Assembly: GCA_963422265.1 (NCBI GenBank)
Contig: OY729416.1
Coordinates: 1,192,196 to 1,256,195 of the forward strand
Reading direction: 5' to 3'
Origin: Thermodesulfobacteriota bacterium
Lineage (GTDB): Bacteria > Desulfobacterota_D > UBA1144 > Nemesobacterales > UBA2774
Length of the DNA: 64,000 nucleotides
Part shown: one piece after another, positions 1 to 64,000 of the stretch
How the letters are laid out: every line of letters begins with the position of its first letter
Numbering within the stretch: position 1 is the stretch's first letter
The notes under the pieces: generated by a model
Database searches by the model: none
What the model was told of the DNA's origin: nothing
Seen by the model: the letters and a program-made list of their open reading frames with translations, nothing else
Program-made: the position numbers and the translations under genes

Positions 1-35
1 AAGGAAGACGCCTTAAGGCGTCCTTCCTTTCTTCC
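1..35. terminator. Near-perfect inverted repeat (ggaagacgcc-ttaa-ggcgtccttcc) followed by a T-rich stretch; possible terminator hairpin at the window edge
   Basis: Inverted repeat read directly from the sequence; context is cut off by the window start. Confidence 0.2.
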
Positions 36-240
36 TGCCTAGAGCCAGCCCCTTGTCTCGCAATGTCCAACGCTTTCATCATAACAGATACTAAAACTCC
101 CTAGTATGATAAAATAATTTAGGCGTAATTCAAAATAATAAAGAGATTGTAAACTTGCGCGTTGAGATAATGATCCCACTGACTATTGCATACTTGGACA
201 AGAATTTTGTCACTATCCAATTACGATTACTATACGCGCC

Positions 241-1269
241 TTAGATAGGAAAGCTCCAAAGCCCTTTTTGATTTTGGGGATGGAGAATATTCAGATGCGT
301 ATAGGCAAGCGGCGTCGCCATCCTACCACGAGGGGTTTTAGCTAATAATCCCTGCCTTATCAAAAAAGGCTCGCACACTTCTTCAATTGTGTCTCTGTCT
401 TCACTCACGGCAGCGGCAATAGTATCAATACCAACGGGTCCACCTTCGAACTTTTCAATTATTGTTTCAAGTATAGTTCTATCAAGCCCATCAAGCCCTA
501 TGGAGTCAATCTCCAGCATATTAAGCGCAGATACCGCAACCTCCAAGTCTATGACGCCGTCGGCTTTAACCTCTGCAAAATCCCGCACTCGCTTTAGTAA
601 CCTGTTCGCAATTCTAGGAGTGCCGCGCGCTCGGCATGAAAGCTCTTTTATCCCTCGCTCAGTAACTTCAACCCCCAAAATACCCGCCGTTCTTATCAAT
701 ATATCTTCAATTTCCCGTGAATCGTAATAATCGAGTCGTAAATCTACCCCGAACCTCGACCTGAGTGGGGAAGTCAGAAGACCTGTCCTAGTAGTAGCTC
801 CCACCAACGTAAAATGATTTACTCCCACCTTCATTGACTTCGCCGTAGGACCCTCGCCTATCATTATATCTATCTTAAAGTCTTCCATTGCAGAGTATAA
901 ATACTCCTCCACAATGCGGTTTAATCTGTGAATTTCATCTATGAACAGAACGTCTCTCTCTTCCAGATTAGTAAGAATTGAAGCGAGATCACCCACTCTC
1001 TCTATTACGGGTCCCGAGGTGGAATAGATTTTCACTCCGAGTTCATTAGCAACAATGTGGGCAAGCGTGGTTTTGCCAAGTCCCGGCGGCCCGTAAAGAA
1101 GTGCGTGATCAAGTGTCTCACCCCTCTTTATTGTCGCTTCAATAAATACCCCTATCTTCTCTTTTACCTTGACCTGCCCCAAATAATCCCTTAGGCGACT
1201 CGGACGGAGATTGACGTCAAATAGAGCGTCTTCCTCTCTATCGTTCGGGTTGATTACTCTGCTATCCAT
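241..1269 (-). CDS. ruvB: Holliday junction branch-migration ATPase RuvB
   Basis: Walker [12 protein letters not shown], the AAA+ RuvB N- and C-domain motifs, and a 342-aa length. Confidence 0.95.
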
Positions 1270-1418
1270 AAAACCCTCTTTTCATTCTAATAAACTAAAA
1301 GCAAATCCACCCAACTCTCCTTTTCAAAAGAAGGGCGGTCTTTCATTTCTTATCAACGCTTGCACAAAACGACTCTCCGTAAAAATTTCGTAGGGACAGG
1401 CGTCGAACCTGTCCAACA

Positions 1419-2006
1419 TCATGCCTTCTTCATAAGCCTGAGGGATTCCCTAAGAGCTACTTCTATATCCTTTTCCTTTGACGTTATCGTTTCAATCTGC
1501 GAGATATGCACATCAATTTCAGGTCTTTTATATCCGAGATTCATCAACGCCGATATTACATCCTCAATAATACCCGCCTCGCTTTCAGCCTTCGCATCAG
1601 GCTCAAACCTAGAGAACTTACCCTTAAGCTCGGTCACGAGCCTAGAGGCTAGCCTCGAGCCTATTCCGGGAATCTTCCTTCCCTCAAGATCCCCTGAGCA
1701 TACAGCCCGGGCAAGGTCACCGGGAGCGACGTTTGAAAGGATACTCACCGCCAATTTAGGACCAACCCCCGAAACCCCTATAAGCAGAGAAAAGACTTCC
1801 CGCTCATCATCGTTAAGAAAGCCGAAAAGCTCAATACTACTCTCTTTCACGTTCGTTTGTATTTTTAACTCCGTTTCACTTCCCAGTTCCGGGAGTAGGT
1901 AGTAGGTAGAAAGGGGGACAGTTACGCCGTATCCAACTCCACCTACGTCTATAATTACTTTTCGGAGTGATTTATAGGCAATTCTGCCTCTAAGAAGGGA
2001 AATCAT
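1419..2006 (-). CDS. ruvA: Holliday junction DNA helicase subunit RuvA
   Basis: MISLLRGRI...VGGVGYGV N-terminus typical of RuvA; 195 aa; sits between ruvC and ruvB. Confidence 0.9.
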   Translation of the reverse strand: MISLLRGRIAYKSLRKVIIDVGGVGYGVTVPLSTYYLLPELGSETELKIQTNVKESSIELFGFLNDDEREVFSLLIGVSGVGPKLAVSILSNVAPGDLARAVCSGDLEGRKIPGIGSRLASRLVTELKGKFSRFEPDAKAESEAGIIEDVISALMNLGYKRPEIDVHISQIETITSKEKDIEVALRESLRLMKKA

Positions 2007-2535
2007 CTAGTCTAAAGCGCCTCATTCTTCTCCTTGTTTGAACAAACTCTTTTCCCAGCTTTCTCTCAATTTGGGAAAGGTTAATATGACAAAGCGCAAC
2101 AGCAACTGCATCCGAGGCGTCCTCCGTTTCAAATTCCGATATCCCGAGAATAGCGGATATCATACTTTGCACTTCGCTTTTATTCGCTCTACCTCTTCCG
2201 GTAAGGGCAAGCTTAACTCTTGTGGGGGAATACTCGTGAATTGAAATCCCAGATTTAGACGCAGCCAGAAGCGCAACGCCCCTCGCCTCCCCGAGCTTTA
2301 TAGCACTCTTTGCGTTTTTTGCGAAGAATATATCCTCAATAGACATAGCACCGGGAGCATAGTCGACTATTAACTTTATTAGGTTCTCGTAAATGACTCG
2401 CAATTTCTGATATAAAGGCAGATCCGCCTTAGGAATAATAGCCCCGTTAGCAATATGAGAGATTTCTCCATTACGGGTCTCGAGAACCCCGTAACCGCAA
2501 ACCCTTGAACCGGGGTCTATCCCAATTACCTTCAT
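1990..2535 (-). CDS. ruvC: Crossover junction endodeoxyribonuclease RuvC
   Basis: [18 protein letters not shown]-terminus (RNase H-like RuvC fold); 181 aa; overlaps the ruvA start by 17 bp. Confidence 0.9.
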
Positions 2536-3281
2536 TGCGTAAGGTTTTCTATTACTTCTTCTGGAACGTCAAAGTTAGAATACACATGCTGAACGTCGTC
2601 ACTGTCCTCAAGCGCTTCCATAAGACGGATCATGTGCTCAGCTTCTTTTCCCTCTACTTTGACACTATTCTGAGGAATCATAGTAACCTCTGCCGAGTCG
2701 TATTTTAGACCCGATTCTTGTATTGCGCTTTTAACGTCTTCTATGATCTCCGGCGGCGTTATAACAACGACCTCATCGTCCCCCGTCGCCACGTCTTCGG
2801 CACCAGCTTCAAGAGCCACTTCAAATACGCTGTCTTCATCAACGCTTGCTTCTTCAAAAGCGATCCTGCCCTTCATGTCAAATATCCATGCAACGCATCC
2901 ATTCTCACCTAAATTGCCACCGTGCTTTGTAAAAATCTTTCTTATATCCGCCACTGTCCGGTTTTTATTATCTGTAAGCGCCCTTACTAATACCGCGCTT
3001 CCTCCGGGACCGTAGCCTTCATAAGAAAGCTCGTAAAACTCATCTCCACCTATTTCCCTGGTCCCGCGCTTTACCGCCCTATCTATAGTATCATTGGGCA
3101 TATTATTGCCTTTAGCAGCAGTTATAGCCGTTCTTAATCGGGGATTCGTTTCAACATCTCCCCCACCCTGCTTAGCAGCTACAGTAAGTTCACGAATCAA
3201 CTTTGTAAAAACTTTACCCCGTTTTGCGTCAACTGCGGCTTTTCTATGCTTTATATTCGCCCATTTTGAATGTCCCGCCAT
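2532..3281 (-). CDS. yebC: YebC/PmpR family DNA-binding transcriptional regulator
   Basis: [15 protein letters not shown] signature start; 249 aa; classic position immediately upstream of ruvC. Confidence 0.9.
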
Positions 3282-3601
3282 AACAACTTAACCTCGCTTT
3301 TTAAGTACTCATTAATATTTGCATTGCTTTTTCAGTACTCATCCAAATTATATTGAAATTGTAAAGCATCTAGTGAGAATTAGCAAGCACCTAAAACCTC
3401 TGAAACTAATCAAATTCTTCAATTTCTAAAAACTTACTTGACAAAATATAAATCTAGCGTAGATAATAGTCCTGTATATATTAACTTTCATAAGCAACTC
3501 AGAGAAACTATCCCTTAGAGCATTATCGTTCATTTCCAAATTCGTTAAGCGATATTTGTTTGTATGGTAATCCTAAAATAATTAACCGAGGAACTTAGTT
3601 T

Positions 3602-4915
3602 ATGGCTAGAGCTACAAAATTGCGGGAAAAACCCGAAGATAGACATTTTGAAGAACGTTCCCGGTTTCTGAGCTTAAACGAGCTTAGGAACCACACAAGC
3701 GCGGAGCTAATGAGGAGGGCAATAGAGCTTAACATTGAAGGGGCGGCGCGCATGACAAAGCAAGATGTAACTTATGCAATACTAAAAGCCCAGAGCGAAA
3801 AAGAAGTAATCATATTTGCTGAAGGAGTGCTCGAAATACTTTCAGAAGGATACGGCTTTTTAAGATCTCCTAAATATAGCTATTTACCCGGACCAGATGA
3901 CATATACGTATCAAAATCACAAATACGCTCATTCAACCTTAAAACCGGAGACACCGTGGGAGGACAGGTCAGGCTTCCAAGGGAAGGCGAAAAAAACCTC
4001 GCCCTGTTTAAGATAGAAGAAGTGAACAACGACTCGCGCGAAGCCTGCAGAGAAAGGGTGGCATTTGAGGATCGCATCCCGCTCCATCCAGAAGAAAGAA
4101 TACACCTTGAATACGATAAGAATGAATTTTGTAGCAGGACGTTAGACTTATTCATCCCTATTGGCAAGGGACAGAGAGCCTTAATCGTGGCTCCCCCGAG
4201 AACGGGTAAAACCATACTACTTCAAAGGATTGCAAATGCAATCACGAGAAACCAACCTGAAATAGCACTTATAGTACTTCTGATAGACGAGCGTCCCGAG
4301 GAAGTAACGGACATGCAGAGGTCAGTCAAGGGAGAGGTAGTGAGTTCAACGTTCGACGAGCCTGCCCAGCGACACATCCAAGTTGCCGACATGGTTCTTG
4401 AAAAAGCAAAAAGGTTGGTTGAGCATCAAAAAGACGTGGTCATCCTACTTGATAGTCTTACCCGTCTTGCTCGCGCTAGCAATACCGTTACTCCCGCAAG
4501 TGGTAGGGTACTCTCAGGTGGCATGGAGGCTAACGCCCTGCAAAGACCGAAAAGGTTCTTTGGAGCAGCGAGAAATACGGAGGATGGCGGTAGCCTTACG
4601 ATAATAGCCACCGCACTTATAGACACTGGAAGTCGAATGGACGAAGTAATATTTGAAGAATTCAAAGGAACGGGGAACATGGAGGCTTATCTCGACAGGC
4701 GCCTTGCCGACAAAAGAGTATTCCCTGCCATTGACTTGCAACGGTCCGGAACGAGAAAAGAAGAACTCTTACTAACAGAAGAGGTACTAAATAAAATGTG
4801 GCTATTAAGAAAGGTTCTAAACCCTATGAATACAACCGAGGCTATGGAATTCCTCTTGGATAAAATAAACAATACGAAATCCAACCACGAGTTCCTCAGT
4901 ATGATGAATCAGTAA
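3602..4915 (+). CDS. rho: Transcription termination factor Rho (N-terminus about 20-35 aa longer than E. coli Rho; true start may be internal)
   Basis: RNA-binding domain plus the RecA-like ATPase [11 protein letters not shown]; 437 aa; preceded by a long 320-bp leader, as is typical for rho. Confidence 0.93.
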
Positions 4916-4948
4916 TAATCACAGTTTACGGTTCTCAGTTCTTGGTTT

Positions 4949-5905
4949 TCAAGCTGTAATCTCAAGCATCCTATAGATTGGCTTTCTAGCCTCTATAGCC
5001 GTCTTCTTAGGAACTTTGACTTCATAAATTTCTTTCTGGAGAGATTTAAGAACTTTTTCAAGCGTTATCATCTTCATATATTTACAAACAGCGTTATCCT
5101 TAGCAGGGTGAAACACTTTATCGGGGTTTTCCTTCTTTAGTCTGTGAATCATCCCCGTTTCAGTCGCTATAACGAATTCCCTAGAATTAGACTTGCTCAC
5201 GTGTTTAAGCATGCCACCAGTTGAAAGAAATTTTGCCTTGCTCTTGCCATTTTGGGATGAGCTAGTAGCGGCGTGATACATAATATTAGTTGTGCACCCG
5301 CACTCTGGGTGAATAATCATCTCCGCACCTGGATGTGAACATTGAACTCTCTGAATGTCTTGATCTCTTATCCCCGCGTGAACGTGGCACTCCCCTTGCC
5401 ATATATGCATCTTTCTCCCCGTAACCTTCGCCACGTAGGCACCCAAGAACATATCTGGCAAAAAGAGAATTTCCTTATCCTCAGAGATTGAGCTAACCAC
5501 GTTTACCGCATTAGAAGAAGTGCAGCAGTAGTCAGTCTCAGCCTTGACCTCAGCGGTTGTGTTGACGTAAGAGACTACAACCGCGTCCGGGTGCTGCTTC
5601 TTCCAGTGTCTAAGCTGCTCTGCGTCAATAGTATCGGCAAGGGAACACCCCGCATTCTCATCAGGAATTAGAACTTTTTTATCGGGGGAAATGATAGATG
5701 CCGTCTCAGCCATAAAGTGGACGCCACAAAATACTATAATATCAGCCTGTGTTTCAGCAGCTTGTCGTGAAAGTCCGAGCGAATCACCTACAAAGTCAGC
5801 TATATCTTGGACATCTGGAATCTGGTAATTGTGCGCCAGTATAACCGCATTCTTCTCGTTCTTTAGTCTTTGTATTTCTTGGGCGACTATTCTTGGGGCA
5901 GTCAT
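4949..5905 (-). CDS. nadA: Quinolinate synthase NadA
   Basis: NadA-like sequence with the conserved Cys ligands for the 4Fe-4S cluster; 318 aa; last gene of a nadB-nadC-nadA cluster. Confidence 0.9.
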   Translation of the reverse strand: MTAPRIVAQEIQRLKNEKNAVILAHNYQIPDVQDIADFVGDSLGLSRQAAETQADIIVFCGVHFMAETASIISPDKKVLIPDENAGCSLADTIDAEQLRHWKKQHPDAVVVSYVNTTAEVKAETDYCCTSSNAVNVVSSISEDKEILFLPDMFLGAYVAKVTGRKMHIWQGECHVHAGIRDQDIQRVQCSHPGAEMIIHPECGCTTNIMYHAATSSSQNGKSKAKFLSTGGMLKHVSKSNSREFVIATETGMIHRLKKENPDKVFHPAKDNAVCKYMKMITLEKVLKSLQKEIYEVKVPKKTAIEARKPIYRMLEITA

Positions 5906-5957
5906 TTTGTCTTTTCACTTTACCGCGTTCATATTATATAATATAAGTCGCTTGTTA

Positions 5958-6800
5958 TTATAACATATAAATACCTATATCTAAAGCGCGTGAGGAGTGA
6001 GTGAGAGCTCCTATAGATACAACATCCACCCCAGTCTCCGCAATGCCCTTTATAGTTTTGAGCGTAACACCCCCCGAAGCCTCGACAAGCGCCTTGCCTC
6101 TTATAATACCTACGGACTCTCTCATCTGTTCAAGCGACATGTTGTCAAGCATAATTATATCAGCTTTTACTTTTAGAGCCTCCTTTACTTGCTCTATCGT
6201 AGTCGTTTCGACCTCAATAGAAAACTTACTTCCGTATTTGCCGCGGACTGCTTGAACGGCAGCCATAATGCTACCCGCAAGTTTAATATGGTTATCTTTT
6301 ATAAGAACGCCGTCGTATAACCCTATGCGATTATTTTTTCCCCCACCAATAGATACGGCGTATTTATCCAGCATCCTAAGTCCCGGGGCCGTTTTTCTAG
6401 TATCTATTATCCCTACTGACGTGCCTTCAAGAACTTTTAGGTATTTGGAGGTTAAAGTCGCTATACCAGATAGCCTTTGAAGAATATTTAGAGCAAGTCG
6501 CTCACCCGAAAGAGCAGCTCTGACCTTCAAAGTAATCTCAGCGACTAAATCGCCGGAATCTACAACTTCTCCATCACTAAGCGCCCCAACACATCCAACA
6601 TTATGATCAAGCTTTTGGAACACTCTCTTGGCGATAGGAATACCAGCGATAACCCCACGCTCCTTAGCGCGGACGACTGCTTTACATACCTTATCTTTAT
6701 CTTTGCCAAAAAGCGCATCCGTAGTAATATCCCCCGTCCCGATATCTTCTTTGAGCGCCACGTCTATTACTTTATCAATGTGGTCACAGCTTAGATTCAT
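5958..6800 (-). CDS. nadC: Nicotinate-nucleotide pyrophosphorylase (carboxylating) NadC
   Basis: QPRTase family similarity along the full 280 aa. Confidence 0.9.
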   Translation of the reverse strand: MNLSCDHIDKVIDVALKEDIGTGDITTDALFGKDKDKVCKAVVRAKERGVIAGIPIAKRVFQKLDHNVGCVGALSDGEVVDSGDLVAEITLKVRAALSGERLALNILQRLSGIATLTSKYLKVLEGTSVGIIDTRKTAPGLRMLDKYAVSIGGGKNNRIGLYDGVLIKDNHIKLAGSIMAAVQAVRGKYGSKFSIEVETTTIEQVKEALKVKADIIMLDNMSLEQMRESVGIIRGKALVEASGGVTLKTIKGIAETGVDVVSIGALTHSSRALDIGIYML

Positions 6801-6846
6801 TTGCGCGCCTCGGTATCAATATCCTAATAATAGAACCAACGTTTAG

Positions 6847-8454
6847 TTACGAAATAGGCGTTACTTGGGGAGTTTTCCCCTTCTGCAGGATTATATGAGA
6901 CATCCATTCAGGACGCTCGGTTGGGAAGTCATCCCTAATATGAACTCCTCTAGATTCTTCCCTAAGAAGAGCAAACTCGGCAATTAGTTTGGATACCAGC
7001 AACGTCATTTTAATTTTTAGTGAATAATATCCACCCAACTCGCTAAGGACATTTGAAAGTTTATCTAGCTCCACCCTGGCGTGTAGAAGATACTCCTTAT
7101 TTCTAACTATTCCCACGTATCTGTTCATAATATTTGCATTTTTCGTTCTATTACTCAAAAAAAGCTTATGGTCTCTAGCCGAAGCCCCATAGTCCAGACC
7201 GTCGAAATCAAAATTGTGCTCGTCCCCCGAACGCTCGACGCTCATCTCCTTAATAGCACCGTCAATAGCCCTCTTAGCAAATACTATACATTCAAGAAGT
7301 GAGTTACTTGCCAACCTGTTAGCTCCATGAACCCCGGCACAGGCAACCTCACCACAGGCAAAGAGACCCTTTATATTAGTGGCTCCGTTGAGATCCGTTT
7401 TAACCCCACCAATTGTATAATGGGCAGCAGGCGCAACCGGAACCAAATCCTTTGTAATATTAATCCCAAAACGAATACACAGCTCGTATATATTCGAGAA
7501 ACGTTTTGTGACCAATTCAGAGTCAACGTGTTTTAGGTCCAAGTAAACGTAATCCTTCCCGGATTTTTTCATCTCTATGAAAATAGCGCGAGACACCTCG
7601 TCTCTCGGAGCAAGCTCGCCTAGCTCGGTATAACGCTGAAGGAACCTCTCGCCAGTAGTATTTAAGAGATAAGCCCCCTCCCCCCTTACAGCCTCGCTTA
7701 TTAAAAAACTTTCTCCACCCTCATTATAAAATGCAGTTGGATGAAACTGAACAAATTCCATATCGGTTATTTCCGCTCCAGCCCAGTATGCAAGAGCTAT
7801 GCCTTCCCCAGTAGAGCCTAATGGATTCGTAGTCCTTTCATACAATGCCGAAGCGCCACCTGAAACGAGCACAGTTGATTTAGAAATGAACACCAATGGG
7901 GTAAATTTCTCATTTAAGGCTAATGCCCCGTAACATGTCTTTGAATCAGACAAAATCTTTATTACGCACGTGCTCTCATACTTAACAATCGATGGATTGT
8001 TTTCAACCGCGGCGATTAGAAACTGGATTATCCGCCTGCCTGTAGAGCTTCCTCCAGCGTGAAGAACGCGCCTCTTTGTATGACCCCCCTCAAGTCCGAG
8101 ATCAAGCCCATCATCTCCCAAGTCAAACTTCATGCCGAGAGCGATCAAATCCATTATCCTCTTCTTTCCTTCTTCCACGAGCAACTTGACGGCAGACTCA
8201 TTATTAAGACCTCTTCCTGCCCTCATAGTATCTTCCATGTGAAGACACGCCGAGTCTCCAGAATCTACCGCAGCCGCTATACCACCTTGAGCCCAGTAGG
8301 AATTGCTTTGCTCTATAGTGGACTTTGTCAATACGCTTACCGTGCCGAACTTAGAAGCGCAAAGAGCCGCATATAAACCAGCAAGTCCACTTCCAATTAT
8401 AAGAAAATCCGAATGGATTTCCCTTACCCCTTTTTTAGGCGTCGATTTGCTCAT
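6847..8454 (-). CDS. nadB: L-aspartate oxidase NadB
   Basis: FAD-binding GSGLAGL N-terminus and a fumarate-reductase/succinate-dehydrogenase flavoprotein-like fold; 535 aa. Confidence 0.9.
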   Translation of the reverse strand: MSKSTPKKGVREIHSDFLIIGSGLAGLYAALCASKFGTVSVLTKSTIEQSNSYWAQGGIAAAVDSGDSACLHMEDTMRAGRGLNNESAVKLLVEEGKKRIMDLIALGMKFDLGDDGLDLGLEGGHTKRRVLHAGGSSTGRRIIQFLIAAVENNPSIVKYESTCVIKILSDSKTCYGALALNEKFTPLVFISKSTVLVSGGASALYERTTNPLGSTGEGIALAYWAGAEITDMEFVQFHPTAFYNEGGESFLISEAVRGEGAYLLNTTGERFLQRYTELGELAPRDEVSRAIFIEMKKSGKDYVYLDLKHVDSELVTKRFSNIYELCIRFGINITKDLVPVAPAAHYTIGGVKTDLNGATNIKGLFACGEVACAGVHGANRLASNSLLECIVFAKRAIDGAIKEMSVERSGDEHNFDFDGLDYGASARDHKLFLSNRTKNANIMNRYVGIVRNKEYLLHARVELDKLSNVLSELGGYYSLKIKMTLLVSKLIAEFALLREESRGVHIRDDFPTERPEWMSHIILQKGKTPQVTPIS

Positions 8455-8501
8455 CTAACACTCTTAAATTATAGTTTATATTATATGCTTCATAACGCTT
8501 A

Positions 8502-11174
8502 CTAGTTGCCTATAGAATTGAGCAATTCAGATTTGATTCTTTGTATTGTCTCGCTATCCTTGATTTTTTTACCTTTCATATCGGTTACGTAAAACCCGTC
8601 CACAACCTGATCTACCTTTGTAGATATCTTTGCATACTGCGTGGAAAGGCCGAGCTTCGTTATAGACTTGGTTATATCGTATAGAAGTCCACCTCTATCA
8701 TATGTGTAGACGTCAATAATAGTAGCCTTGTCCGAAGATTCATTATCTATCTCCACACGCGTAGGATAACGAGGTATAAACTTGCGATATTGGGAACCCC
8801 CCTTTTTCCTTTTAGCAACAAGTTTTTCTACTTCTATCTTGCCAACTAGAATCTCCCGCATATTACTTCTTAACTTGTCCCACACAGGGTCCTGCTCCTC
8901 AGCCATCTCGCCTAACCTATTTACGTAGAAAACATCTAATATCCTTCCGTCGTCCCTGGTTGTTATCCTAGCACCTAGAATGTTCAATCCACTTGCCCTT
9001 ATTACACCGCAGAGCTGTGAAAAAATCCCTGGCTCATCAAACCCCCAGAAGGTAAACTCGTTATACTGCTCCCTAGAATAGTATAAAACGTTCATTCCTA
9101 TTCCATCTTTGGACTCCTCAATTATACCAACGTGGTAAGCGATTTTGCGGGGAGAAAATCCCAAAAAGTAGGAAGTGGGCATATTCCTTAGGGCGGCGCG
9201 TATCTTTTTCTCGGGTATTTGTCCATCAGCAGCTTGGACTACGCTCCGGGTCACCCTCTTCTTCGTATCTTCAGGAGTTTCTTTCTTAAATTCTCCCCTT
9301 TCAAGAACCTTAGCAGTCCTTACGAAGAGCTCCTTTAATAACATTGCCTTCCAATTATTCCAAACGTTGGGTCCAACGGATTTAATATCGGCGAAGGTTA
9401 AAAGATAAAGCAAGGAAAGCATCTCCAGAGTCTTAACGGATCGTGCGAACCTCAGTATCAAGCTATAATCGTGTATGTCTCGCCTCTGTGAAAAGTGAGA
9501 CATAACCATGTGATGTTTAACCAACAATTCAAGCTGTTCGCCTTCTTTCTGAGATAGTTCCAACGTTCTAGAAAGCTTAGGAATCATGGCAGCTCCCTTC
9601 AGGGCGTGATTTCGCCCCTCGCCCTTACCCATATCGTGAAATAGACAGGCGAGATATAGAACGTGCCTATTCATAAGGGATTCAGCCGTCTTAGTTAACA
9701 GTGGAAGTTCCTTCTCGTATTTATAACTCAGCAAGTTTTCAATCTCCTTTATCATCATAATTGAATGGACGTCCACCGTATAAACGTGATAAGCGTCGTG
9801 CTGCACCATGCAAACTATCTTACCAAATTCAGGAATATAAGAACCCAAAAGTCTAAGCCTATTCATTTCAAATAGTGAGTTCGCTACGTTCTTTCCCGTT
9901 TTAAGGAGTCTCAGAAAAGAGGCGTTAAGTTCTGGATCAGATATAACCTTCTCATCTATAGTAATTCTAACAATCTCGTCCCTTATAAGCCCTTCCAGAT
10001 AATTACTCATACGAACCCCATGCCTATTGGCATATTCAAAAGCGCGCATTAGATTCGATGGCTTTTCTCCAAAGGCAGCAGGACTAGTAACCGAGAGCAC
10101 CCCGCTTTGAATTATAAAACCATGTTGTAGTAACGTTTTCTTAGAAGTCTTAATAGTCGCCCTAGTGTCTTCAGTGCACTTCTCTATCAACCTTTTTGAT
10201 CTCTCTCTGACGTCGTTTGCCCTTAGATAATAACTTCTCATAAACATTTCGATTGCGAGACGCTTAGTGTTCGAAAAACCGAGAAACTTTGCGAGCTCTT
10301 CCTGAAGTTCAAAAGTTAGTCTGTCCTCACGCCTCCCTGCTAGGTAGTGAAGCTCTGAGCGAACAAGGAGAAGAAAGCCAAGATCCTCTTCAAATCCCCT
10401 AAGTTCTTCTTCAACTAACACCCCCTTAGAGGTCAGCTCCGCAAAGCTCTTTACCTTATACTTGGCTTGTGCAATCCAGAGGGCTGAATTTATATCTCTA
10501 AGACCACCTTCCCCTTCTTTAACGTTAGGCTCTAGCAGATAAATTGACCCTCCGAACTTGCTAAGCCTATTCTCATTCTCTTTTATTTTACGCCGAATAA
10601 ACTTAGCCGAGACTGAAGGCAACAAATCACGGAAGAGCTTATCGTCAAAGAGCAAATACAAATTCCTATCCCCGTAAATAAACCTGCCGTCGAGAAGCGA
10701 CGTCAGTATAGTGGTATCATCGCTATCCTCGCTAGAAAGCTCCATACACTCATCTATTGTTCTAACCGAGTGTCCGACGTCAAGATTTAGATCCCAAAGT
10801 AGGTAAAGCAGTTTTTCAGTAACGTGTTTTGCGAGAGTTTTATTGCGCTTCTTGTAAAGGAACATCAAATCTATATCAGAATAAGGACATAATTCCCTTC
10901 TCCCATAACCTCCGAGTGCTAGTATAGAGATATTTTTAATGTCCCTGAAACCGAGTTGAGTTAACGCTTGCCAAATGAGTCTATCAATAATGTCAGACTG
11001 CATTTTCGCAAGGATTCTGCCCGAAAGAGCTCTTTCATGTTTAGCTTGTTTATTATGAATCTTTCTAAGCCCGTCTCGCTTACGAATAAGCCTTTGTTTA
11101 ATCTGTTCACTCAAGCTATTTTGATCAAGCGCTAAACTGTCGGATTTCTTCATCTTACCTCCACTATCCCGCAA
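8502..11174 (-). CDS. glnD: Bifunctional [protein-PII] uridylyltransferase/uridylyl-removing enzyme GlnD
   Basis: 890 aa with a nucleotidyltransferase domain, an HD domain (HD...H motifs) and two C-terminal ACT domains. Confidence 0.9.
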   Translation of the reverse strand: MRDSGGKMKKSDSLALDQNSLSEQIKQRLIRKRDGLRKIHNKQAKHERALSGRILAKMQSDIIDRLIWQALTQLGFRDIKNISILALGGYGRRELCPYSDIDLMFLYKKRNKTLAKHVTEKLLYLLWDLNLDVGHSVRTIDECMELSSEDSDDTTILTSLLDGRFIYGDRNLYLLFDDKLFRDLLPSVSAKFIRRKIKENENRLSKFGGSIYLLEPNVKEGEGGLRDINSALWIAQAKYKVKSFAELTSKGVLVEEELRGFEEDLGFLLLVRSELHYLAGRREDRLTFELQEELAKFLGFSNTKRLAIEMFMRSYYLRANDVRERSKRLIEKCTEDTRATIKTSKKTLLQHGFIIQSGVLSVTSPAAFGEKPSNLMRAFEYANRHGVRMSNYLEGLIRDEIVRITIDEKVISDPELNASFLRLLKTGKNVANSLFEMNRLRLLGSYIPEFGKIVCMVQHDAYHVYTVDVHSIMMIKEIENLLSYKYEKELPLLTKTAESLMNRHVLYLACLFHDMGKGEGRNHALKGAAMIPKLSRTLELSQKEGEQLELLVKHHMVMSHFSQRRDIHDYSLILRFARSVKTLEMLSLLYLLTFADIKSVGPNVWNNWKAMLLKELFVRTAKVLERGEFKKETPEDTKKRVTRSVVQAADGQIPEKKIRAALRNMPTSYFLGFSPRKIAYHVGIIEESKDGIGMNVLYYSREQYNEFTFWGFDEPGIFSQLCGVIRASGLNILGARITTRDDGRILDVFYVNRLGEMAEEQDPVWDKLRSNMREILVGKIEVEKLVAKRKKGGSQYRKFIPRYPTRVEIDNESSDKATIIDVYTYDRGGLLYDITKSITKLGLSTQYAKISTKVDQVVDGFYVTDMKGKKIKDSETIQRIKSELLNSIGN

Positions 11175-11252
11175 CAGGAGCGTGCCGAAGCAGTTTCATG
11201 ATTAAGCATATATGCAGGATAGACTACAGGACAAGTTCTGGAGCAATCCATT

Positions 11253-11849
11253 CTACAATTTTATGCTAACTGAAACCCCATCTCTAATAGGTATAATTGT
11301 TGTGTAAAAGCCCTCGTGAGACATAATAAGACGCGTAAACTCCCTAATCCCTTCACTGGATTCTGACTTGTCACTGGTTAGCACCCTTCCGCTCCATAGT
11401 AGATTATCTGTAATAAGAAGCCCCCCTTTTTGCAGTATGCGATAAGACTCGTCAACTACACTAGGATAAAGCTCTTTATCTATATCGTTGAAAATAATAT
11501 CAAATCGCTCTTCAGCACACTCCAAAAAAAATAAGGCGTCACCTTCATAAACGTCAACCCTTTCCCTAACGCCCATCCTTGTGAGAAACTCATTTGCGAG
11601 TTTTATATTATCGCTAGAATACTCCGTTATATAAACTCTCCCACTATCGCCTATAGCCTTGGCGAACCAATAAGCCGAATAGCCAAATCCTGATCCTAGC
11701 TCTAAAACCTTCTTAGCCCCTGCGATTTTTGTGATCTGATATAAGAATCGTCCTACAAGCGGCCCTATTATCGGAAATTCATTCTCCTCCGCCCATTTTT
11801 CCATCCCCAATAGAGCATCGTCCCTACTAGTATCGCCAAGGCTTTGCAA
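11253..11849 (-). CDS. Class I SAM-dependent O-methyltransferase (caffeoyl-CoA OMT-like, COG4122)
   Basis: VLELGSGFGYSAYW SAM-binding motif I; about 198 aa, typical of O-methyltransferase family 3. Confidence 0.75.
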   Translation of the reverse strand: MQSLGDTSRDDALLGMEKWAEENEFPIIGPLVGRFLYQITKIAGAKKVLELGSGFGYSAYWFAKAIGDSGRVYITEYSSDNIKLANEFLTRMGVRERVDVYEGDALFFLECAEERFDIIFNDIDKELYPSVVDESYRILQKGGLLITDNLLWSGRVLTSDKSESSEGIREFTRLIMSHEGFYTTIIPIRDGVSVSIKL

Positions 11850-11884
11850 ATACGCCTCTACCTTAGGATTTACAATATAAGTAT

Positions 11885-12469
11885 TTATAGCTCCGTTGAC
11901 CCCTTAGGACTATTAAACTTAACGAACGTCTCTTCAAACCCGCTAGTCCGATTTTGCCCCCTGGCTAGGATAAATAAAAGATCTGAGAGGCGATTTAAGT
12001 ACACGGGAACATTACTGCTAACGCCCTCTCCTTTTTCTTCCACGAGTTCTACTACTTTTCTCTCGGCTCTCCTACATACAGTCCTTGCTAAATGGAGACA
12101 GGAACCTCCGGGAGTGCCGCTCGGAAGTATGAACTCTTTAAGAGGCTCAAGTTCTTCGAGGAATCTATCCATTATAGACTCAAGCCTTGTCACAGCTTCT
12201 TTGGTAATTCTAGGAACATTCACATCGGGAGGGCTTGCGAGATCCGCTCCAACGATGAATAGATCATTCTGAATTTGAGCTAATAAGTCATTAATCTCGC
12301 CATCATTAAGCAGAGACCGAGCCATCCCTAATACTGCATTTAACTCATCTACCTCACCGTAGGCATGCACCCTCAATGAAGCTTTGCTAACCCTTGAACC
12401 TCCAACGAGCGAGGTCTGTCCTTTATCGCCTGTTTTGGTATATACCTTAGTAATTCTCTTCTTTTCCAC
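11885..12469 (-). CDS. ATP:cob(I)alamin adenosyltransferase, PduO-type
   Basis: TKTGDKGQTSL...HAYGEVDELNA N-terminal signature of the PduO/MMAB family; 194 aa. Confidence 0.8.
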   Translation of the reverse strand: MEKKRITKVYTKTGDKGQTSLVGGSRVSKASLRVHAYGEVDELNAVLGMARSLLNDGEINDLLAQIQNDLFIVGADLASPPDVNVPRITKEAVTRLESIMDRFLEELEPLKEFILPSGTPGGSCLHLARTVCRRAERKVVELVEEKGEGVSSNVPVYLNRLSDLLFILARGQNRTSGFEETFVKFNSPKGSTEL

Positions 12470-12841
12470 TCTAAAATTCTAACCGAAGGGCAAATGTGGT
12501 TCAATTTTAAGAAAAGATGTAAGCGGGTCACGCCTTATTACAGTAAAGGCAAAGGACTAACTCAGGTAACGAGACATACAGCTCATTCTGAAAAAATCCA
12601 ATACTTTCAATTGATTCCAATCTAGATTCTACATAAAATTACGTAAAAAGGATACAACCAAATAATTGTTCATGCCTCAAAGTCTATATAAAACAGACGA
12701 AAGCTTGTTGGAAAAATGGCCATCGGGGCTATTGGAACTAAAAAAGTATTTGTAGATTTAGCCAAGCAGGGTCATAGCCCTATAGAATTAGAACGTGGAT
12801 CCACAGGTTTCAAAATATGAAAAACAAGAAAAATCAAACGT

Positions 12842-13417
12842 TTGAGAGTACCAGACATTCTATGCGTAAATTCTGGACTACGAGTAGAATCCAGAGCAAA
12901 AACTAGTATGACCATTTCTATATCACACTCAGAAGTAAGCCCTACACGTGGATGGAATTATGGATTAACAGATGATGATTACACGGCATTAGTTTTCTGT
13001 AGTCGCACCGGAGAAAAACCAATTGACTGGCAAGCCGACAACCTAGTTCAATATATAAAAGTATCTGATCTAAGAACCGCGTATAAAAGCAACAGAGTAA
13101 TAATAGAAAAGCCAAAAGGGTCTCAAGAAGGTTTTGAAACTAGGATTACATGGACTTACGCTGTAGCCAGCAGTGATGGCAAAGTTACTAATATAGATAA
13201 AAACAGAATACAATTTAGAAGAAAGACAGATAGCAGAATCATCACATTGCAATTGACAAGGAATTCTATTCACATAGAACCAATTGTTACAATTGGTGAA
13301 AACATACAGAAAAACAAAATTCTGACATCAGTTACTAAAGTAAGTTTAGCCGTTCCTATTAAAAGTATTGGGCGAATCTTTCTATGTGTACCTGTTCAAC
13401 AGCAATTCTGCAGATAG
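12842..13417 (+). CDS. Hypothetical protein; the same reading frame is open from an ATG at 12716 except for one in-frame TGA at 12818-12820
   Basis: 191-aa ORF with no recognisable domain; the frame continuity with 12716-12817 was read directly from the sequence. Confidence 0.4.
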   Translation: MRVPDILCVNSGLRVESRAKTSMTISISHSEVSPTRGWNYGLTDDDYTALVFCSRTGEKPIDWQADNLVQYIKVSDLRTAYKSNRVIIEKPKGSQEGFETRITWTYAVASSDGKVTNIDKNRIQFRRKTDSRIITLQLTRNSIHIEPIVTIGENIQKNKILTSVTKVSLAVPIKSIGRIFLCVPVQQQFCR

Positions 13418-14140
13418 GTACACAGCAGCAAAAGCACTATCCTTTTCTCAATTAACAGAACACACGAAGGATATTCTAGTTGACAGAATCAAAGATGAGA
13501 GTGAATACATATACGTCCGCCTAGAAGTTGCTTCTACTCTCGCAAGATTAGGGCTAAAAGAGGGTTTCACATATATAGAAAAGATATTACAAAACGACTA
13601 TCTAGCATATAAACTTGAAGCGATTATTATCCTAGGATAAATAAAAGAAAAAAGGTCCGCTGAATTACTTATATCCATATTAAATGATTCAAAGGAACAT
13701 CCCGACATTCGTGGAGGAGAGCCGCGTGGTCCCTTGGCAAACTCAATCAGAAACACACTGTAAAAGCACTAGTAACCGCATTTAATTCAAGACATAACAA
13801 AGTTCAAATTGAAGATGCTAGAGCATTATCCCGATTACACGATAATTACACACCTAATGTGCTTGGTTATTTTGCCAACACATCTGAAACTGAAAGACCT
13901 GGTATTTCTTGGGCTCTTAGCAAAACGGAAAATGGAGGCTAGACGACTTGTTAAAACACACTCCTCCTGATGATTTTGATGCTAGGCAATGGGCGGCATA
14001 TATAATTGGAACAAATGACCAAAAAAAAGTTATGAATGAGATAGAAAAGATAAAAAGCCACGACCCAGAATTATACTTTGCCGTCACGCTACTATGGAGA
14101 ATTTTATCAAGTTGTATCTATGGGCTAGAGCAGTATTGAT
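13368..14140 (+). pseudogene. HEAT/PBS-lyase-like repeat protein, disrupted by frameshifts
   Basis: Repeated [L..LL..L.D....VR..AA.ALG] units (DIRGG...A-SLGKL, VASTLARLGLKEG) are spread over at least three reading frames. Confidence 0.45.
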
Positions 14141-14162
14141 CTATTGAGATAGCATAAAATTA

Positions 14163-14953
14163 TTGTACAAAACCAAATTCGGTAAAGCCTTTGTCGGTGA
14201 TTTTCTTCTATTAATGAAAGAATTAGAATCCGTAGATTTAGTCATAACTTCACCGCCATTCGCACTTCAAAAAAAAAGAATATGGGAATAAGGATCAAAA
14301 TGTTTATGTAGAGTGGCTACTAGTCTATTGTAAAGAAATAAAAAGGATTTTGAAAAAGACAGGAAGTTTAGTAATTGATTTATAGGGGGGGGGCGTATAA
14401 AAAAAGAGACCAGTTCGTTCTCTGTACAATTTCAGAGTGCTAATCAGGATGTGTGATGAGTGTGGATTCAATCTTGCAGAAGAATTTTATTGGTACAATC
14501 TAGCTAAGTATTACAAGCCGAGAAAAAGACCATCCGGACACGACATTTCAAAAGGCTTCTATAACGGCGGTAAGGGAGCAATTCCATCTAATTTACTTCA
14601 AATTCCAAATACAGAAAGCAATACAAAATACTTAAAATTGTGCGAAGAATTTAATGCAAAGAAACATCCTGCGCGCTTTCCTATTGAATTGCCTGAATTG
14701 CCAACTTTTTTTATAGATTTCTTGACAGATCCTGGCGATCTAATTCTTGATGTATTTGCAGGCTCTAATACCACTGGACAGGCATTTGAGTTAAAAAAAG
14801 AATTGGATTGCATGTGAGTTGGATTACGAATACTTAGCATCATCTGCCCTAAGATTGTTTCATGAGCCTATCACAAAACACCATAAGAACATTTTCCTAA
14901 GACTATTAGATAAAAAAGCTGGATTTACCAGACCTTGCAAATTATCATTTTGA
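14163..14953 (+). pseudogene. Beta-class DNA methyltransferase (SPPF motif, probably N4-cytosine) with three or more frameshifts, all in homopolymer tracts
   Basis: Motif IV DLVITSPPF near the N-terminus, then RPVRSLYNFRVLIRMCDECGF, HPARFP, motif I DVFAGSNTTG and C-terminal KNWIACELDYEY, in four different frames. Frame changes fall at A9 (14271-14279), G9/A7 (14385-14405) and A7 (14796-14802). Confidence 0.7.
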
Positions 14954-15088
14954 AAATGAAGTTGATCAAAAGAAATTATATTTTACGTAGATTATTTCTC
15001 ATTAAATCTTATAGGCAGCAGAATATTATACGCCTCACCATAAGGATTTCTACCAACTTGTAAATGGAACAGTTTTAGGGAAAGAACA

Positions 15089-15877
15089 TCAACCCCTGAG
15101 AAAATCTAGAACCAAGTCGTCAACCTCTTGATGCTTCTCTCTCCAAAAACCATGACCTACGTCTTTGAATATCTTCAACTTAGAATCAGGAATTAATTCG
15201 CAAAGCTCATAAGAGCGTTTCGGCGACGCTATAAGATCGTTTTCTCCAGACATAACAAGCGTGGAAGCTTTTATTCTATTCAGCAAATCAGAGGTATTAT
15301 GCCCTTCACAGGCAAGGCTCTGACTTATGTATCCCTTTAACGCCTGAGGTTTCTCGGGAATAGAATCCGCCGCCGCCTTTATACTGCCGAGATTTCTTTC
15401 TATATACTCCCTAGTATATCCAAAATATAGAGCCATAAGCCACACCGTTTTCATACCTGCCTTTGAAGCTATCTCACGTCCAATCCTGAGAATTTCGTTA
15501 CCGACTTCATCCCTTGAAGCCGAGGAGCATCCCAACACAAGCTTTCGCACCTTGTCTGGATACTTAATCGCAAGCCACTGTCCTATCATGCCACCCATAG
15601 ACTTACCAACGATATGAGCGGACTCTAATCCTAACGAATCCATCAGACCCGCGGTATCATCAGCCATATCCTGCGTGGAAAATGGGGCACCTGGTTTATC
15701 AGACCTACCCGATCCACGGTTATCAAAAAGGACAACTTTGAAATGCTTTGAGTAAATAGGAACCTGAGACGCCCAGCTTTCCAACTGACTTCCAAGCCCG
15801 CTAATCAGAACTAAAGGAAATCCCTCGCCGTGGACCTCATAATTGAGTTTAAAGCCGTTCACGTTTGCGTAAGGCAT
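15089..15877 (-). CDS. Alpha/beta-fold hydrolase
   Basis: Nucleophile elbow GKSMGG and the catalytic-triad layout of an alpha/beta hydrolase; 262 aa. Confidence 0.8.
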   Translation of the reverse strand: MPYANVNGFKLNYEVHGEGFPLVLISGLGSQLESWASQVPIYSKHFKVVLFDNRGSGRSDKPGAPFSTQDMADDTAGLMDSLGLESAHIVGKSMGGMIGQWLAIKYPDKVRKLVLGCSSASRDEVGNEILRIGREIASKAGMKTVWLMALYFGYTREYIERNLGSIKAAADSIPEKPQALKGYISQSLACEGHNTSDLLNRIKASTLVMSGENDLIASPKRSYELCELIPDSKLKIFKDVGHGFWREKHQEVDDLVLDFLRG

Positions 15878-16239
15878 TCTGATTTAGCCCTCCTTGATCC
15901 TAGTTCTAAAGAACCAAAAGCTTTCAGGCATTCTCTGGCAGTCCTAAGTTCCTGTTCAGTGAAGAGATTATTACAAGGGTCCTTTAAGACTAGATCTTCC
16001 ACTGATAAATCAAGACTTCCTAACTCCCATAGCTTTGTAAGACCTTCGGGATACTTCGGTGAGTGAAGCAACCGTCTGGCTGTTTCCACACCACCATCTT
16101 TGTCAACCATCTGTTTGAAACGCGTAGGATTATATGATGGGCACTCGGAACGAGTCCTCCCGTAAAGGTCGAGCATTTCTTCGCGAAAAGCTGATTCTAT
16201 ATTTTCACTCACTTGCGCAAAAGTTACGTGAAATGGCAA
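15859..16239 (-). CDS. Hypothetical protein (126 aa), overlaps the hydrolase start by 19 bp
   Basis: ORF only; no recognisable domain; composition is protein-like. Confidence 0.4.
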   Translation of the reverse strand: MPFHVTFAQVSENIESAFREEMLDLYGRTRSECPSYNPTRFKQMVDKDGGVETARRLLHSPKYPEGLTKLWELGSLDLSVEDLVLKDPCNNLFTEQELRTARECLKAFGSLELGSRRAKSECLTQT

Positions 16240-16406
16240 TGAATTTCAAGGCTTCGCTAACAACCGTCACTCTTACAAGGCTATGTAAATACAGGGTTAT
16301 CGGCGTTTACTTTCATCTTAGCTGCACTCCCATTTCATGAGAATGATAGACACTAACGCATAGCACCCGACATGATAGCTTTACCCAAATTCCTATACCA
16401 AATATA

Positions 16407-16853
16407 TTAGGACGATTTCGACGACAAGTACTCCTGAAGTATGCAGACCGCCGCCATTCTATCTATTACTTTTTTTCTCTTTCTCCTACTCACGTCAGCT
16501 TTGAGAAGAACCGTTTCAGCGTTAACGGTGGAATAACTTTCGTCCCAAAACTTAATATCAAGCTGAATCTCCTCCTTTACAATCTCGGCGAACTCAAAAA
16601 TCCCTTGACCTCGTTTAGAGATGGAGCCATCTTGTCTCAAAGGAAGACCCACCAATATCTCTGAAGGCTTATATTGACCAACTATAATTTTTAGCTCTGA
16701 AAGATCGTTCTCGACGCCGGTCCTTCTAATAGTAGTTACGCCATTCGCCGCAATGCTAAGCTCATCGCTAACGGCAACGCCAATAGTTTTTGTTCCTACG
16801 TCAAGGGCTAAAGTGCGCACAGTCTCATTTCTCCATTGGGTAACGACTTTCAA
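16407..16853 (-). CDS. ruvX: Putative pre-16S rRNA nuclease / Holliday junction resolvase-like YqgF (RuvX)
   Basis: LALDVGTKTIGVAVSD N-terminal RNase H-like motif; 148 aa. Confidence 0.85.
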   Translation of the reverse strand: MKVVTQWRNETVRTLALDVGTKTIGVAVSDELSIAANGVTTIRRTGVENDLSELKIIVGQYKPSEILVGLPLRQDGSISKRGQGIFEFAEIVKEEIQLDIKFWDESYSTVNAETVLLKADVSRRKRKKVIDRMAAVCILQEYLSSKSS

Positions 16854-16946
16854 GTCATTACAGGTTTTATGCTCTTCTAACGTTCTATATTTCGTCCACT
16901 ATGAGCTAAGCTTGAGAAGAAGACCGATACTAAACTTAGATAAAGG

Positions 16947-17369
16947 TTATCTAGCTAATAACGCAGCCGAGACCACGGCAAACGCTACTCCCACAATTTC
17001 CCTAGCCCCTAGACGCTCGCCTAAAAATGTGAAAGCTAACAAAACCGTTACCGCAGGATAAACGGCTGACAGCGGGACAAGCAAAGAAAGCTTTGCGTAT
17101 TTAAGAGCCACTATGAAAAAAACTGTTCCAACTCCCCAGCTAAGACCCATTAGGATCGCCCAGTAATTTATGGACATGCTACTAAGCAAATTACTCAATA
17201 TAACGTTTCTGTTATACGTTACAAAAGCAACGAAAACCGTAAGCGTCCCAATACCTTCAAAAAAATATATCCTGTAGGGTATATCCTTAAAAGAGGCTAG
17301 CTTCCCGAAAAAACTGCCAAACGAGAAGAGTAGCGTTGCGAGCAAAGTCAGAAGGAACCATCTTTCCAC
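16947..17369 (-). CDS. EamA-like (DMT superfamily) small membrane transporter, single 4-TM EamA domain
   Basis: 140 aa with four hydrophobic helices and an EamA-type pattern. Confidence 0.7.
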   Translation of the reverse strand: MERWFLLTLLATLLFSFGSFFGKLASFKDIPYRIYFFEGIGTLTVFVAFVTYNRNVILSNLLSSMSINYWAILMGLSWGVGTVFFIVALKYAKLSLLVPLSAVYPAVTVLLAFTFLGERLGAREIVGVAFAVVSAALLAR

Positions 17370-17401
17370 CGTCTTTTCTCCTTAAATCCTGACTCGCGAA
17401 A

Positions 17402-18760
17402 TTAAAGGTCGTATCCTGCTTCACCGTGATCAGCAATATCAAGACCCTCGTATTCTCCTTCATCACTAACTCTAAGTCCTATAGAAAAATCTATAAGTTT
17501 GAGAATTACAAAAGATAACACTGCACAATACGCAATCACGAAGAGAGCTGAAAAGAGCTGAACACCTAACTGCTTGCCAATATCTAAATTTTCAACCGTT
17601 CCCCCTAAACTAACGGATGCAAAGAACGAAACCATTATTATTCCAACAAATCCACCTACCCCATGAACCCCTACAACGTCTAAGGCATCGTCATATTTGA
17701 GGCGATACTTAAGCCACGTAGCGGCCACGTAAGCAAGAAGCGCAGAGGTAAACCCGATGGCTAACGCTCCGATAGGCCCGACCGTGCCTGAAGCGGGCGT
17801 AATGGCTGCTAGCCCTGCAATAGCCCCCGTTGCGAATCCAAGAGCGCTGGGCTTCCCATTCCTTATCCATTCTATCGCTATCCATGTAAGAGCTGCGACG
17901 CACGGCGATATCTGGGTTACTACTAGCGCCATAGCAGCCTGTCCATTTGCGGCAAGCGCGCTTCCCCCGTTAAAGCCGAACCATCCAACCCACAGCATCG
18001 CGGTGCCGGTTAGAGTCATCGTCATATTGTGAGGGGGGGTAGGCACGGGGTAGCCACTCCTTTTACCTACGAGAACAGCTGCAATCAGAGCTGCGACGGC
18101 GGCGGTTATATGCACGACTATTCCACCGGCAAAATCAAAAACGCCCATGTCTCCGAGAAAGGACCCTTCCCCACCCCATATCATGTGAGCCACAGGAAAG
18201 TAAACCAAAATAACCCAGAGCGCAGTAAAACACAACATAGCCGAGAATTTCATTCTTTCGGCAAATGCGCCTACTATAAGGGCAGGCGTAATGATGGCGA
18301 AAGTAAGCTGAAACGCTATAAAAGTAAGCTCGGGAATTGTCCCCGACAGGCTGTCAGGCGTTACGCCACTTAAGAAAGCCTTAGAAAAACCACCGATGAA
18401 GGCTTGAATGTTTCTCTCTCCGGCTACCATGCCGGTAGTATCAAACGCAAGACTATAGCCAAAAACAATCCAAATTATAGTAACTATAGCAGTTATGGCG
18501 AAGCACTGCATGTATATGGATAGGACGTTCTTTCTAGCCACCAGACCGGCGTAGAACATAGCGAGTCCCGGTATCGTCATAAATAAAACCAGCGCTGTGG
18601 ATATTAATATCCAAGTCGTATCGCCAGAATCTAAACCATCCTGAGCTAATACTAACGTGGGAAACGAGAGAAGGAAAGTCAGTAATAGTAAAGTGAACCT
18701 GCTAAAGAATGGGATTAGAAATTTCATGTTTTTTACCTCTTTCTTAACTCTGTTTTGCAT
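17402..18760 (-). CDS. amtB: Ammonium transporter AmtB
   Basis: 452 aa; signal-peptide-like N-terminus; the Amt/MEP signature (DFAGG...H...GFNGG) with the twin-His pore. Confidence 0.92.
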   Translation of the reverse strand: MQNRVKKEVKNMKFLIPFFSRFTLLLLTFLLSFPTLVLAQDGLDSGDTTWILISTALVLFMTIPGLAMFYAGLVARKNVLSIYMQCFAITAIVTIIWIVFGYSLAFDTTGMVAGERNIQAFIGGFSKAFLSGVTPDSLSGTIPELTFIAFQLTFAIITPALIVGAFAERMKFSAMLCFTALWVILVYFPVAHMIWGGEGSFLGDMGVFDFAGGIVVHITAAVAALIAAVLVGKRSGYPVPTPPHNMTMTLTGTAMLWVGWFGFNGGSALAANGQAAMALVVTQISPCVAALTWIAIEWIRNGKPSALGFATGAIAGLAAITPASGTVGPIGALAIGFTSALLAYVAATWLKYRLKYDDALDVVGVHGVGGFVGIIMVSFFASVSLGGTVENLDIGKQLGVQLFSALFVIAYCAVLSFVILKLIDFSIGLRVSDEGEYEGLDIADHGEAGYDL

Positions 18761-18825
18761 TATTTCCTACATACAAATAACAACTGCGCGTCTTCTTAGC
18801 TTTAATTTTATAATATCCCTTACAC

Positions 18826-18839
18826 GCAACAATGATCCA
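18826..18839 (-). promoter_or_regulatory. Candidate sigma-54 (-24/-12) promoter for amtB
   Basis: Minus-strand TGGatcattgTTGC with exact GG-N10-GC spacing, about 65 nt upstream of the amtB start; sigma-54/NtrC control of amtB is common. Confidence 0.3.
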
Positions 18840-18862
18840 TAACAGAATAAAAACATACCCAA

Positions 18863-19864
18863 CTACCTTGTTAAATCCACCAGAACCCTTCCCTTATGTT
18901 TGCCTTGAAGAATGAGTTCTATATTCTCATCAAGCTCATCAAGACTTATTTCATTTGCAAGATTATCAAGCTGACTTATTTTCCACTCCTCCGCTATCTT
19001 ATTCCAAATACGTTCTCTAATATCCATAGGACAATTCTGCGAATCAATTCCTATGAGCTTTACGCCCCTTAAAATAAATGGATAGACGTTGAGAGGTAAA
19101 TTGGATGACGCTACGTTGCCACAGCACGTAACGACTCCCATGGGCTTGGTTGCCCTGATAGCCGTAGCGAGTATATCGCCCCCAACGGTATCAACAACTC
19201 CAGCCCACCTTCCTTTTAACAGAAGCCTCCCTGACTCATCCGTTGATTCCTGTCTGCTGATAACCTCCTTTGCCCCTAAATCATGGAGAAACTGCTTTTG
19301 ACTCGTCTTTCCGGTAGATGCGGCAACTTGAAAACCCAACTCGGCAAGCATCGCTACGGCGACGCTGCCGACCCCTCCAGTCGCTCCCGTAACAAGGATT
19401 TCGCCTTTATCAGGAGTAAGTCCATTATTCTCAAGCTCAAGCACACAATAAGCAGAGGTAAAACCCGCCGACCCATAAATCATACTTTCCCTGATTGAAA
19501 GATTAGTAGGAACTTTTATAACCCAATTGGCAGGCACCCTAATATATTCCCCAAACCCCCCTGAAGTGTTACAGCCAAGATCATAGGCATGCACTAAGAC
19601 TTCTTCTCCCACGCTAAAACCGGGAGACGTGCTCTCCGCTATCACGCCAGAGGCGTCAACGCCCGGCGTATGGGGATAGTTCCTCGTAACGCCTCTGTTT
19701 CCATGTGCCGAAAGAGCGTCTTTATAATTCAGGGAAGAATAAAGAACCTTTACCAATACGTCTCCAGGAGGGAGGTCCTCTATTGATCTTCGTTTTATAC
19801 TTCTCTCAAACTTGTTTTCCCCAACCTGCTCTACAACCATAGCCCTAAACATTTCTTCACTCAC
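18863..19864 (-). CDS. YhdH/AcuI-type NADPH:quinone oxidoreductase (MDR superfamily)
   Basis: MDR alcohol-dehydrogenase-like fold with a YhdH-type N-terminus (VLYSSLNYKDALS); 333 aa. Confidence 0.8.
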   Translation of the reverse strand: MSEEMFRAMVVEQVGENKFERSIKRRSIEDLPPGDVLVKVLYSSLNYKDALSAHGNRGVTRNYPHTPGVDASGVIAESTSPGFSVGEEVLVHAYDLGCNTSGGFGEYIRVPANWVIKVPTNLSIRESMIYGSAGFTSAYCVLELENNGLTPDKGEILVTGATGGVGSVAVAMLAELGFQVAASTGKTSQKQFLHDLGAKEVISRQESTDESGRLLLKGRWAGVVDTVGGDILATAIRATKPMGVVTCCGNVASSNLPLNVYPFILRGVKLIGIDSQNCPMDIRERIWNKIAEEWKISQLDNLANEISLDELDENIELILQGKHKGRVLVDLTR

Positions 19865-19881
19865 TAAGCTTCCTCCTTATA

Positions 19882-21789
<1,908 letters not shown>

Positions 21790-21907
21790 CTATTTCCTAA
21801 TACGCCACTTAAAATCACACAAGATTTATATTATAAGAGCTTTAATCAAAAAGAGCAATTGAAACCTGAGGTTGTAAAGAATAGTATAGACTAGTAAAAT
21901 AGACAGC

Positions 21908-22936
21908 ATGCTCCATATAACGCTAGGAATAGAAAGCTCTTGTGACGAAACCTCCGCAGCTATAATTGAAGATGCAAATAACGCTCTGTCAAACATAGTA
22001 GCCTCCCAAGCTGATATCCATAAGGAATATGGGGGCGTAGTGCCGGAAATAGCATCCAGAAAGCATGTTGAACTGATTCTACCCGTTGTAGATAAAGCCA
22101 TTAAAGATGCTCATCTGGCACCCGCGGACATAGATGGTATAGCCGTTACGAATGGTCCGGGATTGATTGGCTCCTTGATGATAGGTCTTTCAACTGCTAA
22201 GGCTCTCTCCTTTGGATGGGGAATACCATTCATAGGAGTGAATCACCTGCAAGCTCACTTGTCCGCCGTGCACCTAGAGCACGAAGTAGAATTCCCGTTT
22301 GTCGGGCTTGTAGTCTCAGGTGGACATACTAGCCTCTACATTGTAAAAGACCATACGGAATATGAGCTAATTGGGAAAACGAGGGACGACGCGGCGGGAG
22401 AAGCCTTTGATAAAGCAGCCAAGGTTTTAGGACTCAATTACCCTGGAGGCGCGGAGATTGACAGGCTTGCCAAAAAAGGAGATAGAGAGACAATACCTTT
22501 TCCCAGACCACTTAAAAACATCTCGACTTTTGATTTTAGCTTTAGCGGAATCAAGACCTCGCTCGTTTATTATCTTAGGAAAGCTTCAAAACTAAATGAA
22601 AGCCACTTAGCAGATATATGTGCTGGATACCAAGAAGCCATAGTTGAAACACTAGTTGACAAAACCTTAATGGCAGCAAAAGAGAACAACTTAAGTGGAG
22701 CCGTAATATCCGGGGGGGTCGCCTGCAACTCAAGGCTAAGGGAATTGGCAACCGAGAGGTTTCAAGAACAAGGGTTTTCACTACACATACCCTCGCCCGA
22801 ATACTGCACGGACAACGCCGCGATGATAGGAACCCTTGGGGCTTATATGCTTATGAGGGGAACTCATTCGGAACTAAGCCTAATTCCATTTTCAACTAAA
22901 CGCCCCAAGCACGCAAGAAGAAAAGATTGTAACTAA
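21908..22936 (+). CDS. tsaD: tRNA N6-adenosine threonylcarbamoyltransferase TsaD
   Basis: LGIESSCDETSAAI N-terminus and the HxxxH metal site; 342 aa. Confidence 0.93.
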   Translation: MLHITLGIESSCDETSAAIIEDANNALSNIVASQADIHKEYGGVVPEIASRKHVELILPVVDKAIKDAHLAPADIDGIAVTNGPGLIGSLMIGLSTAKALSFGWGIPFIGVNHLQAHLSAVHLEHEVEFPFVGLVVSGGHTSLYIVKDHTEYELIGKTRDDAAGEAFDKAAKVLGLNYPGGAEIDRLAKKGDRETIPFPRPLKNISTFDFSFSGIKTSLVYYLRKASKLNESHLADICAGYQEAIVETLVDKTLMAAKENNLSGAVISGGVACNSRLRELATERFQEQGFSLHIPSPEYCTDNAAMIGTLGAYMLMRGTHSELSLIPFSTKRPKHARRKDCN

Positions 22937-22947
22937 ACAATCATAAA

Positions 22948-23250
22948 TCAAACTTCGTAATCCACCACTGCTCTATCAGAGCGGATCTCACTTACGAAAT
23001 CTGCGACCTTAATGTGCTCAGGATGCGTCTGATAGGCGTCAAGCCCCTCTCTATCGTCAAATTCAGAGTATAAAACCACGTCAAACGCCGCTGGAGAAGA
23101 ATTAAAGTTTATTCCTACCTGAGCGGTTTTTAACTCCTCTATTTCATCCACAAGCGCCTCGAGAGATTGCTTCAGTTTCTTAGCGTTCTCAATTTTAGAC
23201 GCCCCTGCATCCTCGTCTTTAATTCTCCACATTACTATATGCTTAATCAT
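22948..23250 (-). CDS. Dabb-family stress-responsive alpha/beta-barrel protein
   Basis: 100 aa with a MIKHIVMWRIKD Dabb-like pattern. Confidence 0.65.
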   Translation of the reverse strand: MIKHIVMWRIKDEDAGASKIENAKKLKQSLEALVDEIEELKTAQVGINFNSSPAAFDVVLYSEFDDREGLDAYQTHPEHIKVADFVSEIRSDRAVVDYEV

Positions 23251-23511
23251 TAACCTCTCCTTATTAAACTTTGAGTTAAAAAAGTGATTTTAGACTAGAA
23301 GCGGGTAACTGTAAAGAGATATAAAAGCGGGAATAGTCGTGGTATATTTATGCCTCTGCGTAGAATACGCACCGGCAAGATACTCTAGAATCTAGAATTA
23401 ACATCACTTAAGTAGAAAATCCCTTGCCAGATGAATATTAGAAACAAAGATATATGTCCCCCTACGCTCTGAAGAGGGGCGAATAAACGCCCTGCAAAAG
23501 GAGAAAACGTC

Positions 23512-25587
23512 TTGTCGCTCGCAGACGATAAACACTCTAATAAAGGAAAGAAGACTTACGATATTAAGATTCTTAGATGGCTATACGGCTTCACGGGTCA
23601 TTATCGCGCCTATATGGCTTTGGCTCTTCTATTAATGTTATCTACGGCACTGATTGAGCTTGCGGTTCCCTACATAACTAAAATCGCTGTTGATAAATAT
23701 ATCTATCCTCCTTGGAAAATTGCAGATTTCACTGGCGAATCAAAAGAAACCGAATTTGAGGAAACGCTAAAAGATAAATATCCCTCGTCAATAATAAAAC
23801 TGAGTGGAAACTCTTATCTAATTGATACGTCGGAATTGGATAAGGTCGATGGCCATAACCTTGAAAGGCTTGGCGTAGTATCAGAGGAAAGGTATCTCGT
23901 CGTCAATTTGGAGAACTTTGATGAAAATAAACGAAGCCTAGTTAAAGAGATAACGGAAGATAACCCAGACGTCTTTAAGTCCATGAGTGGCGTCTCCTTT
24001 GCAAGCTATAGCGCCCTCAGCAAACTCAATAGTAAAGACCTTCTTAGAATAAGAAGTGATGAAATAGATCAGGTAGTCAAGCTTGCCGCACTACTATTTC
24101 TTTGTCTGCTCGGGATATTTATCTTTAGTTCGCTTTTCACATATCTACTAAATTGTTCTGGACACAAAATAATGCACGAGATCAGATTATCCCTTTTTTC
24201 TCACGTAATGAAACTTCCCCAACCCTTTTTTGATAAAAATCCAGTCGGGAGAATTACTACTCGTGTGACGAACGACGTAAATGCTATAAATGAAATGTAC
24301 ACGTCCGTAATGATTCAAGTCTTAAAAGATATATTAGTAGTAATAGGCACTTTCATCGTAATGTTCCACATGAATAAGAGCCTTACTTTATACGTGATTC
24401 TGTTTACCTTACTTATGGCCCTTTTCGCAGCCCTTTTCAGAATGAAGCTAAAGATGGTTTACAGGGAAATCAGAAGGAGTATTTCAAAGCTTAACGCATT
24501 CGTTCAGGAAAGCGTTAAGGGCATCGTTTTAATAAAACTCTACAACCGAGAGATGGAGAATTTCAAGAAGTTCAAAAATATAAACCGTGAGAACTACAAA
24601 GCCAATATGGATCAGCTATGGGTTTACGCAACCTTTAGACCCTTTATTGAATTTACGAGCGTGTTCACGGTTGCTTTTACCCTCTGGTACGGTGGGCTCA
24701 AGGTGCTGAAACTCGACCTTACGTTAGGTGCTTTAATAGCTTATCTATACTACGTGAGAATGCTTTTCAGGCCTATTATGGAGCTAGCCGAGAAATACAA
24801 CATCTTCCAATCGGCCGCTGCGGCTTCTGAGAATCTTTATGATTTAGCAGGTGTTAAATCGGAGGAAAAATCTGGTATTAGCAAGTCTCAAATAAAAGGG
24901 AAACTGGAGTTTGAAAATGTCTGGTTTTCTTATGACAATAAGGAATGGGTTCTAAAAAATGTCTCTTTTAGGATTGACCCCGGCGAGACCGTAGCCCTCG
25001 TTGGGCTTACGGGATCCGGAAAAACCACGATTGTAAACCTTATTCTCAGATTTTATGAAATAGAGCGAGGGCAAATCCTACTAGACGGCGTGGACATAAA
25101 AGAATTAAGACCTGAATTTTTGAGGGCAAACGTTTGTGCAGTATTTCAAGACCTCTTTTTATTCGGAAAGGGATCGGATGATGAAAAAGACGGAACCTCA
25201 ACCGAACTCTTAACGATAAAGGAGCTTAGGGAAATAAAAAAATCTAACGAACGTTCAATGTCGTCAGGAGAGAAACAACTAGTATCTTTAGAACAAGCAT
25301 TATCAAAGAAAGCAAAATTTCTGATATTAGATGAAGCAACCTCAAACATAGACGCAAATATAGAGCAAAGGATTCAAGAAACAATCAAAGGGAAGTCACA
25401 AAAGGAAACCACGTTGATCATCGCCCACAGACTTTCAAATGTAAGGGACGCCGATAGAATAATGGTAATACACAAAGGTGAGATTTCAGAAGTAGGCTCG
25501 CACCAAGAACTATTAGCGAAAAAGGGAATTTACCATAGTCTCTACCAGCTACAAAATGGAATAAGATGCTTCTCACCCCCTTCATAA
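23512..25587 (+). CDS. ABC exporter, fused permease/ATPase, with an unusual roughly 130-aa extracytoplasmic insertion and a degenerate signature motif
   Basis: Six-TM exporter fold; Walker A GLTGSGKTT; Walker B LILDEATS; H-loop AHR. The LSGGQ signature is replaced by MSSGEKQ and the segment preceding it is shortened. Confidence 0.85.
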   Translation: MSLADDKHSNKGKKTYDIKILRWLYGFTGHYRAYMALALLLMLSTALIELAVPYITKIAVDKYIYPPWKIADFTGESKETEFEETLKDKYPSSIIKLSGNSYLIDTSELDKVDGHNLERLGVVSEERYLVVNLENFDENKRSLVKEITEDNPDVFKSMSGVSFASYSALSKLNSKDLLRIRSDEIDQVVKLAALLFLCLLGIFIFSSLFTYLLNCSGHKIMHEIRLSLFSHVMKLPQPFFDKNPVGRITTRVTNDVNAINEMYTSVMIQVLKDILVVIGTFIVMFHMNKSLTLYVILFTLLMALFAALFRMKLKMVYREIRRSISKLNAFVQESVKGIVLIKLYNREMENFKKFKNINRENYKANMDQLWVYATFRPFIEFTSVFTVAFTLWYGGLKVLKLDLTLGALIAYLYYVRMLFRPIMELAEKYNIFQSAAAASENLYDLAGVKSEEKSGISKSQIKGKLEFENVWFSYDNKEWVLKNVSFRIDPGETVALVGLTGSGKTTIVNLILRFYEIERGQILLDGVDIKELRPEFLRANVCAVFQDLFLFGKGSDDEKDGTSTELLTIKELREIKKSNERSMSSGEKQLVSLEQALSKKAKFLILDEATSNIDANIEQRIQETIKGKSQKETTLIIAHRLSNVRDADRIMVIHKGEISEVGSHQELLAKKGIYHSLYQLQNGIRCFSPPS

Positions 25588-26544
25588 CTAATCACAATTA
25601 GAGGTAGCAGCAAACTCTAATGAACCTGGAAAAGGGAATCGGGTGCGTTCTTCTTTGCCATCTAACTCCCGAACGCTACCAGCCCCTAACTCCTTGAGCC
25701 TATCTATTACTTCAAAAACAACAGTCTCAGGAGTAGAAGCGCCCGAACTTACTCCTATTACTAAATCATCATTAAATCCATGAGCTCCTATTTCATCAGC
25801 TCCTTCTATTAAGTAAGCCCTACTAACCCCGTTAGCCTTTGCTACCTCAACCAAGCGATTGGAATTAGAGCTTTCGGGAGAGCCTACGATAAAGATAATA
25901 TCGGCTTGCTTAGCCAGCGCTTTCACGGCGTCTTGTCTGTTCTGCGTAGCATAACAAATATCAAGCTTTGAAGGGCTTACGATATTTGGAAACCTTTTTT
26001 TAAGAGATGCAAGTATATTCCTCGTATCATCAACGCTCAAAGTAGTCTGCGTAACGTAAGCTATTTTGTCCGGGTCAGGGACCTCTACCCTTTCCGCCTC
26101 CTCAACGGACTCAACGACAACTACTTTGTCAGGAGCGTGACCACTTGTTCCTATTACCTCTACGTGATTCCTATGTCCTATCAGTATGATTGTATAACCC
26201 ATTTCCGCATAATGCCTTACCTCATTATGCACCTTCGTTACGAGTGGGCAGACAGCGTCAACAACCTCAAGGGATCTATCCTTAGCTTCGTCCCACACCT
26301 TGGGTCCTACTCCATGAGCGCTAAAAATAACCCTTGCACCTCTCTCATTTATTTCCTCTAATTCCTCTATAAATCTAACGCCTCTCTCCTTAAGCGACTC
26401 GACTACACGCTTATTGTGGACAATGGCATGGCGAACGTAGATAGGAGTACCATACATTTCAAGCGCCCGCTCGACCATCTCAATTGCTCTATCAACACCT
26501 GCGCAAAAACCCCTAGGTTTGGCGACGATTACTTGCATTTGCAA
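25588..26544 (-). CDS. ispH: 4-hydroxy-3-methylbut-2-enyl diphosphate reductase IspH
   Basis: KPRGFCAGVDRAI N-terminus and the three Cys cluster ligands; 318 aa. Confidence 0.92.
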   Translation of the reverse strand: MQMQVIVAKPRGFCAGVDRAIEMVERALEMYGTPIYVRHAIVHNKRVVESLKERGVRFIEELEEINERGARVIFSAHGVGPKVWDEAKDRSLEVVDAVCPLVTKVHNEVRHYAEMGYTIILIGHRNHVEVIGTSGHAPDKVVVVESVEEAERVEVPDPDKIAYVTQTTLSVDDTRNILASLKKRFPNIVSPSKLDICYATQNRQDAVKALAKQADIIFIVGSPESSNSNRLVEVAKANGVSRAYLIEGADEIGAHGFNDDLVIGVSSGASTPETVVFEVIDRLKELGAGSVRELDGKEERTRFPFPGSLEFAATSNCD

Positions 26545-26615
26545 CTCCCCTTAGCCTATTATACATCACATTAAGAAAGGACGGCTTTCTAAAAATACCT
26601 GAAAAGTAAATCCAT

Positions 26616-27398
26616 CTAGAATACCTGTAGTAGTTTTAGAGAAATTATGAATATAGCTACGACCAATACAGAGCGTATTACCTTCTCGCCACCCTCAACT
26701 GACAAATGAGCCGCCCACCAACCACCTAGGGCGTTGCCAGCAGCTAAACTCAAACCTAGAAGCCAATCTACGTTATCCGTCCAGATAAAAATAAGAAGCG
26801 CAGGCACTGTATAGATCAAGATTATAAGAATTTTACGCACGTTGACTAAAATAAGATTAATTCTAAGTAAATGATAAAGCGCCGCCATGATTAAAAACCC
26901 TACGCCAATCTGAATAAAACCACCGTAAAAACCGATGCCCAGCATAGCGGGGTAGATAAGCCAGGGTTTTTTGCCTTCTACTGATGTAATATTCCGTTTA
27001 GCCTGGGAGGGGAGCAACATAGATATTACTACTCCAATCATTACTATGCCAAGTATCCGCTCAAACCAATCGCTGCTGATCCTAACTGCTATTAAAGCCC
27101 CCAGTATAGCCCCTGGCAGCGTGAAAGCCGCAAGTTTTACTCCCTCTCTGATCCCTGGGACCTTTTGCTTGTGAAAAGAAAGAGCGGCAGATACATTCTG
27201 TATTAAAATCGCAACCCGGTTAGTTCCATTAGCGGCGGAACCATCTAGTCCCAGGAATATTAAGGCGGGCAGCGTAAGGCTGGATCCCCCACCTGCCATT
27301 ACGTTGACAAAACCTGCCAATATCCCCACGCCAAAAAGAATAAGAAGTTCTACGTATTCAAGCATACGCCTCGCCCCAGCTCCGTATCGCTCACTCAA
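26616..27398 (-). CDS. TauE/SafE (TSUP) family sulfite/anion exporter
   Basis: 260-aa polytopic membrane protein with a duplicated 4-TM TSUP pattern. Confidence 0.75.
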   Translation of the reverse strand: MSERYGAGARRMLEYVELLILFGVGILAGFVNVMAGGGSSLTLPALIFLGLDGSAANGTNRVAILIQNVSAALSFHKQKVPGIREGVKLAAFTLPGAILGALIAVRISSDWFERILGIVMIGVVISMLLPSQAKRNITSVEGKKPWLIYPAMLGIGFYGGFIQIGVGFLIMAALYHLLRINLILVNVRKILIILIYTVPALLIFIWTDNVDWLLGLSLAAGNALGGWWAAHLSVEGGEKVIRSVLVVAIFIISLKLLQVF

Positions 27399-27430
27399 AA
27401 TTTACAACCTACTACGAATCGGGGTCTAGG

Positions 27431-28495
27431 TTACTCACTATTTAATAGCTTGTTTTTCAAGTCTTCAAGCGTTGAGGAAATATCTTTCTGTCTTTGGCTA
27501 AGACTCTCTACTACTTTTCTCAATTCATGCGCTTCTCTTACTGTACCTAAGCCTTTACTACGTTGATCGACTCCAAGCTCGCTATCTTTAATATCTAAAT
27601 TCAAAATATCAGGTCTTGAGAAATGCCCAATTGAATCAATTACGGCTTTAGCTCTTATTATCGTATCAGTGTCAATATCGGCGTATATTATATCCTCCTT
27701 TCCGTAAACTGGACCAGCCATGTATTCTCCCCTCGGATTTATAATTCCACTTCCACCCGGAAAATCCCACAGCGTGTTTTCTTTAAGGGGAAAGCTATCA
27801 GGAATCATTTTCTCATTCATGTGTCCTGAGGATACAATGACGAATACCTGCCCTTCAAAAGCATATTGACGGCTAGCAAAATCCATAGTCGGCTTAGTAA
27901 ATCCATGACCTGCCCAAAGCCCGGCGTGTATTTGCTCGCCTTTTTTATACATAGCGTATTTTGCTAGAGTCAGATGGTGCTCATAGCAAAAAAAACCGCC
28001 TATATTACCTAATGAGGTTGCAAACACTTTTAAGTCCTGAGCACTTCCCATCCCCCATATACACTTTTCACTGTCTATGGACATAAGCTTTCTGTGCTTA
28101 CCAAGAATACCGCCGTCTTTATCTATATATAAAATAGTATTGTAAAGGGTGCCACCTTCTCTTTCATTAACGCCTATTACAACGTAGGCATCGGCTTTCC
28201 TAGCGGCTTCGCAAAGCCTAGAGGTATTTTCATCAGGAATCTCAATCGAGTTTCTGTGCAATTCACCATAAGCGTCAAGAACAAGACTTCTTCCCTCTAT
28301 GGTTCCTATATCCTTAGGCCAATAAGGGTATGTAGGAATTGTCGCTTCTGGGAACACTATTAAATTTGCGCCGTTTTTGCTCGCCTCTTCAATCAGGCCT
28401 ATAATCTTCTCTATAGTCTCATCTTTATTAAGGAATATGGGTGCCATTTGCACCGCGGCTGCGGTAAATACGTGATCTTTATCCTGCATACTCAC
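27431..28495 (-). CDS. Carbon-nitrogen hydrolase (nitrilase superfamily) with a C-terminal coiled-coil extension
   Basis: VFPEATIPTYPYW region and the Glu-Lys-Cys triad layout; 354 aa, about 40 aa longer than usual. Confidence 0.8.
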   Translation of the reverse strand: MSMQDKDHVFTAAAVQMAPIFLNKDETIEKIIGLIEEASKNGANLIVFPEATIPTYPYWPKDIGTIEGRSLVLDAYGELHRNSIEIPDENTSRLCEAARKADAYVVIGVNEREGGTLYNTILYIDKDGGILGKHRKLMSIDSEKCIWGMGSAQDLKVFATSLGNIGGFFCYEHHLTLAKYAMYKKGEQIHAGLWAGHGFTKPTMDFASRQYAFEGQVFVIVSSGHMNEKMIPDSFPLKENTLWDFPGGSGIINPRGEYMAGPVYGKEDIIYADIDTDTIIRAKAVIDSIGHFSRPDILNLDIKDSELGVDQRSKGLGTVREAHELRKVVESLSQRQKDISSTLEDLKNKLLNSE

Positions 28496-28797
28496 TCACC
28501 CCCTGCTACGCCTCTCCCCGAAACCCACTGAGGGAGAAATTAAGAACGTATTGAGATTCAGTTTTGTTAGGAGCAACCCTACAAAATTCGCAGATTTGTA
28601 ATTATAGCAAGTCTAACTCCTATTTCCTAATGGTTGTCCATTCTACTAAATGGGTAAAGTGGTTCCGTGCTTTATGCAACTTTTACATACGCTCGTCTTA
28701 TCGCTTACCGTTTTAATTGTTGCTTTTGGCAGATAGCTTGTCTAAACTTAACTTTTCTAAGTAAGAGTTAATCCTTATAATTAACCCTACGCAATAA

Positions 28798-31110
28798 ATG
28801 CCTAAAAGAAAAAGCCATTCAAAACAGGAATCATCCGATAAAATAGTTAGGGAAATACTCTCGTCTCTTCTTTTCGCTTTGGGTTTGTTCTCATCACTCA
28901 GCCTTGTCTTTTACAGTTCGAGAATAGGTCTTGACCTTAAAGGGTCTATGGGAACGACTGGGGTCTTTATATCCGCTATGCTCGGCAAAGCCTTCGGTAT
29001 ATGCGGGTTCGCAGTGCCTATAGTATTGTTTTACACGGCAGCTATTACTTTTATCAACAAATCTGGACCCAATCTTTTAAGAAATGTTCTATCATCCCTT
29101 GTATTGCTAATTTCCGTAATGACTTTTCTAGGGCTCTCATTCACTGGGAAGGGATTATTGGGATATGAAACAGCGGGGGGATGGATAGGAAACGCAATTG
29201 CAGAAAAGTTAAAAGAAGGCATCGCTGGCACTATAGGCTCTTATCTCATCGTAACTGTCTTACTCATTCTTAGCCTAGTAGCAATAACGGGACTAACCTT
29301 GTCAGAGATGCTTAGGACGGCAGGCAAAGTTTCTGCATCCGCTACTAATAAAACCTATGAATTCTCCAAATTCATCGCCATTCAAGCCTTACGGATTGGA
29401 AAACGCTTAAAGGAACCTTTAGAAAATTTAAAGGGCGGACGGCAGGTCGCAGAGGAAAACCTTCAGACGTATGAAGGAGATCAAGCGTCAACCTTAAACA
29501 GACGGCAAAATCCCTCGTCTGATGAAATAATCGACCTCGAAGAAGAGGTATTTACCGATGAAGAGACTTTATTTCTTGAAAACGGGCGTCCAGAAATAGT
29601 CATAGAACAGCCAAAATCAAAGGGATTTGATGAATTTTCTCTAGTAAAGAAGCAAACTAGTAATAGTTATAAGGTTCCACCGCTCGATCTGCTTGATTCC
29701 AAGATAGAAATCGATCTTGAGGTGGACAGTAAAGCCGTTTATGAAAAACAGGATCTGATTGAGGAAAAATTAAAGGATTTCGGAGTATCGGGAAAGGTCG
29801 TCAGAGTAAGACCGGGTCCCGTGATCACTATGTTTGAGTATAAACCCGCACCGGGAATTAAGATAAGTAAAATAGCATCGCTTGATAATGATCTCGCCAT
29901 GGGACTCAGCGCCCTTAGCATCAGAATTATAGCTCCCATTCCTGGGAAGGACGTTATAGGTATTGAGGTGCCTAACACAACAAGAGAAATGGTGGTTTTA
30001 AGAGAACTTCTTGAGGATGCTGAATTTTCCAGAAGCCAATCTATATTAACTCTTGCTTTGGGAAAGGACATTTCCGGTCTTCCATTTTATATGGACTTAA
30101 GAAAAGCGCCACATCTTATGGTTGCGGGAACCACTGGCTCGGGTAAAAGCGTTTTACTCAACGCCGTAATTACAAGTATGCTTTACAAGGCGAGCCCGCA
30201 CGAGCTTAAATTCATCATGATCGACCCTAAAATGCTTGAGCTATCCGTGTATGAAGGTATTCCGCACCTACTACACCCGGTTGTAACGGAACCTAAAAGA
30301 GCGGCTGCGGCCCTAAAGTGGGCAGTTGGAGAGATGGAAAAGAGATACAGAACCCTTTCTGATGAGGGGGTAAGGGACATTGAAACTCATAACAGGAACG
30401 TGGAGAACCTAGATATTCCAACAGAGGACAAAATAGATAGGCTTCTACCTTACATAGTAATTATTTTAGATGAGCTTGCTGATCTAATGATGATAGCACC
30501 GAGCGAGGTAAAAGAATCAGTTACGAGGCTTTCTCAGAAAGCCCGCGCCGCTGGCATACATTTGATCGTCGCAACCCAGCGTCCCTCTGCCGACGTCGTA
30601 GCCGGACTCATCAAAGCTAATTTCCCCGCTAGAATCTCATTCCTTGTATCATCTAAAATTGATTCGCGTATAATTTTGGACGCAGGTGGCGCCGAGCAGC
30701 TTTTGGGTAAAGGGGATATGCTGTTACTTGAACCCGGCACTTCAAACCTGTTGAGACTTCAGGGAGCACTTATTTCAGATACGGAAAGAGAGAAAATAAC
30801 TGAGCACATCAAACACCAAGGATCTCCCGACTATAAAGAAGAAATCACTCACGTAGAGGAAAAAGAGAAAAGCGAGGATCTAGAGAATGAAAAGGATGAT
30901 CTTTACTATAAGGCTCTAAGAACAATTGCCGAAACCAATCAAGCGTCTATATCCATGCTTCAAAGGAAACTTAGAATCGGCTATAATAGGGCTGCTCGTA
31001 TTGTTGAAATCATGGAAAAAGAAGGCGTTGTTGGTCCTCAGGAAGTCGCCGGAAAGCCAAGGGAAGTATTTATAGACTTGAACCAAACTGAAGAGAGGAA
31101 AACAAACTGA
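28798..31110 (+). CDS. ftsK: DNA translocase FtsK
   Basis: N-terminal 4-TM domain, a linker, a motor domain (GTTGSGKS, Walker B) and a C-terminal gamma winged helix; 770 aa. Confidence 0.92.
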   Translation: MPKRKSHSKQESSDKIVREILSSLLFALGLFSSLSLVFYSSRIGLDLKGSMGTTGVFISAMLGKAFGICGFAVPIVLFYTAAITFINKSGPNLLRNVLSSLVLLISVMTFLGLSFTGKGLLGYETAGGWIGNAIAEKLKEGIAGTIGSYLIVTVLLILSLVAITGLTLSEMLRTAGKVSASATNKTYEFSKFIAIQALRIGKRLKEPLENLKGGRQVAEENLQTYEGDQASTLNRRQNPSSDEIIDLEEEVFTDEETLFLENGRPEIVIEQPKSKGFDEFSLVKKQTSNSYKVPPLDLLDSKIEIDLEVDSKAVYEKQDLIEEKLKDFGVSGKVVRVRPGPVITMFEYKPAPGIKISKIASLDNDLAMGLSALSIRIIAPIPGKDVIGIEVPNTTREMVVLRELLEDAEFSRSQSILTLALGKDISGLPFYMDLRKAPHLMVAGTTGSGKSVLLNAVITSMLYKASPHELKFIMIDPKMLELSVYEGIPHLLHPVVTEPKRAAAALKWAVGEMEKRYRTLSDEGVRDIETHNRNVENLDIPTEDKIDRLLPYIVIILDELADLMMIAPSEVKESVTRLSQKARAAGIHLIVATQRPSADVVAGLIKANFPARISFLVSSKIDSRIILDAGGAEQLLGKGDMLLLEPGTSNLLRLQGALISDTEREKITEHIKHQGSPDYKEEITHVEEKEKSEDLENEKDDLYYKALRTIAETNQASISMLQRKLRIGYNRAARIVEIMEKEGVVGPQEVAGKPREVFIDLNQTEERKTN

Positions 31111-31127
31111 CATACGGACTAAAAGGG

Positions 31128-31793
31128 TTGCTCGCACTCTCTTTAATGCTACTTATACACTCCGCGCCAGGGTTTTCAAAGCAGGGAGAAAGCCTAAACA
31201 GGGTTATAGAAGACGTTCAGAACAAGTATGAGCGAATGGATAACTTTCACGCGGCATTTATACAAGAAGATAAGGTAAAAGCGCTGAATAAGGTGCGGAA
31301 AGCGGAGGGCAAAGTTTGGTTGAAAAAACCGGGAATGATGAGATGGAGCTATTACGCGCCAACCAAGGATGAAATCGTATCTGATGGAAAGACACTCTGG
31401 TTTTATGACGAGGAAGAAAAGCAAGTAACAGAGTCTCCGTTAACCCAGTCGTCTGGAAATCAGACTACCGCCACCTTACTATCGGGGCTTGGTAATATAA
31501 AGGAGCTATTTAACGCGAGTTTCACGGATTTAGATAGCTTGAACAAAAATGAAAGTTATTTAATAGACCTAGCTCCAAAAAATCAGGAGGAGGGATATAG
31601 CAAAGCTACGATTGCCGTTGATAAAAAAACCGCGCTAGTAAATACTATTTACCTCTATGACCTATTCGGTAATTTGACTATTATAAAGCTAAAGGAGATG
31701 CAAATCGGTAAAAAGGTTGCGGATTCTTTATTTCAGTTCAAAGCCCCTAAGGGAGTCAAAACAATAAAATTCCCTTCCGTTATTTCCCAATGA
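31128..31793 (+). CDS. lolA: Outer-membrane lipoprotein carrier protein LolA
   Basis: 221 aa with a signal peptide and a LolA-like beta-barrel pattern; conserved ftsK-lolA adjacency. Confidence 0.75.
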   Translation: MLALSLMLLIHSAPGFSKQGESLNRVIEDVQNKYERMDNFHAAFIQEDKVKALNKVRKAEGKVWLKKPGMMRWSYYAPTKDEIVSDGKTLWFYDEEEKQVTESPLTQSSGNQTTATLLSGLGNIKELFNASFTDLDSLNKNESYLIDLAPKNQEEGYSKATIAVDKKTALVNTIYLYDLFGNLTIIKLKEMQIGKKVADSLFQFKAPKGVKTIKFPSVISQ

Positions 31794-31804
31794 GTCATCT
31801 TTAG

Positions 31805-33034
31805 CTATCTATCTATCTCACCAAGAACTATATCAAGACTTCCGATTGCGGCTATCACGTCGGCTACTAAGCTACCTTCGGTCATTTGGGAAAGGGCTTG
31901 TAAGTTGACAAAGGAAGGTCCCCTAACCCTCATCCTATACGGTTGTCCCGAACCATCGCTCACTAAATAATAACTAAGCTCCCCCTTAGGATTTTCCACG
32001 GCATGTTGAATCTCCTCCTCAGGAGGCTTAAATCCTTCATATACAAGAACGAAGTGTCTGATAAGCGATTCCATCCTAGTGTAGGTAAGTTCCTTTTCCG
32101 GAAGCACAATGTCGGGAAGATCAGCTATATATGGGCCGTCGGGCAAGTTGCTTAAAGCCTGTTTTATAATAAGTAAGCTCTGATTCATCTCCTCAAGCCT
32201 ACAGAGATAACGAGAATAGGCGTCTCCATCACTTGCGATTGGAACCTCAAAGTCATAATTCTCGTAACCGAGATAAGGCATCGCCTTTCTTACATCATAA
32301 GGCACGCCACTTCCCCTTAGAGCAGGACCCGTAAGACCTAGATCTATAGCGTCCTCTCCACTTATTACGGCAACTCCCTTTGTTCTCTCTATCCATATTC
32401 TGTTTCTAGTAAGAAGCTTGTCAATTTCCGCCAAGGTCTTTGGAAAGATTTCAATGAAGTTTGTAACTACCTCTTCAAAATTATCGGGAAGGTCAAGGGG
32501 AAGCCCTCCCACTCTTGGGTAAGAGGTGGTAAGTCTTGCTCCACACACAGTCTCGAGCACGTCGTATATTCTTTCCCTCTCCTTAAAACAGTAAAGAAAA
32601 GCGCTCATCGCTCCTAAGTCAAGCGCATTGGTTCCTATGCCTACAAGGTGTGACTCAATACGCCCAAGCTCAAATAGTAGAACCTCCGCAGTCTTAGCCC
32701 TTTCGGGCACGTCTTCCTCTATCCCCAGAAGTTTTTCAACCGTTAGAATAAAACCGATGTTATTGCATATAGAAGCCAGATAATCCATTCTGTCGGTGTA
32801 AGGAAGACATTGCTGATAGGTAATGTGCTCGCATAGTTTCTCGATTCCTCTATGAAGGTAACCAACGTGTGGAACCGCCTTTACTACTACCTCACCGTCA
32901 AGGTGAAGAACTACGCGTAGAACCCCGTGAGTAGCGGGATGTTGGGGACCCATGTTGAGCATTAAGGTCTCCGTCCGCATGCCGTCTTGCACCTGATGAG
33001 TTTCGTTACTTATCAGTTCAACTCTTTCCATCAA
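31805..33034 (-). CDS. nuoD: NADH-quinone oxidoreductase subunit D
   Basis: 409 aa; family of the NiFe-hydrogenase large-subunit-like 49 kDa subunit. Confidence 0.93.
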   Translation of the reverse strand: MMERVELISNETHQVQDGMRTETLMLNMGPQHPATHGVLRVVLHLDGEVVVKAVPHVGYLHRGIEKLCEHITYQQCLPYTDRMDYLASICNNIGFILTVEKLLGIEEDVPERAKTAEVLLFELGRIESHLVGIGTNALDLGAMSAFLYCFKERERIYDVLETVCGARLTTSYPRVGGLPLDLPDNFEEVVTNFIEIFPKTLAEIDKLLTRNRIWIERTKGVAVISGEDAIDLGLTGPALRGSGVPYDVRKAMPYLGYENYDFEVPIASDGDAYSRYLCRLEEMNQSLLIIKQALSNLPDGPYIADLPDIVLPEKELTYTRMESLIRHFVLVYEGFKPPEEEIQHAVENPKGELSYYLVSDGSGQPYRMRVRGPSFVNLQALSQMTEGSLVADVIAAIGSLDIVLGEIDR

Positions 33035-33552
33035 TCAAGCCCGTCTTTAAGAGCCCTTTCAAAAGATTCTTTGGAGGCTTTACGATCCCTCACGTCAAAA
33101 TCTTTTCTTAAAGGGAATGGTTCGTAGTCCTCAGGCATCAAAATACGCTTTAGATTCGGGTGCCCGCTAAATTCTATCCCGAACATATCATATACCTCTC
33201 TCTCGAGCCAATTGGCTCCGCTCCATACCGAAGTAACCGAATCAATGCGGAGTTCATCTTCCGAGACTTCGGCTTTAAGCCGAACCCTGACGTTACCTTC
33301 AAAATCATCTCCAAACCTGTGAACGTGATATACGACCTCGTATCTTGGGAGTTTCACTTTAAGGTAATCAACGGCGGTAAGATCCGCTAGGAACGTAAAT
33401 TCCTGCTCGTCTTTCAGGTATCCGCAAATTTTTAAGACGTCGCGTTTAGGTATAAAAAGAGTCGCTTCTCCTCTAAACTCTTTAACGTCTTTTATGCTAT
33501 TGAGAAAAGTTTCTTTCAGAGATTCAATAACCGAAGCTAGAGCAGAGTTCAT
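33031..33552 (-). CDS. nuoC: NADH-quinone oxidoreductase subunit C (start moved to the internal Met so that it abuts nuoB)
   Basis: 30 kDa subunit family; the ORF's N-terminal extension overlaps nuoB by 85 bp, whereas the internal ATG gives an ATGA overlap. Confidence 0.85.
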
Positions 33553-34034
33553 AGAATAGGTGCCCCTTCTATCTCTATCTTCTTTTGGATTTTCATAACG
33601 GCGTCTATAAGCGCCTCTGGCCTCGGAGGACATCCTCCAACGTAAACGTCAACCGGGAGAAATTCATCTATGCCCTGAACAACAGCGTAGCTGTCAAAGG
33701 GTCCACCACCACATGTGCAAGAACCCATGGCTATGACCCATTTCGGCTCCGGCATCTGATCGTATATCCTCCTGCACACGGAAGCCATTTTATAGGTAAT
33801 TGTTCCGGAGACTATCATCAGGTCAGCCTGCCTAGGTGAGAATCTCGCAACCTCGGCGCCGAACCGCGAAAGGTCATACCTAGACGCAAATACGCCCATC
33901 ATTTCAATGGCGCAACACGCAGTGCCAAACGGCATAGGCCACAGGCTGTTCTTTCTTGCCCAATTGGCGAACTCTCCGATTTTGGTGGTTATGAATCCAT
34001 CGCCACCTAGTATAGAATTCGTATTTACTCCCAA
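33549..34034 (-). CDS. nuoB: NADH-quinone oxidoreductase subunit B
   Basis: CCxxE...GxCxxxGG...C...GCPP ligands for the N2 cluster; 161 aa. Confidence 0.92.
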
Positions 34035-34381
34035 TCAAGCGCCCCCGTCTTCAAAACGTAGAAATAGCCACCTAGTATAACAGCCAAAAATACTATAATT
34101 TCTATGAAAGCAATTAAACCTAACTCCTTAAAAACCACTGCCCACGCGAATAAAAATACCACTTCCACATCAAAGAGAATAAAGAGAGCACCTACCATAT
34201 AATATTTGATAGAGAACCTGCCCCTTGTATCTCCCGTGGGCGCCATGCCTGATTCATAAGGAGCGAGCTTGCGATTTGCCTGTCTTTTCGGACCTATAAC
34301 GGAAGAGATAAAAAGCATTGCCCCAGCAAGAATTATAGATAGAATTAGTATTAATAAGATGGGTATATACTCGCTAAGCAT
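34025..34381 (-). CDS. nuoA: NADH-quinone oxidoreductase subunit A
   Basis: 118 aa, 3-TM protein of the NuoA family. Confidence 0.88.
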
Positions 34382-34499
34382 GGTATTTATGGTAAGTGGG
34401 TTGATAAAATTGTCAAGGAGCTAGTAAGCGCTTGAAGAGTGGATTATCATATATCAATTGATACACGAACGCCCCTCTTTAGGTTAGGAGAGAATCCGG

Positions 34500-35225
34500 T
34501 TGAAAGTTCGGCTTAATAGATACCTCTCAATGTGTGGGGTCGCTTCGAGGAGGAAAGCGGATTCTTTTATCGCCGCGGGAAAAATCACGATAAACGATCA
34601 TACTGAAAATAATCTTGGTAACGTTATAGATATTGAAAAGGACGTAGTTCGGCTTGAGGGTAGGATAATAACACCCGAGAGCAAGCGCTATCTGATTCTT
34701 AATAAGCCTAGCCTGTATCTGACGTCACTGGGGAAAGAGGGAAACAAGAAAACGGTGCGGGAATTGATTGCGGAAGTTCCTGAGAGAGTATATCCTGTTG
34801 GCAGACTAGACTATGACGTTGAGGGCTTACTAATCTTGACCAATGACGGGGAGCTTGCTAATAAGATTCTGCATCCAAGCTATGAGGTAACTAAGGTCTA
34901 TAGAGCTAATATAATAGGAAGCGTATCGGATGGGACTATCGCACAAATGAAAAAGGGCATCGAGCTTAGGGATGGACTAGCTAAACCCGACTCAATCAGA
35001 ATAAAGAAACGAAGTAAAGACTCGAGCATAGCTCTAGTATCATTTCACGAGGGCAGAAATCATCTAGTTAAAAGGTTTTTTGCAAAGTTCGGGCACCCAG
35101 TGGCTAAGCTCAAGAGGGTTTCCGTGGGTCCTATAAGGCTTGGTAATCTACCAAGTAGCAAATGGAGGGACCTAAAAGCAAACGAGTTTTGCAGTCTCTC
35201 TCAGGCAGTTGGTATAGAGACGTGA
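34500..35225 (+). CDS. RsuA/RluB-family 16S/23S rRNA pseudouridine synthase (S4 domain plus catalytic domain)
   Basis: MRLNRYLS...GVASRR S4 motif and a catalytic Asp in a GRLD context; 241 aa. Confidence 0.85.
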   Translation: MKVRLNRYLSMCGVASRRKADSFIAAGKITINDHTENNLGNVIDIEKDVVRLEGRIITPESKRYLILNKPSLYLTSLGKEGNKKTVRELIAEVPERVYPVGRLDYDVEGLLILTNDGELANKILHPSYEVTKVYRANIIGSVSDGTIAQMKKGIELRDGLAKPDSIRIKKRSKDSSIALVSFHEGRNHLVKRFFAKFGHPVAKLKRVSVGPIRLGNLPSSKWRDLKANEFCSLSQAVGIET

Positions 35226-35397
35226 GGAGTCTCTCTAGTGTCTATTCACCTATATCATATATTAGAGACAAGTAGATGGAATTAACTGCTACATCTACGG
35301 ATTTCCTAAGAGATGCCGATGGCCAACCTTTGGAAAGACTATCTTGCATTAAACACTCCAATACCCTATCCTTATTAAACTGAATTCTATATTAAAT

Positions 35398-35426
35398 AAG
35401 AGACACTGCTATTTAGGCAGTGTCTC
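35398..35426. promoter_or_regulatory. Perfect 11-bp inverted repeat (agagacactgc N7 gcagtgtctct) between the pseudouridine synthase gene and tmk
   Basis: Read directly from the sequence; could be a terminator for the upstream gene or an operator. Confidence 0.25.
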
Positions 35427-35464
35427 TTATACTATCGTCGAGTCAAGTATATAAGTCCCTACTT

Positions 35465-36079
35465 ATGTTCATAACGTTTGAAGGAATAGAAGGAAGCGGA
35501 AAGAGCACGCAGGCAGAACTTCTCAAAGAATTCCTAGCTCAAAGTGGATATAAAGTGAGCCTGACGAGAGAGCCCGGATGGGGCATCTTAGGAAAATCCA
35601 TCAGAAAAATTGCGTTGGATGAAAGAGAGTTAGAGCTAGACCCCTTTTCAGAGCTATGCCTGTTTTGCGCCGATAGGGCACAACACGTGAGGGATTTTAT
35701 AAAGCCAAGGTTAGATAAAAAAGAGATTGTGATTTGTGATAGATTCTTTGATTCTACAGTGGTTTATCAAGGCTATGGAAGGCAGCTTGACATAAGATTT
35801 GTCAATAAGGTTGCGAAGGCCTCTACGCTTGGCACCCTCCCTGATCTCACCTTTTTCTTGAATCTTTCGGTAATAGAGGGTATTTCAAGACTAAAACCAA
35901 GAGGAGAACCCTTTACCAAAATGGAAGAAGAGCCTCTGGAATTCCACGAGTCGATAAAGAAGGGGTATATGCGGATTTCACGTAGAGAACCTAATAGAAT
36001 CAAAAAGATAAATGCCGATAGAGAGGTTCAGGATATACACAAAGAAATAAAAAAACTTGTAGTTGAGCATTTATCGTAA
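35465..36079 (+). CDS. tmk: Thymidylate kinase
   Basis: MFITFEGIEGSGKST P-loop and DR(F/Y) motif; start taken at the internal Met. Confidence 0.9.
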   Translation: MFITFEGIEGSGKSTQAELLKEFLAQSGYKVSLTREPGWGILGKSIRKIALDERELELDPFSELCLFCADRAQHVRDFIKPRLDKKEIVICDRFFDSTVVYQGYGRQLDIRFVNKVAKASTLGTLPDLTFFLNLSVIEGISRLKPRGEPFTKMEEEPLEFHESIKKGYMRISRREPNRIKKINADREVQDIHKEIKKLVVEHLS

Positions 36080-36093
36080 GGGAAAAGCCCTAA

Positions 36094-37176
36094 ATGTTTG
36101 AAGGCATAATTGGTCACGAGTTTCAAAAGGAAGTTCTAAAACGAGCGGTGAAGGAAGGTGCTATCGCTCACGCCTATTTATTCTCGGGTCCCGATGGAAT
36201 TGGGAAAAAGCTTGTGGCAACTCAATTTGCAAAACTCTTAAACTGTCAGGCAACCGATTCTTATGGACAGCGACCTCCAGCAAGTTCCCTTCCGCAAGTC
36301 GACCGTGAGCAGAGCCAAACCACTCAGGACAGCGCAGCTCAACACTCAAGCCAGGGATGTACTTGTAATTCTTGTTCCAAAATTGATAAAGGGATTCACC
36401 CTGACGTAGTGTTTGTCGAGTTTGAAGGCATCAAGAATATTAAGGTTGAGCAGATAAGAGAAACCGTTGAGAGTAGGCTTTTTCTTAAACCCTTTGAGGG
36501 AAAATTCAAAATTGTGGTGGTGGACGAATCAGAAAGGATGAGCATAGGTGCGCAAAACGCCTTCTTAAAAACGCTTGAAGAACCTCCTTCCTATTCAGTA
36601 ATAATTTTAATTACCTCGCAACCAAACTCCCTTCTTCCAACTATTCGCTCAAGATGTCAAATCCTCAGGTTCAACCCGCTACCTAAGGAAACAGTTCTAC
36701 AACTGCTATTAAAAAATACCAAAACGTCGCCTGCAAGTTCAGCTATCGCCTCAAAACTTTCTGAAGGCAGCTTGGGACAAGCTCTTAGAATGGACAACGA
36801 AAATATCGAATTGAGGAAAGAAATTATCTTGAAGCTGATTGATCTTAGCCCTAATTCGGCTTTGCATATTCTCGACTTGGTAGAGGCATTACCTCTAAGC
36901 TCTACCCCTGAAGACTCTGAAAATCTAAAACTCGCCTTTAAGTTTATTTCTCTATGGTTACGTGATCTGGCTCTACTAAAAATCGGCTTTGACGATGAAA
37001 TGCTTACTAATACGGACGTTGCTAAGGAATGTCGGAAAACCGCCATGAAATGGAACGTTAATAATGTATTGGATAAATACAAACTGGTTGAAAGAACTTG
37101 GTATGATATATTCCGCACCAACGCTAATAAGCAGCTAGCATTAGAAAACCTTTTTATAAAATTGGGGCAGCACTAA
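36094..37176 (+). CDS. holB: DNA polymerase III subunit delta-prime, carrying a roughly 37-aa low-complexity insertion before the zinc module
   Basis: AAA+ clamp-loader fold (HAYLFSGPDGIGK, SRC motif RSRCQ); Cys4 module CTCNSCSKIDKGIHPD. Confidence 0.8.
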   Translation: MFEGIIGHEFQKEVLKRAVKEGAIAHAYLFSGPDGIGKKLVATQFAKLLNCQATDSYGQRPPASSLPQVDREQSQTTQDSAAQHSSQGCTCNSCSKIDKGIHPDVVFVEFEGIKNIKVEQIRETVESRLFLKPFEGKFKIVVVDESERMSIGAQNAFLKTLEEPPSYSVIILITSQPNSLLPTIRSRCQILRFNPLPKETVLQLLLKNTKTSPASSAIASKLSEGSLGQALRMDNENIELRKEIILKLIDLSPNSALHILDLVEALPLSSTPEDSENLKLAFKFISLWLRDLALLKIGFDDEMLTNTDVAKECRKTAMKWNVNNVLDKYKLVERTWYDIFRTNANKQLALENLFIKLGQH

Positions 37177-37225
37177 ACTACATCTTTTATCTAATATAAA
37201 CTGGAGCTAAGCGGAGATTAAACAA

Positions 37226-38767
37226 GTGCCTAAAACCTTTTACGTTACTACGCCGATCTATTACGTTAATGACGTGCCTCATATAGGACACGCTTATACC
37301 ACTATTGCTGCGGACGCTATCGCCAGGTTCAGAAGGCTCGCTGGTAATGAGGTCTTTTTCCTCACCGGCAGCGACGAGCACGGGCAAAAAATCGAGATGA
37401 CGGCTAAAGCGAATGGTGAGAAGCCCATAGAGCTTGCGAATAGGGTAGTAAAAAGATTTCATGACCTCTCCGGCGCCTTAAACGTTACCAATGACGATTT
37501 TATTAGAACTACCCAGAGAAGGCATCAAGACTCCGTTGTAGAAATATTTAAGAGAATACAAAAAGCGGGAGATATTTACCTGAGTGAGTATGAGGGTTGG
37601 TATGACGTTAGGAACGAAGCATTCATAACCGAAACGCAATATGAAGAAGTAATGGCTCTACCAGAATCTAAACGTCCCAATATTGAAAAGGTAAAAGAAG
37701 AGAGCTACTTCTTCAGACTTTCCGAATACCAGGAGCGACTTCTTAATCATTATGAAAAGCACTCCGAGTTCGTGCAGCCAAGCTACAGGATGAACGAGGT
37801 TGTGCGTTTTGTAGAGAGTGGATTGAAGGACCTCAGCATAAGTAGAACCACGTTTAGCTGGGGTATACCCGTTCCAGAAAACCCACGCCACGTGATCTAC
37901 GTGTGGTTTGATGCTCTTGCAAACTATCTAACTGGCGCTGGTTTTCCAAATAATAAAACAACTTTTAATGAAATATACCCAGCAGACGTTCACCTAGTAG
38001 GTAAAGATATACTGAGATTCCACGCCGTGTATTGGCCGGCTTTTCTTATGTCGGCACAGCTACCACTCCCTAAAACGGTATTCGCCCATGGGTGGTGGAC
38101 CGTTGAAGGAGAAAAAATGTCAAAATCCTTGGGTAACGTAGTAGATCCATATGAAATGGTGGAACGGTTCGGATCGGATATATTCAGATATTTCCTGCTC
38201 CGAGAAATTCCTTTCGGACAAGATGGTGATTTCTCAAAAAGCGCTATTGTAGCAAGGGTAAACGGTGATCTTGCAAACGGCTTGGGCAACCTTATCAGCC
38301 GAGTGCTTAGTATGATTAAAAAGTATTGTAACAGCCGCGTTCCCGCCCCTTCCGCATTGAATGACATAGACCTGAAAGTCAGGGATAGTGGCTTTTCAGC
38401 AGTAGATCGTGTAGGTGATTCAATGAGCGAAATCGCCTTTCATAAGGCTTTAACGGCTATTTGGGATTTAATTGCCCATGTAAATAAATACGTTGATGAA
38501 CAAGCTCCATGGACGCTCGCAAAAGAAAATAAAGAAGAAAGATTGAATACCGTTCTCTGGACGATTATTCAATCTATAGGCGTGATTTCAATACTGCTGT
38601 CTCCTTTTATGCCAAAAGCGTCAGAAGAAATACTGAGAAGGATAGGCTTCACTGACCCGACGTCTTACCTAAAGTTGTCAAAAGCGCGTGAATGGGGATT
38701 GATAACATCAGGCTCTAAAATTGATAAGGGAAAGAACCTGTTCCCACGACATGAAGAGGATCTGTAG
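37226..38767 (+). CDS. metG: Methionine--tRNA ligase (short form, no C-terminal tRNA-binding domain), GTG start
   Basis: HIGH (HIGHAYT) and KMSKS motifs; 513 aa. Confidence 0.93.
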   Translation: MPKTFYVTTPIYYVNDVPHIGHAYTTIAADAIARFRRLAGNEVFFLTGSDEHGQKIEMTAKANGEKPIELANRVVKRFHDLSGALNVTNDDFIRTTQRRHQDSVVEIFKRIQKAGDIYLSEYEGWYDVRNEAFITETQYEEVMALPESKRPNIEKVKEESYFFRLSEYQERLLNHYEKHSEFVQPSYRMNEVVRFVESGLKDLSISRTTFSWGIPVPENPRHVIYVWFDALANYLTGAGFPNNKTTFNEIYPADVHLVGKDILRFHAVYWPAFLMSAQLPLPKTVFAHGWWTVEGEKMSKSLGNVVDPYEMVERFGSDIFRYFLLREIPFGQDGDFSKSAIVARVNGDLANGLGNLISRVLSMIKKYCNSRVPAPSALNDIDLKVRDSGFSAVDRVGDSMSEIAFHKALTAIWDLIAHVNKYVDEQAPWTLAKENKEERLNTVLWTIIQSIGVISILLSPFMPKASEEILRRIGFTDPTSYLKLSKAREWGLITSGSKIDKGKNLFPRHEEDL

Positions 38768-38840
38768 ATAGGTGCAGCTTCGTTAAGGACTACTCTTTCC
38801 AAAAAATTCAACTCGCCCGCACGGGAGGGTGTGCTTTTTA

Positions 38841-39206
38841 TTAACCATAAAGTTTCCTGATACGGCTTCTGTTTTCCAAATCCTTATCACCCTTAAAATA
38901 TATTTCTACGAGTTCAATTCTTCCCTCTCTTCCAAAGTAGGCATAAATTATTCTGAGCCCCGATTGAACCCCTTTCCCTTTTAAGGACTTAGACGTGAAC
39001 TTTCTGACTTTATATATTTCAGTTTCAGTAATTCCTGAATCGCTGATACGCTTTATGCCCTTGTTGTTTTGACCCATAAGATGAAATGGATTTAACTGGT
39101 AATTAATAAAGGTTTGCAGGTCTTCTTCAAGAGTTTTGACTTTTCTTAGCAGCTTTTTAATGTCACTTTTGAACTCCGGTAGCTGTTCAACCCTGATCTT
39201 CTTCAA
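38841..39206 (-). CDS. RelE/ParE-superfamily type II toxin (mRNA-interferase-like)
   Basis: 121 aa; C-terminal GLRIIYAYF...RIELVEIYFKGDKD resembles the RelE/ParE core; overlaps the upstream antitoxin gene by 20 bp. Confidence 0.6.
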   Translation of the reverse strand: MKKIRVEQLPEFKSDIKKLLRKVKTLEEDLQTFINYQLNPFHLMGQNNKGIKRISDSGITETEIYKVRKFTSKSLKGKGVQSGLRIIYAYFGREGRIELVEIYFKGDKDLENRSRIRKLYG

Positions 39207-39978
39207 TATAATTTCTCACTGAGTAGGCGGGAGTTCTGTAAAAAACAGCTTCATAGTCAATTTTCTCTTGATCCTCCGTGCCAAGCCAGGGTATGTCATT
39301 GTGTGAGTATTCGGCGATTTGAGAGGCGTTCATATCCGATAACCTTCCAAGAACGTTATCAATTGTGTTAAGCTCGTTTGCATTTAGGGCTGAAAGATCG
39401 GGGTTACGCAAGGGAAGATATTTTGTCTGGCTGTAACTAAAATGCCTGTTTTTCACTTTGACTACATCTTTGTTTTCTATCATATCTCCTATAATTTTTA
39501 TAAACTCAGCTGGTGTTGGACCAAATTTACTCCTGATGTAATTCGCTCCAACCAACTGTTCTTCGTGCTTCTCGTAGTAGTCAAAGTCAATAAAGTAAAG
39601 CATCTTTTGTATAACGGTTTCACCCACGTTTGGCTTTGCGCCCACTTTGTTGAGAATATACAAAAGCACTTCTTTGAACTTGATGAGATTCTTTTGAGGA
39701 ACGCTTATTCTCAAAGTCTCTTTCTTAGGCTTGGCTTCCCTACTCTTTTTAACAATGATCTCAACGCTTTCCTTATTGTTCACCAGGGCATCAATAGAGC
39801 ATTCAAAAAGCTCAGATAGCTTGTTTATCTCGTCTAATTTCGGCATTCGGACGCCGTTTTCAATATTTGATACAATCTCCCTGCTCGTACCAATAGCCTT
39901 AGCCAATTCTGCTTGGGAAAGTTCGGCACTTTGTCTTAACTGTTTTATCTTTTTGCCTAACTCTTTAGATTGAATCAT
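39187..39978 (-). CDS. HTH-XRE plus DUF4065 (Panacea/SocA-like) domain antitoxin
   Basis: Helix-turn-helix LSQAELAKAIGTSREIVSNIENG; DUF4065-like IQKMLYFIDFDYY...GANYIRSKFGPTP; start taken at the MIQSKELGKK Met (the ORF extends further, to 40092). Confidence 0.7.
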   Translation of the reverse strand: MIQSKELGKKIKQLRQSAELSQAELAKAIGTSREIVSNIENGVRMPKLDEINKLSELFECSIDALVNNKESVEIIVKKSREAKPKKETLRISVPQKNLIKFKEVLLYILNKVGAKPNVGETVIQKMLYFIDFDYYEKHEEQLVGANYIRSKFGPTPAEFIKIIGDMIENKDVVKVKNRHFSYSQTKYLPLRNPDLSALNANELNTIDNVLGRLSDMNASQIAEYSHNDIPWLGTEDQEKIDYEAVFYRTPAYSVRNYIEEDQG

Positions 39979-40176
39979 GGTTAGTGGGTTTGCCAAACTA
40001 TTTTGATATTTATTGTAATTATTGTAATATTTTATTACGAGAGTTGTAAAACTTTGTTGCATTTTTGTATTGTTGATGTGTATGTTATGCACTTAATCTT
40101 ATGTTTGGATCAAACTCCAGATAAGTGAGCAATAACTGATTTTACGTTTGTAGAAAGTGGCTAGAATCTTAGCCGT

Positions 40177-40338
40177 GATACCCAGAAAATCTTACCAAAC
40201 TTAAAAGATATTGGAGACAAGTCTGCCCATAGCCGAAGATTTAACGCTCACAGGCAGGATATTGAAAAATTACTTCCAGATATTCGGGTGTGCACGCAAG
40301 AGCTTATTTATCTTGCAGGTTTTCAAAATGGTCAATAA
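40177..40338 (+). pseudogene. Possible DUF4145-like C-terminal fragment (remnant)
   Basis: LKDIGDKSAHSRRF...IEKLLPDI...ELIYLAGF resembles the (L/I)RN.GNK.AH helix of DUF4145 domains found in RM and Abi proteins; short and unanchored. Confidence 0.25.
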
Positions 40339-40389
40339 ATCTTGCTAATTACCAGACCTTTCTATAAATTGTAAAGTTGTCTAACAATC

Positions 40390-40596
40390 CTAATCAAACC
40401 CCACCACATCCTCCTCAACCCCCAAATAAACCTCATCAATCCTTTCTTGAATCCTGATTGCCTTTTTGATTGCGGTTACAATTTTGCAGTAGTGTTTTAT
40501 ATCGTCTAAAGATAAATGTCTTCTTTTCCTGTACTTTAGCCATTTACTGCAAACCTGATAGCCGCCGATTCGGTATTCATAAACTTCTTGACTCAC
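40390..40596 (-). pseudogene. C-terminal remnant of a large type IIG/ISP-like restriction-modification enzyme
   Basis: YRIGGYQVCSKWLKYRKRRHLSLDDIKHYCKIVTAIKKAIRIQERID matches the conserved C-terminal tail of large SAM-dependent RM fusion enzymes; an in-frame stop lies 3 codons upstream, so only about 68 aa remain. Confidence 0.5.
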
Positions 40597-40627
40597 ACCT
40601 TCAAAATTACGAACACTTCAATTCTAA

Positions 40628-41524
40628 TTGTTTCCTACTTTTGTTAAACAAGGTATCAGTAGTAGGGTTGAACTAGTAGGCAGTATTTGCTATGCTAACA
40701 AGGTAATGAGGCCGGTAGAAACAGAAAAATGTATACGGCAGATTGTCCGTAGCTCCGTTGAGGCGTACGCAGATGGTTTTGAAACTCGCCACGTTAGAGA
40801 AGTAGACGATCTAGACGGAACTATTAACATGAAAATTCATAACGTCTTTATTGCAGCATTAGGTAAGGAGGTCCAATATTATACAGCGCTTGTGCGCTCT
40901 CTTGATAGCTCATTAGGAAATATGTTGGAGAGGATGGCAATAAACATTGCGAAGCTCTTCTATGAAGTAAATAAAAACGTAGAAGGTCCGTTAGCTGTTG
41001 AACAAACGTCAAAAATCGCGGAATTGCTTGAAGGATATAAAAATAGAAATAACCCTTTAGTCTCAAGCATATCTCATTACAAACAAATTAGAGATATAGG
41101 AATCACGTCAGACTCAGCAACGAAAGTCCACGTGAGCGATTACTATTTGATAGACAAAGAAACAAACGAACATTACTTGATTGAATTAAAGATTGGTGGA
41201 GACTTGGACAATAAAAAAGCTCGTTCGGAGAAGGAAGCGATTTTCGAACAGTATGCAATACTCTCAAATAAATTGGGTAAGAATGCAAGTATAAAATGTT
41301 ACTTTGCTACAGCTTATAATAGATTTGGAGAAGGTAAAGAGTGGAAACAATCGAGAGTCTTGCAATTCTTTTCAAAAGATGAACTCCTTATCGGGAAAGA
41401 CTTTTGGAACTTCGTATGCTGTAGTGAAAAGGGTTATGACATTGTGATTGATGAATACAAAGAGTCAGCGCATTTAGTAAAATCAGCATTGCGCAACATC
41501 AAAGAGACGTATTTATATGGATAA
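40628..41524 (+). CDS. Putative type II restriction endonuclease (PD-(D/E)xK)
   Basis: D...ELK motif (VSDYYLIDKETNEHYLIELKIGG); no other domain found; 8-bp overlap with the downstream methyltransferase gene. Confidence 0.45.
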   Translation: MFPTFVKQGISSRVELVGSICYANKVMRPVETEKCIRQIVRSSVEAYADGFETRHVREVDDLDGTINMKIHNVFIAALGKEVQYYTALVRSLDSSLGNMLERMAINIAKLFYEVNKNVEGPLAVEQTSKIAELLEGYKNRNNPLVSSISHYKQIRDIGITSDSATKVHVSDYYLIDKETNEHYLIELKIGGDLDNKKARSEKEAIFEQYAILSNKLGKNASIKCYFATAYNRFGEGKEWKQSRVLQFFSKDELLIGKDFWNFVCCSEKGYDIVIDEYKESAHLVKSALRNIKETYLYG

Positions 41525-42257
41525 AAAATATCAAATTGTAAATGCTGATAGTAAAGAGTACTTAAAGGGGCTACCTAATAACTCTATCGACTTCATTCTA
41601 ACTGATCCCCCTTACAATATAAGTCAATATTCAACTGGCAATATAAAGTTTGGCTGGCGAGCAGACATTAACAACGATCTGGCTGAATGGGATAAAAAGT
41701 TTTCCCCCCTGGATTTTAGAGATGAGTTCTTAAGAGTCTTAAAACCTACAGGGAATATCTTTGCTTTTTGCTCCTATAATATAATTGGCAAATGGCATGA
41801 AGTATTTGATCCTGTTTTCGATACGTTTCAGTTTTTCGTGTGGCATAAAAAGAATCCCGTTCCAAAATTTCGGAAAGCCGGCTTCTTAAATAGCTGTGAA
41901 CTCGTAGTATGTATGTGGAATAAAGGACACACTTGGAACTTTGGCAAACAAAATGAGATGCACAATTTCTTTGAAAGTCCAATCTGCATGGGACCAGAAA
42001 GATTAAAAAAACCGAAGCACCCTACGCAAAAGCCAGTAGGGCTATTAAAACACTTTATCAAAATAGCTTCAAATGAAGACGATACTATATTAGACCCTTT
42101 TATGGGAGTTGGCTCCACTGGCGTTGCCTCTTTAAGAATGAAAAGGAAATTTATAGGAGTAGAAATAGATAAAGAATACTATGATGCTGCTCAAGAAAGA
42201 CTAGATTCCATTCCGACGGATTTGTTTTCAAGAGTGTCTGCTATTGCAAAGACGTGA
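41517..42257 (+). CDS. Beta-class DNA methyltransferase (N6-adenine or N4-cytosine; DPPY motif IV, then FMGVGST motif I)
   Basis: ILTDPPYN near the N-terminus and DPFMGVGSTGVA...FIGVEID at the C-terminus; 246 aa. Confidence 0.85.
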   Translation: MDKKYQIVNADSKEYLKGLPNNSIDFILTDPPYNISQYSTGNIKFGWRADINNDLAEWDKKFSPLDFRDEFLRVLKPTGNIFAFCSYNIIGKWHEVFDPVFDTFQFFVWHKKNPVPKFRKAGFLNSCELVVCMWNKGHTWNFGKQNEMHNFFESPICMGPERLKKPKHPTQKPVGLLKHFIKIASNEDDTILDPFMGVGSTGVASLRMKRKFIGVEIDKEYYDAAQERLDSIPTDLFSRVSAIAKT

Positions 42258-42662
42258 CGTCAAAGGGTTGTTAGTGTGTAACCAACTTTTACAATTCAAT
42301 CAAGCTAGGGCGATAACACCTTTAAATAACCAGTGGACTTTCACCCCACAGGAGGCTTACTTCTTTTTCATTCCTAACAGATTCCGCAAAAAGCTCCCTC
42401 CGTTGCTAGGACTACAGAGTCCTCTTGTTATAATTTGGTATTCAGAAGGTTGGATGTTTTCATTAGGAACGTAGGACTCTCCTTGTTTATAATCATTTTC
42501 AGTATTAGTGGACTCTTGATTTTTATCATTTTCGCTCATTGGCATATTCTCCTTATTTATTGGTTAGTCCCTGTCCATAGATTTTAACACTACCAATCCT
42601 CGATTTTAATGATACAATAGAGTTAGTATTGAAATCTACTTAGTCAACTTCAACGTGGGAGG

Positions 42663-43085
42663 ATGCTAATGAGCCAGCAATCCGTTATCGTCGTCTTTGA
42701 TGATGGACCTTACGTAGTGGAAGGTCTTGAGAGGTTTAGCTACTCGGAGGGAGAGCAGCTTCAGGCAAATAAAAAAACGGCCTTGTGCAGATGTGGGGCA
42801 TCTGAAAACAAACCATACTGTGACGGCGCTCATAAGAAAATTGGGTTCTCTCATAAGATTGAAAAATCCCCGGCGGGCAACGCTAATGAAGATAGCATAA
42901 AAGAGATAAAAGTTTTAAGTAACGGGCCTTATGAAGTATGCGGGGGAATAGGCTTACAGACTAAAGATGAAATGAACTTATCTGAAGATAATCCGTATTA
43001 TCTGTGCAGATGTGGGGCATCTGATAACAAACCGTTCTGCGATGGCTCACATAAAAGAATAAACTTTAAGGATGACGCAAACTGA
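42663..43085 (+). CDS. Tandem CDGSH iron-sulfur domain protein
   Basis: Two CRCGAS-NKP-CDG(A/S)HK motifs, an internal duplication. Confidence 0.85.
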   Translation: MLMSQQSVIVVFDDGPYVVEGLERFSYSEGEQLQANKKTALCRCGASENKPYCDGAHKKIGFSHKIEKSPAGNANEDSIKEIKVLSNGPYEVCGGIGLQTKDEMNLSEDNPYYLCRCGASDNKPFCDGSHKRINFKDDAN

Positions 43086-43103
43086 TAAGCGAGGTTTAAA
43101 ATT

Positions 43104-43658
43104 ATGGCTTTAACACCTTCAAATATGATACCCCTTGGAAGAAAGGCCCCCTACTTTAAGCTGCCTTGCACCGTGAACGATAGGGAAATAAGCCTTGATG
43201 AGGTTAGTTCCGACAAAGCAACCGTTATAATTTTTATTTGCAATCACTGCCCTTATGTAAAGCACGTGCAGAAAGGATTAGTGGAGCTTGCTAATGACTA
43301 TATACCCAAAGGGGTTTCATTCATCGCAATAAACTCTAACGACGTAGAGAATTACCCAGAAGATTCACCGGAGAATATGAAAATCGTAGCCGAGCGCCTA
43401 GGCTACCCATTCCCTTACCTATACGATGAGACGCAGGAAATAGCAAGAGCTTATGACGCCGCGTGCACCCCAGACTTCTATATTTTTGATAGCGCCTTGG
43501 AGTGTATCTACAGGGGACAGATGGACGATTCCAGACCAGGTAATGGAAAACCGGTAACAGGAAAACAAATAAGGGAAGCCTTAGACAACGCTTTAGAAGG
43601 CACACCCGTAAGCAAAAGCCAGATTCCCAGCATTGGATGTAATATAAAGTGGAAATAA
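43104..43658 (+). CDS. Thioredoxin-fold redoxin (AhpC/TSA-like)
   Basis: VIIFICNHCPYV CxxC motif; 184 aa. Confidence 0.75.
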   Translation: MALTPSNMIPLGRKAPYFKLPCTVNDREISLDEVSSDKATVIIFICNHCPYVKHVQKGLVELANDYIPKGVSFIAINSNDVENYPEDSPENMKIVAERLGYPFPYLYDETQEIARAYDAACTPDFYIFDSALECIYRGQMDDSRPGNGKPVTGKQIREALDNALEGTPVSKSQIPSIGCNIKWK

Positions 43659-43685
43659 AGATAGTAGGATCAGTCATTAGAGTAA

Positions 43686-44465
43686 ATGTCCGCAGCCTCT
43701 GACACCATACTTATAATACCGATAAAAAAAATACCCGAAATCAAACCCGATGATGATATTGCTAGGATTATAATTCAAGCAATATCATCACAAAATCTCT
43801 CAATACTAGATGGAGACGTATTGGTATTAGCCCAGAAGATAATATCCAAATCCGAGGGACGAATTGTTGACTTAAACGAAATAAAACCTTCACCCTTCGC
43901 TCTCACCCTTTCAAAAGAAATAAGTAAAGACCCACGCCTAGTAGAGGTAATTTTAGGCGAGACTACAAAGATAATAAAAATGGATCAAAGGAAAGCTGAT
44001 AAGGGCAGATTAATAGTGGAAACCCGCGGGGGCGTAATCTCTGCAAATGCGGGGGTTGACGCCTCAAACGTGCCGGGAGACGACACTGTGACGCTATTGC
44101 CAGTTGACTCAGACAAATCGGCAGCTAGTCTCGCCGATAAATTCAAAGAGTTATTGGGGTTTGACGTAGCAATAATAGTTACTGACACCGTAGGTAGGCC
44201 TTGGCGCGAAGGGCTTGTGGATATAGCAATAGGATGCTCTGGGATAAAACCCTTAAAAAACTATAGGGGATTAAAAGACGCAAAGGGTCATGAACTAACC
44301 GCGACGGAGATGGCAGTAGCGGACGAGATCGCTTCCGCAGCGGGTCTTGTGATGGAAAAGGCAGGCTCCTTACCAGCGGTTATTGTAAGGGGTTACAGAT
44401 ATGAAAATAGTATCGGAGATGCAAAAGAGATGATTAGAAAAGCCGAAGAGGATCTATTTCGCTAA
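43686..44465 (+). CDS. CofE-like F420-0:gamma-glutamyl ligase family protein
   Basis: ANAGVDASNV and IIVTDTVGRPWREGLVDIAIG motifs characteristic of CofE; 259 aa. Confidence 0.7.
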   Translation: MSAASDTILIIPIKKIPEIKPDDDIARIIIQAISSQNLSILDGDVLVLAQKIISKSEGRIVDLNEIKPSPFALTLSKEISKDPRLVEVILGETTKIIKMDQRKADKGRLIVETRGGVISANAGVDASNVPGDDTVTLLPVDSDKSAASLADKFKELLGFDVAIIVTDTVGRPWREGLVDIAIGCSGIKPLKNYRGLKDAKGHELTATEMAVADEIASAAGLVMEKAGSLPAVIVRGYRYENSIGDAKEMIRKAEEDLFR

Positions 44466-44512
44466 CTGACCAAGCAAGTTCTTCCACATAACTGAAAACA
44501 AGATTTCGCATT

Positions 44513-45196
44513 ATGCCCAAACCACCTGAAGAAACATTCGTTAAAATAGCCCATAGGGGAGCAAGCGCTTATGAGCCGGAGAATACAATCCGCTCATTTA
44601 AGAGAGCCATAGAGATGAAGGCTGATATGATTGAGTTTGACGTCCGAAAGTGCCTAGATGGACACATGGTAGTCATACATGACAATAAGGTTGATCGGAC
44701 TACTAATGGAACGGGGCTTGTCAGCAAGAAAACGCTTTCTGAGCTTAAAGGTCTTGACGCTGGAATGGGCGAGAAGGTTCCCACTCTTGAAGAAGCCCTA
44801 GAATTTGGGAAAGGAAAGACAAAATTTGTCATAGAATTGAAAGAAGACGGCACTGAGGGTAATGTGGTTAATCTCATTAAAGACTATGGATTGATCGAGG
44901 ACGTATTCATAGTTTCATTTAAGGTAAAGCGTTTGAAAGTGGTTAAGGGATTAGAACCATTGTTAAAAACGGGACTAATTTTATTTGCTTCTCTCTACCC
45001 TGCGACGCTAGCTAAAGCATGTGGAGCTGACGCGGTAGCGCCGTTTCATTGGTTTATAACGAAAGGACTTATCAAAAAGGCTCGCAATAATGGATTATAT
45101 CTATTTGGATGGACAGTGGATAGTATGGAGAAGGCTCAGCATCTTAAAGACATGGGTGTAAATGGGATCGTTACCAATAAACCTGATCTGATCTAA
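44513..45196 (+). CDS. Glycerophosphodiester phosphodiesterase family protein
   Basis: HRGAS...ENT...IEFDV GDPD motifs; 227 aa. Confidence 0.85.
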   Translation: MPKPPEETFVKIAHRGASAYEPENTIRSFKRAIEMKADMIEFDVRKCLDGHMVVIHDNKVDRTTNGTGLVSKKTLSELKGLDAGMGEKVPTLEEALEFGKGKTKFVIELKEDGTEGNVVNLIKDYGLIEDVFIVSFKVKRLKVVKGLEPLLKTGLILFASLYPATLAKACGADAVAPFHWFITKGLIKKARNNGLYLFGWTVDSMEKAQHLKDMGVNGIVTNKPDLI

Positions 45197-45204
45197 ATTT
45201 GAAT

Positions 45205-45340
45205 CAGGCTAACCTAGCATTTCCGTTACACGTTATAAAAGCGACGAACACCTTAAGCATCTCAATACCTTCAAAAAAGTAAATCCCATAGCGCATACAC
45301 TTAAAAGATGCTAGTTTCCAGAAAAGATTCTCAGGGCGAT
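45205..45340 (-). pseudogene. Degenerate partial copy of the 5' part of the EamA transporter gene (16947..17369)
   Basis: About 75-80% nucleotide identity by eye between 45222-45330 and 17213-17320; the translation carries stops (FSGN*HLLSVCAMGFTFLKVL...). Confidence 0.55.
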
Positions 45341-45566
45341 GTCTTTATGATGGCTCAATTTGTAAAATATCTATACTATTAGAGATTCAAAAATCCATAA
45401 CTCCGTAGGGAACGCATATATCCTTCTCAATAAAGTTGATAATTAGTAGAGTTTCCGTTAGCTTAGCTGTTATTGAGAAACAGAGCCTAAACTGATATAT
45501 ACCTTTAGACAACGCAGGTTTAACGGCGATTCATTTAAGAGTAAAGAATAAGGGGGGGGAAGCGCT

Positions 45567-47270
45567 TTGAAAAAAAAATCCAACAAAGATGAAAACGGCA
45601 ATCCTAGAAAATATTCCTCTATAGTTGTTGAGGGGATAAATAGAGCGCCGAACAGATCTATGTTAAGAGCGGTTGGGTTTAAGGACAAAGATTTCAAAAA
45701 GTCAGTCGTGGGGATTGCTTCTACCTGGAGTATGGTTACTCCCTGCAACATGCACATAGACAAGCTTGCCCTGCAAGCGGGTCAGGGAGTTGATAAGTCA
45801 GGTGGCAAATCAATTGTTTTTAATACTATTACAGTGTCCGACGGTATTTCAATGGGCACTCCTGGCATGAGGTACTCACTAGTTTCAAGAGAGGTAATAG
45901 CCGATTCAATTGAGACAGTAGCCGCCGCCGAGGGATTTGACGGGCTCATTTCCATTGGAGGATGCGATAAAAATATGCCGGGATGCCTGATGGCGATGTG
46001 CAGGCTTAACCGTCCTTCTGTGTTCGTATATGGAGGGACTATCATGCCCGGAAACTATCAAGGTAAATCTATAGACGTAGTTTCGGTTTTCGAAGCCGTC
46101 GGGGCATACGCCAATAAAGATATTTCAGAAAATCAGCTAAAAGCAATTGAATCCAGCGCTATACCGGGACCAGGTTCATGCGGCGGCATGTACACCGCCA
46201 ATACTATGGCATCCGCAATAGAAGCGCTCGGAATGAGCTTGCCCAACAGCTCCGCCCAGATTGCAATATCCTCAGAGAAAATAAACGACTGCACAAGCGC
46301 TGGCGCCGCCGTTATGAATTTAATTAAAAACAACATCAAGCCTAGCGACATCATGACAAGGAAAGCGTTTGAAAACGCCATAACGGTCGTAATAGCCTTG
46401 GGTGGTTCTACTAACGCAGTCCTTCATTTGCTGGCAATAGCCAGCGCCGCTAACGTAAAACTCACAATTGACGACTTTACCCGAATTGGCAAGAAATCCC
46501 CCGTTCTTGCTGACCTAAAACCGAGCGGAAGATACATGATGGCTGATTTTTGCGAAATTGGTGGAATTACTCCACTATTAAAAATGCTTCTTCAGTCGGG
46601 TCTATTGCATGGCGACTGCATGACCGTAACTGGTAAAACGGTCGAAGAAAACTTAGAATCAGTGCGCTCCTACCCAAAGGGACAGAAGATTGTCACACCC
46701 ATAAAAAAGCCTCTTAAAAAAGATAGCCACATCTTAATATTGAGGGGAAATCTAGCACTGGAGGGGGCTGTAGCAAAAATTACTGGGCAAGAAGGGTTTT
46801 CCTTTACGGGAAAAGCTATAGTCTTTAATTCAGAAGAGCAGTGCTTAAAAGCCATACTGGAAGGCAGAGTAAAAAGGGGACACGTTATAGTTGTTCGCTA
46901 TGAAGGACCTAGGGGAGGACCTGGTATGCGGGAGATGCTTGCCCCCACCTCCGCTATAATGGGTAAGGGATTGGGTAATGACGTAGCTCTTATTACAGAT
47001 GGTAGATTCTCAGGTGGAACGCATGGTTTTGCAGTTGGTCACATTACGCCGGAAGCGATAGATGGCGGAGTTATTGCAATCGTAAAAAATGGGGACGTTA
47101 TTACTATTGACGCCGTAAAACGTGAAATTAGCCTACAGGTTTCTGAATCAGAGATTGACAAGAGGTTGGATCTATGGAAAAAGCCAAAACCAAGAGAGAA
47201 GAGCGGGGCGCTTGCCAAATACGCTAGGCTCGTTTCGTCAGCCTCACTTGGAGCAGTGACCGATAAATGA
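45567..47270 (+). CDS. ilvD: Dihydroxy-acid dehydratase (TTG start as annotated; start uncertain)
   Basis: CDKNMPG cluster motif and the ILVD/EDD family pattern; 567 aa. Confidence 0.93.
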
Positions 47271-47402
47271 TAAGGCGCTAGGCTGTTAAATACCTATCTC
47301 TCTAAAGAATGTAATCATGGCTTCATATTGCTTTAATTACTAACAAGAAATTCACTCTACGTTCAAAACTGCTTAATAAGCAATTTATATTATTGTATTG
47401 TT

Positions 47403-48059
47403 GTGGATATGGATAAGAGCTCCTACACGAGAGAAAGCAGTACTTTTAGCGGGATTTATACCTTTATAGCACAGGACCGTTGGTTTAATAAAACAGCCCG
47501 GTTTATCTCTAACCTATGCAGTCCACCGATCATCGCTCTGATGGCTGCCCTGGTTACGGCGCTTACAATTAACACCGAGTCGGCTTGGTTATGGACCTTA
47601 GCTTACGCAGGCACGGCTATTTTACTCCCCACGATTTATATACTAATTCTATTAAAACGCGGAGCAATAAGTGGGTTCCATTTGAACGAGAGAAAGGAGC
47701 GAACCAAACCTCTGGCCGTGATTTCAATAAATACGGCTTTGATATTTTTGATAATGGTCTTTGCAGGCGCCCCCAAGCTTATTCTCTTAATAATGGCTAC
47801 TAGCATAATACAATTGCTTTTAATCCTGGCAATTACGCAGCGCTGGAAAATCAGTGGTCACTGCACGGCTGCTGCAAGCCTTGCGGCTTACGCTATTGCT
47901 CTTTATGGAACAGACCTTACTCCGTTAGCTCTTCTCGTCCCACTTATAGCATGGTCACGGATAAAATTAAACCGCCACAGCCTGGCACAGACAATAGCAG
48001 GAACTTTACTCGGCGCTGTCACTGTAACCTTCATGCTCTACACAACAAATGCTATTTGA
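47403..48059 (+). CDS. PAP2-superfamily membrane phosphatase
   Basis: SGH and SRxxxxxHxxxQ motifs (SGHCTAAAS, SRIKLNRHSLAQ); six hydrophobic segments. Confidence 0.65.
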   Translation: MDMDKSSYTRESSTFSGIYTFIAQDRWFNKTARFISNLCSPPIIALMAALVTALTINTESAWLWTLAYAGTAILLPTIYILILLKRGAISGFHLNERKERTKPLAVISINTALIFLIMVFAGAPKLILLIMATSIIQLLLILAITQRWKISGHCTAAASLAAYAIALYGTDLTPLALLVPLIAWSRIKLNRHSLAQTIAGTLLGAVTVTFMLYTTNAI

Positions 48060-48116
48060 AGAGAATTGACAATAAGCCTCTGAATTCATAATTACGTATA
48101 GTAAAAAGGATCAATT

Positions 48117-48975
48117 ATGAAAATAATGCTGGCCACGGACGCATGGAATCCCCAGATAAACGGCGTTACAAATACCTGGACATATATCCTCTATCCTCAA
48201 TCTTATTAGAAAGGATCATGAGGTTTATGTATTGAATCCTTACGTCAATGGAGCAGAGCAACTTCCTATTAAGCTCCAGGGGAACATTCCTCTCGTAAAA
48301 AACGCATTATATATAGGCAAGAAGGCATTACGAGAAGTTTATGCCAGAAAGAATACTTATAAGCTACGGAAAGGTAGTATGGGTATTGCTATGAGGCGAT
48401 TTTGCAGGGAGAATAAAATCAATTACAACACGTCGTATCATAAAAGCCTTGCGGAATATGGATGGGTTCTATACGGCATACCTAAGTTCCTCACATGGTT
48501 CTACGTGAGGTGGTTTCACAGATGCAGCAGCAAGATTGTAGTAACTACAAAGAGCATTGCCAAGCAATTGGCTCTAAAGAACTCCGTAGTTTGGGGAAGA
48601 GGGGTTGATACGCAACTTTTCAACCCGACCACCCGACAAAGAATACCTCATGAGAGGACAATTATCACAGTAGGCAGGGTAGGTAAAGATAAAAACCTGG
48701 ACGATTTCTGCAAAATATCCGGTTATAAGAAGATAGTCGTAGGAGATGAACCCTACCTTAAAACGCTAAAATCAAAATACAAGGACGTGGAGTTCACGGG
48801 CTATATTCCGCGCATAGTGCAACATGGAATAACTGGCTTTCTAGGTGATAATATAGACGAAAATATCGAGCTCGCCTTTGATAACCTAGATGAAATATCG
48901 CACAATGCCCTAAAATACGCCAAGTCTCAGAACTGGCAACCAATTGCAGATCAATTCGTTAGTCACTTGGCGTGA
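48117..48975 (+). pseudogene. GT4-family glycosyltransferase, decayed (frameshifts, divergence of the conserved GHEV block, internal deletion of the C-terminal EX7E region)
   Basis: N-terminus MKIMLATDAWNPQINGV in one frame; TSYH...RWFH...VWGRGVDTQLFNP in another; the FVFPS.TE.FG block is absent. Confidence 0.65.
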
Positions 48976-49140
48976 ACCCCTATTCCTATAGTTGACCGTT
49001 ATAATCATTCCCAGCTTGCCTAGTATTGAAAAAAGACTTTCAACAATAACCATGCGATATTAACGCGATCTTAACATTATTGTGGCATATATGTTAAGGG
49101 AAAAACAACAATCTTATTAGGAGTAAGTAGGAGTAATAGA

Positions 49141-49737
49141 ATGAATACAGAAATGCTTAAAGCCCCATTAATCTATAACCAATTTAAAACTCTCATTGCG
49201 ACATCGAAGACGTTATATAAATACCGGGAGCGAAGCTGAATTGGCATCGTTGAGAAGCGACATAGCGTCTCTCAAGCTAGAAATTGATAGTGCTTTAGAA
49301 GACATTAACAACGGAGACGACGCAAATTATTTAACTGCTCTAAAGCTGATACTTCTAATCATCCAGAAATTTACTCAGTCCATTCAGCTAATGAGCAACT
49401 TGAAATTCAGAGAACCTTTATGCCAGGGATTTGACCCGCAACAAATGCTTGACATCCTGCTTCCTAATATTAAAAATCTAATAGATTACGAAAATTGGAC
49501 AAACAAACCTAAACACGAAGAAATTAAAGCAAGATTATCTCCTAACAGAATCCCTTGAGGATCAATATAGAAGGGTTCTTCTTACTTACCTGATTCAGAA
49601 GTGGCACAACATAGATGAAGTATTGAACTTATTGAAAATCAGGGAATTATACAAAAAAATCGCGGAGGAGCTAGTAATCTTCTCCGTTTTATCAGGCTAC
49701 TTGCAAAACATAAATACCAGTAAACAGGAAATGCCTG
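49141..49737 (+). pseudogene. Hypothetical gene split across three frames (two frameshifts)
   Basis: Protein-like segments MNTEMLKAPLIYNQFKTLIA / GSEAELASLRSDIASLKLEID... / LEDQYRRVLLTYLIQKWHNIDEVL follow one another in different frames. Confidence 0.35.
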
Positions 49738-49739
49738 AG

Positions 49740-50726
49740 TCATCTTAAACTGTAAAGAATATCCTCTACTATATCGTCTATATTGTTCCCATAGTCGGCT
49801 TTATATATAAAAGATGACTCAACCCATTTACTTAAAATTTCAACAAAATCGCCCCCAATTTTTCTTACGACTGGGACACCTAACCTTTTCAAAGCTTCAG
49901 CGTTACACTCCTGTTCGTATTGCCTCTTCATAGGAATTACCATTAGCTTTTTCCTCATATAAATCGCTTCAGAAGGCGTTTCAAAGCCCGCGTTACATAG
50001 TATTCCTTCGCAAGTAGAAAGGCTTCTCACAAATTCGCGGTTTCCAACGGGACAAACAGTAACGTTGTCCTCTGAATAAGGTTCTTGCTTATGGTGTTTT
50101 GAGAATACCTCCCAGCGAACGTCCACGTTCTTTAGCAAGCTGCACAAAAATCTTTCATCATAGGAGGGTAAATACACAGTGTAATGACCATTATTTCGCA
50201 CGGGTGCATTCCTGATTTCCTCTCTTATAATGGGCTTATGAATAAAACCATCATATCTCTCAAAGTGCAGTCCTATCGATCTTGAACCGGGGGCGTACCA
50301 CTTTATTATTAGCTCTTGAAAGTGATTAACGTTAGTTGGCCTCGGAATTTTAGTAGATAAGAAAGCCGCCTGATGCGATATGGCTAGGCTAGGCATACCT
50401 TTGGCTTTCGCCGCCCATGCCGTTATAGGTTCAAAATCAGTTAATACCAAATCATATTTATCTATAGGCAGTTTGTATATGTCAGAAATTAACCTATATG
50501 GGCTAAAGCTTTTTATAGACTTCCAGTAATCAATCCCACCCCTTTTACCAAATATAAATCCAAGCCCGTCAAGTCTGTAGTTAGCCTGAAAGCCAAGGTC
50601 TACTTCATGGTGAATACCGCTTAAAAGCACATCAACATCAACGTGATTAACAAGGTGTTTTATTAACTCCCTTGACCTGGATATATGTCCATTCCCCGTC
50701 CCCTGAACTCCTAACAAAATCCTCAT
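49740..50726 (-). CDS. Glycosyltransferase (MJ1255/TIGR00661-like; GT1/GT28-type C-terminal domain)
   Basis: MRILLGVQGTGNGHISRS N-terminus typical of this uncharacterised glycosyltransferase family; 328 aa. Confidence 0.65.
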   Translation of the reverse strand: MRILLGVQGTGNGHISRSRELIKHLVNHVDVDVLLSGIHHEVDLGFQANYRLDGLGFIFGKRGGIDYWKSIKSFSPYRLISDIYKLPIDKYDLVLTDFEPITAWAAKAKGMPSLAISHQAAFLSTKIPRPTNVNHFQELIIKWYAPGSRSIGLHFERYDGFIHKPIIREEIRNAPVRNNGHYTVYLPSYDERFLCSLLKNVDVRWEVFSKHHKQEPYSEDNVTVCPVGNREFVRSLSTCEGILCNAGFETPSEAIYMRKKLMVIPMKRQYEQECNAEALKRLGVPVVRKIGGDFVEILSKWVESSFIYKADYGNNIDDIVEDILYSLR

Positions 50727-50973
50727 AATGAAATCAAAGTTAGCATGATACTTTCACGTTATGAAGTAACGGTTAAAAGAGTATTAACTTCTCGTATATT
50801 CTAAGCCTATCAAAACGATAAACAAAAACTTAACGAAGTTTTCACACGGCGTGAATAATATAACTGTATATGAGTTTACCATACATTCACGAGGAGATGA
50901 TGATGCTTTCAAAAACAGCCCTATCCTTAAAAGATACCGTGTCAAACGCTAATATGGTGAAACGGGTGCTCAT

Positions 50974-51656
50974 TTGGAAAATCAGAAAATTTCAATTTAC
51001 ATTGATACCAGGAGATTCTTAATCAAGACGGCGGAAAATAGCCAGAAACTCGAGGGAGCCCTTGATCTTAGATATGACGTATTCTATAAAGAATCACTAA
51101 ACAAAGACAATTTTACTAAGATAGACGTTGACAAATTTGACCTCATTTGCGACCACCTAATCATTATAGACAAAAAACTAGATAGCATCGCAGGAACCTA
51201 TAGATTAATTTCATCTACGTTCTCAGACAAATTTTACTCCGAAACAGAGTTTTTAATTGATCATACCAAAACGGCTAAAGGCATCAAGGTCGAGCTTGGT
51301 AGGGCATGCGTGCACAAGAACTATAGAAAAGGCACTGTGTTATCGCCTTGTTATGGAAAGGGATGTCAGAGTATATAAAAGCAGTGCGAGCTAAATATTT
51401 CTTCGGATGCTCAAGCATAAACATAACTAACGCGCTTGAAGTTGGGCTTATCTACAAACATGTTAAAGATCTTTACATATCTAAAGATAGCCTAAGGGTA
51501 TATCCAAAAAACAAATACAGGATAGTGGATATCCTACCTATTTGTATAAAATACAAAGCTGTAAACGGAGATAAAATAAGTTCGCGTAACAAGGACTTGA
51601 TTTTCTACTACGGAGATATAAAGTTTCTAAGCATTTTTTTGAGCTATTATCGGTAA
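50974..51656 (+). pseudogene. OlsB-like N-acyl amino acid synthase (GNAT Acetyltransf_5), split by a single frameshift near 51346
   Basis: DKFDLICDHLIIIDK...GTYRLI...FYSETEF and GRACVHKNYRKGTVLS in frame 1 continue as LLWKGMSEYIKAV... in the next frame; the shift is not in a homopolymer. Confidence 0.6.
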
Positions 51657-51787
51657 AATCCATTGACGTTAAGTTATCATTTCTCCAAAGAATTAACTTA
51701 GAATCCGTAGTATCGCGTAAGGAGTTAGCCATATCCGCTCATAGCGTTATAAGAGCTGCATACGCTGGCTGAACCAAGAATACACAG

Positions 51788-52795
51788 TCAGTTTATAAAC
51801 ATTGAATCCCCATAGCTTAAAAACCTGTAATCTTTTTCCCTCGCCTCATTATAAGCTTGGATAGTAATCTCATGACCTGCGAACGCTGAAACAAGCATTA
51901 AAAGGGTAGAACAGGGTAGATGAAGATTTGTAATTAAACCACCAATCACCCTAAACTGAAACCCGGGCGTAATAAAAAGATTTGTTCTTCCAGAAACTGG
52001 CGCAACGTAGCCATTCTCGTCTGCCGAAGACTCCAATGCTCTTACAACAGTCGTACCTACCGCAATAACCCGCCTTCCCTCCCGTTTAGCTCTATTAATC
52101 GCTCCTGCAACTTCATTCGTAATATTTTTGTATTCTCCGTGCATCCTGTGACGCTCAATTGCATCAGTTTTAACCGGCGCAAAAGTGCCTACCCCTACAT
52201 GAAGAGTAATGAACCTTACTTCCGTTCCTTTCCGCTTTATTTGATCCAAGAGATCGGGGGTAAAATGAAGCCCCGCCGTGGGAGCGGCGACTGCGCCTTC
52301 GCACTCAGCGTAAATAGTTTGATACGAAACTTTATCGGCTTCACTAACCTCGCGCTTTATGTAAGGTGGAAGAGGAATTCTACCTATAAGGTCCAGCTTA
52401 TCATCTACAACGTCGTTGAACTGAACCGTCCATTCATCTTTACCGCGTAGCATCAACTTACCTGCAATACCCTGACTAAACTCAACCTCCATGCCATTCT
52501 TGGGTCTCCTAGCTAAACATTTCCACTCAGTTTCGTTTAACTTTTCTATTAGTAAAATCTCGATTGAGCCAGATGATTTCTTACTACCTATGAGTCTAGC
52601 GGGAATGACTTTCGTATTATTTAGAACAACTAAGTCGTCTGAACTAAGTAGATCGGGAAGCTCAAAGAAGCGCTTATGCTCAATACTCGCTTTATTCCTA
52701 TTGACAACCATTAACTTAGACTTGTGTCTTTCAGAAAGCGGGTAATAAGCTATATTTCGCTCAGGAAGATAATAGTGAAAGTCTGACGTTTTCAT
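51788..52795 (-). CDS. queA: S-adenosylmethionine:tRNA ribosyltransferase-isomerase
   Basis: FHYYLPERNIA N-terminus; 335 aa. Confidence 0.92.
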   Translation of the reverse strand: MKTSDFHYYLPERNIAYYPLSERHKSKLMVVNRNKASIEHKRFFELPDLLSSDDLVVLNNTKVIPARLIGSKKSSGSIEILLIEKLNETEWKCLARRPKNGMEVEFSQGIAGKLMLRGKDEWTVQFNDVVDDKLDLIGRIPLPPYIKREVSEADKVSYQTIYAECEGAVAAPTAGLHFTPDLLDQIKRKGTEVRFITLHVGVGTFAPVKTDAIERHRMHGEYKNITNEVAGAINRAKREGRRVIAVGTTVVRALESSADENGYVAPVSGRTNLFITPGFQFRVIGGLITNLHLPCSTLLMLVSAFAGHEITIQAYNEAREKDYRFLSYGDSMFIN

Positions 52796-52839
52796 ATAGA
52801 CAGTATCTTCTCTATAATATCCTCACCCTGACCTGCAGG

Positions 52840-54045
52840 TTACCCTTTTTTATCAAAGAGCTTCTGAACGGAAAGCCTAAGGGCGTTTAGTTTTATGAAT
52901 CCTGTAGCATGAGACTGGTTATATACGTCGTCCTTCTCAAAGGTAGCCAAATCTTCGCGGTAAAGGGAATAAGGCGAGCGTCTGCCGGCAATTATGACAT
53001 TCCCTTTATATATCTTTAATTTTACCGTTCCAGTTACATTCTTCTGTGACGCTTCTATAGTTACACTGAGCATATCCATTTCGGGCGCATACCAAAATCC
53101 GTAATAAATAAGCTCGGCAATTTTAGGCATCAAAGAATCCCTGAGACGCATTACTTCGCGGTCCATAGTTATTGATTCAAGAGCCCTATGAGCAGTATGC
53201 AGTATAGTGCCTCCAGGAGTTTCATATATTCCCCTCGACTTCATCCCTACAAACCTATTTTCAACTAGATCAACCCTGCCTACGCCGTTTGAGCCTCCAA
53301 CCTTATTCAGAATGTCTAATAAGTCAGCGGGTTTTAGCTCCTTGCCATCAAGAGAAGTCGGAACGCCTTTTTCAAAACCAATGTCAACGTAAATAGGTTC
53401 ATCCGGAGCTTTCTCTGGAGAAATCGTCATTTCAAACATATCCTCAGGGGGTTCTAACCACGGATCTTCAAGTATCCCACCCTCGTAGCTAATGTGCAGA
53501 AGGTTTTTATCACAGCTATATGGCTTCTCCAAGGTAACAGGGATGGGAATCCCATGTTTCGTCGCATATTCTATCAGGGAGGTCCTTGAAGTGAGATTCC
53601 ATTCGCGCCAAGGAGCAATAACCTTTATATTCGGTTCAAGCGCATAGTAGGTTAGCTCGAAACGAACTTGGTCGTTCCCCTTGCCAGTGGAGCCGTGAGA
53701 AACAGCAAAAGCGTTTTCCTCCTTTGCAATCTCAATCTGTTTTTTCGCAATCAATGGACGAGCAAGAGACGTTCCCAGCAGATAAGTCCCCTCATATACG
53801 GCACCTGCCTTAATCGCCGTAAAGACAAAATCAGCAACGAACTCGTCCTTCAAATCCTCTACATATACCTTGCTCGCACCGGTCATTAATGCCTTTTGTC
53901 TTACCTCTTCTAAATCCTCTCCTTGCCCCACGTCGGCAACGTATGCAATCACGTCCGCATCATACTCTTCAGCTAACCATTTGAGAATTATAGACGTATC
54001 AAGCCCACCTGAGTAAGCAAGAACTATCTTGTCTTTTCCGTTCAT
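52840..54045 (-). CDS. argG: Argininosuccinate synthase
   Basis: [11 protein letters not shown]-loop; 401 aa. Confidence 0.93.
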
Positions 54046-54127
54046 AATCTAGGACTCCTCCCCCTATTAAGCAGGACAATAAAAATATGGATTGTTTGGT
54101 TTGCAATACGAAGCGGTTCAAGACAGA

Positions 54128-54574
54128 CTAGGGTTGCTCGCCTTGACCTTCCCGCTCGCTCGGCGGTCTTAAATCATGAAGATAGAACTTAGCGTCCTTC
54201 TCGTGATAGAACTTCTCAAGCGTATATCCTATATATTCTATTTTCTCCAAATCGTCTCCCATATAGGACGCTTTTTTTACCTCGTCTGACAACTTAAAGT
54301 CAATGGGAATATCCTTGGAAGGACTTTCATGGCAAACAAATCTTAATCTTATATCCTTTTGAGGTTGAAAGTTTTTCGGAGTCGCGAAGCCTACTGACAT
54401 TTTGGCGTTAATAATTTCAAAGATTAAAAGCCTGACAATGCTATTGCCTATACCCTCGGTACCTCCTCCTACTTCAAATGTATAAGCATAATAGTCAACC
54501 GCCTGACCTTTTTCATTGAGAGAATTTAAGTACCAATAGTCTTCTGAATCTACCCAACACAGTATCTGAAGCAT
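54128..54574 (-). CDS. Hypothetical protein (148 aa), no recognisable domain
   Basis: ORF in the same orientation as argG and pgeF, tightly packed between them. Confidence 0.45.
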   Translation of the reverse strand: MLQILCWVDSEDYWYLNSLNEKGQAVDYYAYTFEVGGGTEGIGNSIVRLLIFEIINAKMSVGFATPKNFQPQKDIRLRFVCHESPSKDIPIDFKLSDEVKKASYMGDDLEKIEYIGYTLEKFYHEKDAKFYLHDLRPPSEREGQGEQP

Positions 54575-54651
54575 AATTGCCCCCCAACTTAATAGATAAA
54601 ATTCGGAGTATTATACCTTGCTGCGAAAATAATAATAATTCAAATACGAAT

Positions 54652-55332
54652 TTAGACCAACCCTATAAAGCTAAGTTGGCTACCCATGCCTTCCCCTTGC
54701 CTCCTGTAGGAATAAAACTCGCTATTGCACTTAGTGCAGATACTCGTCATCTCTATCTCTCGCACCCCTGCCTCCAACAGTGCAATTCTGTTAGCTCCTG
54801 GCAGATCAAGAATATACTTTGAATCACCAGCTTGAAACAAATATTCTCGACAGTTCCCATATCTACTTGTGAATATAGAAGCAACATCCTCTCCTACTTC
54901 GTAGCAGCAGATATTTATTGAAGGTCCAACGGCAGCTACAACGTCCTCCGCCCCAACATCAAAATTGTCCCTAAGCGCCTCAAGCGTTTTCCCCACTATC
55001 CCCATAGCTGTTCCACGCCACCCCGCATGAATAGCCGCCACTACCGTGGTCTTCCTGTTACACATCAAAATCGGCACGCAGTCAGCAGTCGAGACTACGA
55101 CTCCGACTCGTCTTAAATTACTTATAAGGGCGTCCCCACTAAGCAACCCATCATCCCAAAAATCATCCCCAGCTACTATAATCCGATCACTATGCGCCTG
55201 CTTTAACCGCGCGAACTTGGAAAGATTAAACTCCCATTCTGCTAAAAGCACTTCACCGCTCGTGCCTTTATCGCCAAAGCCGTGCGCAACCTTTGAAAGG
55301 CGTGATAATACTTTTGCCCTGGTAAATCCCAT
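54652..55332 (-). CDS. pgeF: Peptidoglycan editing factor PgeF (YfiH/laccase-domain purine nucleoside phosphorylase)
   Basis: DCVPIL...AIHAGWRG motifs; 226 aa. Confidence 0.85.
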   Translation of the reverse strand: MGFTRAKVLSRLSKVAHGFGDKGTSGEVLLAEWEFNLSKFARLKQAHSDRIIVAGDDFWDDGLLSGDALISNLRRVGVVVSTADCVPILMCNRKTTVVAAIHAGWRGTAMGIVGKTLEALRDNFDVGAEDVVAAVGPSINICCYEVGEDVASIFTSRYGNCREYLFQAGDSKYILDLPGANRIALLEAGVREIEMTSICTKCNSEFYSYRRQGEGMGSQLSFIGLV

Positions 55333-55341
55333 TTCTACGCT

Positions 55342-56298
55342 CTAATTCTCCCTATCTTCAAAAAAGCTAATTATTCTTAATATATCTTCTGGAATTTCAG
55401 CGTTAAATTCTACATATTCACCCGAGCTGGGGTGATTAAAACCTATTTTAGATGCATGAAGGGATTGTCTCCCAATTTTCTTTGACGCCTGCTTTATTAC
55501 TATAGAGTTCTGCTTTCTTCTACCGTAAACCTTGTCCGCCACGATCGGGTGTCCGTTTTCCGCAAAATGCACCCTTATCTGATGCGTCCTTCCGGTCTTG
55601 GGCTTTGCTTGAATAAGAGTAGCATACCCGTATCTTTCCATTACTTTCCATAGGGTTAGGGATTCTTTTCCCGATTTAGTATTAGAAGACATCTTAAGTC
55701 TATTTGTTAGATGCCGTCCGATTTTAGATGAAAATGATCCGTAATCGCCTTTCATATTGCCTTCAACTACGGCGACGTAGCTCTTTTCTACGCGTCTCAA
55801 TTTGAATTGATTTACCATTGAGTTATGAGCAAACTCATTCTTAGCAATAACGATTACCCCTGACGTATCTTTATCTAGCCTGTGCACTATACCCGGCCTA
55901 ATCCTCCCTCCTATTCCGGAAAGTCCTTTGCACTTGTGCAGCAATGCGTTCACCAGGGTGCCGGTTTTTACACCGGCGCCGGGATGAACAACCATTCCCG
56001 CCGGCTTATTAACCACAACAATGTAATCATCTTCAAAAAGTATATTAACGGGGATGTCCTCGGGTAAAACACCAATCGGTTCTGGTGGGAGCATGCTTAC
56101 TTGGACCGTCTCACCACCGTCTAATTTCCTCGAGGGCTTTATGGGCATGCCTTCAACCAACACGTTCTTACTTTCAATCAATCTTTTTATCTGAGAGCGC
56201 GTATGGCTCAAAAGAAAATGGGACAAAGCAACATCGGCTCTTTCCCCCGCCACCTCAATTGGAACGCGAAACGTTTTCACTCTCTCTTCATCCATCAT
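55342..56298 (-). CDS. rluD: RluA-family 23S rRNA pseudouridine synthase (RluD-like)
   Basis: S4 domain plus the HRLDKDTSGV catalytic motif; 318 aa. Confidence 0.88.
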   Translation of the reverse strand: MMDEERVKTFRVPIEVAGERADVALSHFLLSHTRSQIKRLIESKNVLVEGMPIKPSRKLDGGETVQVSMLPPEPIGVLPEDIPVNILFEDDYIVVVNKPAGMVVHPGAGVKTGTLVNALLHKCKGLSGIGGRIRPGIVHRLDKDTSGVIVIAKNEFAHNSMVNQFKLRRVEKSYVAVVEGNMKGDYGSFSSKIGRHLTNRLKMSSNTKSGKESLTLWKVMERYGYATLIQAKPKTGRTHQIRVHFAENGHPIVADKVYGRRKQNSIVIKQASKKIGRQSLHASKIGFNHPSSGEYVEFNAEIPEDILRIISFFEDREN

Positions 56299-56403
56299 TC
56301 ATCTCCGCCCAGCTTTCTAATCATGTAACCGCTGATCTCGCGTAGCAGCTTGACTGAACTAACTATGAAGCCTCAGTCAAACTGAGTTACAGCCTCAACA
56401 AAA

Positions 56404-57174
56404 TCACAGCCTCTTTAGTCTAATTAATGGCTTTTTATCCCTTATGACTTTTGAGGCGCTGTCTTGATTGACTGAAATTTCAAGTAGCCCAGAGCTACCT
56501 ACTATGGCTAGCATAGCCCCATTTGGAGCATCATTATAAGAATCTGAGATCCTACCGATCTCTAATGTATCAACGCAAACTATGAAGGCGGAAGATAGCA
56601 AATCACTATTTATATTAGTAACCAGATTACCGAATGAATCCGTATAGATTACCTCCCCTATTATCTCGTCCCCGAGAAGCTTAGGCTCAGGAATATCTAA
56701 TAAGGTAGGGGATTGAACACTTTGTCCTAGCTCATTTATATTGATCCCCAAGGATAAATGCGCCGCTACCGGTGCAAATATATCTCTCCCGTGAAAGGTT
56801 TTGCTCACATCAGGAAGCATATATCTATGGTTTGTAACTTCGACAACGTAAACATCTTCGCTTTCTTCGTATATAAAGGAGAAAACACCGTTATCCGGAC
56901 CGACAAAAACACAGCCGTCCGCTTTAACGGCAATAGGTTTTCTTGTGCTTCCGACACCTGGATCAACAACCACTACGTGGACAGTTCCATTGGGATAGTA
57001 ACCGTAAAAACTGCTAAGGATAAAAGCCCCTTCAAAAACGTTGTATTTGGTAACCTCATGGGTGACGTCGGCAACTATCGTATCGGGATTTATCCCATAG
57101 ATAACGCCTTTCATAGAACCCACGTAATGGTCTTTAGTCCCAAAATCCGTTGTTAGGGTTATTATACTCTTCAA
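56404..57174 (-). CDS. SAM hydrolase / SAM-dependent halogenase family protein (DUF62)
   Basis: LTTDFGTKDHYVGSMKGVI N-terminus typical of the fluorinase-like DUF62 family; 256 aa. Confidence 0.8.
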   Translation of the reverse strand: MKSIITLTTDFGTKDHYVGSMKGVIYGINPDTIVADVTHEVTKYNVFEGAFILSSFYGYYPNGTVHVVVVDPGVGSTRKPIAVKADGCVFVGPDNGVFSFIYEESEDVYVVEVTNHRYMLPDVSKTFHGRDIFAPVAAHLSLGININELGQSVQSPTLLDIPEPKLLGDEIIGEVIYTDSFGNLVTNINSDLLSSAFIVCVDTLEIGRISDSYNDAPNGAMLAIVGSSGLLEISVNQDSASKVIRDKKPLIRLKRL

Positions 57175-57328
57175 GTAGATTCGCCTTTTATCTCTAGCGG
57201 TAAAGCACTTACGGATTAAAATAGCTTAATTTCCCCAGATTGGTAAATTAAGCTAACATGCCCTAACCCAAGTTGCGCAACGCTTACAACTGCGAGGGGT
57301 AACAACAAAGGTGATGCTGATAAATCCC

Positions 57329-58117
57329 TTATATGTAATTGCCACCGTCTTTATAAGCATCGCTAATTCGCTCATATGCTAAGCGAGCTGCATTCTTTCT
57401 CGTAATCTCAGTACTACCCCTTACAACCTCAAGCTCTTCAAACTCAACTAGAATAGTTTTAACCTCTAGCATCCTGAAAAAATGACTAAAGAAACTCGCT
57501 TCCCCGTAAAAGAAAACAGCATCTCTACTTTCTCTATCTATGTAAGCACCATTTACCTTTTTATATCTCAAACATACGGGCAATATATCGATGCGAGATT
57601 TTACGGCGGGATGAAAGAACGAGGTCTTAAAATTCAATATCCCATCGCCGTTTGAAGTCGTTCCTTCTGGAAAGAGCGTTACGCTTAAACCCATGTTCAA
57701 CGTATCCGATATATCACCCACGTTTTCCAACAACTTGCTTTTGTTTCTTCTCTCAACAAATATGGCACCTGAATACCTCGTAATCGTGCCAAGGACAAAT
57801 TGTTCCGTCAGTTCTGAATTAGCGATAAATACCGAAGGGGCAATGGAGCAAATCACGAAGACATCCGTATATGAAAGATGGTTAGATACAATAAAATACT
57901 GCCCTTCTTGTCTAATTAGCTTATCAAGGTTTTTTGCCTTGACCTCTACCCCCAAAATAATAAGGACTAACCTGGAAAAGAAGGACGTAATTCTTGAGAA
58001 ATATCTAAGTTTTTCTCTACGACCCACTGCAACGTCAACGAGGAAAGAAACAGCCAAAAAAATGATTACAAGAAAAAACAAGATAATAGCCTTTATGGAT
58101 TTTCTTGTTAGGATCAT
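57329..58117 (-). CDS. 1-acyl-sn-glycerol-3-phosphate acyltransferase-like (PlsC/LPLAT) protein
   Basis: NHLSYTD (HX4D) and FPEGTTS motifs; N-terminal TM helix; 262 aa. Confidence 0.8.
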   Translation of the reverse strand: MILTRKSIKAIILFFLVIIFLAVSFLVDVAVGRREKLRYFSRITSFFSRLVLIILGVEVKAKNLDKLIRQEGQYFIVSNHLSYTDVFVICSIAPSVFIANSELTEQFVLGTITRYSGAIFVERRNKSKLLENVGDISDTLNMGLSVTLFPEGTTSNGDGILNFKTSFFHPAVKSRIDILPVCLRYKKVNGAYIDRESRDAVFFYGEASFFSHFFRMLEVKTILVEFEELEVVRGSTEITRKNAARLAYERISDAYKDGGNYI

Positions 58118-58195
58118 TATTTGCTCTGTTTACTGACAACGCAGATGGATTTACCTCTGGACATAATCTACTTTATTTAAGTAAAAGCGTCTAAA

Positions 58196-59311
58196 ATGAA
58201 CCAGATTTCCAAAATAATAAAATCAAGGATACAAAATTCAGGTCCAATTACATTCGCGGATTTTATGGAACTTGCGCTTTATCATCCCGAGCACGGCTAT
58301 TACGCATCTGGAAAGGTCCGCTTTGGCAAAGATGGAGACTTTTACACAAGTCCATACGTTCACAATGCTTTCGGTCAGATCATAGCAGGATTTATTGTGA
58401 AAAGCAGGGAAGCAATAGGAGGAACAAGTATTTCCATACTGGAACTTGGGGCTGGGAAAGGATACTTAGCGCTAGATGCACTGGATACCCTCAGAAACAA
58501 CTACCCTGAATGCTATGAAAAAGTCTTCTACGCCGTGGTTGAAGGTAGCTCGGAGCTTATAAAGGCATCTAAGAACGTGTTAAAAGAGCATCAGCATAAA
58601 ATACAATGGTACTCTTCCATTGATAAATTAGAAGGATGCTCTATCACGGGTGTCATCGTGTCAAACGAATTATTCGACTCGCTCCCTTTTCATAGAATGA
58701 TATTTCAAGGAGGATCCCCGATTGAAATATATGTATCTACAAAAGACAACGAATTTGTTGAAATAATGGATATTGCCAGCAGTGAAGAGCTTATTGAGTA
58801 TTTAGGCGGAATAGATTTAGTAGAAAGTCAGGAAATTGAAATAAACCTAGAGGCTAAAAAATGGTATGAGAAATTAGGCAAGATTCTAGCAAAGGGATTT
58901 GTCCTTACTATAGATTACGGTTATCTAGCAGGGGAATTATTCAGCCCAAAGAGAATGAAAGGTACGTATAAAAGTCTTTACAGGAATTCAATAAACGAAG
59001 ACGTCTATTCCAATATAGGAGAGCGGGATATTACGGCTCACGTCGATTTTAGCAATCTCATCAAGCTAGGGCAGTCTCATGGCTTGAATAAGTTTATCTA
59101 TACGACGCAGGGACAGTTTCTAATTGACTGGGGAATACTTACCGCTATTGAAAGAGAGAAAGACTATAGAAAAAGAATGGCAATAAAGAACCTATTTTTA
59201 CCAGAATCAATGGGAGATAGCTTTAAGGTTCTCTTGCAAGAGAAGGGGATAAACAACTTTGAAGATTTTTATCAGGCGTCCCCATTCAAGATCAGTTTTA
59301 ATATATCGTAG
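58196..59311 (+). CDS. Class I SAM-dependent methyltransferase, MidA/NDUFAF7-like (DUF185)
   Basis: ILELGAGKGYLALD motif I and the DUF185 architecture; 371 aa. Confidence 0.75.
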   Translation: MNQISKIIKSRIQNSGPITFADFMELALYHPEHGYYASGKVRFGKDGDFYTSPYVHNAFGQIIAGFIVKSREAIGGTSISILELGAGKGYLALDALDTLRNNYPECYEKVFYAVVEGSSELIKASKNVLKEHQHKIQWYSSIDKLEGCSITGVIVSNELFDSLPFHRMIFQGGSPIEIYVSTKDNEFVEIMDIASSEELIEYLGGIDLVESQEIEINLEAKKWYEKLGKILAKGFVLTIDYGYLAGELFSPKRMKGTYKSLYRNSINEDVYSNIGERDITAHVDFSNLIKLGQSHGLNKFIYTTQGQFLIDWGILTAIEREKDYRKRMAIKNLFLPESMGDSFKVLLQEKGINNFEDFYQASPFKISFNIS

Positions 59312-59389
59312 CATCTTGCTCCCATGCAGTAGTTTAGTTATGATACAAACACTCAAAGGTAGAAATACAAAATTTAAGGAGTATAGCTT

Positions 59390-60556
59390 ATGAGTGTGAA
59401 ATGGGCTAAGAGAATCTCGGAGCTTCCACCCTACCTATTCGCTGAAATAGACGCAAAGAAGAATGAAATGAAAGGCAAAGGAGTGGATGTAATAGATCTA
59501 GGCGTTGGAGATCCTGATATTCCTACGCCGTCTCATATAATAGAGGCTTTGAAAAAAGCGTCTGAAGATCAGGCAAATCACAGGTATCCATCTTATGAAG
59601 GTATGCTTTCTTTTCGCCAAGCGGTTGCCGATTGGTATAAAGAAAGGTTTGATGTTGAACTGGATCCCGAGACGGAAGTCGTTGCCTTAATAGGCTCTAA
59701 GGAGGGTATAGCCCATACACCTCTTGCTTTTCTTGATCCTGGAGACGTAGGGCTGTTCCCGGATCCGGGTTACCCCGTGTACCCTACCTCAATCAGTTTT
59801 GCAGGGGCAACCCCCTATGCAATGCCTCTTCTCGAACAGAATGAATTTCTACCTGACCTTGCCTCCATATCCGAAGACATCAAAACTAAAGCGCGGATAA
59901 TGTTCTTGAATTATCCGAATAACCCAACGACTGCCGTAGCGGGAGAGTCTTTTTTTAAGGAAGCCGTAAACTTTGCCGCGGATAATAATATACTCATCTG
60001 TCACGACGCCGCCTACACTGAGATCGCTTATGATGGATATAATCCCCTTAGTTTGCTACAAATTGATGGAGCCAAAGAGGTGGCAATAGAGTTTCACTCT
60101 CTTTCCAAGACTTTTAACATGACAGGGTGGAGAATAGGCTTTGCCGTAGGGAATAAAAGGGCTCTGGGTGGTTTAGGAAAAATAAAAACAAATATAGATT
60201 CTGGAGCCTTTCAGGCGGTCCAGCATGCCGGAATAGAGGCGCTAAAGAATTATAAAGTCGGGCTTGACGCAAGAAAAAAGATTTTTGAGCAAAGACGTGA
60301 CATATTCTGCAAGGGGCTGGACGAAGCCGGGTTTAGATACAATAAACCCCTAGCTACCTTCTATGTTTGGTTCAAAACCCCCGAAGGTGTTTCTTCAAAA
60401 GAGTTCTCTTCTCAACTCTTGACTGAAGCTGGTATTGTAGTAACCCCCGGTAACGGTTTTGGAAATTATGGAGAGGGCTATGCTCGCGTTTCCACCACTT
60501 TTAGCACGGAAAGAATCGTTCAAGCCGTAGATAGACTAAAAGAAGCGAAGTTCTAA
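59390..60556 (+). CDS. Class I PLP-dependent aminotransferase (LL-diaminopimelate/aspartate aminotransferase-like)
   Basis: LPPYLFAEID N-terminus and the SLSKTFNMTGWRIG PLP-lysine motif; 388 aa. Confidence 0.75.
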   Translation: MSVKWAKRISELPPYLFAEIDAKKNEMKGKGVDVIDLGVGDPDIPTPSHIIEALKKASEDQANHRYPSYEGMLSFRQAVADWYKERFDVELDPETEVVALIGSKEGIAHTPLAFLDPGDVGLFPDPGYPVYPTSISFAGATPYAMPLLEQNEFLPDLASISEDIKTKARIMFLNYPNNPTTAVAGESFFKEAVNFAADNNILICHDAAYTEIAYDGYNPLSLLQIDGAKEVAIEFHSLSKTFNMTGWRIGFAVGNKRALGGLGKIKTNIDSGAFQAVQHAGIEALKNYKVGLDARKKIFEQRRDIFCKGLDEAGFRYNKPLATFYVWFKTPEGVSSKEFSSQLLTEAGIVVTPGNGFGNYGEGYARVSTTFSTERIVQAVDRLKEAKF

Positions 60557-60557
60557 A

Positions 60558-62013
60558 GTGGAATATTTAATTTCCGGCTCTAAAATCGTATTGGCAACAA
60601 TATATTTTCTGTCCCTTACGCTTCTTTGCATATATGGTATTGAACGCTACTACCTTTGCTACATATACAGAAGAGATAAGTATAAGAAACCCGTTCCTAA
60701 AAATAAGCTCGCAAACCTCCCGGTCGTAACAGTTCAGCTCCCTATCTACAATGAAATGCACGTGGTAAAAAGGCTTATAGAATCAGCCTGCGATATGAAT
60801 TATCCAAAGGATCTACTGGAAATTCAGGTTTTGGATGATTCTACGGATAAAACGGTGGAGATAGCAGCAGGATGCGTGAACGAATATAAAAAGAGAGACG
60901 TTGATATAAAGCATATGCATAGGGAAAATAGAGAAGGGTTTAAGGCGGGAGCCCTAAAAGATGGACTTAAAAGCGCCAGGGGGGAGTTAATCGCTATATT
61001 TGACGCTGATTTTATACCACCTGAAGATTTTTTAAGGAAAACAGTGGATTTCTTTTACGACCCCAAAGTTGGAGGGGTTCAAGCAAGATGGGGGCATATA
61101 AATAAGGATTACTCAACGTTGACTAAGGCTCAGTCCATTCTCTTGGACGGGCACTTTATTATTGAACAGACGGTCAGGTTTAACAATGGAATGTTTTTTA
61201 ACTTCAATGGAACCGCCGGCGTTCTCAGAAAGAAATGCGTGGAATCCGCTGGGGGCTGGCAGCACGATACGCTTACGGAGGACTTGACCTCAGCTACAGA
61301 GCCCAACTGGCTGGCTGGAAACTAATATACCTCAGAGACGTGATTGTTGATGCTGAGCTTCCGGTGGATATGAAGCCTTCAAATCTCAACAACACCGCTG
61401 GGTAAAGGGGGGAGTGCAAACCGCGCTGAAAATCCTGCCTCGCATATTAGTTAGAAACGATCTTCCTATCAAAATAAAATCTGAAGCGGTCTTCCACCTT
61501 CTTGGGCTCGGTTTCCTATGACCTACTTTTGGCATTCAATAGGCATGGGCAAGACTATACTCCTAAATCTTTTAGCCGTATCCATTGGTACCATGAGTTT
61601 CATTATCTTCTTAAAGTTACGGTGAGAGAAATACGAAAACTGGCAGGAAAGAAAATACGTTCCCTTGCAATTTCAGTTGGGATTGGCGGAAGCCAAAGCC
61701 GCTCTCGGGGCGCTCTTGGGTAAAGATCGGAGTTTAAACGCACGCCGAAATTCGCTCATCAAGCGGCTCAGGAGATTCGCCAACTGACTGGTGCTCAAGA
61801 AGCTACGTGCCAACTACGGCTTTGGCGGAAGTCTCTTTAGGCATGATATTTTTCGCTCAGACAATTTATGTTATATACGCAGGCTACGTCTTAGGCGAGT
61901 TCAGCCGATTCATCGGCTGGATTCCATTTCTTCTTCTTATTCAGTCCGGCTTTTTATACGTCGGTTTTCTTGCAATACGTCATAGCTCTAAGAAAGCACT
62001 CTCAGAACACTAG
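60558..62013 (+). pseudogene. GT2-family (cellulose-synthase-like) glycosyltransferase broken by at least three frameshifts
   Basis: DDS/DAD motifs in frame 1 (to 61325). TED-LSYRAQLAGWKLIY in frame 2. FKSQQHRWVKGGVQTALK (the QxxRW motif) in frame 3. C-terminal TM helices in another frame (61807-62013). Confidence 0.65.
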
Positions 62014-62033
62014 GAAACGGGATTGAGGAAAAA

Positions 62034-62792
62034 ATGAAAGTATGCGCGCTCGCCAGTGGTAGCTCTGGAAATTCTCTATACGTAGAAACGGAACACGCTA
62101 AGATACTAGTTGACGCCGGTATTAGCCTAAGGCAAATAAATAGAAGGTTAAATAAGCTAAATGTTGACGTATCAGAAATAGATGCCGTCATTATTACGCA
62201 TGAGCACTCAGATCACACCGCCGCCGTTTCCAAGGTTCCTATCCCTGTATATGTGGCTTCAGCCACTTCACACCTTTGGTGCGAAAAAGTAAACGAGTTA
62301 AAAGAATTTGAAAGTGACTCTTCGTTTGCCATAAAAGACCTAACAATTACTCCTTTCTCCGTTCCACACGACTCCCTTGACCCAGTGGGTTTCACTATAG
62401 AAACGGAAAATTATAAAAAAACCGGTATAGTAACCGATATAGGCTCCGTAACCGAACTGGTTAAGGAAAGACTTAAAGGATCCAACATTCTTATTATTGA
62501 ATTTAATCACGATGATGAGATGCTTCGTTCTAGTCATTATCCTTGGGATATAAAACAGAGGATCAAAGGACGACTAGGACATCTCTCTAATGATCAGGCA
62601 TCCGAGCTTCTTGAAAGTCTTTTACACAACCGGCTTAGTCACGTAATACTAGCTCACTTAAGTGAGGTGAACAACAGTCTTGAAGCAGCTTTCCAATCCG
62701 CAAGTAAAGCAGTTAAAAAATGGGAGACAGGTTTGGACGTAAATATTGTCGTCGCTCCTAAGAAAAAAATAAGCGAGGTAGTGAAGATTTGA
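62034..62792 (+). CDS. MBL-fold metallo-hydrolase (YycJ/WalJ-like)
   Basis: HEHSDH metal-binding motif; 252 aa. Confidence 0.8.
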   Translation: MKVCALASGSSGNSLYVETEHAKILVDAGISLRQINRRLNKLNVDVSEIDAVIITHEHSDHTAAVSKVPIPVYVASATSHLWCEKVNELKEFESDSSFAIKDLTITPFSVPHDSLDPVGFTIETENYKKTGIVTDIGSVTELVKERLKGSNILIIEFNHDDEMLRSSHYPWDIKQRIKGRLGHLSNDQASELLESLLHNRLSHVILAHLSEVNNSLEAAFQSASKAVKKWETGLDVNIVVAPKKKISEVVKI

Positions 62793-64000
62793 TTTCAAGA
62801 TATTCAAGACCCGAAATGGCGTCAATTTGGACTGACGAGGCGAAATATAGAAACTGGCTCCGAGTAGAGATTGCGGTTTGTGAATCATGGGCTAAGTACG
62901 GGCGTATCCCCAGAGACGCCGTTTCTACTATTAAAAAGCGCGCGGGATTTGACGTGGACAGAATTAATGATCTAGAAAAAGAACTAAAGCACGACGTGAT
63001 AGCTTTTCTTACCTCAGTCTCAGAACACGTTGGAGAAGAATCGAGATTTATTCATCTCGGACTAACGTCCTCTGACATATTAGATACCGCGCTTGCGCTC
63101 CATCTTAAGGATTCCTCCTACTTAATAATAAATGACGTCCAAGAGGTTCTTAGCGTATTGGAGAGGCTTGCGTTTGAACATAAGAAGACTCCTATGATAG
63201 GAAGAACCCACGGGGTTCACGCTGAGCCTAAAACGCTAGGTCTTGTTTTTGCGCTCTGGCACGACGAAATGAACAGAAATCTTAAGCGAGTGAAAAATGC
63301 GAAGGAAGTTATTAGCACAGGCAAGCTCTCGGGTGCAGTGGGAACATTTGCTAATATCCACCCTGAAATTGAAGAGGAAGCGTGCAAACTGCTTGGGCTT
63401 AGACCCGCTGCTATTTCTACTCAGATTATTCAAAGAGATATACACGCCGAGTTTTTTCTTACGCTGTCTATAGTAGCGTCAACGATAGAAAAGATAGCGG
63501 TTGAGATAAGACACTTTCAGAGAACCGAGGTTCTTGAGCTTGAAGAGCCATTTAGAGAAGGACAAAAAGGCTCGTCAGCTATGCCGCACAAGAGAAACCC
63601 AATACTCTCAGAAAACTTATGCGGTCTTTCAAGACTCGTGCGTTCCTACGCCGTATCGGCGCTTGAAAACGTTCCGCTATGGCATGAACGCGACATTAGC
63701 CACTCTTCGGTAGAAAGGATAATATGCCCTGACAGCGTTATTCTTATCGATTTTATGCTGAATAGGCTGAAGTCACTGCTAGAAGGCTTACAGATTTACC
63801 CTGGAAACATGGAAAAAAACATAGGGCTTACCCGGGGACTCATATTTTCACAAAAGGTCTTACTCAAACTTATAGACAAGGGTATATCAAGGGAAGACGC
63901 ATATAGGCTAGTTCAGGACAATGCAATGAAAACATGGAAGGGTAAAGATGATTTTAAGACCCTTTTACTAAGGGACGATCGTATAAATGAGCTCTTGTCA
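62789..64000 (+). CDS. purB: Adenylosuccinate lyase (5' part; TTG start overlapping the upstream stop; continues beyond the window)
   Basis: ISRYSRPEMASIWTDEAKY N-terminus and the fumarate-lyase signature GSSAMPHKRNP. Confidence 0.9.
   Translation, partial: MISRYSRPEMASIWTDEAKYRNWLRVEIAVCESWAKYGRIPRDAVSTIKKRAGFDVDRINDLEKELKHDVIAFLTSVSEHVGEESRFIHLGLTSSDILDTALALHLKDSSYLIINDVQEVLSVLERLAFEHKKTPMIGRTHGVHAEPKTLGLVFALWHDEMNRNLKRVKNAKEVISTGKLSGAVGTFANIHPEIEEEACKLLGLRPAAISTQIIQRDIHAEFFLTLSIVASTIEKIAVEIRHFQRTEVLELEEPFREGQKGSSAMPHKRNPILSENLCGLSRLVRSYAVSALENVPLWHERDISHSSVERIICPDSVILIDFMLNRLKSLLEGLQIYPGNMEKNIGLTRGLIFSQKVLLKLIDKGISREDAYRLVQDNAMKTWKGKDDFKTLLLRDDRINELLS

What the first reader, a model, noticed from the sequence alone, without database searches (positions are those of the whole stretch)
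38841..39978. XRE-HTH/DUF4065 (Panacea-type) antitoxin coupled to a RelE/ParE-like toxin
A 263-aa HTH-XRE plus DUF4065 protein sits directly upstream of a 121-aa protein with a RelE/ParE-like C-terminal core, and the two overlap by 20 bp. Panacea (DUF4065) domains are known to neutralise very diverse toxins. This toxin is larger than classical RelE, and its N-terminal approximately 60 aa are not assignable, so this particular pairing may be an undescribed PanAT variant. A 2x9-bp direct repeat (TATTGTAAT) at 40011-40028 in the putative promoter could be the autoregulatory operator.
Basis: partly seen in the sequence, partly recalled or inferred. Interest (0 to 1): 0.6.

Follow-up and report, generated by a model that had tools for sequence, protein, structure and literature searches.

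The report
Panacea antitoxin with RelE/HigB2-like toxin
This is an intact two-gene toxin-antitoxin module: a DNA-binding Panacea-domain antitoxin followed by a RelE/HigB2-type toxin that probably cuts mRNA on the ribosome; it belongs to a large, widespread, untested family of a kind that has already been catalogued, so it is a solid but fairly ordinary find.

Summary
On the minus strand, a 263-aa HTH_3 + SocA_Panacea (PF13274) protein (39978..39187) overlaps by 20 nt a 121-aa ORF (39206..38841, TTG start).

The pair is strictly co-inherited. 79 of 80 related loci across many phyla have the HTH-Panacea gene directly upstream, as do 4 of 4 more distant relatives. No third gene is conserved.

The 2x9-bp repeat is real but strain-specific; a sister strain with a 96%-identical antitoxin lacks it. 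The conserved operator-like element is a 17-bp palindrome, TGTAA-N7-TTACA, present twice 22-23 bp apart over the promoter (window 40023-40039 and 40045-40061).

Kurata et al. 2022 (Dataset S1, cluster T14) already list untested HTH-PanA + HigB-2-like pairs.

Verdict: new member of a known kind, with modest interest.

The parts
39187..39978 (-). panA-like antitoxin gene, 263 aa, with ATG at 39978 and stop codon at 39187-39189
   Evidence: ORF list. Pfam gives HTH_3 + SocA_Panacea. Homologues are 255-270 aa and start at the equivalent Met. The database copy identical to the window (P0123) is called 28 aa longer, at 291 aa.
39784..39948 (-). Cro/C1-type HTH DNA-binding domain (aa 11-65)
   Evidence: Pfam HTH_3 E 9e-16. 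In the AF2 model aa 1-66 are confident. Foldseek matches the P22 c2 repressor, C.BclI, C.AhdI and SinR at rmsd about 1 A.
39286..39612 (-). Panacea (SocA_Panacea / DUF4065) domain, aa 123-231. The structured core in the model spans about aa 93-228.
   Evidence: Pfam PF13274, 63 bits against a gathering score of 25.7; AF2 model.
39190..39285 (-). Conserved C-terminal tail of PanA (aa 232-263), motif YE(A/S)VFYRTPxxSVRxY. It lies outside the Pfam Panacea model and is predicted disordered in the monomer. It is the candidate toxin-neutralising segment (inference).
   Evidence: pLDDT is below 50 for aa 229-263. Conservation of the tail is 0.79, against 0.78 for the core and 0.59 for the HTH, over 73 sequences including distant pairs. 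Invariant residues are listed.
38841..39206 (-). Toxin gene, 121 aa, TTG start, RelE/HigB2-like fold. Putative catalytic residues are R85, Y103 and K105, plus a basic residue on beta2 (K69).
39187..39206 (-). 20-nt overlap of panA stop and toxin start, implying translational coupling
   Evidence: Overlaps of 4-26 nt are found in most of the 72 related loci with both genes complete and in 4 distant ones.
40023..40039 (-). Promoter-proximal operator-like palindrome CGTAATAAAATATTACA. It lies between the predicted -35 and -10 hexamers and overlaps the -10.
   Evidence: PWM score 13.7, the top score of about 128,000 window positions. It also shows up within the inverted repeat I1. The family motif is present in two copies in 66 of 73 upstream regions, against about 2% of shuffled sequences.
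40045..40061 (-). Distal, weaker operator-like palindrome TGCAACAAAGTTTTACA, 22 bp from the first. Its right half is the predicted -35 hexamer.
   Evidence: PWM score 7.9; only 12 of 127,966 window positions score >=8. The spacing equals the family spacing of 22-23 bp. The site is conserved in sister strain L087.
40021..40050 (-). Predicted sigma-70-type promoter: -35 TTTACA (40050-40045), 18-nt spacer, -10 TACAAT (40026-40021)
   Evidence: Consensus scan, 10 of 12 matches. This is a consensus match only.
40011..40028 (+). 2x9-bp tandem direct repeat TATTGTAAT (ATTACAATA on the gene strand). It is a strain-specific duplication that doubles the TACAAT -10-like hexamer.
   Evidence: Unique in the window with 0 expected by chance. 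It lies in a 13-nt insertion absent from sister strain L087 and from the other relatives.

Best explanation
This is a chromosomal type II toxin-antitoxin operon of the PanAT kind.

The 121-aa protein is a RelE/HigB2-type toxin. It most likely enters the ribosomal A site and cleaves translating mRNA, using an Arg-Tyr-Lys active site (R85, Y103, K105, helped by a basic residue on strand beta2).

The 263-aa protein is its antitoxin and repressor. Its N-terminal Cro/C1-type HTH dimerises on two 17-bp palindromes (TGTAA-N7-TTACA, 22 bp apart) that overlap the promoter, and so autoregulates the operon. The rest of the protein binds and inactivates the toxin. I infer that the strongly conserved but intrinsically disordered C-terminal tail (aa 232-257) folds onto the toxin, while the globular Panacea domain acts as a scaffold or sensor.

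The two genes are translationally coupled by a 20-nt overlap and move between genomes as a two-gene unit.

Shown: the domain content, the fold, conservation of the catalytic-position residues, the strict gene pairing, and the conserved operator motif.
Inferred: toxicity, mRNA cleavage, which PanA segment neutralises the toxin, and repression.
For: Domains and fold
- Pfam finds HTH_3 + SocA_Panacea in the upstream protein.
- The toxin model has pLDDT 86 and pTM 0.83.
- In Foldseek, 42 of the top 50 hits are RelE/YoeB/HigB/YafQ-type toxins; the others are PfiT, Cami1 and two chance hits.

Sequence link to HigB-2
- Family profiles match HigB-2 at E 0.002 and E 3.7e-5.
- These alignments place R85, Y103 and K105 on HigB2 Arg64, Tyr82 and Lys84. 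Alanine mutants of those HigB2 residues lose 350- to 3000-fold activity (PMC5416850).
- R85 is invariant and Y103 and K105 are at least 90% conserved, even among relatives only 28-43% identical.

Pairing
- 79 of 80 related loci from many phyla have a full-length HTH-Panacea homologue (51-72% identity) directly upstream; the 80th locus is truncated.
- 4 of 4 toxins at 38-43% identity show the same arrangement.
- Gene overlaps are mostly 4-26 nt.
- No third gene is conserved: the largest cluster of flanking genes occurs in only 4 loci.

Operator
- Two copies of the palindrome occur in 66 of 73 upstream regions. Among shuffled or other regions about 2% have even one copy.
- Both copies are present in the window, 22 bp apart.

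Antitoxin tail
- The tail is conserved yet has low pLDDT.

Toxicity of the domain
- The same toxin domain forms the C-terminal tip of a 3334-aa haemagglutinin-repeat protein.

Precedent
- PanA proteins form complexes with and neutralise diverse toxins, and many carry an HTH (PMC8832971).
- In multidomain PanAs, segments outside the Panacea domain do the neutralising (PMC10440598).
Against: - No member of this toxin family has been tested. The window protein hits no curated toxin model, and only 3 of 39 distant relatives give weak sub-threshold ParE_toxin or RelE hits.
- The fourth HigB2 active-site residue, Arg51, aligns to a non-conserved position (T71). The equivalence with K69 is my inference.
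- Fold similarity alone cannot separate mRNases from ParE gyrase poisons.
The role of the tail therefore rests only on the combination of conservation and predicted disorder. The low pLDDT could also reflect the shallow 45-sequence alignment.
- The window's promoter has diverged from its clade. The TTGCAA/TATAAT hexamers seen in the sister strain are altered, two insertions are present, and there is no Shine-Dalgarno sequence before the ATG. Expression in this strain is therefore uncertain.
- The PWM was trained on the same upstream regions on which it was counted.
Confidence: 0.75

Rival explanations
1. The toxin is a ParE-type DNA gyrase poison rather than an mRNA endonuclease. The module would still be a PanAT pair, but its target would be gyrase.
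Confidence: 0.08
2. The module's main role is anti-phage abortive infection. The Panacea domain senses a phage cue and releases or activates the RNase, and classical TA addiction or stress functions are secondary. The biochemical parts are the same as in the best explanation; this is a rival about biological role, not about parts.
For: The module sits in a low-GC stretch of about 3.6 kb (35-39% GC against 41-46% in the flanks). That stretch also holds a TdeIII-type restriction enzyme, an N6/N4 methyltransferase and a Type ISP remnant. Relatives lie next to HsdR, Fic, Bro-N and PD-(D/E)XK genes. The region upstream of panA differs between sister strains. The NetFlax authors hypothesise a sensor role for Panacea (PMC10440598).
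Against: There is no PADLOC hit beyond generic HTH models. No homologue was found on phage, plasmid or IMG/VR viral contigs. There is no experimental link. Neighbourhood in one window is weak evidence.
Confidence: 0.3
3. The antitoxin works like Caulobacter SocA (type VI TA). It would not sequester the toxin but would act as an adaptor that delivers it to ClpXP for degradation.
For: The Pfam family is named after SocA, and there is a weak NCBIfam SocA_antitoxin match at aa 117-236.
Against: The NCBIfam SocA score is 23.8 bits against a cutoff of 190. SocB is an unrelated toxin that blocks the DnaN sliding clamp (my knowledge, not checked here). Tested PanAs form stable complexes with their toxins (PMC8832971). 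RelE-type toxins are classically neutralised by binding.
Confidence: 0.04
4. The locus is an inactive or decaying copy, or a regulator with a non-toxic partner, and does nothing in this strain.
For: The promoter is rearranged relative to the sister strain, there is no Shine-Dalgarno sequence, and the toxin has a TTG start. Adjacent gene remnants show local decay.
Against: Both ORFs are intact, full-length and keep every family-invariant residue. The TTG start and 20-nt overlap are shared with the closest relatives. A 10-of-12 promoter match and both operator sites are present.
Confidence: 0.08

Closest known systems
PanAT systems, in particular toxin cluster pT15/T14 of Kurata et al. 2022 (PNAS 119:e2102212119, Dataset S1)
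   Same: The antitoxin has a Panacea/DUF4065 domain, usually with an N-terminal HTH. Gene order is antitoxin then toxin, with a small overlap or gap. The toxin is annotated 'hypothetical protein' with no CDD domain, and its best remote match is V. cholerae HigB-2, followed by the rest of the RelE/YoeB/YafQ/ParE fold family. The cluster is untested ('notest').
   Different: The listed T14 members are RefSeq Bacteroidetes, Saccharibacteria, Cryosericota and methanogens. The window's relatives are mostly MAGs of Thermodesulfobacteriota, Nitrospirota, Acidobacteriota, Planctomycetota, Ignavibacteria and others. I could not obtain T14 sequences, so whether this is the same homologous cluster or a sister cluster is unknown.
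Vibrio cholerae HigB2-HigA2 (PDB 5JA8, 5MJE, 8A0X; Hadzi et al. 2017)
   Different: Gene order is reversed in higBA2, where the toxin comes first. HigA2 is small and has no Panacea domain, and its disordered neutralising segment is N-terminal. The window toxin has an insertion of about 18 aa between alpha2 and beta2. HigB2 Arg51 has no conserved counterpart at the aligned position.
RelBE / YefM-YoeB / DinJ-YafQ type II modules
   Different: Those antitoxins use RHH or Phd/YefM DNA-binding folds and lack Panacea. The window toxin does not reach the threshold of any Pfam RelE/ParE/YoeB/YafQ model.
CdiA-CT / polymorphic toxin tips with a RelE-like fold (for example K. pneumoniae 342 CdiA-CT, PDB 6CP9)
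   Different: The window protein is a stand-alone cytoplasmic toxin paired with an antitoxin. It is not a secreted effector paired with an immunity protein.

Membership tests
PanAT (Panacea-domain toxin-antitoxin systems) | The antitoxin carries the Panacea / DUF4065 domain (Pfam PF13274) | tested here: met
   63 bits against a gathering score of 25.7, aa 123-231, covering 112 of 113 model positions.
PanAT (Panacea-domain toxin-antitoxin systems) | A conserved two-gene (at most three-gene) neighbourhood with one small adjacent partner | tested here: met
   79 of 80 loci and 4 of 4 distant loci keep the pair. No third gene is conserved.
PanAT (Panacea-domain toxin-antitoxin systems) | The partner is toxic when expressed alone and is neutralised by PanA, with direct complex formation | not testable with these tools
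   This needs expression assays and pull-down.
Kurata 2022 PanT cluster T14 (HigB-2-like) | Sequence clustering with the listed T14 toxins (for example WP_013446501.1, WP_015641600.1) | not testable with these tools
   The T14 sequences were not retrievable. Only the shared properties match: HTH-PanA, A|T order, HigB-2 as best remote hit (against 9, 58).
RelE/ParE toxin superfamily | The fold: an N-terminal strand and two helices packed on an antiparallel beta-sheet | tested here: met
RelE/ParE toxin superfamily | A match to a curated family model (Pfam ParE_toxin PF05016, RelE PF06296, Gp49 PF05973, YafQ, YoeB; NCBIfam) | tested here: not met
   There is no toxin-family hit at E<=1 for the window protein. 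None of 3244 homologous clusters has a precomputed Pfam domain among those listed. Only 3 of 39 distant members give weak ParE_toxin or RelE hits.
RelE/HigB2-type ribosome-dependent mRNases | Conserved basic/aromatic active site (HigB2 Arg51, Arg64, Tyr82, Lys84; RelE K52, K54, R61, R81, Y87) | tested here: inconclusive
   Three of the four HigB2 positions are matched by R85, Y103 and K105, and these are conserved family-wide. Arg51 aligns to the variable T71. Invariant K69, two residues earlier, may substitute (inference). The RelE residue numbers are from my own knowledge.
RelE/HigB2-type ribosome-dependent mRNases | Ribosome-dependent cleavage of mRNA in the A site | not testable with these tools
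   A biochemical assay is required.
HigBA modules | Reversed gene order (toxin upstream of antitoxin) and a HigA-type antitoxin | tested here: not met
   The antitoxin gene is upstream in the window and in all related loci. The antitoxin has a Panacea domain, which HigA lacks.
SocAB (type VI TA) | A SocA equivalog antitoxin | tested here: not met
   NCBIfam NF047745 scores 23.8 bits against a cutoff of 190.

The most novel reading that the evidence does not exclude
This pair represents a very large, phylum-spanning and wholly uncharacterised PanAT subtype: at least 3244 toxin clusters at 90% identity and 784 at 50%. In this reading, a HigB2-like mRNase is held in check not by the Panacea core but by a conserved, intrinsically disordered C-terminal tail of PanA (YE[AS]VFYRTPxxSVRxY). 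The Panacea domain serves as a trigger sensor, for example for phage infection. The same toxin domain has also been recruited as the tip of CdiA-like polymorphic toxins.
Probability: 0.25. Interest if true: 0.5.

Novelty: new member of a known kind. Interest (0 to 1): 0.3.

Why it matters
- Annotation gap. The toxin family has no Pfam or NCBIfam model. The database copies identical to the window sequence are mis-called: the toxin as 78 aa from an internal Met, and the antitoxin as 291 aa. The alignment, the fold assignment and the conserved two-site operator produced here would allow thousands of 'hypothetical protein' genes in environmental genomes to be annotated as RelE/HigB2-like PanT toxins.
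- Test case for the Panacea question. The pairing is strict, and the antitoxin has a clean three-part architecture: HTH, Panacea, and a conserved disordered tail. This makes it a convenient system for asking whether the Panacea domain neutralises the toxin or senses a trigger.
- Limits. None of this overturns current understanding. The kind of system was described in 2022-2023.

Tried and rejected
1. AF2 complex prediction. I built a PanA-linker-toxin fusion with a paired alignment of 27 loci (A2).
2. Source genome record. Exact look-ups of P0012 and P0123 found no contig on record. The organism is therefore known only by its relatives: the closest are Thermodesulfobacteriota MAGs at 65-67% toxin identity.
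3. Membership in Kurata's cluster T14. The representative search and a profile search returned no named RefSeq members from the T14 organisms, so this stays unresolved.
4. Phage or plasmid carriage. There was no match in PLSDB, INPHARED or IMG/VR.
5. C-terminal tail against PDB sequences. Nothing was found; the best E was 1.2.
6. PanA model against the PDB. Only the HTH domain matched, and no solved Panacea-like structure surfaced.
7. The 2x9-bp repeat as operator. Rejected, because it is absent from the sister strain and from the rest of the family.
8. GTG 40092 (301 aa) or the 291-aa call as the PanA start. Rejected, because homologues start at the Met equivalent to 39978 and the extension would translate the AT-rich promoter.
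9. Met44 as the toxin start (the 78-aa database call). Rejected, because residues 5-43 are conserved, include invariant K17, L19, L26, D29 and H42, and form beta1-alpha1-alpha2.
10. An intrinsic terminator for the operon. The scan found none on the minus strand. The hairpins at 38814-38834 are on the plus strand, just downstream of the methionyl-tRNA synthetase (metG-like) gene.
Full report
**1. What is in the sequence**

Both genes are on the minus strand.
- The upstream ORF runs from ATG 39978 to its stop codon at 39187-39189 and encodes 263 aa. The longest possible reading starts at GTG 40092 and gives 301 aa.
- The downstream ORF runs from TTG 39206 to its stop codon at 38841-38843 and encodes 121 aa.
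- The two overlap by 20 nt.

Pfam places HTH_3 at aa 11-65 (E 9e-16) and SocA_Panacea/DUF4065 at aa 123-231 (E 6e-17, 63 bits against a gathering score of 25.7) in the upstream protein. The 121-aa protein hits nothing in Pfam, NCBIfam or PADLOC, even at E<=1. Its 'RelE/ParE-like core' cannot be verified with the HMMs it suggested.

**2. The toxin**

*Family and gene start.* A database search found 386 homologous clusters, none with a Pfam domain; JGI labels some of them as COG-type 'RelE'. In an alignment of 42 homologues the whole length is conserved, including the N-terminal 43 residues. Invariant residues are K17, L19, L26, D29, H42, K66, K69, F70, L75, G77, G79, G83, R85, E101, Y103, K105 and R115. 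The gene therefore starts at the TTG, not at Met44 as in the 78-aa database copy P0012. The closest relatives have TTG at the same position.

*Fold.* AlphaFold2 with this alignment gives pLDDT 86 and pTM 0.83, with the topology beta1-alpha1-alpha2-(short strand)-beta2-beta3-beta4-alpha3.
- Foldseek against the PDB returns RelE, YoeB, HigB2, YafQ and related toxins for 42 of the top 50 hits.

*Sequence link to HigB-2.* The family profile matches HigB-2 at E 0.002. A broader profile of relatives only 28-43% identical matches at E 3.7e-5. In these alignments R85, Y103 and K105 fall on HigB2 Arg64, Tyr82 and Lys84. Alanine substitutions of those residues reduce HigB2 activity 350-, 1200- and 3000-fold (PMC5416850). 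R85 is invariant, and Y103 and K105 are at least 90% conserved, even in the broad alignment. HigB2 Arg51 aligns to a variable position (T71). The invariant K69 sits two residues earlier on the same strand and may take that role, but this is an inference.

*Size of the family.* An exhaustive profile search finds 784 representatives at 50% identity (434 at E<=1e-10). A profile search of the 90% clusters finds 3244. Only 3 of 39 distant members give weak, sub-threshold ParE_toxin or RelE hits. This is a distinct, unmodelled branch of the RelE/ParE superfamily whose nearest characterised member is HigB2.

**3. The antitoxin**

The AF2 model (45 sequences, mean pLDDT 71) divides the protein into four parts:
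- a confident HTH (aa 1-66);
- a disordered linker (aa 70-92);
- a confident globular core (about aa 93-228) that contains the Pfam Panacea match;
- a C-terminal stretch (aa 229-263) with pLDDT below 50.

That tail is nevertheless as conserved as the core. The mean frequency of the commonest residue is 0.79 for the tail, 0.78 for the core and 0.59 for the HTH. The motif YE(A/S)VFYRTPxxSVRxY is kept even in pairs whose toxins are only about 40% identical to the window's.

A conserved segment that is disordered on its own is the signature of the toxin-binding parts of RelB, Phd and HigA2 (my knowledge for RelB and Phd; for HigA2).

The HTH superposes on the P22 c2 repressor, the R-M controller proteins C.BclI and C.AhdI, and SinR at about 1 A rmsd. 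These are known as dimeric binders of palindromic operators (my knowledge).

**4. The pair as a unit**

A scan of one genome per species found 543 relatives of the toxin. The best 80 come from Thermodesulfobacteriota (closest, 65-67% identity), Nitrospirota, Acidobacteriota/Aminicenantes, Planctomycetota, Ignavibacteria, Bacteroidota, Chloroflexia, Chlamydiae, Omnitrophota and others, plus one Aenigmatarchaeota MAG.
- In 79 of the 80, a full-length homologue of the HTH-Panacea protein (51-72% identity) lies immediately upstream. The remaining locus has only 110 nt of upstream sequence.
- Overlaps of 4-26 nt are the rule.
- Four further toxins at 38-43% identity are likewise preceded by an overlapping HTH_3 + SocA_Panacea gene.
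- Flanking genes are not conserved. The largest flank cluster occurs in 4 loci.

The two genes are therefore the unit of inheritance and transfer. No copy was found in the plasmid, phage or viral-contig collections.

**5. Regulation, and the 2x9-bp repeat**

*The conserved motif.* Upstream regions of the relatives share a 17-bp palindrome, consensus TGTAAGATAATCTTACA, with T1, G2, A5, A15 and C16 (and A17 at 87%) nearly invariant. Two copies occur in 66 of 73 distinct upstream regions, 22-23 bp apart. The downstream copy overlaps the -35 hexamer (TTGACA) and the spacer. About 2% of shuffled sequences, and about 1% of other 150-nt windows from the same loci, have even one copy. One caveat applies: the matrix was trained on these same regions.

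*The window.* The best match is at 40023-40039 (CGTAATAAAATATTACA, score 13.7). A weaker one is at 40045-40061 (TGCAACAAAGTTTTACA, score 7.9), 22 bp away. Only 12 of 127,966 positions in the window reach a score of 8. The promoter scan puts -35 TTTACA at 40050-40045 and -10 TACAAT at 40026-40021, so both sites overlap promoter elements.

*The repeat.* TATTGTAAT x2 at 40011-40028 is real and unique. However, it lies in a 13-nt insertion that is absent from a sister strain. That strain's PanA is 96% identical and sits at the same place, next to the same methionyl-tRNA synthetase gene (L087). The repeat is also absent from the other relatives. It duplicates the TACAAT hexamer and the right half-site of the proximal palindrome. 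It looks like a recent slippage event, not the operator.

*Divergence in the window.* The sister strain and the closest clade have a TTGCAA...TATAAT promoter ending about 9 nt before the ATG, a leaderless-like arrangement. The window has changed these hexamers, gained a second 12-nt insertion, and has no Shine-Dalgarno sequence. Expression in this strain is plausible but not certain.

**6. Context**

- On one side lie housekeeping genes on the plus strand: a pseudouridine synthase, thymidylate kinase, a DNA polymerase III delta'-like gene, and methionyl-tRNA synthetase ending at 38767.
- The TA pair is convergent with these.
- On the other side lie a 68-aa remnant of a Type ISP restriction enzyme C-terminal domain (40390-40596, minus strand), a TdeIII-type restriction endonuclease (40628-41524) and an overlapping N6/N4 DNA methyltransferase (41517-42257).
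- Beyond those the housekeeping genes resume: CDGSH, AhpC, F420 ligase, GDPD and dihydroxy-acid dehydratase.
- GC is 35-39% from about 38.8 to 42.4 kb, against 41-46% on either side.
- In the sister strain a DUF5343 gene replaces the restriction-modification genes.

The module sits at the edge of a small variable defence-type islet.

**7. Comparison with what is known**

Kurata et al. 2022 defined PanAT systems. They found HTH N-terminal domains in 343 PanAs and ParE-type domains among the partner toxins. Their Dataset S1 contains cluster pT15/T14, with about 20 RefSeq members: PanA mostly carries an HTH, the order is antitoxin then toxin, and the 'hypothetical protein' toxin gives HHpred 99.7% to HigB-2. 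All members are untested. Further RelE/ParE-like clusters (T28, T59) are also listed. Ernits et al. 2023 list RelE/ParE among the most common folds in the TA network.

The architecture found here is therefore a known kind. I could not obtain T14 sequences, so I cannot say whether this family is T14 itself or a sister cluster.

It is not a HigBA module in the strict sense, because the gene order and the antitoxin type differ. It is not a SocAB system either (23.8 bits against a cutoff of 190).

**8. Verdict**

It is wrong on three details: the novelty of the pairing, the 'unassignable' N-terminus, and the repeat as operator.

Most likely mechanism, with about 0.75 confidence:
- the toxin is a RelE/HigB2-like ribosome-dependent mRNase;
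- it is neutralised by direct binding of PanA;
- the PanA HTH autorepresses the operon at two palindromic operators.

The specific role of the C-terminal tail is a testable inference. A ParE-like gyrase target is unlikely (about 0.08). An anti-phage role is possible (about 0.3) but unsupported by direct evidence.

Novelty: a new member of a known kind, in a large family that still lacks a curated model or any experiment. Interest: 0.3.

Noticed in passing
window 38841-39206 and 39187-40092 (database copies P0012, P0123): The database copies identical to the window sequence have different starts from the family consensus. The toxin is called as 78 aa from internal Met44, missing the conserved N-terminal 43 aa and the TTG start. 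The antitoxin is called as 291 aa, reading into the AT-rich promoter. A sister strain (L087) also has the 78-aa toxin call.
   Followed up: yes
P0263 (3334 aa, from the representative search), C-terminal residues about 3210-3329: A giant protein with filamentous-haemagglutinin repeats (Pfam Fil_haemagg_2) ends in a domain of this same toxin family (profile E 1.2e-35; 34.5% identity to the window toxin). This suggests the domain also serves as a CdiA-like polymorphic-toxin tip. The protein additionally holds two copies of an uncharacterised repeat of about 140 aa just before the toxin domain.
   Followed up: partly
window 40628-42257 (+): A TdeIII-type type II restriction endonuclease gene (298 aa) overlaps by 8 nt an N6/N4 DNA methyltransferase gene (246 aa). 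This looks like an intact R-M pair in the same low-GC islet as the TA module.
   Followed up: partly
window 40390-40596 (-): A 68-aa ORF matches only the last 47 positions or so of the Type ISP restriction enzyme C-terminal specificity domain (PF18135). It is a gene remnant, and the 40100-40390 stretch next to it has no long ORF.
   Followed up: no
window 40370-40386: A further palindromic match to the PanA operator matrix (TGTAAAGTTGTCTAACA; score 10.6 on one strand and 8.9 on the other) lies about 390 nt upstream of panA. It overlaps a promoter-like site on the minus strand (40397-40368). It could be an orphan operator or chance.
   Followed up: no
window 39952-39970 and 39989-40007: A 19-nt imperfect direct repeat (84%) links the first codons of panA with its 5' untranslated region. 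Together with the 13-nt and 12-nt insertions relative to the sister strain, it points to small duplications having remodelled this promoter region.
   Followed up: partly
L087 (sister strain, Logan ERR11641160) versus window 40100-40420: Synteny with the window holds on the methionyl-tRNA synthetase side. It breaks about 100 nt upstream of the operators, where the sister strain has a DUF5343 gene in place of the Type ISP remnant and the R-M genes. This marks a strain-variable insertion hotspot.
   Followed up: partly
L083/L084, L085, L081/L082, L086 (distant relatives): Distant copies of the pair lie next to Fic, type I HsdR, Bro-N, PD-(D/E)XK and PIF1/AAA helicase genes. These neighbourhoods are typical of defence or mobile regions.
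   Followed up: no

Follow-up and report, generated by a model that had tools for sequence, protein, structure and literature searches.

The two genes at positions 40706 to 42257 of the window (the whole stretch of DNA analysed here, 64,000 nucleotides) very probably form a classical two-gene type II restriction-modification (R-M) cassette of the TdeIII family, laterally acquired and, most likely, with a GAWTC-type recognition site. The R-M islet is ordinary: it belongs to a known, well-populated family and holds no new nuclease. The main value of the analysis is a correction of the annotation, to a routine TdeIII/MjaII-family cassette. All of the features described in an earlier, sequence-only reading were present at or near where it had placed them.

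The first gene (40706–41524, plus strand) encodes a 272-aa type II restriction endonuclease of the PD-(D/E)XK type. Its maximal open reading frame is longer (40628–41524, 298 aa from a TTG) and the start is probably the ATG at 40706; the 272-aa form is identical to a database protein (P0002), and the homologues all start at this position. The protein matched Pfam PF09520 (TdeIII/MjaII; E = 4e-36, 125.2 bits, cut-off 27.2) over residues 36–278, on model positions 12–239 of 242. PF09520 was listed as the ‘MjaII’ family by Steczkiewicz et al. 2012 (PMC3424549). The sequence-only reading had left the nuclease without a family, which was wrong, and had suggested that it could be a novel restriction enzyme. 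It is a typical PF09520 enzyme, with ~2,900 homologues across phyla, many of them 70–80% identical.

The description of this nuclease as intact-looking was borne out. Its gene has no frameshift or internal stop, residues D145, E160 and K162 (272-aa numbering) fall in invariant columns of an alignment of 25 homologues (D...ExK), and every column invariant among those homologues is retained. The structural model was confident, with a predicted restriction-endonuclease-like fold, and a fold search gave EcoO109I as the sole strong match; a sequence search against PDB chains gave nothing useful. Scores against the HinfI and HpyAIV nuclease equivalogs (NF045831, NF045832) were 14–15 bits, below the cut-offs of 160–175. 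No controller protein was found upstream of the gene.

The second gene (41517–42257, plus strand) encodes a 246-aa beta-class amino-DNA methyltransferase with a DPPY motif. The overlap of 8 bp between the two genes was also as described, with the ATG of the methyltransferase at 41517 and the TAA of the nuclease at 41522–41524. The protein matched PF01555 along the whole model (positions 1–221 of 221; E = 6.9e-39, 134.5 bits, cut-off 26.7) and PADLOC MTase_II (E = 3.3e-52). LTDPPYN is found at residues 28–34 (DPPY at 30–33) and DPFMGVGSTG at ~193–202. Motif IV therefore precedes motif I, the circularly permuted arrangement by which the beta class is defined. The closest solved structures are adenine methyltransferases (5hek, E = 5.6e-38; CcrM, E = 4.3e-31). 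As its score against the CcrM/HinfI-type GANTC equivalog NF050803 was 133.7 bits compared to a cut-off of 830, the enzyme is, judged by its sequence, a relative of CcrM and not a CcrM orthologue. Its homologues numbered 3,491, many of them on contigs equal in size to those of the nuclease homologues.

Nuclease and methyltransferase genes form a mobile cassette of two genes, which was acquired here by lateral transfer. A beta-class methyltransferase lay downstream of the nuclease on the same strand in 67 of 80 metagenome loci with the nuclease, often overlapping it or within ~20 nt. DNA similarity to other cassettes is confined to 40700–42214 and ends at the ends of the open reading frames. Nuclease homologues of 70–80% identity occur in Coatesbacteria, Anaerolineae, Bacteroidetes and Patescibacteria, and another homologue is carried by a small Psychrobacter plasmid together with relaxase/mobilization genes. 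In related genomes, 80 metG loci were compared, and neither the pair nor any other gene of its interval lay near metG in them. This comparison supports a non-core pair. The lower GC content of the interval (0.37 compared to 0.425) and a near-identical copy in an independent sample (L001) also speak for a lateral origin.

We infer that the cassette probably recognises GAWTC, with N6-adenine methylation, and not the nominal GGNCC; at minimum, a GANTC-type site containing adenine is most likely. This is based on a typed plasmid relative, the adenine-only methylases of sister cassettes, and site depletion in contigs that carry the cassettes. In the plasmid relative, pA3H9, the only partner of the nuclease is a D12 adenine methylase, which was experimentally shown to methylate GAWTC (PMC10457243). 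In sister cassettes, orthologues of this D12 methylase, 36–39% identical to it over the full length, are encoded between nuclease and beta methylase; the nuclease of those cassettes is 79%, and their beta methylase 72%, identical to the one here. The argument is thus a transitive one, across 64–79% identity and a different methylase class.

Across carrier contigs totalling 518 kb, the observed/expected (O/E) ratio of GAWTC was 0.66 (z = −10.9), with depletion in all three cassette types, compared to 0.85 for GASTC in the same contigs and 0.95 for GAWTC in control loci that were not GC-matched. GGNCC (O/E 0.70) and GGWCC (0.63) were also depleted, in contigs that generally avoid palindromes (median 6-mer O/E 0.73). 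The most depleted well-sampled 6-mer was GAATTC (O/E 0.42), which was unexpected and is unexplained. Because of this broad avoidance, the GAATTC dip and the GC content of the controls, we take the depletion across the 80 carrier contigs as supportive only.

The names TdeIII and MjaII suggest instead a GGNCC-specific system, in which the DPPY methyltransferase would make N4-methylcytosine. TdeIII is listed as a GGNCC enzyme in the Pfam description, and a literature search yielded no statement of its recognition site. MjaII is likewise listed as a GGNCC enzyme, with its methylase, M.MjaII, given as m5C, which is a different class from the methyltransferase here (PMC11033074). We consider GGNCC unlikely for this cassette. 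The close relatives of its nuclease, in the sister cassettes and on pA3H9, are paired with adenine-specific D12 methylases, of which the pA3H9 enzyme has been typed as above, whereas GGNCC has no fixed adenine. Furthermore, the solved relatives that best match the DPPY methyltransferase are adenine enzymes (1e-38 to 1e-31), with N4-cytosine enzymes at 1e-16. Thus, for a large and widely transferred clade of PF09520, an adenine-containing site is supported bioinformatically, probably GAWTC and not GGNCC. Such a site would affect the reading of thousands of database entries, and would be relevant for transforming organisms that carry these cassettes.

GAWTC was not avoided in the 64-kb window (156 sites, O/E 1.05), where GANTC and GGNCC also had O/E ratios of ~1. 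This fits a recent arrival of the cassette, and equally a nuclease that is inactive or has another site. If the nuclease were inactive or silent, the methyltransferase would be an orphan (epigenetic) methylase, and the pair would be decaying like its neighbours. The setting among remnants of other systems and the lack of avoidance of candidate sites in the host are in keeping with such decay, as is the failure to find a convincing promoter upstream of the nuclease gene, although the sigma-70 consensus scan used was not calibrated for the host phylum. Nevertheless, decay is distinctly unlikely for a gene that has an open frame and all family-invariant residues. A near-identical pair, with the same junction to the adjacent remnant, was found in an independent sample (L001), and DNA identity between the two is 98.9% for the nuclease and 99.8% for the methyltransferase, compared to 89.8% for the remnant. 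An enzymatically active pair is therefore the reading we prefer. In such a pair, the PD-(D/E)XK nuclease would most likely act as a homodimer, by analogy with its structural neighbour EcoO109I, and would cleave a short palindromic site wherever it is unmethylated. The methyltransferase, presumably coupled to it in translation through the 8-bp overlap, would protect the host DNA by methylating that site, and phage or plasmid DNA that enters without the methylation would be cut.

The cassette lies within a variable, AT-rich interval (38768–42662) between metG (37226–38767) and a CDGSH gene (42663–43085), the flanking genes that had been named before. GC content in the interval is 0.373, compared to 0.425 in the rest of the window, and lies below that of every 3.9-kb window outside it (their minimum is 0.379). 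The region is thus AT-richer than its flanks, as had been claimed, to a real but modest extent. The window contains no tRNA genes, and neither an integrase in the interval nor significant flanking repeats that might explain the insertion turned up.

The further proposal, that this is a defence hotspot between conserved genes, was weakly supported: the two flanking genes are indeed present, but among the 80 metG loci of related genomes they are adjacent in just one further genome, L004, whose interval holds a small-molecule SAM methyltransferase together with a TetR regulator and no defence genes. Of the closest relatives whose sequence reaches far enough downstream, 7 have a prepilin-type operon after metG. 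In view of the L004 interval and of this operon in the relatives, we describe the site as a place where synteny breaks, not as an established hotspot for defence genes.

A putative Panacea-type toxin-antitoxin (TA) pair (38841–40092), overlooked in the sequence-only reading, lies in the same AT-rich interval. The antitoxin gene (39187–39978, minus strand; maximal open reading frame to 40092, likely start at the ATG at 39978) encodes an HTH (XRE) and SocA/Panacea-domain protein. It matched Pfam SocA_Panacea (PF13274; E = 7.2e-17, 62.8 bits, cut-off 25.7) and HTH_3 (E = 1.2e-15), and more weakly NCBIfam SocA_antitoxin (E = 3.6e-5). Its 3′ end is overlapped by 20 nt by a 121-aa open reading frame (38841–39206, minus strand), a putative toxin by its position. 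This partner had no match in Pfam, NCBIfam or PADLOC, a match to phrog_5869 (of unknown function) at E = 1.7e-5, and no plasmid or viral relatives in our searches; AlphaFold2, run on its sequence alone, gave no usable model (pLDDT 44). As the partner has no recognisable toxin family, the pairing is positional. Upstream of the antitoxin gene, a promoter-like site (40021–40050, minus strand; TTTACA-18-TACAAT) has 10 of 12 matches and was the best in the scanned region, but is only suggestive because the total of such sites was no higher than in shuffled sequence.

Between the TA pair and the cassette lie two pieces that, by their alignments, are genuine 3′ gene remnants. The piece nearer the cassette (40390–40605, minus strand) is the last ~68–71 codons of a gene for a type IIG/type ISP R-M enzyme, in agreement with the 68-aa C-terminal stub of a type IIG-like enzyme reported earlier on the opposite strand. 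Its 68-aa open reading frame (40390–40596) matched Type_ISP_C (PF18135; E = 1.8e-8) at positions 292–338 of 342, and PADLOC REase_MTase_IIG (E = 3.3e-12) at positions 1017–1063 of 1096, which is the extreme C-terminus. Similarity to a longer relative by tblastn ends at 40605, and an in-frame stop follows at 40618–40620. The enzyme is not intact: ~70 of >1,000 codons are left, its nuclease, helicase, methyltransferase and recognition domains are missing from the window, and a tblastn search with the upstream part of the relative found no other pieces there. We also considered whether the stub travels with the cassette. It does not, being absent from all 80 of the other cassette loci and present only in the near-identical L001.

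The other piece (40165–40338, plus strand) comprises the last 57 codons and stop of a gene for a DUF4145-domain protein. On its own the fragment scored below the Pfam cut-off for PF13643 (E = 0.14; 12.7 bits, cut-off 23.1). For its stop-free frame (40165–40335), 263 homologues were identified, the best at E = 1.5e-15 and 69% identity. The frame always aligns to the C-terminal end of the matched proteins, whose lengths run from those of short fragments up to ~250–370 aa. PF13643 was matched by 8 of 10 scanned homologues at E ≤ 0.001, five of them above the cut-off. The DUF4145 fragment, previously put forward as possible, is thus present.

It is extremely improbable that the 68-aa Type_ISP_C open reading frame is a live small gene, perhaps for an independent peptide with a DNA-binding or regulatory role, kept beside defence genes: all 17 homologues found are short (56–119 aa, 53–72% identical in the alignment) and 10 of the 17 codons that differ between the window and L001 do so synonymously, but the short homologues have unaligned N-termini with no common start, one of them (L082) is the tail of a frameshifted gene (a 423-aa Type_ISP_C open reading frame and then one of 116 aa), the match spans only the last ~47 of 342 model positions, similarity runs upstream past the GTG start to the in-frame stop, the stub is missing from the 80 other cassette loci, and gene callers, by reporting only fragments that are still open, give a biased sample. 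Because of the unaligned N-termini and the frameshifted gene, we largely rejected a real family of small Type_ISP_C genes.

Isolated Type_ISP_C tails, on unrelated contigs, were found in three of four contexts inspected, one of them beside a Gabija-like pair; the fourth was the tail of the frameshifted longer gene. In a speculative and very unlikely reading, the conserved 3′ end of type IIG/ISP genes would be a scar or target that recurs when defence genes replace one another: small cassettes, such as this TdeIII-family pair, would overwrite large single-chain R-M genes, with the same ~70-codon tail left behind. If so, isolated tails would mark a general mechanism of turnover, and in an extreme version they would be kept because they are, putatively, still functional.

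With two convergent genes cut to their 3′ ends, this islet illustrates the turnover of defence genes cleanly and on a small scale. In the course of events suggested by the layout, the cassette would have arrived as a bare gene pair by horizontal transfer, and would sit where most of the type IIG/ISP gene once lay, with its last 68–71 codons left. This remnant and the 57 surviving 3′ codons of the DUF4145 gene are in convergent orientation, and the 5′ side of the latter gene now holds the HTH-Panacea antitoxin and the putative toxin. The newer modules (the TA and R-M pairs) thus appear to occupy the positions of the lost 5′ parts, at a synteny breakpoint in a Dadabacteria/Thermodesulfobacteriota-like genome.

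How does this islet compare to known systems? The TdeIII system of Treponema denticola (nuclease TDE0911, methyltransferase TDE0909) appears to share with it PF09520, a ~270-aa PD-(D/E)XK nuclease and a neighbouring DNA methyltransferase, and the patchy, laterally transferred distribution of the TdeIII/PF09520 family is common to the nuclease here. For its clade, the GGNCC site nominally given for the archetypes probably does not hold. EcoO109I (PDB 1wtd), which recognises RGGNCCY, is alike in fold but only 12% identical in sequence. Closer relatives are found in three-gene sister cassettes of nuclease, D12 methylase and beta methylase (L088, L109), where the nuclease is 72–79% identical; the beta methylase of L088 is 72% identical to the methyltransferase here, and that of the L109 type only ~30%. 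The cassette here lacks the D12 methylase, and its nuclease and beta methylase genes overlap directly. Plasmid pA3H9 of Psychrobacter sp. ANT_H3 (NZ_MN657089) has the same order of nuclease then methylase, with a nuclease 63.6% identical over 98% of its length. However, its methylase is a 376-aa D12 enzyme (alpha, Dam-like) rather than a beta-class PF01555 enzyme, and its module is plasmid-borne rather than chromosomal.

Among solved structures and NCBIfam models, the methyltransferase was matched best (E = 5.6e-38, 4.3e-31 and 7.2e-39) by beta-class adenine enzymes, namely the H. pylori enzyme 5hek/5hfj, deposited as ‘DpnA’ and which we take to be M1.HpyAVI, and CcrM/HinfI-type GANTC methylases. 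These too have DPPY motif IV before motif I. In contrast, the methyltransferase lacks the C-terminal extension of CcrM, and scores far below the equivalog cut-offs (134 compared to 830 bits for CcrM). Similarly, the stub resembles LlaGI/LlaBIII-type ISP and type IIG single-chain enzymes at their extreme C-terminus only. Finally, the putative TA pair has the arrangement of PanA-type (Panacea-domain) pairs, with SocA as their paradigm, in which the gene for an HTH and Panacea protein lies upstream of, and overlaps, a small open reading frame.

The R-M islet in the 3.9-kb gap between metG (37226-38767, plus strand) and the two-domain CDGSH gene (42663-43085, plus strand) is real and had been correctly read from the sequence alone: ORF calls and windowed GC bore out its coordinates, gene sizes, 8-bp overlap and AT-richness. 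GC content was 0.373 in the interval and 0.425 elsewhere in the window, and every 3.9-kb window outside the interval was higher. About 400 bp at its right end hold no recognisable gene. This stretch, which separates the methyltransferase gene from the CDGSH gene, includes an acidic, low-complexity ORF of 62 aa (42357-42545, minus strand) that had no family match and contains a direct repeat of 19 nt (42482 and 42515).

The nuclease gene (298-aa maximal ORF, 40628-41524, plus strand) matched Pfam PF09520 (RE_TdeIII) over nearly the full model (positions 12-239 of 242, E 4.2e-36), with weak extra matches to the RE_EcoO109I, HinfI and HpyAIV models. The sequence-only reading had left this protein without a family and suggested that it might be novel; it belongs instead to a well-known family. 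A database search with the protein returned 2,942 homologues, of which the best 120 share 70-100% identity with it. Only a few bear a name ('TdeIII family type II restriction endonuclease' or 'MjaII restriction endonuclease'), and their sources are Coatesbacteria, Anaerolineae, Bacteroidetes and Patescibacteria. P0002, an identical protein of 272 aa, is encoded on a 1.78-Mb NCBI/ENA contig, and the ATG at 40706 is the likely start because all homologues begin there. PF09520 is labelled 'HinfI' in the collection's precomputed table and 'RE_TdeIII' in the hmmscan library; a renaming of the family, if there was one, would fit a GANTC-type specificity.

The methyltransferase (246-aa ORF, 41517-42257, plus strand) matched the full PF01555 model (E 6.9e-39), with DPPY towards the N-terminus and FxGxG towards the C-terminus, the order of the beta class. 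Its homologues number 3,491, and many top-ranking ones are listed on contigs equal in size to those carrying nuclease homologues.

The R-M pair is a mobile two-gene cassette. Similarity to other cassettes at the DNA level covers 40700-42214 and is thus confined to the two ORFs, and a PF01555-type methyltransferase lies downstream of the nuclease on the same strand in 67 of the 80 metagenome loci that the nuclease alignment recovered. A search around the cassette for flanking repeats, a tRNA or an integrase found none. The family was seen in three builds. In the window's own, the nuclease is followed directly by a methyltransferase 59-80% identical to that of the window. In the second, a D12-class (Dam-like) adenine methylase of ~375-390 aa stands between the nuclease and a beta-class methylase (examples are L088, 1199-2377, and L109, 6816-7937); the latter is 69-73% identical to the window's enzyme in L088, L091 and L098 and about 30% in the L109 group. 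The third, found on the Psychrobacter plasmid pA3H9, has only the nuclease and the D12 methylase (L166, 3531-4661). In a few loci (L104, L108) a short HTH ORF, which could encode a controller protein, lies just upstream of the nuclease gene.

None of the interval's genes was found at 80 metG loci of relatives (best metG identity 76%, nearest Candidatus Dadabacteria/Thermodesulfobacteriota). Because it is missing from all 80, the R-M pair is clearly accessory. The order tmk-holB-metG is widely conserved upstream among these loci, and in seven close relatives (L002, L005-L010) a prepilin-type, type IV pilus-like operon follows directly 3' of metG, from about 11700. A CDGSH gene after metG occurs in only one other locus (L004), where a winged-HTH SAM methyltransferase and a TetR regulator precede it. 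What the loci show at 38768 is thus a synteny breakpoint whose content varies; the defence hotspot proposed for this site is not demonstrated. In the closest relative (L010, a 1.33-Mb contig), metG (10007-11534) falls into two frames, with the break near 11360, an apparent frameshift that may be an assembly error.

Upstream of the cassette lie two remnants with convergent 3' ends. The first, a 68-aa ORF (40390-40596, minus strand), aligned with no more than the final 47 or so positions of Type_ISP_C (292-338 of 342), and with 1017-1063 of the 1,096 positions of a type IIG model. Its similarity to a longer relative stops at 40605, with an in-frame stop codon at 40618-40620, and no further pieces of the type IIG gene were found across the window. 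All 17 database homologues are short. We considered whether such ORFs form a small-gene family and largely rejected this: their N-termini do not align, one (L082) forms the end of a larger, frameshifted gene, and two (L083, L085) are isolated tails in unrelated contexts. A fourth, in L084, sits at the margin of the sequence inspected. We read these short ORFs as probable remnants. In the L085 region 335-4595, the 119-aa tail follows a Gabija-like pair (an OLD-TOPRIM ATPase and a UvrD helicase) after a gap of ~400 bp.

The second remnant, a stop-free frame of 57 codons (40165-40335, plus strand), had been tentatively called a DUF4145 fragment, and this was supported: its 263 homologues (best E 1.5e-15) all aligned through their C-terminal ends, and DUF4145 was carried by eight of the ten scanned. 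A 1.6-kb Logan contig from a second sample has the same junction of remnant, nuclease and methyltransferase, with DNA identities of 99.8% for the methyltransferase, 98.9% for the nuclease, 95.4% for the spacer and 89.8% for the 68-aa ORF. This gradient would fit a conserved, selected R-M pair beside a less constrained or recombined remnant. Over the compared stretch (40390-42100), mismatches in the 68-aa ORF cluster at 40482-40597, with 10 of 17 changed codons synonymous, a pattern that hints at recombination with another allele.

Next to metG lies a putative toxin-antitoxin pair absent from the sequence-only reading. A minus-strand HTH_3 plus SocA/Panacea gene (maximal ORF 39187-40092, likely start ATG 39978) matches antitoxin-type profiles, by which we confidently assign its product as a predicted antitoxin-type protein; the promoter scan placed its best-scoring site (10/12 matches, 40050-40021) just upstream. 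It precedes and overlaps a 121-aa ORF (38841-39206, minus strand) whose sole match was phrog_5869 (1.7e-5), with no assigned family, no plasmid or viral relatives found and no usable AlphaFold2 model; its sequence pattern is, we presume, reminiscent of RelE/ParE-type toxins. The simplest history would be that two newer modules overwrote an older gene pair. The R-M cassette would now sit where the type IIG gene once had its 5' part, and the toxin-antitoxin promoter region where the DUF4145 gene had its own.

The recognition site is probably GAWTC or, more broadly, GANTC, carrying m6A. Nucleases 64-79% identical to the window's have a D12-class methylase as their sole or joint partner, and this class is specific for adenine. 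The pA3H9 methylase methylates GAWTC, as shown by a protection assay (PMC10457243), and the D12 methylases of sister cassettes are homologous to it over their full length (36-39% identity, E about 1e-80). Across the carrier contigs, 518 kb in all, the observed/expected ratio (O/E) of GAWTC was 0.66 (z -10.9; 0.69, 0.66 and 0.62 by cassette type) and that of GASTC 0.85; GAWTC reached 0.95 in metG control loci, which are much more GC-rich than the carriers and so not GC-matched. The GAWTC signal is tempered by a general avoidance of palindromes in the carriers. The window itself has 156 GAWTC sites (O/E 1.05), consistent with recent arrival of the cassette.

Some other site is possible, at clearly lower probability. 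GAWTC leaves unexplained a dip in GAATTC, the most depleted well-sampled 6-mer palindrome in the 80 carrier contigs (96 vs 227 expected, O/E 0.42, z -8.7), which is present in all three cassette types and has an O/E of 0.55 in the window. GGNCC with m4C is unlikely: the family name suggests it, MjaII being listed as a GGNCC enzyme with an m5C methylase, and GGNCC is also low in the carriers (O/E 0.70), but the best solved relatives of the methyltransferase are the adenine enzymes 5hek/5hfj (E about 6e-38) and CcrM (E 4e-31), against around 1e-16 for N4-cytosine enzymes. Across the window as a whole, GGCC (31 vs 149 expected, O/E 0.21), GTAC (35 vs 140, 0.25), GTATAC (2 vs 10.6) and GAGCTC (8 vs 20.7) are strongly under-represented, which suggests that other R-M systems, past or present, with HaeIII- or RsaI-like sites, shaped the host genome.

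With GAWTC as its likely specificity, the islet adds this assignment and a neat case of turnover among defence genes, both of minor value; the R-M pair itself is of a well-known kind.
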